Of a stretch of DNA of 32,000 bases, positions 1-32,000 are shown piece after piece. Under the pieces are notes generated by a model. That model had not been told where the DNA came from. It was given only the letters and a program-made list of their open reading frames with translations, and did no database searches. Both the position numbers and the translations under genes were made by a program. The stretch comes from Bifidobacterium longum subsp. longum JCM 1217 (GTDB lineage: Bacteria > Actinomycetota > Actinomycetes > Actinomycetales > Bifidobacteriaceae), in contig NC_015067.1 of the NCBI RefSeq assembly GCF_000196555.1, positions 330,001 through 362,000 on the forward strand, written 5' to 3'. How positions within the stretch are numbered: the stretch's first letter is position 1; every line of letters begins with the position of its first letter.

Positions 1-369
1 CGCGAGGTGTTCTCTGGCAAGACCCTGAACAAGGTCACCATGAGGCTCGCCGAACACGCCACTTGCAACCTGCGCCGCCGCCGCTACTTGGAGACCATCC
101 AGTGGCTGATCAACAAGTTCTCCCGCCACATGGGCGAGTCGATGGTCACCGTGACCACCGCCACCCCGCTGAAGAAGGAGCAGATCAAGCGACTGGTCGA
201 GGTCTACTCCGCCAAGGTGGGCCGTCAGGTGCACATCAACTCGGTGGTCGACCCGACCGTGCTGGGTGGCATGCGCATCCAGGTGGGCGACGAAGTCACG
301 GACAACACCGTGGTCGCACAGCTGCAGAACTTGCATCGCAAGGTGCAGACGGAGGCGACTCCGGCCTGA
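1..369 (+). CDS. atpH: F0F1 ATP synthase subunit delta (OSCP), C-terminal part; the 5' end lies outside the window
   Basis: Frame 1 is open from base 1 to the TGA at 367-369. The C-terminal sequence ...VLGGMRIQVGDEVTDNTVVAQL... is typical of delta/OSCP. It lies directly upstream of atpA-G-D-C. Confidence 0.88.
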   Translation, partial: REVFSGKTLNKVTMRLAEHATCNLRRRRYLETIQWLINKFSRHMGESMVTVTTATPLKKEQIKRLVEVYSAKVGRQVHINSVVDPTVLGGMRIQVGDEVTDNTVVAQLQNLHRKVQTEATPA

Positions 370-444
370 CCGGCCGAGCCAATCCGTCCAACACCACACA
401 CAAGCAAAGACTTGACTGAACAATAACCAATAGAAGGAGTGATC

Positions 445-2076
445 ATGGCAGAACTGACCATCGATCCCGCCTCGATTCGCAAGGCCCTCGACGACTTCGT
501 GTCGTCGTACAAGCCGAGCGACACCCCCACCCAGGAAGTGGGCTATGTCGCCACGGCCGGTGACGGCATTGCACACGTGACGGGATTGCCTGGTTGCATG
601 GCCAATGAGCTGCTGACGTTCGAAGACGGCACGCTCGGCCTGGCGTTCAACCTTGACGCCCGTGAGATCGGCGTGGTGATCCTCGGCGATTTCGCTGGAA
701 TTGAGGAAGGCCAGGAAGTGCGACGCACCGGCGAAGTGCTTTCCGTGCCCGTCGGCGACGGCTATCTCGGCCGCGTCGTGGACCCGCTGGGCAAGCCGCT
801 CGACGGCCTCGGCGAGATCCAGGGCATTGAGGGTCGTCGTATCCTCGAAGCCCAGGCCCCCGACGTGATGCACCGCCACCCGGTCGACGAGCCGCTGTCC
901 ACCGGCCTCAAGGCCATCGACGCGATGACCCCGATCGGCCGCGGCCAGCGCCAGCTCATCATCGGCGACCGCCAGACCGGTAAGACCGCCATCGCGATCG
1001 ATACCATCATCAACCAGAAGGCCAACTGGGAATCCGGCGACCCGAAGAAGCAGGTCCGCTGCATCTACGTGGCCATCGGCCAGAAGGGCTCCACCATCGC
1101 CTCGGTGAAGCAGAGCCTGGAAGACGCCGGCGCCATGGAGTACACCACCATCGTGGCCTCCCCGGCAGCCGATTCCGCTGGCTTCAAGTACATCGCCCCG
1201 TACACCGGCTCGGCCATCGGCCAGCACTGGATGTACAACGGCAAGCATGTGCTCATCGTCTTCGATGACTTGTCCAAGCAGGCAGAGGCCTATCGTTCGA
1301 TTTCCCTGCTGCTGCGCCGCCCGCCGGGGCGTGAAGCCTACCCGGGTGATGTGTTCTACCTGCACTCCCGCCTGCTCGAACGTTGCGCCAAGGTCTCCGA
1401 TGACCTGGGCGGCGGTTCGATGACGGGTCTGCCGATCGTCGAGACCAAGGCGAACGATGTGTCCGCCTACATCCCGACCAACGTGATCTCCATCACTGAC
1501 GGCCAGATCTTCCTGCAGTCCGATCTGTTCAACGCCAACCAGCGCCCCGCCGTGGACGTCGGTATCTCCGTCTCTCGAGTCGGTGGCGCCGCACAGACCA
1601 AGGCTCTGAAGAAGGTCTCCGGTACGCTGAAGATCTCCCTGGCACAGTACCGTTCGCTGGAATCCTTCGCCATGTTCGCCTCCGATCTGGATGCGGCTTC
1701 CAAGGCCCAGCTGACCCGTGGTGCCCACCTGACCGAGCTGTTGAAGCAGCCGCAGTTCCACCCGTACTCGCCGGAACAGGAAGTCGTGTCCGTATGGACC
1801 GGCACCCACGGCAAGCTCGACGACCTCGACCTGAAGGACGTCCTTCCGTTCGAGCAGGGACTGCTGGACTACATCGACCACAACACCGATATCCTCAAGA
1901 CCATTCGCGAGACCGAGGAATTCACCGCCGACACCGAGGCTGCCCTCGATAAGGCCGTGGACGAGTTCCGTTCGACGTTCGTCTCTTCCGCCGGCAAGCC
2001 GCTGGTCGAGAAGAAGCCGGACGTTGACAAGGCCGCGCCGGTCGATCAGGAAAAGATCGTGGCGGGAGAAAAGTAA
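445..2076 (+). CDS. atpA: F0F1 ATP synthase subunit alpha
   Basis: Walker A motif GDRQTGKT and strong overall alpha-subunit similarity. The ATG at 445 is preferred over the GTG at 439 because GAAGGAG lies 6-12 nt upstream. Confidence 0.97.
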
Positions 2077-2079
2077 GCC

Positions 2080-4483
<2,404 letters not shown>

Positions 4484-4484
<1 letters not shown>

Positions 4485-4777
4485 TGGCTGCGGAAAAAAC
4501 CACGATGAAGGTCAACATCGTCGCCGCTGACCACCCTGTGTGGCACGGCGAGGCGACGAGCGTGACCATTCCCGCCTCTGAGGGCGGCATGGGCATCCTG
4601 CCCGACCATGAGCCTGTGCTCACGGTGATCAAGCAGGGTACGCTCACCGTGGTTGAGCCCGATGGCGATCGCCACATGTTCGAGGTGACCGACGGATTCA
4701 TTTCCTTCGACTCGAACAAACTCACCGTGGCGGTCGAGCGCGGCCACGACGTCCAGTACTCCGGCACCGCCGAGTGA
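4484..4777 (+). CDS. atpC: F0F1 ATP synthase subunit epsilon
   Basis: The ATG at 4484 overlaps the atpD TGA by 1 nt (GTGATGG), which suggests translational coupling. The product is a 97-aa epsilon-like sequence (MKVNIVAAD..VWHGEA...). The upstream GTG at 4451 would lie inside atpD. Confidence 0.9.
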
Positions 4778-4795
4778 CCTGAACCAACTCCTTAA

Positions 4796-4827
4796 GGGGC
4801 TCTCTGGTTTTCCAGAGAGCCCCTTTT
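4796..4827 (+). terminator. Intrinsic terminator of the atp operon
   Basis: GGGGCTCTCTGG (4796-4807), loop TTTT, CCAGAGAGCCCC (4812-4823), then TTTT. The 12-bp stem is perfect. Confidence 0.85.
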
Positions 4828-4856
4828 GCTATGTATGCCATGTGTTGCGCTACAGT
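4826..4856 (+). promoter_or_regulatory. Candidate nucS promoter (TTGCTA, 19-nt spacer, TACAGT). The -10 element ends 8 nt before the ATG, so the mRNA may be leaderless.
   Basis: TACAGT at 4851-4856. There is no Shine-Dalgarno sequence before the ATG at 4865. The -35 match is weak. Confidence 0.3.
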
Positions 4857-4864
4857 GGTGGCCT

Positions 4865-5635
4865 ATGCGAGTTATTGTTGCCGACTGTTCGGCCGAGTAT
4901 TCGGGCCGCCTCAACGCCTCACTGCCCCTGGCCAAGCGCGTATTGCTGATCAAGGCCGATTCCAGCCTGTTGATTTTCTCCGAATTGGGCTCCTACAAGC
5001 CGCTGAACTGGATGACCGCGCCCTGCACGATTCGTGAGATCGACCCAGCCGCCAAATCCGCGCAACATTCCCGGGAAAGTGTCGCTGGTGGGGCTGTGGA
5101 TGGTGATTCTGCGACGCATTCCCCGGAAAGTGTCGCCGCTGGTGAGCCGGAAAAGGTGCTACGTGTCAGCGCCGACAAGGGTTCGGACATTCTTGAAGTG
5201 ACGCTGCAGCATATCTATTCCGACCAAACCTATGATCTGGGCGAAGATCCGGGTCTCATCAAGGATGGCGTGGAAGACCATCTGCAGCGCTATCTGGCCG
5301 AGCAAATCGAGCGTATCGGCAAGGGAGCCAAGCTGGTGCGTCGCGAATACCCGACCGCCATTGGCCCAGTGGATATTATGGCCGTGAATGCCGAGGGCGA
5401 GCATGTGGCTGTGGAAATCAAACGTCACGGCGGCATTGATGGCGTCGAGCAGCTGACTCGCTACTGCGAACTGCTCAATCGAGATCCGCTGCTGGCCCCG
5501 GTGCACGGCATCTTCGCCGCACAAACCATCACGCCGCAAGCCCAGGTCTTGGCCAAAGACCGCGGCTTCACCTGCCTCATCCTCGATTACGACGATATGA
5601 AAGGCACCGAGGACGACAGTCTCAGGCTGTTCTAG
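4865..5635 (+). CDS. nucS: Endonuclease NucS / EndoMS (non-canonical mismatch repair nuclease), carrying an insertion of about 30 aa
   Basis: The N-terminus MRVIVADCSAEYSGRL..., YKPLNWM, the RecB-like C-terminal half (REYPTAIGPVDIMAV...VAVEIKR...GVEQLTRY) and the C-terminal ...LRLF are all typical of actinobacterial NucS. The start is placed at the ATG at 4865, not the track start at 4826. Confidence 0.9.
   Translation: MRVIVADCSAEYSGRLNASLPLAKRVLLIKADSSLLIFSELGSYKPLNWMTAPCTIREIDPAAKSAQHSRESVAGGAVDGDSATHSPESVAAGEPEKVLRVSADKGSDILEVTLQHIYSDQTYDLGEDPGLIKDGVEDHLQRYLAEQIERIGKGAKLVRREYPTAIGPVDIMAVNAEGEHVAVEIKRHGGIDGVEQLTRYCELLNRDPLLAPVHGIFAAQTITPQAQVLAKDRGFTCLILDYDDMKGTEDDSLRLF
5060..5136 (+). repeat. 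Composite palindromic repeat (two 26-bp imperfect palindromes plus a 25-nt G/T-rich spacer) inside nucS
   Basis: 5060-5085 is GCGCAACATTCCCGGGAAAGTGTCGC and 5111-5136 is GCGACGCATTCCCCGGAAAGTGTCGC. The same architecture occurs at 11771-11848. Confidence 0.8.
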
Positions 5636-5682
5636 ATATAGCAGGGGCTCCCTCATCAGAGGGAGCCCCTGCTATATCTTTT
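5636..5682. terminator. Bidirectional terminator hairpin between the convergent nucS and FKBP genes
   Basis: A perfect 19-bp stem: ATATAGCAGGGGCTCCCTC (5636-5654), loop ATCA, GAGGGAGCCCCTGCTATAT (5659-5677), followed by CTTTT. Confidence 0.85.
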
Positions 5683-6670
5683 AGTACGCGGCGAGAATAT
5701 CGATTACGAAGACCAACGTGGAGTTGGCGGGAATCGGACCTTGCTCCTTATCTCCATAGGCCTGATCCGGCGGAATCACCAGCAGAACCTGAGAGCCGAC
5801 GGTCTGGCCGACCAGACCCTTCTGCCAGCCCTCGATAACCTGATGCTGGCCGCTGGAATCGCTGAACAGATCGGCGTCGATTGTGGAATCGCGATCCCAG
5901 GACGAATCGAACTGCTTGCCATTCGTAAGCCAACCGGTGTACTTGACCACCACGGTGTTCTTGTCGGTCAGCTTGGCGCCGTTACCCTTGATCAGCGTCT
6001 GCGAGATCAGCGAATCAACCGAACCCTGACCGTTCATGTCGATGGACGGCTCGCCGTTTTTGGCTCGCGTCACCTTCGGCAGATTGGCCGGCACATCCTT
6101 GACTTCCTCGCCAGTGGCCTTCTCCAAGTCCTTGGACTTGGACACAAACGTCATCGCCAGAATGTAAGAGTACCCGGACGAATCCTGAGCGTTGACGCCA
6201 AAGCCAATCGTGGTGTTGATCTTGGCACCCTTGATCTGGTTGTAGTAGGTCGAGGAGAGGGTCTTGGAATCCACCTTCAGCGAGCAATCCGGCGTGTTCT
6301 TGGTCCAGGTGTCCATGAGCTCGGTTCCGTCTTTAACGTTGAGCGCGATGCCTTGGGCGCAGACGCGGTCGCCCTCCTCGATCACGTCGCCATCGCCCTT
6401 CTGCAGCACCACATAAGAGCCGTCGGACACGGTCATCGGCGTATTAAAGGAGATGGTCGGCTTCTCGCCGAGCTTGCCCTTGGCGGTCACGCCGGCAATT
6501 TGGCCCTTCTTGTCAGAAGAGTCGGAAGATGAAGAGGAATCGGAAGAAGAGGATTTCGAGTCCGAGCTCGAACTGGAGCAGGCAGCCAGCGACACGCACA
6601 TCGCCAGCGAGCAGGCAAGGGCAACGGCCTTGCCGAGGGGGGATAACATAGACTTAACAGACTTACGCAT
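5681..6670 (-). CDS. FKBP-type peptidyl-prolyl cis-trans isomerase, lipoprotein
   Basis: Signal peptide with lipobox SLAAC, then a Ser/Asp-rich linker. The C-terminal FKBP domain reads VVVKYTGWLTNGKQFDSSWDR...VIEGWQKGLVGQTVGSQVLLVIPPDQAYG. Confidence 0.85.
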   Translation of the reverse strand: MRKSVKSMLSPLGKAVALACSLAMCVSLAACSSSSSDSKSSSSDSSSSSDSSDKKGQIAGVTAKGKLGEKPTISFNTPMTVSDGSYVVLQKGDGDVIEEGDRVCAQGIALNVKDGTELMDTWTKNTPDCSLKVDSKTLSSTYYNQIKGAKINTTIGFGVNAQDSSGYSYILAMTFVSKSKDLEKATGEEVKDVPANLPKVTRAKNGEPSIDMNGQGSVDSLISQTLIKGNGAKLTDKNTVVVKYTGWLTNGKQFDSSWDRDSTIDADLFSDSSGQHQVIEGWQKGLVGQTVGSQVLLVIPPDQAYGDKEQGPIPANSTLVFVIDILAAY

Positions 6671-6735
6671 GACACATCACCCTACTGGTAAACCTTGATT
6701 TTCTGCGCTCCTAGGTAATAAACAGGTGAAGATTG

Positions 6736-6741
6736 TAGAAT
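6736..6741 (+). promoter_or_regulatory. Candidate -10 element (TAGAAT) 9 nt upstream of the ATG at 6751; the transcript may be leaderless
   Basis: TAGAAT at 6736-6741 with TG immediately 5'. No SD sequence precedes the start codon. Confidence 0.3.
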
Positions 6742-6750
6742 GGTTGAGTT

Positions 6751-7830
6751 ATGAGTGCTGAAGAACAGACTACAAGACCGGATAAGGGCGCCAAGCGTCC
6801 ATCCCGTCATGCCAAAATCATGCGTGGAGTGGTGACGCCTATCTTCGGACTATTGGCCGTGGCGGCTGTGGTGTTGGGGTACATGAATGCCACGATGTGG
6901 AAGCCCTCCACTGAAATCACCGCTTCCGCAACCATGAGCGGCTCCCGGTATGTCGTCACTGATCCGAATGTGCTGACCTTGTTGGATCAGAATGCCACGA
7001 TAACCGTGGACTCGGGATCCTCTCAGGACGAGGCGTGCGTGGCGTTGGGTTCGTCCAAGGATGTTGCCGGATGGGTCGCGTCCGAGAAGTCCTATACCCG
7101 CATCACCGGATTGGCATCATGGAGCGAGCTGAGCACCCAGAAGGGAAGCAGCACGAGTCAGGGAGCGCCTACCAGTGCCGATGACGCGGTGTCGTTCAAG
7201 GATTCCGATATGTGGACTGCCGTGAAATGCGGCACTGGGTCCGTTTCGCTGAAGAGCAAGAAGACCGGCGCCTCGACGGTAGCCATTGTGGATTTGGGCG
7301 AAAATGTCACCAACGCCAAGGTGCAGCTGCACTGGGTGCGCTCCGAAGTGCCGGACTTTGCGATGCCGTTCTATCTGTCCGGCGGATTGCTGGCCGTGCT
7401 GGCCGTACTGTGCGCCTCCGTGTTCGCCATGCCGCCGCATAAGCGCCGCAAGCGCATGGTGGAAGGCATGGCAAGCGCCGTAATCGAGGAAGAGGCACCC
7501 GCCAGCATCGCAGTGTCCGGGAAGCCGGATGGTGCAAGTCGACGTAATCGTCGCCGTCACGCCACACATCGGCGTTCGGGCCGTGCGTCCTCGCAATCCT
7601 CGCAATCTGAAGCCACCGAAACACCGGTTATCATCGACCCAAGTTCGCGTAACCTGGTCGCCGACCAGCAGACCGGTGCCGAAAGCGGCGCTGAGCCCGG
7701 CCTCAGCGCCGGCGATAACGAATCGACTTCGGTAATCACCCCTGACGAACTGCAGGCCTACTTCTCCCGCTTGGCCCAAGAGGTCAATACCGGAGACGAC
7801 TCGGCCGATGACGGACAGGAGGAAAGCTGA
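6751..7830 (+). CDS. Hypothetical membrane protein with two predicted TM helices flanking an extracytoplasmic domain of about 190 aa, and a charged disordered C-terminal tail
   Basis: 359-aa ORF. Hydrophobic segments are VVTPIFGLLAVAAVVLGYM and FYLSGGLLAVLAVLCASVFAM. I recognise no domain. Codon usage looks gene-like. Confidence 0.7.
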   Translation: MSAEEQTTRPDKGAKRPSRHAKIMRGVVTPIFGLLAVAAVVLGYMNATMWKPSTEITASATMSGSRYVVTDPNVLTLLDQNATITVDSGSSQDEACVALGSSKDVAGWVASEKSYTRITGLASWSELSTQKGSSTSQGAPTSADDAVSFKDSDMWTAVKCGTGSVSLKSKKTGASTVAIVDLGENVTNAKVQLHWVRSEVPDFAMPFYLSGGLLAVLAVLCASVFAMPPHKRRKRMVEGMASAVIEEEAPASIAVSGKPDGASRRNRRRHATHRRSGRASSQSSQSEATETPVIIDPSSRNLVADQQTGAESGAEPGLSAGDNESTSVITPDELQAYFSRLAQEVNTGDDSADDGQEES

Positions 7831-8837
7831 TGAACAAGCGATGGAACAAACTGTGTGTGTCCGCCCTCGCCTGCATGGCGTTGGTCGTGCCGTTGACCGC
7901 CTGTGAAGGCCAACTGCCGACGCCGGCTGCTGATACCTCCACCAAGGTTGCGCCGGATTTGACCGAGGCGCAGGAGAAGAAGATTCGTCTGAAGATTCTC
8001 AAGACGATCGATGAAGCCGATCAGGCCAAGAATCCCGATGGGTATGCGACCGTTATGGGCGGGCCCCAGCTGGACATTCGCATCAGCCAGACCACGATCA
8101 ATCAGCGTGGCGGCGGTATGTCCGAATATGCGACCATTCCCAAGGACATCGCCCAGACGGTGATTCCTACGGACGACGGATGGCCTCGCTCGGTGTTCAC
8201 CATCACGACCACCACCGAAGATCAGCAGTCCAAGCGTTTGCTGGTCTTCGATCAGGAATCCGCCCAGCAGAATTACAAGCTGATGGCTATGGCTCGACTG
8301 TTTGAGGGCGCCAAGCTGCCGAAGTTCGAGATTCCGACTATTGGCTCGCAGATGGGCACCGCAAAGGATGAGAAGCTGGTGGCCGCTCCCGCCGATGCCT
8401 TGGCCCAATACGCCGATGTACTGCAGAACGGCTCCAAGAGCCAATACGCTTCCAAGTTCGCAGACGATTTGCTGCGCCAGGAACTGGCCAATACCACGGC
8501 CAAGGTGCAGGAAGGTATGCAACGCAACAACGGTACGCAGGAGCAAAAATTCACCGCTGTGCCTGAACAGATGTGGGTGATGCGTGCTGCAGACGGTGCC
8601 GGTGATCTGGTGGTTGGCCGTATTAACGGCGAATGGACTCGCAAGGCAGGGGATGGCCGCGAATCGCAGCCGGCTTCCGACGACGAGAAGGCGCTGTTCA
8701 ATAGCGACAAGTACACCAGCACCATGAAGGTCACGTATGTGAACGTGGTGGCCTTGTACATTCCGTTGGCAAGCTCCGGTGAGCAAATCACCGCCGTGGG
8801 TGCCGACCGTCAGCCGGTAAAGGTCGAAGCGCTGTAG
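7830..8837 (+). CDS. Hypothetical lipoprotein
   Basis: Signal peptide with lipobox PLTAC (MNKRWNKLCVSALACMALVVPLTACEG). The ATG overlaps the upstream TGA (TGATG). I recognise no domain. Confidence 0.75.
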   Translation: MNKRWNKLCVSALACMALVVPLTACEGQLPTPAADTSTKVAPDLTEAQEKKIRLKILKTIDEADQAKNPDGYATVMGGPQLDIRISQTTINQRGGGMSEYATIPKDIAQTVIPTDDGWPRSVFTITTTTEDQQSKRLLVFDQESAQQNYKLMAMARLFEGAKLPKFEIPTIGSQMGTAKDEKLVAAPADALAQYADVLQNGSKSQYASKFADDLLRQELANTTAKVQEGMQRNNGTQEQKFTAVPEQMWVMRAADGAGDLVVGRINGEWTRKAGDGRESQPASDDEKALFNSDKYTSTMKVTYVNVVALYIPLASSGEQITAVGADRQPVKVEAL

Positions 8838-8865
8838 TTGTTGCCGCCGCCCACCGCGCGGTTAA

Positions 8866-8957
8866 CGCCCCACCACGATATGATTCATCCACCACGATGT
8901 CGGTAAGTTTTACCTTTCGCACAATGGTGCCGTTTTGAGTCACATCGTGGTGGGCGT
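8866..8957. repeat. Inverted-repeat cluster of the CCACCACGAT motif, with two alternative 5' arms for one 3' arm
   Basis: CGCCCCACCACGAT (8866-8879) and CCACCACGATGT (8889-8900) are both complementary to ACATCGTGGTGGGCGT (8942-8957). The 3' arm is followed by TTTT. Confidence 0.6.
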
Positions 8958-8961
8958 TTTG

Positions 8962-9014
8962 CTACGTGGTGGGAATTTCACCGCGTAGTGGAAGAATCCC
9001 TACGTGGTGGGAAT
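8962..9014 (+). repeat. Direct repeats of about 19 bp: CTACGTGGTGGGAAT twice, with a decayed middle copy
   Basis: The perfect 15-mer CTACGTGGTGGGAAT occurs at 8962-8976 and 9000-9014. A degenerate copy, CGCGTAGTGGAAGAAT, lies at 8982-8997. The cluster ends 70 nt upstream of the next start codon. Confidence 0.7.
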
Positions 9015-9083
9015 CGGCATTACAATCAATGTCAGCAAATGTGATTGTTGTTGTACGCGAATCGCGTGGAATCGGGAGGCATT

Positions 9084-10058
9084 ATGGCAGAGCAGCAGTT
9101 CAATCCGGGAGTCTCATTGGCGGGCGCCGTCGATTTGGAGGCGCTGAAGCATCAGGTCAAGGCCAAGCCCGGCCAGGCGGGTGGCGCTCCTGCCGCTGGT
9201 GGGTACGTGATCGACACCACCGAAAACACCTTCCAGGCAATGGTGCAGACTTCTGCGACCTTCCCGATCCTGCTGCTCCTGTGGATACCGACCGATGACC
9301 GCCTGTTCCCGATGGCCCGTGCGTTGGGCGACGCGGTGAACGCCCTGAACGGCCAGATTCAGCTCTCCCGTATCGATATCTCGTCCAATCCTTCGATTGC
9401 CCAAGCGTTGCAGGTGCAGGGCGCGCCCGCACTGTTCGCGTTGATTGCCGGCCGTCCGATGCCGCTGTTGCAGGGCCTTCCGGGTGACGACGAGCTCAAG
9501 CAACTTACTGACGAGGTGATTCCGAAGATTATTGAGGCCGCCGCGCAGTCTGGTGTGAACGGTACCGCGCCGTACTCGGGTGATCCTGATTCCGATGCCG
9601 CCAAGAGCGCTGGTGCCACCGGTGCCGTCGCGGGTGCTGAGCAGGTGCCGCCGGAGCATGCCGAAGCCCATCGTTTGGCCGAGGAGGGCGATTACGCCGG
9701 TGCCGCCGCCGAATACGAGCGCGTGCTCGGATCCGACCCGTCCGATGCACTGGCTGCCCGCGAACGTGCGAAGGCGCTGTTGCTGGCCCGCTCCGGGTCC
9801 GCTGATGTACGTGACGTGCGTGCCGCTGCCGCCGCAGCGCCGGACGATGTGGAAGCGCAGTTGGCTGTGGCTGATATCGACATGATCGGTGGCCAGATTC
9901 AAGACGCTTTCGACCGTTTGCTGGACTTTTTGGCCGCCGGGCACAAGGCCGATATCGAGCAGGTTCGCAAGCGTCTGCTCGAATACTTCACCATCCCCGA
10001 ACCCACCGACCCGCGTCTGGCCCGCGCCCGCCGTCGCCTAGCCACCCTCATGTACTGA
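9084..10058 (+). CDS. Thioredoxin-fold plus TPR protein (YbbN/CnoX-like co-chaperone family) with no Cys residues
   Basis: The ATG at 9084 is preceded by GGGAGG. The N-terminal thioredoxin-like region (...TFPILLLLWIPTDDRL...APALFALIAGRP) lacks CXXC. The C-terminal half is Ala-rich, helical and TPR-like. Confidence 0.72.
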   Translation: MAEQQFNPGVSLAGAVDLEALKHQVKAKPGQAGGAPAAGGYVIDTTENTFQAMVQTSATFPILLLLWIPTDDRLFPMARALGDAVNALNGQIQLSRIDISSNPSIAQALQVQGAPALFALIAGRPMPLLQGLPGDDELKQLTDEVIPKIIEAAAQSGVNGTAPYSGDPDSDAAKSAGATGAVAGAEQVPPEHAEAHRLAEEGDYAGAAAEYERVLGSDPSDALAARERAKALLLARSGSADVRDVRAAAAAAPDDVEAQLAVADIDMIGGQIQDAFDRLLDFLAAGHKADIEQVRKRLLEYFTIPEPTDPRLARARRRLATLMY

Positions 10059-10066
10059 TTGGTTTT

Positions 10067-10115
10067 GGCTCCCCTCTTTGAGGGGAGCTGTCAGGCGTAG
10101 ATGACTGAGGGGAGC
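10067..10115. repeat. GGGGAGC-hairpin repeat element. The first hairpin probably also acts as a terminator for the flanking convergent genes.
   Basis: GGCTCCCCTC ttt GAGGGGAGCTG (10067-10090), then a third GAGGGGAGC at 10107-10115. The architecture closely matches that at 29633-29681. Confidence 0.7.
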
Positions 10116-10140
10116 GCGCGAGCGTACTTGATTGCTTCCC

Positions 10141-10767
10141 CTAAACCATCCGATTCTTCCCGAAATATTGCTGGAACCTTGGCCCCTCCAGCGCCAGTTC
10201 CTCCTCGAAATCATCCGCCCACTTACAGAACGGACGGTTGGCGAGACCATCGTTATTGAATCGCGCCTGATCGGTGATTTCGGTGATGCAGAATTTCGGA
10301 ATCGTCAGATTGGTAACCGGCCCGGATCGTTCGGCCTCGGCTACGATCAGCGGCGCGTTCGGCCCGCCGAACACGTCCACGCTCCAGCCGTCTTCCTCAA
10401 TCCACACGGAATACCGGTTCTTGATGATTACCGAGCCGCCGCGCTTGATGAGTTCGGCCGCGATACGCGTATCGATTTCGCGCTCGACTTCGTAGCGCGT
10501 GCCGCCCACGGACGGACCTTTGACGGTGACATATGCTTCCGAGAACCGGTCGCGGTATTCGTCCAGCACGGCCACCGGATTTACGTCGGGCGTCATGTCG
10601 ACGTGAACCTTGCGCGAGACCAGCCGCACGCGCAAGGCGTAATTGTCGGCATGCACGTAGTAGCTCTGAATGATGAGGGTCGGGGCGTCGCCGTCGTCGT
10701 ATTCCGCCGGCAGTTCGCGGCAGAAGAAGCGGCGTTCGTATTCGAAGTCATCTGTAGGTTCCGACAT
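10141..10767 (-). CDS. CYTH-domain protein (triphosphate tunnel metalloenzyme / class IV adenylate cyclase-like)
   Basis: 208 aa. The N-terminal FEYERRF matches the CYTH ExExK-type motif, and the acidic/basic beta-strand pattern continues further on (YALRVRL, YEVEREID). The family call is from memory. Confidence 0.6.
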   Translation of the reverse strand: MSEPTDDFEYERRFFCRELPAEYDDGDAPTLIIQSYYVHADNYALRVRLVSRKVHVDMTPDVNPVAVLDEYRDRFSEAYVTVKGPSVGGTRYEVEREIDTRIAAELIKRGGSVIIKNRYSVWIEEDGWSVDVFGGPNAPLIVAEAERSGPVTNLTIPKFCITEITDQARFNNDGLANRPFCKWADDFEEELALEGPRFQQYFGKNRMV

Positions 10768-10773
10768 AACCCC

Positions 10774-10779
10774 ATTGTA
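10774..10779 (-). promoter_or_regulatory. Candidate -10 element (TACAAT on the minus strand) 6 nt upstream of the CYTH ATG; the transcript may be leaderless
   Basis: The minus strand reads TACAAT-GGGGTT-ATG. There is no correctly spaced SD sequence. Confidence 0.4.
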
Positions 10780-10864
10780 GAGCCGATAATGGCGATTTTC
10801 TCGTTATTTTGGCGACGTATGTGCCGCATGCAACGTGATGTGGTGTACAGTAAAGAAGTTGCTC

Positions 10865-10940
10865 GGGTTTGTAGCTCAGTGGATAGAGCGTCTGTCTCCG
10901 GAACAGAAGGTCGTGGGTTCGATCCCCATCAAGCCCACCA
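10865..10940 (+). tRNA. tRNA-Arg (anticodon CCG), with encoded CCA
   Basis: Cloverleaf folded by hand. Acceptor GGGTTTG/CAAGCCC, D arm GCTC..GAGC, anticodon stem TCTGT/ACAGA with loop CTCCGGA, T arm GTGGG-TTCGATC-CCCAT. Confidence 0.93.
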
Positions 10941-10944
10941 GCAT

Positions 10945-10973
10945 GGCTTTCGGCTAACCGCCGGAAGCCTTTT
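10945..10973 (+). terminator. Intrinsic terminator after tRNA-Arg
   Basis: GGCTTTCGG (10945-10953), loop CTAACCG, CCGGAAGCC (10961-10969), then TTTT. Confidence 0.7.
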
Positions 10974-11080
10974 GCATATTCGGCGCGTGCAAGGCTGGTG
11001 CTGGTGTCGGCAATGGCAAGGCCGGTGATGCCGGCTCGCTTGGGTCGTGGAAAAACCGTCCGGTTTGGCGAGAACGGTAG

Positions 11081-11142
11081 CCGAATCGTCTGGAATCGTC
11101 TGGAATCGTCTGGAATCGTCTGGAATAGCAAGGAATAGTCTG
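11081..11142 (+). repeat. 10-bp tandem repeat: GAATCGTCTG four times exactly, followed by two decayed units
   Basis: Four perfect units occupy 11083-11122. They are followed by GAATAGCAAG and GAATAGTCTG. Confidence 0.9.
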
Positions 11143-11315
11143 TTGATGGCCGTATGCCGGGCATCATGCGCGCTAAACGCGACTTTGCTCAGTAGACTGC
11201 TACGTAATCGGCATTGCCAATCGTTGCTGATCGTGCGATTGGTCGTAGCCGGTGGTGATGTGTACCGGCGCCGGCCGCAGCAGGTGGGCGCCCCCAAGAT
11301 GAGAAGGAGCACAAT

Positions 11316-11705
11316 ATGAGCGAAAAGATGGAAGCCGTAGCCACTTCCGAGGCGCCGGCCGCGCTGGGCGCATACAGCCAGGCGGTGAAGGCCAATGGCT
11401 TCGTGTTCGTATCCGGCCAGCTGGGCATTGATCCGGCCACCGGCGAACTGGCGGGCGAGACCGCTGGAGAGCAGGCTGCACAGGCGCTGAAGAATATTAA
11501 GCACATTCTCGACACTGCCGGTACCGGCATTGAGCATGTGTGCCGTGCCACCATCTACCTGAAGAACGTCGAGGACTTCAAGGAAGTGGACGCACGTTAC
11601 GCTGAGGCGTTCATCGGCTCCGTCAAGCCCGCCCGCGTGGCCTTTGGCAACAACATGATTCCCAAGGGCGCGCTCGTGGAGATTGACGCCATCGCGGTGG
11701 AGTGA
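11316..11705 (+). CDS. ridA: RidA / YjgF family reactive-intermediate deaminase
   Basis: 129 aa. APAALGAYSQAVKANGFVFVSGQLGIDPATGEL... and the C-terminal ...ALVEIDAIA are typical. GAGAAGGAG lies upstream. Confidence 0.9.
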   Translation: MSEKMEAVATSEAPAALGAYSQAVKANGFVFVSGQLGIDPATGELAGETAGEQAAQALKNIKHILDTAGTGIEHVCRATIYLKNVEDFKEVDARYAEAFIGSVKPARVAFGNNMIPKGALVEIDAIAVE

Positions 11706-11720
11706 TTCGAACGTTTCCCC

Positions 11721-11761
11721 GGCGGCCCGTCTGCGCGCATGGTGTGTGCAGACGGGCCGCC
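11721..11761 (+). terminator. Hairpin after ridA with a perfect 14-bp stem and no U-tract
   Basis: GGCGGCCCGTCTGC (11721-11734), a 13-nt loop, then GCAGACGGGCCGCC (11748-11761). Confidence 0.6.
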
Positions 11762-11770
11762 GCGTATTGT

Positions 11771-11848
11771 GCGACGCATTCCGGGGAATGTTTCGCTGGG
11801 CGGGGGTGCGAGGTGTGGTTCCGCGACACGTTCCCGGGAACGTTGCGC
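11771..11848 (+). repeat. Composite palindromic repeat (two 26-bp imperfect palindromes plus a 26-nt G/T-rich spacer), intergenic copy
   Basis: 11771-11796 is GCGACGCATTCCGGGGAATGTTTCGC and 11823-11848 is GCGACACGTTCCCGGGAACGTTGCGC. Each is followed by CTGG, as are the nucS copies. Confidence 0.8.
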
Positions 11849-11887
11849 TGGAATCGTTGGGCGGTGGTCCGTGCCACAATAGAGACC

Positions 11888-12805
11888 ATGGCATCCAAAG
11901 GAAAACCGTCGCCGCGTTCGGCCGTAAGCCCGCTGAGTGATGAGCAGGTCAAGCGTCTGGCCGCCCGCCACACGCTTGTGGACTCGACACAGTATTACCC
12001 GACCGGCCCCCGCACGCCCAATCAGCCGGAAATCAACGCCCAGAATCCCAAGGCCACCAAACGACTGCTGGGAGGGGTGTCCATTGTGTTCCGCGCCAGC
12101 TGCAAGACCAAGGCCTGGGGCTTGGAACAGGTGCCGGAAACCGGACCGTTCATCACCGCCGCCAGTCATGTCACCATGTTTGATGTGTTCGTGCCAATGA
12201 TGAGCCTGTTCCACATGGGCCGCCGCCCCCGTTACATGGCCAAGGCCGAGATGGCGAAGTGGCCATTGATCGGCAAGTGGTTCCAGTTGGTCGGCATGCA
12301 GCCGGTGCAGCGTCATTCGGGCAAGGCCAAGCAGATCGAAGAGACCTCGATTGATATTCTGACGTCCGGCCGCCCGCTGACGGTCTGGCCGGAAGGCACC
12401 GTGACCCGCGACCCGAAAAAGTGGGTGATGAGCATTAAGGAGGGCGTGGGATATATCGCCCTTGAATCCTCGCGCAGACTGGGGCATCAGGTGCCGCTGT
12501 ACCCGGCGGTGACGTGGGGTGCCGCCTCCATCAACCACTGGTGGCCATGGCCGCGCAAAAACGTGGTGATGTGCTATGACCATGCGCTCGATTACTCCGA
12601 TTTGCTTGCCGACATGGACTCATGGGGTGAAGAGCCGCCTGCCGAGGCCGTGAACGAGCTGATGTGGCGCGTGCTCAAACGCATGAACACAGTACTGGAG
12701 GAAATTCGTGGCGAGCAGTTCCCCGCTGAAGGCTACTGGGACTACCGCAGTATGAGTCGTAAGCCTTGGCCTGAAGCCGGCGGCCCGTTCCCGGCTGAGA
12801 AGTAG
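11888..12805 (+). CDS. 1-acyl-sn-glycerol-3-phosphate (lysophospholipid) acyltransferase, PlsC family
   Basis: HxxxxD motif (SHVTMFD) and PEGT motif (WPEGTVTRD). The start is set at the ATG at 11888 (MASKGK...) because the upstream part of the track ORF runs through the repeat element. Confidence 0.8.
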   Translation: MASKGKPSPRSAVSPLSDEQVKRLAARHTLVDSTQYYPTGPRTPNQPEINAQNPKATKRLLGGVSIVFRASCKTKAWGLEQVPETGPFITAASHVTMFDVFVPMMSLFHMGRRPRYMAKAEMAKWPLIGKWFQLVGMQPVQRHSGKAKQIEETSIDILTSGRPLTVWPEGTVTRDPKKWVMSIKEGVGYIALESSRRLGHQVPLYPAVTWGAASINHWWPWPRKNVVMCYDHALDYSDLLADMDSWGEEPPAEAVNELMWRVLKRMNTVLEEIRGEQFPAEGYWDYRSMSRKPWPEAGGPFPAEK

Positions 12806-12898
12806 CCGCACCGGTTCCCGTACGGGGAGCCTAGGCGAGTAGCATGGCACAAGATTGTGCCGATGAAGTTGCGCGACAAGCGAAGGTAGGAATTTGAT

Positions 12899-13900
12899 AT
12901 GGGTAAAAATATAACGGTTCTCGGTGCAGGAGCATGGGGTACTGCTTTCGGCCAAGTGCTGGCGGACGCAGGCAACACGGTGACCATGTGGGCCAAGGAG
13001 CAGCAGATTGTCGAGGGCATTCGCGATCACCACCACAACGCCGTGCGCCTGCCGTCCGTCGAAAAGTTGCCGGACAACATGACCGCCACTGGGGATCGCG
13101 CCGAAGCCGTCAAGAACGCGGACATCGTAGTCGTGGCCATCGCCGCGCAGTTCGCGCGAGTGGCACTCGTCGAATTCAAGGGACTGATTCCCGATCACGC
13201 CATCGTCGTCAGCCTGATGAAGGGCATCGAGCGTGGCACCAACAAGCGTATGGACGAAGTCGTCCGCGAATCCCTTGACTTGCCGGCCGACCGGTTCGCC
13301 GCCATTTCCGGACCGAACCTGTCCAAGGAAATCGCCGATCGTCATCCCGCCGCCACCGTGGTGGCTTGCACGAACCTCGATAATGCCACGAAGGTGGCCG
13401 AGGCATGCACCACCTCCTATTTCAAGCCGTTCGTGACCACCGACGTCATCGGCCTGGAAATGTGCGGCAGCCTGAAGAACGTGACCGCGCTGGCCGTGGG
13501 CATGGCCCGTGGTGCCGGCTACGGTGAGAACACCGCAGCCATGATCGAAACTCGTGGACTGGCCGAACTGACCGCGCTGGGCGTAGCCGCTGGCGCCGAT
13601 CCCAAGACCTTCTTCGGCTTGGCCGGTGTGGGCGATCTCATCGCCACCTGTGGCTCTTCGCTGTCTCGTAACTATACGTTCGGCGCGAATCTCGGCAAGG
13701 GATTGACGGTCGAAGAGGCCACCAAGGTCAGCAACGGTGTGGCCGAAGGCGTGCCCACCACGGATGCGGTGGTGGCTCTTGGCGATCAGCTTGATGTGCC
13801 GACCCCGTTGGCGTATCAGATGAGCCGCGTGCTGAACGAAGGCATTTCCTGCTCGGAGATGCTTGCCGGACTGTTCGGTCACGAGGTTACCGGCGAATAA
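12899..13900 (+). CDS. gpsA: NAD(P)H-dependent glycerol-3-phosphate dehydrogenase
   Basis: N-terminal Rossmann motif ITVLGAGAWGTA, plus the GSLKNV and GLAGVGDL motifs. 333 aa. Confidence 0.93.
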   Translation: MGKNITVLGAGAWGTAFGQVLADAGNTVTMWAKEQQIVEGIRDHHHNAVRLPSVEKLPDNMTATGDRAEAVKNADIVVVAIAAQFARVALVEFKGLIPDHAIVVSLMKGIERGTNKRMDEVVRESLDLPADRFAAISGPNLSKEIADRHPAATVVACTNLDNATKVAEACTTSYFKPFVTTDVIGLEMCGSLKNVTALAVGMARGAGYGENTAAMIETRGLAELTALGVAAGADPKTFFGLAGVGDLIATCGSSLSRNYTFGANLGKGLTVEEATKVSNGVAEGVPTTDAVVALGDQLDVPTPLAYQMSRVLNEGISCSEMLAGLFGHEVTGE

Positions 13901-13911
13901 CGAGAGAAGCG

Positions 13912-13975
13912 ACGTATACGTGGCGTATACGTTGTACGTGCAAAGTCGCGTGGCGTATACGTCGTTGACGTGCAC
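13912..13975 (+). repeat. ACGT-rich direct repeats and palindromes in the gpsA-ddl spacer
   Basis: The perfect 14-mer CGTGGCGTATACGT occurs at 13919-13932 and 13949-13962. The 8-bp palindrome CGTATACG occurs three times (13913, 13924, 13954). The flanking GTTG(T)ACGTGCA is also repeated. Confidence 0.8.
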
Positions 13976-14086
13976 GAGTAGACTGGTGTGCGTCTCTTGT
14001 GCGCGGCGTTCCGAGCGCGGTTCGGTCCGGTTGGCGGTGCAAAGCATAGGCTTGAAAACGGTTGTAGTTTCAACAAAAGGATGGTT

Positions 14087-15274
14087 ATGGCCAAGAAGCG
14101 TGTTGTGGTGCTCTATGGTGGGCGTGCAGACGAGCATTCGATTTCCTGCATCTCCACTGCCGGTGTGCTGGGGGCCATGGACACTGAACGGTTCGAGCCG
14201 ATTCCGGTCGGCATCACCAAGGACGGCAAGTGGATCATCAATGGCGAAGATCCGCGTGGCTGGAACTTGGACGGCGGCGAGCTGCCGACCGTAAAGATCA
14301 CCCCGGAATCGCGCCCGGTGATGCTTGACCCCTCTCGCGGACAGGACGGTTTCTTCATCGGCGAGCCCAGCCACATCAATTCCGCCGATTCCGGCTTCGG
14401 CACCAGCTTCGTCAGCATGTCCGACCCGGAAATGCACCATGTGCTGACCTCCCTTGGCCATGTGGACGCGGTACTGCCGGTGCTGCACGGCCCCTATGGC
14501 GAGGATGGTACGGTTCAAGGCCTGCTGGAAATGATGGGTGTGCCGTACGTGGGGTGCGGAGTGTTTGCTTCCGCCGCCTGCATGGATAAGCATTACACCA
14601 AGGTGGTACTGGATGCCGCCGGCATTCCCACCGCGCCCGGTGTGACGGTCGATGCGCGCAACTTCACCGCCGCCGATGTGCTTGCCGAGATCGAGGACGC
14701 CGGTCTTACTTATCCGCTGTTTGTCAAGCCTTCGCGCGCAGGCTCCAGCTTCGGTGTGACCAAAGTCGAGAAAGCCGATGACCGCGAGACCCAGCAGGAT
14801 CGTCTGGCCGCCGCCATCGCCACCGCCGGCGAGCACGACTGGAAGGTGCTCGTCGAACAGGGGATTGATGGTCGCGAAATCGAATGTGCCGTGCTGTGCC
14901 CGAAGGCCGGTGACGAGCCCGAGGCCAGCTGGCCCGGCGAAATCGTGCTCGATCATCAGAACGACGACCAGTTCTACGATTTCGACTCCAAGTACATGGA
15001 TGCCTCCGCCAGCCACGTGGAAGTGCCTGCCAATCTGCCGGTCAGCGTGCTTGAGGACGTGCGTGACGTGGCCCGTCGCGCGTTCAAGGCCGTGGATGGT
15101 GCCGGCTTGAGCCGTGTGGACACCTTCGTGACGCCTGATGGCACGGTGATGGTCAACGAAATCAACACCATGCCCGGCTTCACGCCGATTTCCATGTATC
15201 CCAAGGCTTGGGATGCCACCGGAGTGAGCTACACCGAACTCATCACGCGATTGATTGAGGGCGTGCTGAGGTAA
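14087..15274 (+). CDS. ddl: D-alanine--D-alanine ligase
   Basis: Starts MAKKRVVVLYGGRADEHSISC... The HGPYGEDGTVQGLLE motif and an ATP-grasp C-terminal half are present. The ATG at 14087 follows AAAGGA; the ATG at 14081 is an alternative start. Confidence 0.93.
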   Translation: MAKKRVVVLYGGRADEHSISCISTAGVLGAMDTERFEPIPVGITKDGKWIINGEDPRGWNLDGGELPTVKITPESRPVMLDPSRGQDGFFIGEPSHINSADSGFGTSFVSMSDPEMHHVLTSLGHVDAVLPVLHGPYGEDGTVQGLLEMMGVPYVGCGVFASAACMDKHYTKVVLDAAGIPTAPGVTVDARNFTAADVLAEIEDAGLTYPLFVKPSRAGSSFGVTKVEKADDRETQQDRLAAAIATAGEHDWKVLVEQGIDGREIECAVLCPKAGDEPEASWPGEIVLDHQNDDQFYDFDSKYMDASASHVEVPANLPVSVLEDVRDVARRAFKAVDGAGLSRVDTFVTPDGTVMVNEINTMPGFTPISMYPKAWDATGVSYTELITRLIEGVLR

Positions 15275-15281
15275 GTGTGGT

Positions 15282-15310
15282 GCGGAATCGGCCGCAGGCC
15301 GGTTCCGCTA
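15282..15310 (+). terminator. Hairpin after ddl, a member of a small repeated hairpin family
   Basis: GCGGAATCGGCC gca GGCCGGTTCCGC. The 29-mer matches 22026-22054 at 24 of 29 positions. Confidence 0.6.
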
Positions 15311-15339
15311 TTGACACATCGCCCATACCTGTCAGTAAT
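15311..15339 (+). promoter_or_regulatory. Candidate sigma-70-type promoter, TTGACA-N17-AGTAAT, for the ABC operon
   Basis: A perfect -35 hexamer at 15311-15316 and AGTAAT at 15334-15339. This would give a leader of roughly 180 nt. Confidence 0.3.
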
Positions 15340-15526
15340 TCATGCCAAGTTTTCCTAAGTTCAACAGGCGTACAGCAAATGGCGAACGCAATTCACTTGC
15401 GCGCCAGTGTCAGGACAGATTAGGCGCATAGTTTCTTTTCTTGGATTCACGGGCCGCGCGAATGCCGCGCATACCAAGCCCGACTCCCCAGACTGTCGTC
15501 TGGATGATGTTGAGAAAAGGAACATT

Positions 15527-16693
15527 ATGAACAACCTGCGTAAGATCGCGGCCGGCTCCCTCGCCGCCGTGCTCGCGTTCTCGATGGCCGCCTGCGGCTC
15601 GAGCAACGCCTCCTCCGATGGCACCGGCGAAAGCACCGGCAAGGCCGTCACCGTGAACGAAAAGTCCGCCAAAGCCACCTCCCTCGCCGACTTCGGCACC
15701 ATGGAAGACCTCGAGAAGGCCGCCAAGGAAGAGGGCGCGCTGAACGTCATCGCCCTTCCGCACGACTGGTCCAACTACGGCGAGGTCATCGAGAGCTTCA
15801 AGAAGAAGTACCCGGAGATCAAGGTCACCGAGCTCAACCCGAACGCCTCATCCAAGGAAGAGCTCGACGCCGCCAAGACCAACAAGGGCACCGACGCCGC
15901 CCCCGACGTCTTCGATGTCGGCCAGGCCATCGCCGCCACCTCCACCGACTACTTCGCCCCGTACAAGGTGCAGGCCTGGGACAAGATCCCGGACACCGCC
16001 AAGGACGCCGACGGCGCCTACTACGCCGACTACACCGGCATCATGTCCGTGGGCTGGAACGCCGACAAGTACGGCGACATCAGCTCCCTGGACGACCTGC
16101 TCGACCCGAAGTTCGCCGGCACCGTGGCCCTCAACGGCAAGCCCGCCGAGGCTGGCGCCGCCTTCAACGGCTACCTGATGGCCAACCAGCTCGCCGGTGG
16201 CGACATCAACAACCTGCAGCCCGGCCTTGACTACTTCAAGAAGCTCAAGGAAGCCGGCAACCTGACCACCGTCGACGTGACCAACGGCACCATCGACTCC
16301 GGCCAGACCGGCGTGGTCTTCGACTGGACCTACAACCAGGCCTCCTACAAGAAGGAGCTCAAGGACAAGGGCGTGAACTGGAAGTACAAGACCTTCCCGA
16401 AGGCCCAGGTCGTCAGCTACTACAACCAGGCCATCAACAAGGACGCGCCGCACCCGGCCGCCGCCCGCCTGTGGGAGGAGTACCTGTACACCGCCGACGC
16501 CCAGAACCTGTGGTTCAAGGGCGGCGCCAACCCGGTGCTGCTCGATTCCATGAAGGAAGACGGCACCGTCGACCAGGCCACTCTGAAGGACGCCATCACC
16601 ATCGAAGGCGAGCCGGTCTCCTACACCAACGACGACTCCACCCGCATCACCGAGTGGCTCCAGAACAACTGGGACAAGACGATCGGCAACTGA
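15527..16693 (+). CDS. ABC transporter substrate-binding lipoprotein (PotD/AfuA-like family-1 SBP); substrate unknown
   Basis: The ATG at 15527 follows AAAGGAA. The signal peptide has lipobox FSMAAC. It is followed by two permeases and an ATPase. Confidence 0.8.
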   Translation: MNNLRKIAAGSLAAVLAFSMAACGSSNASSDGTGESTGKAVTVNEKSAKATSLADFGTMEDLEKAAKEEGALNVIALPHDWSNYGEVIESFKKKYPEIKVTELNPNASSKEELDAAKTNKGTDAAPDVFDVGQAIAATSTDYFAPYKVQAWDKIPDTAKDADGAYYADYTGIMSVGWNADKYGDISSLDDLLDPKFAGTVALNGKPAEAGAAFNGYLMANQLAGGDINNLQPGLDYFKKLKEAGNLTTVDVTNGTIDSGQTGVVFDWTYNQASYKKELKDKGVNWKYKTFPKAQVVSYYNQAINKDAPHPAAARLWEEYLYTADAQNLWFKGGANPVLLDSMKEDGTVDQATLKDAITIEGEPVSYTNDDSTRITEWLQNNWDKTIGN

Positions 16694-16704
16694 GGCACAG
16701 ACCG

Positions 16705-17655
16705 ATGACCGCCGCAATCGCACCCATTGCATCGAACGGACCTGCTGCCGCCAAGGCTGCGGGTCCGTCCGCTACTCCCGCTTCTCCTCTCTCCTCGGCG
16801 ATGGCCAAGCACCGCCAGGAGCTGGGCACGCTCGCCACCACGCTCCCGTTCTTCGCCTACACCGCCTGCTTCCTGCTCGCACCCACCGTCATCGTGATTG
16901 TCGGTGCATTCCAGGATCGCAGCGGCAACTTCACGCTCGCGAACTTCAATAAGATGTTCGAGGCCAACACCATCGCCGCATTCGGCACCTCGATTCTGGT
17001 GTCTTTAGCATCCTCTCTGATCGGCGCAGTGGTGGGCGCGCTCGCTTCCTACGCACTGGTCATTGGTGCCAAGCCGAACGGCCTGCTGCGTCGTATGGTC
17101 TCCGCCATCTCCTCCGTGCTTGCTCAGTTCGGCGGCGTGATGCTCGCGTTCGCGTTCATCGCCACCATCGGCATCAACGGTATCGGCACCATGCTTATCA
17201 AGACACTGACCGGCTACACCGTGAACCCGAACTGGCTCAGTTCGTTGCCGGGCCTGGTGACCATCTACTGCTACTTCCAGATTCCGCTGATGATCATCAT
17301 CTTCCTGCCCGCGGTCGATTCGATCCGTCCACAGTGGCGCGAGGCATGCGAATCCCTCGGTGGCAACACGTTCCAGTACTGGACGCGCGTGGCCTGCCCG
17401 ATTCTGGCACCCCGCTTCATCTCCGCGTTCCTGCTGCTGTTCGCCTCCGCGTTCTCCGCATACGCGACCGCCGCGGCCCTGTTCTCCCAGCGTTCGATTC
17501 TGGTGCCGCTTATGATCCAAGGTGCCATGCGCAACGAACTGGACCCCAACCAGCAGGGCTTTGCCCAGGTGCTGGCATTCGCAATGATCATCGTCGTGGC
17601 CATCGTCATGCTGTTGAGCCACGCCGTGGAAAAGAGGGCCGGACGTTGGCAATGA
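16705..17655 (+). CDS. ABC transporter permease
   Basis: Multiple TM helices and an EAA-type loop (REACESLGGNTFQYWTRVACPILAP). The start is set at the ATG at 16705, just after the SBP stop. Confidence 0.85.
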   Translation: MTAAIAPIASNGPAAAKAAGPSATPASPLSSAMAKHRQELGTLATTLPFFAYTACFLLAPTVIVIVGAFQDRSGNFTLANFNKMFEANTIAAFGTSILVSLASSLIGAVVGALASYALVIGAKPNGLLRRMVSAISSVLAQFGGVMLAFAFIATIGINGIGTMLIKTLTGYTVNPNWLSSLPGLVTIYCYFQIPLMIIIFLPAVDSIRPQWREACESLGGNTFQYWTRVACPILAPRFISAFLLLFASAFSAYATAAALFSQRSILVPLMIQGAMRNELDPNQQGFAQVLAFAMIIVVAIVMLLSHAVEKRAGRWQ

Positions 17656-18506
17656 CCGAAACTTCCGCAACCAAGCCGCCGCAGCTGCGCGCCGCTCGTG
17701 CGCGTAAACAGAGCATCATCAAATTCGTGATCCTGTTCGTCACCCTGGCGTTCCTGTTCGTGCCGCTGCTGGCCATGCTCATCTTCACCCTGCGTCACCC
17801 GCTGTCCGGCCGCTGGTCGGCCGCGCCGTGGATCGCGATTTTCACCGGCAACGGCGAGTCGCTGGGTGCCGACCTGACCGTGCTGTGGCAGGGCATCGGC
17901 ACCTCGCTGGCCCTGAGCGCGGTCACCGTGGTGATCATGCTGGTGCTGCTGGTGCCCACCATGGTCATCGTGCATATTCGCTCCAAGGTTTTGGAGCGCG
18001 CGATCGAATGGGTGGCCACGCTGCCGCTGACCATCCCGGCCATCGTGCTGGTGGTGGGTTTGGGCCCGATCTACCGCTGGCTGTCCGCCGACGTGCTGAG
18101 CACCAACCCAATCTGGCTGTGCTTTGCCTACGTGATTCTCGTGATGCCGTTCGCCTTCCGCGCGATCGCCGTGGGGCTTAACTCCATCGACGTCAAGACG
18201 CTGGTCGAGGCATCCCGCTCGCTCGGTGCCTCCTGGCCCAAGGTGTTCTTCAAGGTGATCATCCCGAACCTATGGCAGTCGATTCTCTCGGCATCCTTTA
18301 TCTCCATCGCCGTGGTGCTGGGCGAATACACCGTCGCCTCGCTGCTCGGCCGTATGAACCTGCAGGTCGCGCTCTACCAGCTCGGCCAGTCCAATTCTCA
18401 AATCTCCACCGCCATGTCGCTGCTGGCTCTGCTCTTCGGTGCGGTGCTCCTCGTTGCGCTCGACCTGATCTCCGACGCAATGCGCAAGTCAAGGGAAGGT
18501 AAGTAA
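17652..18506 (+). CDS. ABC transporter permease
   Basis: ATGA overlap with the upstream permease. EAA-type loop (VEASRSLGASWPKVFFKVIIPNL). Six hydrophobic segments. Confidence 0.85.
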   Translation: MTETSATKPPQLRAARARKQSIIKFVILFVTLAFLFVPLLAMLIFTLRHPLSGRWSAAPWIAIFTGNGESLGADLTVLWQGIGTSLALSAVTVVIMLVLLVPTMVIVHIRSKVLERAIEWVATLPLTIPAIVLVVGLGPIYRWLSADVLSTNPIWLCFAYVILVMPFAFRAIAVGLNSIDVKTLVEASRSLGASWPKVFFKVIIPNLWQSILSASFISIAVVLGEYTVASLLGRMNLQVALYQLGQSNSQISTAMSLLALLFGAVLLVALDLISDAMRKSREGK

Positions 18507-18510
18507 CCTG

Positions 18511-19788
18511 ATGAACAGCAATTCGATTTTCACCCGTCGCCATGCCGGTGCCGATGCCGCGGCTTCTGTTTCGGCACCCGCCACCACGTCCGCTGCCGCC
18601 GAGGACGCCTTCAAGAACGATCCCACCGCCACCCTCGAAGGCGTGCGCGGCAAGGACGTGACCAAGGCCGCCAAGGCCCTGCTCAAAGACAGCGTCAAGC
18701 GCGGCGGCGGCTCCATCCAGATGCGCGACGTCGTCAAGATCTACCCCGGCTCCACCGTTCACGCGCTCGACGACTTCAACCTGGACATCAAGCCCGGCGA
18801 AATGGTCGTGCTGCTCGGCGGCTCCGGCTGCGGCAAGTCCACCGCGCTGCGCTCGCTCGCCGGCCTCGAAGACATCCAGGGCGGCCGCATCATGGTCGGC
18901 GGCCAAGACGTCACCGGCGTGCCGGTCAACAAGCGCGAGATGGCCATGGTGTTCCAGGCCTACTCGCTTTTCCCGCACATGACCGCCCTGGAGAACGTGG
19001 AATTCGGCCTCGAAGTGCGCGGCATGGGCAAGGCAGAACGCCGCAAGATCGCCATGGAACAGCTGGAGCTCGTGGGACTTGCCGATCAGGCCAAGAAGTA
19101 CACGCAGCAGATGTCCGGCGGCCAGCAACAGCGCGTGGCCCTGGCCCGCGCGCTGGCCGTCAAGCCGCGCGTGCTACTGCTCGACGAGCCGCTCTCCGCC
19201 CTCGACGCCAAGGTGCGCGTCCAGCTGCGCGACCAGATTCGCCGCATCCAACTCACCACCGGCACCACCACCGTCTTCGTGACCCACGATCAGGAAGAGG
19301 CGCTGGCCGTGGCCGACCGCATCGGTGTGATGAACAAGGGCAAGATCGAGCAGATCGCCGCCCCGCAGAACCTGTACCAGCGCCCCGCCACCGAGTACGT
19401 GGCCACGTTCATTGGACTCACCAACCGCCTGCCCGGCGCATCCAATGGCGACGAGGCCGTGGTCTTCGGCCAGCGCGTGCCGCTGCTCGCCGGCTCCGCC
19501 AAGGGCGATTCCGTGGCCGTGCTCGTGCGCCCGGAGAACCTGACGCTGGCCTTGGCCGGCAGCAGCGATTCGCACGTCGGCGAACGCGCCCGCGTGGAGG
19601 TCATTCACTTCCTTGGCTCCTTGGTGCGCGTGGATACGGTCATTACCTCCGGCGAATACCAGCGCTGGAACAAGGGCGAACAGCTCAAGGCCACCGTGCA
19701 GCTGCCCGCCAGCGAGCTGCCGGCCGGTCTGGCGGTGGGCGATGACGTGATTGTCACCCCGCGTCCGGTCGCCGCGCTCGCCTGCTGA
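18511..19788 (+). CDS. ABC transporter ATP-binding protein (PotA/FbpC-like) with a low-complexity N-terminal extension of about 65 aa
   Basis: Walker A GGSGCGKST, signature MSGGQQQRVALARAL, Walker B LLLDEPLSALD. GGGAAGG lies upstream of the ATG at 18511. The ATG at 18721 is a possible shorter start. Confidence 0.9.
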   Translation: MNSNSIFTRRHAGADAAASVSAPATTSAAAEDAFKNDPTATLEGVRGKDVTKAAKALLKDSVKRGGGSIQMRDVVKIYPGSTVHALDDFNLDIKPGEMVVLLGGSGCGKSTALRSLAGLEDIQGGRIMVGGQDVTGVPVNKREMAMVFQAYSLFPHMTALENVEFGLEVRGMGKAERRKIAMEQLELVGLADQAKKYTQQMSGGQQQRVALARALAVKPRVLLLDEPLSALDAKVRVQLRDQIRRIQLTTGTTTVFVTHDQEEALAVADRIGVMNKGKIEQIAAPQNLYQRPATEYVATFIGLTNRLPGASNGDEAVVFGQRVPLLAGSAKGDSVAVLVRPENLTLALAGSSDSHVGERARVEVIHFLGSLVRVDTVITSGEYQRWNKGEQLKATVQLPASELPAGLAVGDDVIVTPRPVAALAC

Positions 19789-19869
19789 ATGGCGTTGCGA
19801 TGATCGTGCGGTTCTGTTCTGTTTTTGTGACTGTACGATCGTCGAATGGCTTATCGGCAATGATGTGTG

Positions 19870-19912
19870 TGGGACGGCGGCGATTTTTGGGCGATTATCG
19901 CGTGCCGTCCCA
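19870..19912 (+). other. Hairpin downstream of the ABC operon with a 9-bp stem and no U-tract
   Basis: TGGGACGGC (19870-19878) pairs with GCCGTCCCA (19904-19912). The loop contains the palindrome GCGATTATCGC. Confidence 0.5.
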
Positions 19913-19943
19913 CAGCAATCTTGCAGAGTAGGGGACTTTCTCG

Positions 19944-20009
19944 GCATTGGGAATGATTGACGTTGATCATTCCTTGCCCATTGATGATTTCCTCCCCCAT
20001 TCCCAATGC
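19944..20009. promoter_or_regulatory. Nested perfect inverted repeats upstream of the CPBP gene
   Basis: Outer 12-bp arms are GCATTGGGAATG (19944-19955) and CATTCCCAATGC (19998-20009). Inner 8-bp arms are GGAATGAT (19950-19957) and ATCATTCC (19966-19973). Confidence 0.55.
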
Positions 20010-20091
20010 AATCGAAACGCCGTGCCGTATTCTTGAAGAGTATTGCACGTGTGATCGGTCCGTTTGCGGCCAGTAACTATGGGGGATAAGT

Positions 20092-21135
20092 ATGAGCGAA
20101 CCAATGCCGCCGGCGCAGCAGCCGCAGGCACCTCAGCAATCGCAGCAGCCGCAACAATCTCCACGCGATTGGTGGTTCACGGCCCATCGCCGGTTTTCGA
20201 CAATCGGCTCGGCGCTCGCCATTATGATGGTGTTCTGGATCGGACTGAATATTCTGGCCACTGAAGCACTACGAACGCTGCTTGGCACCGATGTGCCCGC
20301 TTGGGCTGTGCTGCTCGCCTCCTCCGGACCGCTGTATGTGGTGGCCATGCCGCTGAGTATGTTGGCCTTCACTCGCGTACCGGTTATTCGCACCCGGCAG
20401 TACCCCATGAAGGCGGGGGAGTTCATTCAGATTTTCGTCATGTGCATTCCGGTAATGTTCTTGGGCAATATGATTGGCAATATATTGTCTGCCGGAGCCA
20501 CTGATGGTCAGGCCACCAATCGCATCAACGACGTGATTCTTGGCAGCGACTGGCGGGTGAACGCATTGTTCATAGGCCTGTTGGCACCGGTTTGCGAAGA
20601 ATGGATTTTTCGCAAGGAGATTATCTCCCGCCTGCGCCGGTACGGAGAGAAGACCGCAATCATATTCTCCGCATTGGCATTCGCGCTATTCCATATGAAC
20701 GTGTTCCAGTTCTTCTACGCCTTTGGCCTAGGACTGATGTTCGGATATGTATACACGCGCACCTCCCGACTGCGGTATTCGGTGGCTATGCACATGCTGA
20801 TCAACCTGAACGGGTCAGTACTCGCCCCATTGGTGATACAACAGATCGATCCCCGCATCCTCGACGGCACGGTCAGCGAGGCCGAAATCATGCGTATGGC
20901 TGAAGCCGGCAACATGGGCGACATGGGCATCATGATGTTGTACGGCACAGTGATGTTGGGCCTCTGCATTGCCGGTATCGTACTGCTTATCACCAAGCGC
21001 AAGAGCTGGGAGTTCTATCTTGCGCCAGAGGAGTTGCCTGCGGGGCTTAAAATACGCACCGCCTATGCCAATCCCGGCGTTATCGCGTACCTACTGTTGA
21101 CTGTGATGCTTACCGGTTGGATGCTGTTCGCATGA
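20092..21135 (+). CDS. CPBP family intramembrane glutamic endopeptidase (CAAX protease / Abi-like)
   Basis: Motifs EEWIFR, FALFH and HMLINL lie in hydrophobic context. The N-terminus is Gln/Pro-rich. GGGGGA lies upstream of the ATG. Confidence 0.8.
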   Translation: MSEPMPPAQQPQAPQQSQQPQQSPRDWWFTAHRRFSTIGSALAIMMVFWIGLNILATEALRTLLGTDVPAWAVLLASSGPLYVVAMPLSMLAFTRVPVIRTRQYPMKAGEFIQIFVMCIPVMFLGNMIGNILSAGATDGQATNRINDVILGSDWRVNALFIGLLAPVCEEWIFRKEIISRLRRYGEKTAIIFSALAFALFHMNVFQFFYAFGLGLMFGYVYTRTSRLRYSVAMHMLINLNGSVLAPLVIQQIDPRILDGTVSEAEIMRMAEAGNMGDMGIMMLYGTVMLGLCIAGIVLLITKRKSWEFYLAPEELPAGLKIRTAYANPGVIAYLLLTVMLTGWMLFA

Positions 21136-21173
21136 CTGTCATAGCCGGACCCAGAGAGGCGAGCCGGGAGATA

Positions 21174-21971
21174 TCACAGATTGCCTGACGAGCCGCCATC
21201 TTCAACAAGGTATTCGGTGCCCGAACCGGCGATGGCTCGCGCCGCCATATCTTTGATGGTGGAAGGCAGCACACCCTCGCGCGCGAACACAAGCACTTGG
21301 CCGGTCATGCCGTAAGGGGAGAAGCCGGTGAACTTGACCAATGGCGGCTGACCCTCCAGCGCCACGTCGGCGGTGGCTTTGGTTACGCGGTCGAGAATAT
21401 CCTGACTGATCGCAGACGGGTCGCCGGAGGCCTTGGCCGTGAACTCAAGCGTGGCCATGCCTTCGCTGACCGGCGTGAGCTTGGTCAGGGCGGCCGTATT
21501 GAGTACCGAATTGGGGATGACCATCATGTCTCCGGAACGGGTGCGCACCACGGTCTGACGCCAGGTGATGTCGTGCACGGTGCCTGTGACGCCTTGAATG
21601 GTCACCAGATCGCCGGGTTGGATTACGCGGCCCAGCATCAGGCCGAAGCCGCCGATGATGTTGGCGATTGTATCCTTCAGACCCAGCGAGATCGCCACAC
21701 CTCCAACACCAAGGGCGGTGATAAGTGTGGTCGGATTGATGCCGAATACGGGCTGCAGTACCATCGCTGCGCCGGTGACCCAGATGGTCACGCGCGTGAG
21801 GTTCACGAAAATCGAGGCGCTGGGAATCTGAGAATTGTCCAGAATCTTGCGCAACACGCGGCTGATGACGCGGTCGGCCACAAATACGATGGCCAATACA
21901 ATGGTCAGCCAGATGAGTTTGCCGGCGTTCACCTGAAACCAGCGTGCGATGTCTTCTGCATATTCAGTCAT
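21174..21971 (-). CDS. Small-conductance mechanosensitive channel (MscS family)
   Basis: Three N-terminal TM helices, then the conserved core LGVGGVAISLGLKDTIANIIGGFGLMLGRVIQPGDLVTI...GTVHDITWRQTVVRT. Confidence 0.85.
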   Translation of the reverse strand: MTEYAEDIARWFQVNAGKLIWLTIVLAIVFVADRVISRVLRKILDNSQIPSASIFVNLTRVTIWVTGAAMVLQPVFGINPTTLITALGVGGVAISLGLKDTIANIIGGFGLMLGRVIQPGDLVTIQGVTGTVHDITWRQTVVRTRSGDMMVIPNSVLNTAALTKLTPVSEGMATLEFTAKASGDPSAISQDILDRVTKATADVALEGQPPLVKFTGFSPYGMTGQVLVFAREGVLPSTIKDMAARAIAGSGTEYLVEDGGSSGNL

Positions 21972-21977
21972 ACGCCT

Positions 21978-21983
21978 ACTGTA
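21978..21983 (-). promoter_or_regulatory. Candidate -10 element (TACAGT on the minus strand) 6 nt upstream of the MscS ATG; the transcript may be leaderless
   Basis: The minus strand reads TACAGT-AGGCGT-ATG, with no SD sequence. Confidence 0.35.
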
Positions 21984-22025
21984 TCGGTCGTTTCTGGTGA
22001 AGTCGTGGAGACGGGGTGGCAGAAA

Positions 22026-22054
22026 GCGGAATCGGCCTACGGTCGATTCCGCTA
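22026..22054 (-). terminator. Hairpin at the aspA 3' end, from the same family as the ddl hairpin
   Basis: GCGGAATCGGCC tac GGTCGATTCCGC. It overlaps the aspA stop codon. On the minus strand it is followed by TTTCTG. Confidence 0.6.
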
Positions 22055-23485
22055 CTCCTGGCGTTCGCGGCAGGTCTGGCCGAGGCCGCGGGCCAGTCGA
22101 ATCGGATCGAGAATCTCGTCCAACTGCTCGGCGGGCAGGTCGGTGCGTTCGCCGGCCACCTCGCGCACGGTACGGCCGGTATGTACGGCTTCGGCGGCGA
22201 TGTCGGCCGCGTGCTCGTAGCCGATGTAGTGGTTGAGCGCGGCGGAAATCGACGGTGAGGACTGGGCGTATGAACGCCCCAGGTCAGCATTGATTTCGAT
22301 GCCTTCCACGCAGTTGACGCGGAACGTCTCCATGGCGTGCGTCAGCAACGCCATGCCGGTCAGCAGCTCATGCACCATCACCGGGTCGAAGGCGTTCAGC
22401 TGCAACTGTCCCTCGGCCACAGCCCAGTTCACAGTCACGTCCATGCCGAAAATCGTGAAGCAGCACTGGTTGACGCATTCGGGGATCACAGGGTTCACTT
22501 TGGCCGGCATGATCGACGATCCGGCCTGGCGAGCCGGCACGTTGAGATCGTTGAAACCGCAGCGCGGCCCGGAATTGAGCAGTCGCAAATCGTCGGCGGC
22601 CTTCTTCAGGTGCACGGCGAGGCTCTTGATGGCAGCCGACGTGGCCACGTACGCGCCCATATCCGTCATGGCGGCCACCGGATCGGGCGCGGCGGTGACC
22701 GGCAGCCCGGTGATTTGCGCCAGATGCTTGATAGCGGACTTGCGGAATCGCAGATCCGCGCAAATGCCGGTACCGATGGCGGTGGCACCGAGGTTGAGCT
22801 GGGCCAGCAGCGGCACCACGCGATCGAATGCAGCCAAATCAGACTTCAACAGCGTGGCAAACGCATGAAATTCCTGACCATAGGTCATTGGTACGGCGTC
22901 CTGCAGCTGCGTGCGGCCAATCGTCACGTCATTGATATGTTTGTCGGCCAGATCGTGGAAGGCCTTGGCGAGTTTCTTGGTGGACTCGGCGAGCGGCCCG
23001 ATCGCGTCGATAAGCGCGAGTTTGCAGGCGGCCGGGTAGGTGTCGTTCGTGGACTGCGACTTGTTGACGTCGTCGTTCGGATGGATGTATGTGTAATCGC
23101 CGCGCTGGCGGCCGGCGATTTCCAACGCACGGTTGGCGATCACCTCGTTCATGTTCATGTTCGACGAGGTGCCGGCACCGCCCTGCATCACATCGACCGG
23201 GAACTGATCGGCCAGTTTGCCGGCCTCAATTTCTAGGCAGGCGGCGCGAATGGCCTCGGCCTTGGCTGGGTCGATCAGGCCTAATTCCTCATTGGCGATG
23301 GCGCAGGCGCGCTTGACCGTGGCATAGGCGCGAATCAGCTCGGGATGTTGGCTATCGGTGATGCCGGAGACCGGGAAGTTGCCGATAGCGCGCTGGGTGT
23401 GAATACCCCAGTAGACGTTCGCCGGCACCTCCATCTGGCCGATGCAGTCATGTTCCAGACGGGTCTTGTTCGATGTTTCGCTCAT
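22052..23485 (-). CDS. aspA: Aspartate ammonia-lyase
   Basis: Starts MSETSNKTRLEHDCIGQMEVPANVYWGIHTQRA... The fumarate-lyase signature GSSIMPAKVNPVIPE is the AspA type. The start is set at the ATG at 23485, preceded by AGGAAG. Confidence 0.9.
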   Translation of the reverse strand: MSETSNKTRLEHDCIGQMEVPANVYWGIHTQRAIGNFPVSGITDSQHPELIRAYATVKRACAIANEELGLIDPAKAEAIRAACLEIEAGKLADQFPVDVMQGGAGTSSNMNMNEVIANRALEIAGRQRGDYTYIHPNDDVNKSQSTNDTYPAACKLALIDAIGPLAESTKKLAKAFHDLADKHINDVTIGRTQLQDAVPMTYGQEFHAFATLLKSDLAAFDRVVPLLAQLNLGATAIGTGICADLRFRKSAIKHLAQITGLPVTAAPDPVAAMTDMGAYVATSAAIKSLAVHLKKAADDLRLLNSGPRCGFNDLNVPARQAGSSIMPAKVNPVIPECVNQCCFTIFGMDVTVNWAVAEGQLQLNAFDPVMVHELLTGMALLTHAMETFRVNCVEGIEINADLGRSYAQSSPSISAALNHYIGYEHAADIAAEAVHTGRTVREVAGERTDLPAEQLDEILDPIRLARGLGQTCRERQE

Positions 23486-23602
23486 GCTTCCATCTTCCTG
23501 TGCGTGGGTTGGAAACGCCAGCATGAGAGGCTGATTGCGCCTTGTGAGAAACCTCACGCGAGGTTCGTGCGGCGGAAACAATCCAGACTCGCTGGTTTTC
23601 GG

Positions 23603-24334
23603 TCAAGCGGTGTACCCGGGGAATCCTGCGGGGCCGTTCGACGATGAGATGGTGGATGGCGCGGCATGCGTGGCGGCGACCGGCATGCCGGGGGCGGTCG
23701 AATCCTGCGCATTGTGCACGAAGATGCGATTCCAGTAATTAAGCATGTCCTTTTGGCTCATGGCCAGGTATATGCCCATGGCCAGCACGGCCACATCTTC
23801 TTTAAGCAGGTCTTTGATTTCGATGGTGTCGCTCAATTCGGGCCAACGTTGCAGCACGGCGAGCATGCCGCCCACGGTGAACTCGACCATGAGATCGGTT
23901 TTCAGGTCAAGGTTCTTGGGGTCGCGTTGCAATGTGCTGAGCATTTGCAGACGGCAGAAGTCGCGCAGCGATTCGGTCAGTTCAAGCGTGCTGTGCGGGC
24001 CTGCCAACAGGGCCAGGTGGTCGAGGCGCTGACGCTGCTCTGGATCGGAGAGCGTGGCGGTGACGCGGTCTCGCCATTGTTCCTCGGGATTGCCGTTCGG
24101 ATCGGGGGTGCGGTTGATCGGAATCGATTCGACCTGATGCAGGATGGCTGAATCGGCCAATTCGGGCAGGCTGGAGAAGTGATAGTAGAACGAATTACGG
24201 TTCACGCCAGCCTCACGCACCACGTCGGTAACGGTGATCTTGCGATAGTCGCGGTCGGCGAGCAATTCCCAGAAAGCGTTCTCGAGGCGTTCTTTGGCGG
24301 GCAGCACCTCGGAATCATGGCGTGGACGTGGCAT
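23603..24334 (-). CDS. TetR/AcrR family transcriptional regulator
   Basis: N-terminal HTH ITVTDVVREAGVNRNSFYYHF. The ATG at 24334 is preferred because AGGAGG lies 5 nt upstream of it; the ATG at 24352 is an alternative start. Confidence 0.85.
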   Translation of the reverse strand: MPRPRHDSEVLPAKERLENAFWELLADRDYRKITVTDVVREAGVNRNSFYYHFSSLPELADSAILHQVESIPINRTPDPNGNPEEQWRDRVTATLSDPEQRQRLDHLALLAGPHSTLELTESLRDFCRLQMLSTLQRDPKNLDLKTDLMVEFTVGGMLAVLQRWPELSDTIEIKDLLKEDVAVLAMGIYLAMSQKDMLNYWNRIFVHNAQDSTAPGMPVAATHAAPSTISSSNGPAGFPGYTA

Positions 24335-24352
24335 CTCTTCCTCCTGATGCAC

Positions 24353-24387
24353 CAGCGTGATATGGTCACGCTGTCTAATAACTTATT
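24353..24387. promoter_or_regulatory. Two palindromes between the candidate promoter and the TetR start, possibly operators
   Basis: CAGCGTGA tatgg TCACGCTG at 24353-24373 (perfect 8-bp arms) and AATAACTTATT at 24377-24387. Confidence 0.4.
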
Positions 24388-24391
24388 GGGC

Positions 24392-24420
24392 AGTATAACT
24401 ATTATTTGTGGACATGTCTA
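24392..24420 (-). promoter_or_regulatory. Candidate sigma-70-type promoter for the TetR gene (TAGACA-N17-TATACT on the minus strand)
   Basis: The plus strand carries AGTATA at 24392-24397 and TGTCTA at 24415-24420, separated by an AT-rich 17-nt spacer. Confidence 0.45.
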
Positions 24421-24424
24421 TGAG

Positions 24425-25831
24425 CTAATCGGCGATTTCAGTTGCGTCCTCCGCTGATGGCGAAGCTGTGGTGCCGGCATCGGCATCAGTATCGGCTCTG
24501 GCCGGAGCTGCGCTATCTGCTCCTGCTGCAGTTTCTGCTGGGATCTCGGCTGTTGCTTTGGAGGTCGCAGAACTTGGTGCGGAAGCCGGGGCGGGCGTCG
24601 GCTTGCGTTTGGCCGTGGACGCCTTGAACAGTATCGCCAGGGCCTCAACCAAATGACGCCGGTCTGCGGGGGTCAGCCCAACGTACGCGCCAAGCATCGC
24701 CGGAATCGAAGCGGGGAAGTTGCTCATCACCTCGCTGAAGCTGGTGGCGCCGTTGGCGTGCAGCACGGTGAACAGCGCATCCACCGCACGCTCGCGCTGT
24801 TCGGGCGTAAGCGTGGCGATCCAATGGTTCAGCTCCTCGTTAAACAACTGCGAGCTGGAACTCAAATCCGGCTCGGTGATGAACTGGTCACCATCCAATA
24901 GCCAGGTGAAGGCGGAATGCTGCATGATGCCATCCGAATCGGAAGAGACCACGCGGCAAGGCTCCGGGGTCTCGAAAATCATGCCCACAATCGACGAACT
25001 CGGCACGATTTTCGTCACCTTCGGCTGGATGGTGCGGTAGGCGGGGCTGGTCACAATCTCCGGCGGGAAACCGGGGCCATCCAGTGAATAGACATGCTGA
25101 ATGCGCTTGCGCACCTTGGGATCGGCGTTCATGGCCGCGTAAATCGCCAGATTGCCTCCCTTGGAATGGCCGACCAGAATAATCGGACCCTCCCACAGTC
25201 GCGCCACCATATCCAGATAGGCGCTGGCTGAACGTTGCGCCGGCACCGGATACTGGAAAGCCATATTGAAATCTTCCTTCCATCCGATGAGCGAATCATC
25301 GGTGCCGCGGAAGGAAATAACCAACGTGCCTTTGTAGGTCGGCTTTCGGCGCTTGTGGCCGTCGGGCAGTTGGAAGGTGGCGGCGGCGAATTGGGTTTGC
25401 TCACCCTGATTGATGTGCTCGACCACCGCGCCCAGGCGAACGTTGGCGTAGCGGGGGTTTTCGCCTGCGGCCTGGAACAGGTCGTGGGTCAGGTCCGGGT
25501 TGACCACTGAAACCATTTGGGCTTCGTGCGGCTTGTCGTCGGCATGTGTTTCCGGCGAACGATGCAGCTCGCGGTTGGCCTCGTCAAGGCTTACCGATTC
25601 AAGCTCGGGATGCCAGATACCCTTCAGCCAGATCAGTGGATGCTTGGGTTCGAAAGCGCGAATGCGTGCGGCGAACGAGCCTGACCGCGTCTCATCCAGC
25701 ATCAACGTCGGACAGACACTGGCCACATCCTCATAGATGAGCGTGGAGATGATCAAGGCGTCGATTTCGTTGAACGGCAAGTCGGCGAAGGAGCGCGTTT
25801 CGGTGTGCGCGTAATCGATAATGCCGGTCAT
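24425..25831 (-). CDS. DUF2974 / Mbeg1-like alpha/beta hydrolase (lipase-like) with a low-complexity Ala/Pro/Ser C-terminal tail
   Basis: The N-terminus MTGIIDYAHTE..FADLPFNEIDALIISTLIYED matches my recollection of DUF2974 N-termini. Nucleophile elbow GHSKGG. The start is set at the ATG at 25831, preceded by GGAGG. Confidence 0.7.
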   Translation of the reverse strand: MTGIIDYAHTETRSFADLPFNEIDALIISTLIYEDVASVCPTLMLDETRSGSFAARIRAFEPKHPLIWLKGIWHPELESVSLDEANRELHRSPETHADDKPHEAQMVSVVNPDLTHDLFQAAGENPRYANVRLGAVVEHINQGEQTQFAAATFQLPDGHKRRKPTYKGTLVISFRGTDDSLIGWKEDFNMAFQYPVPAQRSASAYLDMVARLWEGPIILVGHSKGGNLAIYAAMNADPKVRKRIQHVYSLDGPGFPPEIVTSPAYRTIQPKVTKIVPSSSIVGMIFETPEPCRVVSSDSDGIMQHSAFTWLLDGDQFITEPDLSSSSQLFNEELNHWIATLTPEQRERAVDALFTVLHANGATSFSEVMSNFPASIPAMLGAYVGLTPADRRHLVEALAILFKASTAKRKPTPAPASAPSSATSKATAEIPAETAAGADSAAPARADTDADAGTTASPSAEDATEIAD

Positions 25832-26152
25832 GCGCACCTCCTGCTTCCGTTGATATTGCATATCCCCTTGGGCTGCGTGGTCTTGCGATCGCGTGCGGCC
25901 GTGCGGCTGCGCGCAGCAATTAACCATATGCATTCCATTGTAGGGATTGTACGGTTTTGGCCGGCGCGATCGAGCAAGACTGCACCGACGGCGAACAATT
26001 CGTGGAAGGATTCCCGTCGGCTTGTCGAAAATTGTCGGGTAGCAGGGTTGCGATGCCAGCCAGCCGACCACCCTCCGGCGCTACGCGCCATCTCCCGCCG
26101 GCGGGAGGGTTAACCACTCAATCCTTTTTGACGAGGCGGACCGCTGGGCCCG

Positions 26153-26704
26153 TCAAAGGTTCGGCAGATCGAAGCGCGCCAGATCCACGCCCTCGAGTTC
26201 AAGCAACTCGGCCTTGATGTCGAGTCGGCCGCCGTAGCCGCCAAACGCGCGGCCCGAGCCGACTACGCGGTGGCAGGGCACGATGATGGTAACCGGATTG
26301 CGCTTCACTGCGCCTCCGACCGCCTGCGCGGCCATGCGGCCGCCGCCGCGTCGTTCGGCCAATTCGGCGGCGAGTTCGCCGTAACTTACCGTCATGCCAT
26401 AGGGGATTTCGGCCACCAGATTCCACACTTCATGTTGGAATGGCGTGCCGGCGGGATGCAAAGGCGGCACCTGATCCGAGCCGGGGCGTTCGCCGGCGAA
26501 ATAGGCGGTCAGCCATTCGCGGGTTATACGGAATACGTCGGGTTCACTATCGGATTCGCGATTCGAATCGAGAACGGCTTGGTGATCGGTGGCCCACCAC
26601 CAGTCTTCAAGACAGAGTTCGGTAAGTCCCTCGCCGTCGGAGGCCATCATCATCCGGCCGATGGGCGTTTCGACTGTGGCCCGCATCAGTTGTCGTTGCG
26701 TCAT
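26153..26704 (-). CDS. ogt: Methylated-DNA--protein-cysteine methyltransferase
   Basis: Active-site motif IIVPCHRVV, plus the upstream YGELA and downstream K..LL..EG elements. 183 aa. Confidence 0.9.
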   Translation of the reverse strand: MTQRQLMRATVETPIGRMMMASDGEGLTELCLEDWWWATDHQAVLDSNRESDSEPDVFRITREWLTAYFAGERPGSDQVPPLHPAGTPFQHEVWNLVAEIPYGMTVSYGELAAELAERRGGGRMAAQAVGGAVKRNPVTIIVPCHRVVGSGRAFGGYGGRLDIKAELLELEGVDLARFDLPNL

Positions 26705-26710
26705 ACCGCC

Positions 26711-26716
26711 ATTATC
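26711..26716 (-). promoter_or_regulatory. Candidate -10 element (GATAAT on the minus strand) 6 nt upstream of the ogt ATG; the transcript may be leaderless
   Basis: The minus strand reads GATAAT-GGCGGT-ATG. Confidence 0.3.
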
Positions 26717-26838
26717 GCGCGTTGAGGGATGAAGCCCATACCGTGCCTGATTCCATGAAGGACGGCACGTCGGCGTAGTTCGGGAACTTCACTTCGGCGC
26801 TCGATAATCGTTGGAAAACCGGTGGGACACGCGGGGGC

Positions 26839-26867
26839 TTGGCTTTTTCCTGAGATTGGCGTATCTT
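26839..26867 (+). promoter_or_regulatory. Candidate promoter TTGGCT-N17-TATCTT for the tRNA cluster
   Basis: The hexamers lie at 26839-26844 and 26862-26867. The -10 hexamer ends 30 nt upstream of tRNA-Gly. Confidence 0.3.
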
Positions 26868-26897
26868 TGTCACCTGTTGCCTGTGAAGGTAACACAT

Positions 26898-26970
26898 GCG
26901 GACATAGCTTAGTTGGTAAAGCGCAACCTTGCCAAGGTTGAGACCGCGGGTTCGAGTCCCGTTGTCCGCT
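26898..26970 (+). tRNA. tRNA-Gly (anticodon GCC)
   Basis: Folded by hand. Acceptor GCGGACA/TGTCCGC, anticodon stem CAACC/GGTTG with loop TTGCCAA, T arm GCGGG-TTCGAGT-CCCGT. CCA is not encoded. Confidence 0.93.
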
Positions 26971-27016
26971 CTCGGATGGTTGATTCATGCTGATTGATTC
27001 GACCGGATGATGACCC

Positions 27017-27088
27017 GGGCGGTTGGCGCAGTGGTAGCGCACTTCCCTGACACGGAAGGGGTCACAAGTTCGAATCTTGTATCGCCCA
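27017..27088 (+). tRNA. tRNA-Val (anticodon GAC)
   Basis: Acceptor GGGCGGT/ATCGCCC, anticodon stem CTTCC/GGAAG with loop CTGACAC, T arm ACAAG-TTCGAAT-CTTGT. Confidence 0.93.
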
Positions 27089-27100
27089 CTCGATGAATCG

Positions 27101-27124
27101 CCGGCAGAATGTTGCCGGTTTTTT
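27101..27124 (+). terminator. Canonical intrinsic terminator located between the two tRNA-Val genes
   Basis: CCGGCA gaatgt TGCCGG followed by TTTTTT. It ends 12 nt before the next tRNA. Confidence 0.65.
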
Positions 27125-27136
27125 CATCACAGGCTC

Positions 27137-27209
27137 GGGCGATTGGCGCAGCGGCTAGCGCACTTCGTTCACACCGAAGGGGTCGTAGGTTCGATTCCTA
27201 CATCGCCCA
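27137..27209 (+). tRNA. tRNA-Val (anticodon CAC)
   Basis: Acceptor GGGCGAT/ATCGCCC, anticodon stem CTTCG/CGAAG with loop TTCACAC, T arm GTAGG-TTCGATT-CCTAC. Confidence 0.93.
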
Positions 27210-27219
27210 CCCGAGATTC

Positions 27220-27253
27220 ACGCTCGTTGGCCATGTGGCCGCGAGCGTTTTTT
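27220..27253 (+). terminator. Intrinsic terminator after the tRNA cluster
   Basis: ACGCTCG ..GGCCA tg TGGCC.. CGAGCGT followed by TTTTT. Confidence 0.75.
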
Positions 27254-27339
27254 CATAATCGATGTATTCCGATTATGCCGGTCCAATCGGGGTGCGGGCT
27301 AGAATGCCGCGGAGCCGGCAGAATGGCGGGATTCCGCCG

Positions 27340-27374
27340 ATGCAACCTGTGGTTGCGCGCGAATATGCAACCTG
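27340..27374 (+). promoter_or_regulatory. Palindrome plus a direct repeat upstream of the XRE gene, a possible operator
   Basis: GCAACC tgt GGTTGC at 27342-27356. ATGCAACCTG is repeated at 27340-27349 and 27365-27374. Confidence 0.35.
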
Positions 27375-27465
27375 AAGATGGTGGCGCGGAACTGGTTTGC
27401 CGTGGCATAGTGAGGGCATCGGCCGAATATGTCATGATGAGCATTACCTATGAAGGGACACTCCG

Positions 27466-28362
27466 ATGAGCTTCCGCGCCAACCTGCAATACCTGCGCGC
27501 ACAACGCAACATGCCCCAGGAACAGCTGGCCATGTTGCTCGGCGTCTCGCGCCAGGCCATCTCCAAATGGGAATCCGAGAAGGCCTATCCCGAGATGGAC
27601 AAGCTGCTTATGATCTGCGACCTGTTCGGTTGCACGCTTGATGACCTGGTACTTGGCGATGTGAGTGCGAGCGTGAACGTGGGTGCGGCCGCGCGCGGCG
27701 CAGCGGAGGGCGACCATGGCTCGGCTGCCAGAACCGTAACCGGGGAGGGAGCCGGGGAACCCGCGTATATGAAGGATGCTGATGGGAACATCGGTGAATC
27801 AGCGCGGTCCGGCGGTGACGGCATCAATGGCCCGAGCTCCGCAAATGCATTGCCCGGCGAAATGTTGCACGGAACCAGTTCATCACGTCCCGGCACGCTG
27901 GCTAATGTGGCTGCCTTACCGCAGGATCTGACCGGCTACGATGAACACCGCTGCCGATTCGCGCTACTGATTGCCGGCGGTGTCGCGGCGATTATCGCGG
28001 GAGCCGGCATCGGCAACCTGTTCGATTCCGATAATTCCATTCTCGGCGTGACGCCACTCAACGATTTTCTGACATTCCTGGGCATCTGCGTGGGCGTGAT
28101 TATCGGGCTGGCGATGCTGATTCCGGGCGGCATGTCACATACCGACTTCAAACGGCGGCATCCCTATGTCGAGGATTTCTATGCTGCGAGATGTCGCCCT
28201 CGGCACAGAGTTGCCGAGGGCCGGCAAATCACTCCCGCGTCGGGTCCTTTTGCAGGAGCAGGAAGACGAGTGCCGCGACGAGCAGGACGGCGATGGAGAG
28301 CACGCCGAGCGAGGCGTTGCCGGTCAGGGACGTGGTGGTGGCCACCAGGAAGGTGCCGATGA
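27466..28362 (+). CDS. XRE-family helix-turn-helix protein with a low-complexity linker and two TM helices; the 3' end is doubtful
   Basis: N-terminal HTH QEQLAMLLGVSRQAISKWESEKAYPEMDKLLMICDLFGCTLDDLV. TM segments FALLIAGGVAAIIAGAGIG and FLTFLGICVGVIIGLAMLI. GAAGGGA lies upstream. The last roughly 56 codons run through a hairpin and are antisense to the MFS gene. Confidence 0.7.
   Translation: MSFRANLQYLRAQRNMPQEQLAMLLGVSRQAISKWESEKAYPEMDKLLMICDLFGCTLDDLVLGDVSASVNVGAAARGAAEGDHGSAARTVTGEGAGEPAYMKDADGNIGESARSGGDGINGPSSANALPGEMLHGTSSSRPGTLANVAALPQDLTGYDEHRCRFALLIAGGVAAIIAGAGIGNLFDSDNSILGVTPLNDFLTFLGICVGVIIGLAMLIPGGMSHTDFKRRHPYVEDFYAARCRPRHRVAEGRQITPASGPFAGAGRRVPRRAGRRWRARRARRCRSGTWWWPPGRCR
28196..28221. 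terminator. Perfect 10-bp-stem hairpin 7 nt downstream of the MFS stop codon, lying inside the XRE ORF
   Basis: GCCCTCGGCA (28196-28205), loop CAGAGT, TGCCGAGGGC (28212-28221). There is no U-tract on either strand. Confidence 0.55.
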
Positions 28363-29512
28363 TCGAGGCGGTCTTGCCGAAGATATCGTAGAAGCCGTAG
28401 TACTCGTTGGCGTGATCCTTGGGGATGATCTTGCCGTAGTACGAGCGGGAGAGCGCCTGGATGCCGCCCTGGAACATGCCGACCAGAATCGCCAGAATCC
28501 AGAACTCCACGGCCGACTTCAGGAAGAACGCGGCGAAGAACACGATGCACATGTATGCCACGACCGCCGCCGTGATCATCGCCTTGCAACCGAATCGCGC
28601 CGCCAGGCGGCCGTAGAGAATCGCGCAGGGGAAGGCCACGAACTGCGTGACGAGCAGTGCCACCACCAGCTGGGTGGAGTCGATGCCAAGCTCGGCACCG
28701 TAGGAGGTACTCATCGAAATCACCGTGTTCACGGCATCGATGTAGAAGAAGAACGCGATCATGAACATCCACAACGGCTTGTTCTTCACGATTTTGCCGA
28801 ACGTGCCCGCCAGTTCGCTGAACGTGCCGCGCACGGCCGAGCCCAGCTGGTCACGGGTGGCGCGATAGTGCACTTGGCGGTAGCTGGTAAGCAGCGGGAT
28901 GGTGAATGCCACCCACCAGATGGCGGTGATGATGAACGAGGCGCGCGTGCAAGCCACCGTGGACCAGTCGAAGAGCGACGGGCCGCCGAAGATCAGCGCG
29001 ATGCAGAAGATGAACGGCACGGTGGAGCCGATGTAGCCCCAGCCGTAGCCATGCGAGGAGACCTTGTCCATGCGCTCGTTCGAGGTGGCGTCGATGAGCA
29101 TCGAATCGTAGAACGTTAGCGAGCCGTTGAGGCCGATGGTCGCCAGAATGTAGACGACTAGGAACGGTAGCCAGGTCAGGGGCAGGGCCATTGCGCAGCA
29201 GGTGACCACGCCAGTGCCGAAGAAGCCAAGGAAGAACTTGATTTTCATGCCTTGCACGTCGGCGATGGAGCCGAGCAACGGCATGAGCAGCGCGATGACC
29301 AAGGAAGCAATGGTTTGCGCGTAGCCCCAGGCGGACACGATGTTGCCGTCCGCCGGCATCAGCGATTTGGCGTAAATGGGGATGACGGCGGTGGACAGCA
29401 GCACGAATGCCGAGTTGCCGACGTCGTAGATGATCCACTTCTTCTCGCGGGCGGTCAGTTTGGCGCTTTGCGGCACCGGTTCGTGGACATTCGTGGGATC
29501 AGTCATATACAC
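28229..29512 (-). CDS. MFS transporter, UMF1 / Atg22-like family
   Basis: 427 aa with about 12 hydrophobic segments. The N-terminal KKWIIYDVGNSAF motif is typical of UMF1. GAGGAG lies 5 nt upstream of the ATG at 29512. Confidence 0.8.
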   Translation of the reverse strand: MYMTDPTNVHEPVPQSAKLTAREKKWIIYDVGNSAFVLLSTAVIPIYAKSLMPADGNIVSAWGYAQTIASLVIALLMPLLGSIADVQGMKIKFFLGFFGTGVVTCCAMALPLTWLPFLVVYILATIGLNGSLTFYDSMLIDATSNERMDKVSSHGYGWGYIGSTVPFIFCIALIFGGPSLFDWSTVACTRASFIITAIWWVAFTIPLLTSYRQVHYRATRDQLGSAVRGTFSELAGTFGKIVKNKPLWMFMIAFFFYIDAVNTVISMSTSYGAELGIDSTQLVVALLVTQFVAFPCAILYGRLAARFGCKAMITAAVVAYMCIVFFAAFFLKSAVEFWILAILVGMFQGGIQALSRSYYGKIIPKDHANEYYGFYDIFGKTASIIGTFLVATTTSLTGNASLGVLSIAVLLVAALVFLLLQKDPTRE

Positions 29513-29543
29513 TCCTCGACAGTATTCAACTCAATCTATCGTA

Positions 29544-29681
29544 GAAGCGCGGACTAGGGTAGGGGAGCCATTCCGGTTGAACGGCGGATGAATAATGCCG
29601 GGCCTCTTTCTAAGGGGAGCCAGAGCAAAAATAGCTCCCCTCGCTGAGGGGAGCTGGCCGCGAAGCGGACTGGGGGGAGCT
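29544..29681. repeat. Cluster of GGGGAGC-hairpin repeat modules filling the MFS / PfkB spacer
   Basis: AGCTCCCCTC gct GAGGGGAGCTG (29633-29656) plus GCGGACTGGGGGGAGCT (29665-29681). Partial copies are GCGCGGACTAGGGTAGGGGAGCC (29547-29569) and AAGGGGAGCC (29612-29621). Confidence 0.7.
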
Positions 29682-29693
29682 ACCTATAGTCGA

Positions 29694-30710
29694 CTATTCG
29701 CCGATCAGCGCGATGGCCTCGTCGTAATCGGGGCATTGCGGCACGCCGTTGAGGCTGTGCTGGATGGCGATGGATGCCGCCGCGTTGGCGATCTTTACCG
29801 ATTCGGCCAGACTATGGCCCTTTGCCAGCATCGCGCACATCACGCCGGTGTGGCAACCGCCCGCCGAACGGGTGTGTACGGCCTTGGTCGGGTATCCCTC
29901 GATATGAATCGTCTCGCCACCTGGCTCACGAATCCAAGCGCCGCGGGCGCCGACACGCACCACCAGCGGCGCGCGCAGTGTAGCGCCCAAGCCGTCGCAC
30001 AACTGGTGCATGAAGTCGTCAAGTCCGCCGCCAATGGTGACTTTGCTGTCGTCGATTGGCGCACCAAGTCGCTCGGCCAGCGTCATGGCCTCCTGACGGT
30101 TGCAGGACCAGACCGGGCGTGCGAGCACCAGGTCCTCAAGCATATGGTCGTTGACCAAACGCAACGTATTGGTGGGGTTGATCACCAGCGTGTAGTCGCG
30201 TGCAGCCGGGTCGGTACCGGCCTTGAGCAGGAATCCGTCCACGCCGGTGGCCGTGTGGTCCATCAGTGTGTTGCCGCTGATGTGCACCACGTCTTTGGGC
30301 TGCGGCTCCAGCGTGTCGAACGTGTCCGAGTCGCCATGAGCCTCGGCGCCATAGGAAGCGATGAATGTCTTCTTCGGCGCGCCGGAGCTCAGCACCACGC
30401 GGAAGCCGGAATCCTCATCAAGACGATCCTGGCCGATATGCGTAATGCCGTTGTCTTGGAATGACTGGCGGATGAAATGCGCCCACAGGCCGTTGCCCAG
30501 AATGCCGGCGTGCTCGGTCGGCACGCCCATGCGGCTGGCCGCCTGCAGCACGCGATAGCTGCCGCCAATGGAGGGCTTCGGATGATCGGCCACGGCGAAT
30601 CCGCCCTGTGCCGGCACCTTGTCCACATTGAGCATAATGTCCACCCAGACTTGCCCCAGTGAAATCACGCTGGGCTCGTGAGTGCCGATACCTCGCTTGA
30701 GATTCAACAT
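29694..30710 (-). CDS. PfkB (ribokinase-like) family protein with a degenerate catalytic motif
   Basis: Ribokinase-like N-terminal GG region (PSIGGSYRVLQAASRMG) and C-terminal ...AVHTRSAGGCHTGVM... where RbsK has AVDTIAAGDTFNGAL. The start is set at the ATG at 30710, preceded by GAAGGAGG; the track start at 30737 is a GTG with no SD. Confidence 0.75.
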   Translation of the reverse strand: MLNLKRGIGTHEPSVISLGQVWVDIMLNVDKVPAQGGFAVADHPKPSIGGSYRVLQAASRMGVPTEHAGILGNGLWAHFIRQSFQDNGITHIGQDRLDEDSGFRVVLSSGAPKKTFIASYGAEAHGDSDTFDTLEPQPKDVVHISGNTLMDHTATGVDGFLLKAGTDPAARDYTLVINPTNTLRLVNDHMLEDLVLARPVWSCNRQEAMTLAERLGAPIDDSKVTIGGGLDDFMHQLCDGLGATLRAPLVVRVGARGAWIREPGGETIHIEGYPTKAVHTRSAGGCHTGVMCAMLAKGHSLAESVKIANAAASIAIQHSLNGVPQCPDYDEAIALIGE

Positions 30711-30725
30711 GACAGCCTCCTTCGT

Positions 30726-30753
30726 CGTAAGTTGCACGTCGCAAGTTGCACGA
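30726..30753. repeat. 14-bp tandem direct repeat abutting the PfkB ribosome-binding site
   Basis: CGTAAGTTGCACGT followed by CGCAAGTTGCACGA. It contains the palindromic core GCAAGTTGC. Related CGCAAGTT and CGCAAGAGTTGCG sequences lie at 30953 and 31005. Confidence 0.7.
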
Positions 30754-30870
30754 GGACCCCTTCGTCCCTTGCCGTCTCTTATACCGAGATTATATGAGAG
30801 TTTGCTGGATGCGGAAAAGGAAGGCCGGCGTGTTTTATCGGGTAAACGCTATGATTTGCAGCGTAATTCG

Positions 30871-31002
30871 CCGCTGGCGAACTGCTGACGAACTACTTGC
30901 GGACCGCTGGCGAACCAATGCCGAGCCGCTCGTGAACCGCTGATGGCCCACTCGCAAGTTACGCTCGAACCGCGCGTGAACCGCCGAGGTTCGCCCATGA
31001 TA
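30871..31002. repeat. Degenerate tandem array with an 11-bp period, about 11-12 units, consensus CCGCTGGCGAA
   Basis: Cutting 30871 onward into 11-mers gives ccgctggcgaa, ctgctgacgaa, ctacttgcgga, ccgctggcgaa, ccaatgccgag, ccgctcgtgaa, ccgctgatggc, ccactcgcaag, ttacgctcgaa, ccgcgcgtgaa, ccgccgaggtt. Confidence 0.75.
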
Positions 31003-31127
31003 CACGCAAGAGTTGCGGTTGTCGGTATTGGGCTATATATTTGTGAAGTTGTGTGTTCGGCATGTCGGGTGAAACCGGCGGTCGAATGCGTGAAAGACTT
31101 GACACATCAAGGTTAAGGGAGTCCATC

Positions 31128-31322
31128 ATGGCAGCTCGTTGCGCAGTGTGCGGCAAGGGACCGCAGACCGGTTTCACCGTTTCCCATTCGCACCGTCGTA
31201 CCAAGCGTAGCTTCCGCCCGAACCTGCAGTCTGTGCGCACCACGATTGATGGCGAGAACACTCGCCTGCGCGTGTGCGTCAAGTGCCTCAAGGCTGGCAA
31301 GGTTCAGCGCGTGGCCGCGTGA
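31128..31322 (+). CDS. rpmB: 50S ribosomal protein L28 (Zn-ribbon C+ form)
   Basis: [34 protein letters not shown]... with CxxC at both ends (CAVC, CVKC). AAGGGAG lies upstream of the ATG at 31128. Confidence 0.93.
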
Positions 31323-31341
31323 ATCGCGTACTAACGTGGAG

Positions 31342-31382
31342 CAAAACCCGTTTGAGCTTCGGCTTGGCGGGTTTTGTTGTTT
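31342..31382 (+). terminator. Intrinsic terminator after rpmB
   Basis: CAAAACCCG (31342-31350) pairs with CGGGTTTTG (31368-31376), followed by the T-rich TTGTTTCT. Confidence 0.75.
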
Positions 31383-31407
31383 CTGCGGCCTAAAGAGGCC
31401 GTGCGAA

Positions 31408-31413
31408 TAGAAT
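31408..31413 (+). promoter_or_regulatory. Candidate -10 element (TAGAAT) 8 nt upstream of the recG ATG; the transcript may be leaderless
   Basis: TAGAAT-AGGCCAAT-ATG, with no SD sequence. Confidence 0.3.
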
Positions 31414-31421
31414 AGGCCAAT

Positions 31422-32000
31422 ATGAGCATCACTATGGGCACCACTCTCGCTTCGCTGGTCACCAACAAGCGTCGCGTGTCCGCGCTCAAATCGCTGGGAA
31501 TCGTCACTGTCGGCGACGCCTTGACCTACTATCCTTTCCGCGTCACCGAACCGGTGCCGCTTCGCGCCATCCGCGAGGCCGCACCCGGCCAGCAGATGGC
31601 ATTTGCCGCCGTGATACGAGATATGCGCGTGGTGCCGATGAACGCTCGCCGCGGCTACCGACTCGAAGCGACGGTCGATGACGCCGACTTCGCCCGGTCT
31701 CGTCGCGTACCCGGCAGTACGGCCCGGCTCACGTTCTTCTCGTATCGTAAATCGTATGTGGATTGGGTCAGCGTGCGACTGCGCGCCGGCACGTCTGTGG
31801 TGGTCTCCGGTATGCCCGGCGAATACATGGGTCAGCTGCAGTTCACCCATCCCGAAATCCTCACTGTCGCGCCCGTGCCGGCCGGAGCAGGAGCGGGGCT
31901 TGAGGGTTACGCTCGGGGCGCGGCATCCGGCAATGGTGCGTTTGCGGGAAGTGCCGATCCGTATGCCAGTGCGCAGTCCGCGTATCCGCCGGCCGCGACT
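31422..32000 (+). CDS. recG: ATP-dependent DNA helicase RecG, N-terminal part; the 3' end lies outside the window
   Basis: The frame is open from the ATG at 31422 to the window end (193 codons). It is absent from the ORF track because it has no stop codon. My own translation is MSITMGTTLASLVTNKRRVSALKSLGIVTVGDALTYYPFRV..., which resembles the RecG N-terminus and wedge region. It sits downstream of rpmB, as in other actinobacteria as I recall. Confidence 0.65.
   Translation, partial: MSITMGTTLASLVTNKRRVSALKSLGIVTVGDALTYYPFRVTEPVPLRAIREAAPGQQMAFAAVIRDMRVVPMNARRGYRLEATVDDADFARSRRVPGSTARLTFFSYRKSYVDWVSVRLRAGTSVVVSGMPGEYMGQLQFTHPEILTVAPVPAGAGAGLEGYARGAASGNGAFAGSADPYASAQSAYPPAAT

Follow-up and report, generated by a model that had tools for sequence, protein, structure and literature searches.

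An in-frame array of dispersed palindromic repeats in the nucS gene of Bifidobacterium longum

The nucS gene, its variable loop, and two palindromic arrays

The window, a stretch of 32,000 nucleotides from Bifidobacterium longum subsp. longum JCM 1217, contains the gene for the endonuclease NucS (EndoMS) at 4865–5635, with an ATG at 4865, a stop at 5635, and a product of 256 residues; this and all other window features described here are on the forward strand. The protein is identical (100%) to the NCBI entry "endonuclease NucS [Bifidobacterium longum]", contains both the NucS_N and NucS_C domains (Pfam PF21003 and PF01939), and is carried intact, at 256 residues, by more than 1,300 member sequences. 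NucS is the mismatch-repair nuclease of Actinobacteria, and changes in it can alter mutation and recombination rates; to our knowledge, Actinobacteria lack MutS and MutL. The PDB relatives of the window protein are 2vld and 5gke, and no bacterial NucS structure is found among its PDB matches. Residues Y12, N48, and W49 align with Tyr41, Asn76, and Trp77 of the T. kodakarensis mismatch pocket and are invariant or nearly so.

In an alignment of 27 Bifidobacterium NucS proteins, all length variation resides in one loop of the N-terminal domain, which is encoded at 5027–5152 (TIREIDPAAKSAQHSRESVAGGAVDGDSATHSPESVAAGEPE) as delimited by alignment, loop extraction, and an AF2 model. The model is moderate (mean pLDDT 65), with pLDDT below 50 at residues 66–91, between strands 54–59 and 97–103. 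The insert falls in this low-confidence, loop-like segment, where the preliminary description had proposed to look for a surface loop of the N-terminal domain. It is positioned between the N-W motif involved in mismatch recognition (N48-W49) and the invariant R100, before the next strand. The proposed excess of about 30 residues at this point holds, because typical NucS proteins have 220–235 residues, but it must be read against a loop that varies genus-wide, with total lengths of 219–298 residues. The prospect that all NucS orthologues carry a homologous peptide here is not borne out: the loops of other orthologues are unrelated in sequence and length, and unrelated in-frame repeats occupy the loop in other species, such as a 15-bp unit present three times in B. 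platyrrhinorum. The loop thus appears to be intrinsically permissive, being disordered by prediction and variable in length throughout the genus.

Two 26-bp palindromic units lie within the loop-coding region, unit 1 at 5060–5085 (GCGCAACATTCCCGGGAAAGTGTCGC, translated AQHSRESVA) and unit 2 at 5111–5136 (GCGACGCATTCCCCGGAAAGTGTCGC, translated ATHSPESVA). A G/T-rich spacer of 25 nt (5086–5110) separates them, and the period is 51 bp, or 17 codons. These sequences, coordinates, and spacing are exactly as first described, and the translation agrees with the duplicated peptide HSRESVAGG/HSPESVAAG. The same architecture recurs, as had also been reported, in non-coding DNA at 11771–11848. This second array is found in the 3′ spacer of a RidA-like gene (11316–11705) and comprises units at 11771–11796 (GCGACGCATTCCGGGGAATGTTTCGC, identified by pattern match) and 11823–11848 (GCGACACGTTCCCGGGAACGTTGCGC), a G-rich spacer of 26 nt (11797–11822), and an offset of 52 bp compared with 51 bp in nucS. 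The second unit is 40 nt 5′ of the ATG at 11889 of a plsC-like acyltransferase gene, the Pfam order being Ribonuc_L-PSP followed by Acyltransferase. A G+C-rich hairpin (~11718–11762) lies between the stop codon of the RidA-like gene and the array.

A degenerate pattern with up to three mismatches allowed returns exactly these four units in 32 kb, against 0.00 expected from 100 shuffles. The nucS units share 85–92% DNA identity with the intergenic units, which supports the earlier view that the nucleotide element is the primary entity, and unit 1 is 92% complementary to the unit at 11823–11848. Each palindrome had been described as followed by CTGG; TGG directly follows three of the four units, and CGC comes first after unit 2.

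A low-copy palindrome family in Bifidobacterium

The family unit is a 26-bp imperfect palindrome with a 12-2-12 organization and a consensus of about GCGACRCATTCC-NN-GGAATGTKGCGC. It begins with GCG and ends with CGC, its commonest core is TTCCCGGGAA, and its central dinucleotide varies (CG, CC, GG, or TG); several columns of the family alignment that appear invariant were set by the search pattern itself. An earlier scan of genome contigs with the pattern GCGNNNCNTTCCNNGGAANGNNNCGC was too loose, with 117 of the 120 matches listed being chance occurrences in unrelated GC-rich genomes; the matches listed also include three further single copies, all in non-coding stretches of other Bifidobacterium genomes. 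Under stricter search settings, metagenome contigs yield at least 91 matches, which flank clustering resolves into at least 10 distinct Bifidobacterium sites. This census, on B. longum-type contigs, is a lower bound, the copy in lysA having escaped the search pattern. Exact B. longum proteins flank sites E, G, H, and I. Nearly all of the sites are non-coding, and their existence removes the concern that the two window loci might have no further copies. A palindromic repeat family is thereby documented in Bifidobacterium for which no earlier description was found; the literature search returned no account of a Bifidobacterium REP family or of a NucS insertion, only rep-PCR typing and unrelated "NUCs".

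Among the sites listed, all except nucS and lysA are between genes. The adjoining genes are plsC, pheA, an aminotransferase gene, tRNA/pta, ffh, the rimM region, tatD/fic, and ECF-S/hicB. Some sites are placed 12 nt 3′ of stop codons, another separates convergent genes, and a further one comes after a tRNA; several are 40–55 nt 5′ of start codons or within a divergent promoter region. The arrays are direct repeats of one to three units, spaced 51–54 bp centre to centre. The 51-bp period is seen only in nucS among the sites listed, and the non-coding loci have periods of 52–54 bp. The spacers had been thought alike between the two window loci, and they are so in length and G/T-richness but not in sequence: no pair of arrays has significant spacer homology (z = 0.1 for nucS against the RidA spacer). 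A repeat unit made of palindrome plus spacer is thus ruled out, since length and G/T-richness are all that the spacers have in common.

When 846 kb were scanned with a weight matrix, the scores split sharply into two groups, and neither degenerate nor relic copies turned up. A selfish family in decay would usually leave such copies, and their lack hints at either constraint or homogenisation. Neither a transposase nor a target-site duplication is found at the sampled sites, and viral contigs contain zero matches to the palindrome pattern.

Unit number and the in-frame insert

Unit number is polymorphic at most multi-unit loci. Among the matches listed, metagenome contigs carry two units in nucS in 11 cases and one in 2, and three units at site D in 11 cases and two in 1; the RidA spacer has one or two units depending on the strain, site E one or two, and site F two or one. 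The intergenic unit at 11771–11796 is the one missing from the one-unit strains L121 and L123. The orthologue alignment that the preliminary description had called for reveals the corresponding polymorphism in B. longum NucS, where a common two-unit allele of 256 residues coexists with two distinct one-unit alleles of 239 residues. The one-unit alleles at both nucS and the RidA spacer are chimeras that join the left arm of one unit to the right arm of the other. The two nucS junctions differ (QHSPESV in P0015 and QHSRESV in P0017), and the 239-residue alleles arose independently, at least twice. Candidate three-unit nucS alleles were rejected, the longer protein entries being start-codon or frameshift artefacts. 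The polymorphism is a common natural one, a difference of one unit and 17 residues located a dozen residues from the mismatch-base pocket, and its alleles form a ready-made natural pair in which any effects on genome stability could be compared, in a keystone infant-gut species that is both a dominant commensal and a probiotic.

A second in-frame copy resides in lysA, with clean presence and absence (530 residues with the copy and 519 without). Unit 2 together with the TCT on its 5′ side has 22 identical nucleotides in common with this copy, and the Pfam domains of the host proteins are intact in both NucS and LysA carriers.

The segment at 5046–5148 is probably a two-unit array of low-copy, dispersed palindromes of the B. 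longum lineage, carried in frame in a permissive loop of NucS. Since the loop is predicted to be intrinsically permissive, the array would be a passenger, translated into about 30 hydrophilic residues, that leaves the nuclease intact, and we infer that NucS function is nearly unaffected by the insert. Unit number would change through recombination or replication slippage between near-identical units, giving rise to the common 256-residue allele and to the 239-residue alleles with their at least two independent origins, and nucS would retain only those outcomes that stay in frame (51 bp).

This arrangement is best read as the same situation as that of the Rickettsia palindromic elements (RPEs) and of REP dimers within DNA-repair genes. 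Ogata and colleagues reportedly described RPEs in 2000 as elements present in frame in protein genes and also in non-coding DNA. Similar to RPEs, the B. longum insert adds a hydrophilic segment at what is predicted to be a fold-compatible position, with presence and absence between orthologues; the repeat occurs in non-coding DNA as well as in nucS and lysA, and alleles and relatives without it exist. RPE-1, on the other hand, is about 100–150 bp long and occupies many genes of an obligate intracellular alphaproteobacterium, whereas the B. longum unit is 26 bp (~33–51 bp with flank) and its known coding targets are nucS and lysA. The two families have no sequence relationship.

In-frame VNTRs and MIRU-type minisatellites also occur in Actinobacteria. 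The nucS array resembles them in its period of 51 bp, a multiple of three, and in its strain-variable unit number in a coding region; it differs in that only the 26-bp palindrome repeats, in at most two units, with a core common to unlinked loci. The BIMEs of E. coli are REP clusters of alternating orientation with conserved linker motifs, are present in hundreds of copies, and bind IHF, gyrase, and Pol I. Like BIMEs, the B. longum arrays are tandem palindromes at a fixed intergenic spacing with strain-variable unit number; unlike BIMEs, they are direct repeats whose linkers are not conserved in sequence and for which no partner has been identified.

The earlier designation "REP-like" is apt for the architecture and distribution of the family, which is a short palindrome (26 bp, where REP-type units measure 20–40 bp) at many mostly extragenic sites (at least 10), with clusters of strain-variable unit number at nucS, the RidA spacer, and sites D, E, and F. 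It does not extend to an evolutionarily maintained stem-loop or to the GTAG/CGTC tags. The ends are GCG and CGC, the arms 12 nt, and the centre 2 nt, features that do not match the tagged REP superfamily; CGTC appears only inside some arms, and the unit flanks are not conserved, with TGG after some units only. Tagged REPs have an unpaired GTAG or CGTC at one end, an 8–9-bp stem from A-T pairs, and a loop of 4–5 nt; CGTC families have a CCA-like tail, and GTAG families flank a RAYT (Y1 transposase) (PMC3733652).

REPs are mostly intergenic and are occasionally located wholly within ORFs (Di Nocera, De Gregorio and Rocco 2013, PMC3733652). Of the intragenic inserts known, more than half are dimers or groups that code for 20–30 residues; genes of replication and repair, including uvrA/B/D, recBCD, polA, and dnaE, are over-represented among the targets, and one such gene is sometimes the sole coding REP target in a genome (PMC3733652). 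Different REPs can occupy the same gene site in related species, as in recB of Xanthomonas; the survey covers Proteobacteria and a few other phyla, and the word "Actinobacteria" is absent from the paper (PMC3733652). The B. longum palindromes are likewise mostly intergenic, with a dimer inside a DNA-repair gene, but they differ in their 12-2-12 form, their lack of a consistent tag and of arm covariation, their few copies, their direct tandem arrays with a 51–54-bp period, and their host gene, nucS. An in-frame array inside a repair nuclease, as the preliminary description had it, is indeed present, but because REP dimers are known in repair genes of other phyla (PMC3733652), the phenomenon is less unprecedented than that description implied. 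In-frame palindromic inserts are known from other bacteria, and no description was found for this family, for nucS, or for this phylum. The tendency of palindromic repeats to be over-represented inside DNA-repair genes is extended here to another phylum and another repair pathway.

Sequence conservation, related species, and alternative readings

The arms of the palindrome do not covary: paired cells amount to 81.6%, compared with 85.3% in shuffles, double changes are seen at three pairs only, and pairs 4/23, 5/22, and 8/19 are mostly non-complementary. Single units fold as ssDNA hairpins of −1.9 to −9.8 kcal/mol, with −1.9 (z = +0.3) for nucS unit 1. Hairpins this weak are unlike the prediction for a hairpin-recognised REP, and as RNA the entire nucS repeat segment folds unexceptionally (z = −1.3). 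On these grounds, a hairpin or REP-structure reading was rejected; the lack of covariation and the weak single-unit hairpins indicate that the sequence is conserved rather than the stem.

Conservation of this kind is also what would be seen if the palindromes acted in cis as targets of a dimeric protein that binds DNA sequence-specifically, whether a regulator or a global or nucleoid-associated factor, with the nucS copy functional at the DNA level. This is a possible, though on balance unlikely, alternative, and it is compatible with the repeats being REP-like as well. Cooperative binding would be possible at tandem sites separated by five helical turns, and the period is constant at 51–54 bp (~5 turns) despite spacers unrelated in sequence. 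The sharply bimodal weight-matrix scores without decayed copies and the sites that precede start codons by 40–55 nt or occupy a divergent promoter region are likewise consistent with binding. Against this, the adjoining genes have no functional coherence, a promoter is not expected at the sites between convergent genes or 12 nt past stop codons, strains differ freely in unit number at most multi-unit loci, and copies come and go in coding loops, as in lysA. The contribution of the search pattern to several invariant columns also weakens the case from sequence conservation.

Related species bear on both sides of this question. B. olomucense has a diverged variant with a TTCG..CGAA core (TTTTCGCGCGAATCG variant) in nucS and in its own RidA-plsC spacer. 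The change from TTCC..GGAA is symmetric in 4/4 copies across these two loci, as expected of a specificity switch in a site that co-evolves with its protein, and an exact copy (15/15 nt) of the B. olomucense nucS motif is present in the intergenic spacer of that species. A reading of the array as a neutral passenger and nothing else does not readily explain this variant at both loci. No B. longum-type palindrome is found within six mismatches in the B. olomucense and B. felsineum loci, and in B. felsineum the match between nucS loop and spacer is not significant, the apparent similarity requiring indels. The RidA-plsC site is missing from the closest relative sampled and also from B. saguini and B. 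felsineum, which argues against a binding site.

The commonest family core, TTCCCGGGAA, is identical to the central 10 bp of the Noc-binding site (NBS) of Bacillus subtilis, ATTTCCCGGGAAAT, a palindrome of 14–16 bp; Noc is confined to Firmicutes (PMC7383237). The match implies that a dimeric protein is able to recognise a core of this kind, and both are low-copy chromosomal palindromes. However, the outer GCG...CGC blocks of the family have no NBS counterpart, its central dinucleotide is variable, and no candidate protein was found. Assignment as a Noc/ParB site was rejected because the match extends over the central 10 bp only, Noc does not occur outside Firmicutes, and no binder was identified, and the resemblance is a lead only. 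If the repeats do bind a protein, a cis-element would be embedded, and would be co-evolving, within a coding loop. It is doubtful that the palindromes are the DNA sites of a co-evolving, putative dimeric protein and have been in nucS since before the species split, and/or that the one-/two-unit polymorphism beside the mismatch-recognition pocket tunes NucS activity, with heritable differences in mutation rate among strains.

The preferred reading, that of an in-frame passenger, has also to be weighed against a contingency or recombination switch, in which exchange with other family copies, such as the one in lysA or those in the RidA spacer at a distance of 6.7 kb, or an out-of-frame change in unit number, would reversibly inactivate or modulate NucS and generate mutator subpopulations. 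The insert is indeed between DNA-contacting residues of the N-terminal domain, units have been lost at least twice with different crossover points, and rare in-frame deletions inside the array occur in the metagenome proteins P0009, P0012, and P0032. Contigs L134 and L219 in addition contain reciprocal nucS/lysA joins within 29 nt common to both genes. These joins bear the signature of assembly chimeras and were rejected as true nucS rearrangements, because short metagenome contigs are joined exactly at the shared repeat and L219 contains one more junction, unrelated to the first; repeats of this kind give rise to chimeras in metagenome assembly. The well-supported alleles are all in frame and intact, the two-unit allele is dominant, and none of the contigs among the matches listed has an inversion junction linking nucS to the RidA spacer. 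Homology of 26 bp is, moreover, a poor substrate for RecA, and exchange between nucS and lysA would wreck two useful genes, so that a switch is very improbable.

Selection on the duplicated peptide (H/F)-S-x-E-S, with the likeness to intergenic DNA secondary or coincidental, is effectively refuted by the non-coding copies of the same 26-mer, which make up nearly all of the at least 10 sites, and is further opposed by the 85–92% DNA identity of the nucS and intergenic units, the exact intergenic repeat of the B. olomucense nucS motif, the absence of the peptide from most Bifidobacterium NucS proteins, and the viability of one-unit alleles, even though NucS of B. olomucense and B. felsineum keeps F-S-R/H-E-S twice, 17 residues apart, in DNA unlike that of B. 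longum and with different serine codons (TCG vs AGT).

Several known element types were also considered and rejected. A CRISPR array does not fit at most three units, repeats that are 75–90% alike, one array that is coding, and no viral or Rfam match; Rfam models match the arrays at noise level only, which excludes a known RNA family; and neither window array has a terminator-like or promoter-like prediction, which excludes an intrinsic terminator or promoter. As part of the wider context, nucS is flanked by two hairpins with similar stems: a palindromic hairpin at 4797–4822, 3′ of atpC and 5′ of nucS, which is outside the palindrome family, and an intrinsic-terminator-like hairpin after nucS at 5635–5678.

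The palindromic repeat in nucS and its dispersed family

The open reading frame at 4865-5635 of the window is 100% identical to the NCBI entry "endonuclease NucS [Bifidobacterium longum]" and contains the NucS_N and NucS_C domains. Two imperfect palindromes of 26 bp each, unit 1 (5060-5085) and unit 2 (5111-5136), lie within it exactly where the preliminary description had placed them, and the claimed 51-bp (17-codon) distance and duplicated peptide, HSRESV and HSPESV, are borne out. The pair that it had reported in non-coding DNA is also present, at 11771-11796 and 11823-11848, within the spacer that separates a RidA-like gene from a plsC-like acyltransferase gene; the nucS and RidA-plsC units are 85-92% alike. 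A degenerate pattern with up to three mismatches finds exactly four sites in the 32 kb, for which shuffles expect 0.00. In the nucS segment, a dispersed palindromic repeat forms an array of two units, set in frame in a permissive NucS loop; the earlier reading of an intergenic-type repeat tolerated within this gene is supported by the dispersed family, the polymorphism in unit number and the permissive loop.

A first scan of the collection, with a loose pattern that returned mostly chance matches, located at least three single palindromes in the non-coding DNA of other Bifidobacterium genomes. A stricter pattern matched at least 91 stretches in metagenome contigs, mostly from human gut, and grouping by flanking sequence resolved at least 10 distinct Bifidobacterium sites; the few further matches in environmental contigs are likely due to chance. 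This census is a lower bound, the pattern having missed at least one true copy, that in lysA. Site A is nucS itself, which is coding, and site B is the RidA-plsC spacer. Site C lies upstream of pheA, site D (three units) between the genes of an aminotransferase and a ROK-type kinase, site E after a tRNA and a terminator, and site G 12 nt past the stop codon of a gene in the endonuclease/exonuclease/phosphatase family. Site F has two units (representative, contig L153:7530-7607), site H occupies a divergent tatD/fic region, and site I lies between convergent genes for an ECF-S component and a hicB-like protein, 12 nt past a stop codon. Site J is a single unit at the edge of a short contig (L166:30-55), and site K is a degenerate copy upstream of ffh. 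Most of these sites belong to one species, B. longum, because the proteins encoded next to sites E, G, H and I match B. longum proteins exactly. Arrays comprise one to three units with a period of 52-54 bp at non-coding loci; among the sites listed, the 51-bp period is found in nucS only. Weight-matrix scores over 846 kb of Bifidobacterium DNA are sharply bimodal, and no degenerate relic copies were found in that scan.

Unit number and a second coding copy

The 256-aa form of NucS predominates in B. longum, with protein clusters P0002, P0005 and P0006 alone accounting for ~1,300 member sequences, and shorter forms of 239 aa are found in clusters P0015 and P0017. The nucS DNA of six P0015 strains carries one palindrome, with the left arm derived from unit 1 and the center, right arm and flank from unit 2. 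A further one-unit allele is P0017, which reads QHSRESVAAGE where P0015 reads QHSPESVAAGE. At least two unit losses have occurred in nucS, since the crossovers of these alleles lie on either side of the center. A one-unit chimeric allele of the same kind is observed at the RidA-plsC array in strains L121 and L123, and unit numbers at the two loci vary independently of each other. Unit number is also polymorphic at sites D, E and F. Recombination or slippage between units would produce the one-unit/two-unit polymorphism in nucS; no three-unit allele was found among longer NucS proteins.

Two short metagenome contigs led to the lysA copy. In L134, the 5' part of nucS passes, inside unit 2, into the 3' part of lysA (window 4333-5136 and lysA contig L224, 3646-6929), and L219 runs from the 5' part of lysA into the 3' part of nucS (L224 2223-3674 and window 5108-5414). 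The joins are reciprocal, their overlap being precisely the 29 nt that the two genes share, and at window 5414 L219 contains a further, unrelated junction. Misassembly at the repeat, rather than rearrangement, probably created these chimeras. The reconstructed 530-aa LysA (diaminopimelate decarboxylase) exists natively, in clusters P0361 and P0362 (244 member sequences), and its allele carries GCGACGCATTCCCTGGAAAATGGCGC in frame (L224:3649-3674, L225:1716-1741), encoding ARISATHS[L/P]ENGAEK. The reading frame is that of nucS unit 2, with 22 identical nucleotides that include the TCT of the nucS spacer. By comparison, 519-aa LysA alleles without the element read ARIGESH-ERELHYD, and alleles of 540-543 aa, B. 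breve included, carry there a 22-aa insert of unrelated sequence (compare L226 and L227). The lysA insertion measures ~33 nt, with no clear target-site duplication.

The NucS loop and other Bifidobacterium species

NucS representatives from all lineages are typically 220-235 aa long. In an alignment of 27 Bifidobacterium proteins (219-298 aa), nearly all length variation sits between APCTIRE-I-P and PEKVLRV, and the loop sequence in most species is unrelated and mostly acidic. The B. platyrrhinorum nucS loop (L222:10163-10288) has its own in-frame 15-bp repeat in three copies (DDVSG/DDVSD/DAVSD), which shows this loop to be a genus-wide hotspot of in-frame expansion. In the AlphaFold2 model (mean pLDDT of 65), residues 66-91, between strands 54-59 and 97-103, have pLDDT values <50. 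The solved NucS/EndoMS structures are archaeal only; alignment with one of them, 5gke, equates Y12, N48 and W49 with Tyr41, Asn76 and Trp77, residues that build the mismatched-base pocket (PMC6829318). This correspondence places the insert ~12 residues downstream of the pocket and ahead of the invariant R100. Judged from model and alignment, the insert loop would tolerate almost anything, yet it appears not to be far from the DNA-binding surface.

In the NucS proteins of B. olomucense and B. felsineum, a peptide (FSRES or FSHES) is likewise duplicated at a distance of 17 aa; it is encoded by TTTTCGCGCGAATCG or TTTTCGCACGAATCG. The right arm, CGAATCGTGCGC, is recognizably related to GGAATGTTGCGC of B. 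longum, and both sides of the innermost arm pair have changed, TTCC..GGAA in B. longum corresponding to TTCG..CGAA. Two regions of L127, 3780-3850 and 10185-10260, hold the B. olomucense variant TTTTCGCGCGAATCG, of which nucS and the RidA-plsC spacer have two copies each; in the spacer, the nucS 15-mer appears in opposite orientations. The B. felsineum locus to compare is L128:10185-10260. When each nucS loop was compared with the rest of its own 20-32-kb locus, the B. longum loop gave 42 matches (mean of 3.2 for shuffled loops) and the B. olomucense loop 19 (mean of 1.1), all at the RidA-plsC spacer; a further comparison of this kind gave a similar outcome. The RidA-plsC spacers of B. felsineum (L128:2288-2565) and B. 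saguini (L223:2543-2824) are homologous, ~280 nt long, repeat-rich and unrelated to the B. longum array, whose place is taken by another repeat or structured element; they contain a long hairpin (CAGCCCGAATTCCTTGCACT...AGTGCAAGAAATTCGGGCTG) and inverted repeats of the CCCGAATT type, about six of them. The element is absent at both nucS and RidA-plsC loci in the closest relative sampled (NucS cluster P0025) and in B. saguini.

Within both B. longum and B. olomucense, the two loci thus have a motif in common, and this motif differs between the species. Lineage-specific variants may have colonized both loci independently; alternatively, the copies may have been homogenized by gene conversion or concerted evolution, or constrained together with a trans-acting factor. 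Mainly because this sharing allows several readings, we retain as a minority view, with perhaps a one-in-four standing, that the palindromes are binding sites for a dimeric DNA-binding protein.

nucS is itself flanked by two similar palindromic hairpins, at window 4797-4822 (GGGGCTCTCTGG..CCAGAGAGCCCC) and 5635-5678 (GGGGCTCCCTC..GAGGGAGCCCC). Relative to the FKBP gene and the atp operon, nucS alone has the opposite orientation in B. olomucense, B. felsineum and B. saguini (L127, L128, L223), a pattern that would fit inversion of this one gene between hairpins of this kind.

Relation to known palindromic elements

As a short, mostly extragenic palindrome in tandem clusters of strain-variable unit number, the repeat resembles REP/BIME elements. 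Expectations for hairpin-based REPs fail twice, because the arms do not co-vary and single units fold weakly. Arm pairing is 81.6%, versus 85.3% in shuffles, positions 4/23, 5/22 and 8/19 being usually non-complementary, and nucS unit 1 as single-stranded DNA has a folding energy of -1.9 kcal/mol, which does not surpass that of shuffled sequences. For the nucS segment as a whole, the RNA fold is unremarkable (z = -1.3), and the GTAG or CGTC tags of the large REP superfamilies are absent from the units. Spacers of different arrays are alike in length (25-28 nt) and in being G/T-rich, with no significant sequence similarity between arrays. By eye, the sequence past the last unit of arrays B and D looks like the preceding spacer, which suggests local tandem duplication.

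Classic in-frame palindromic inserts are the RPEs of Rickettsia, and the nucS case closely matches the phenomenon of intragenic REPs and RPEs. In several species, REPs lie inside open reading frames; dimers or groups, which encode 20-30 aa, make up over half of them, and many are found in DNA synthesis or repair genes, in some genomes the only coding sequences so modified (Di Nocera et al. 2013, PMC3733652). Two Xanthomonas species carry different REPs at about the same site of recB (PMC3733652). Unlike those cases, the present one comes from the Actinobacteria, a word missing from that paper, and its host gene encodes a non-canonical mismatch-repair nuclease; the units are 12-2-12, untagged and without co-varying arms, of low copy number and with well-documented within-species polymorphism.

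In the Bacillus subtilis Noc-binding site, ATTTCCCGGGAAAT (PMC7383237), the center has exactly the sequence of TTCCCGGGAA, the core most often found in the family (compare window 5060-5085 and the consensus), but Noc is restricted to Firmicutes, and membership was rejected, the match serving as a lead only. The arrays are predicted neither as terminators nor as sigma-70 promoters, and they match no Rfam family even at permissive thresholds; Rfam matches in the window are tRNAs only.

Three tRNA genes lie at window 26898-27209 (26898-26970, 27017-27088 and 27137-27209), two of them appearing as a 59-nt direct repeat (family D6). Direct and inverted repeats on CCCACCACG/CGTGGTGGG motifs (families I4, I22 and D12) occupy non-coding DNA at 8850-9014, upstream of a TPR_20 gene, and may mark a regulatory region. 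At 11073-11142, past the tRNA at 10865-10937 and ahead of the RidA-like gene, the 10-bp tandem repeat GAATCGTCTG is present in five to six perfect to near-perfect copies.
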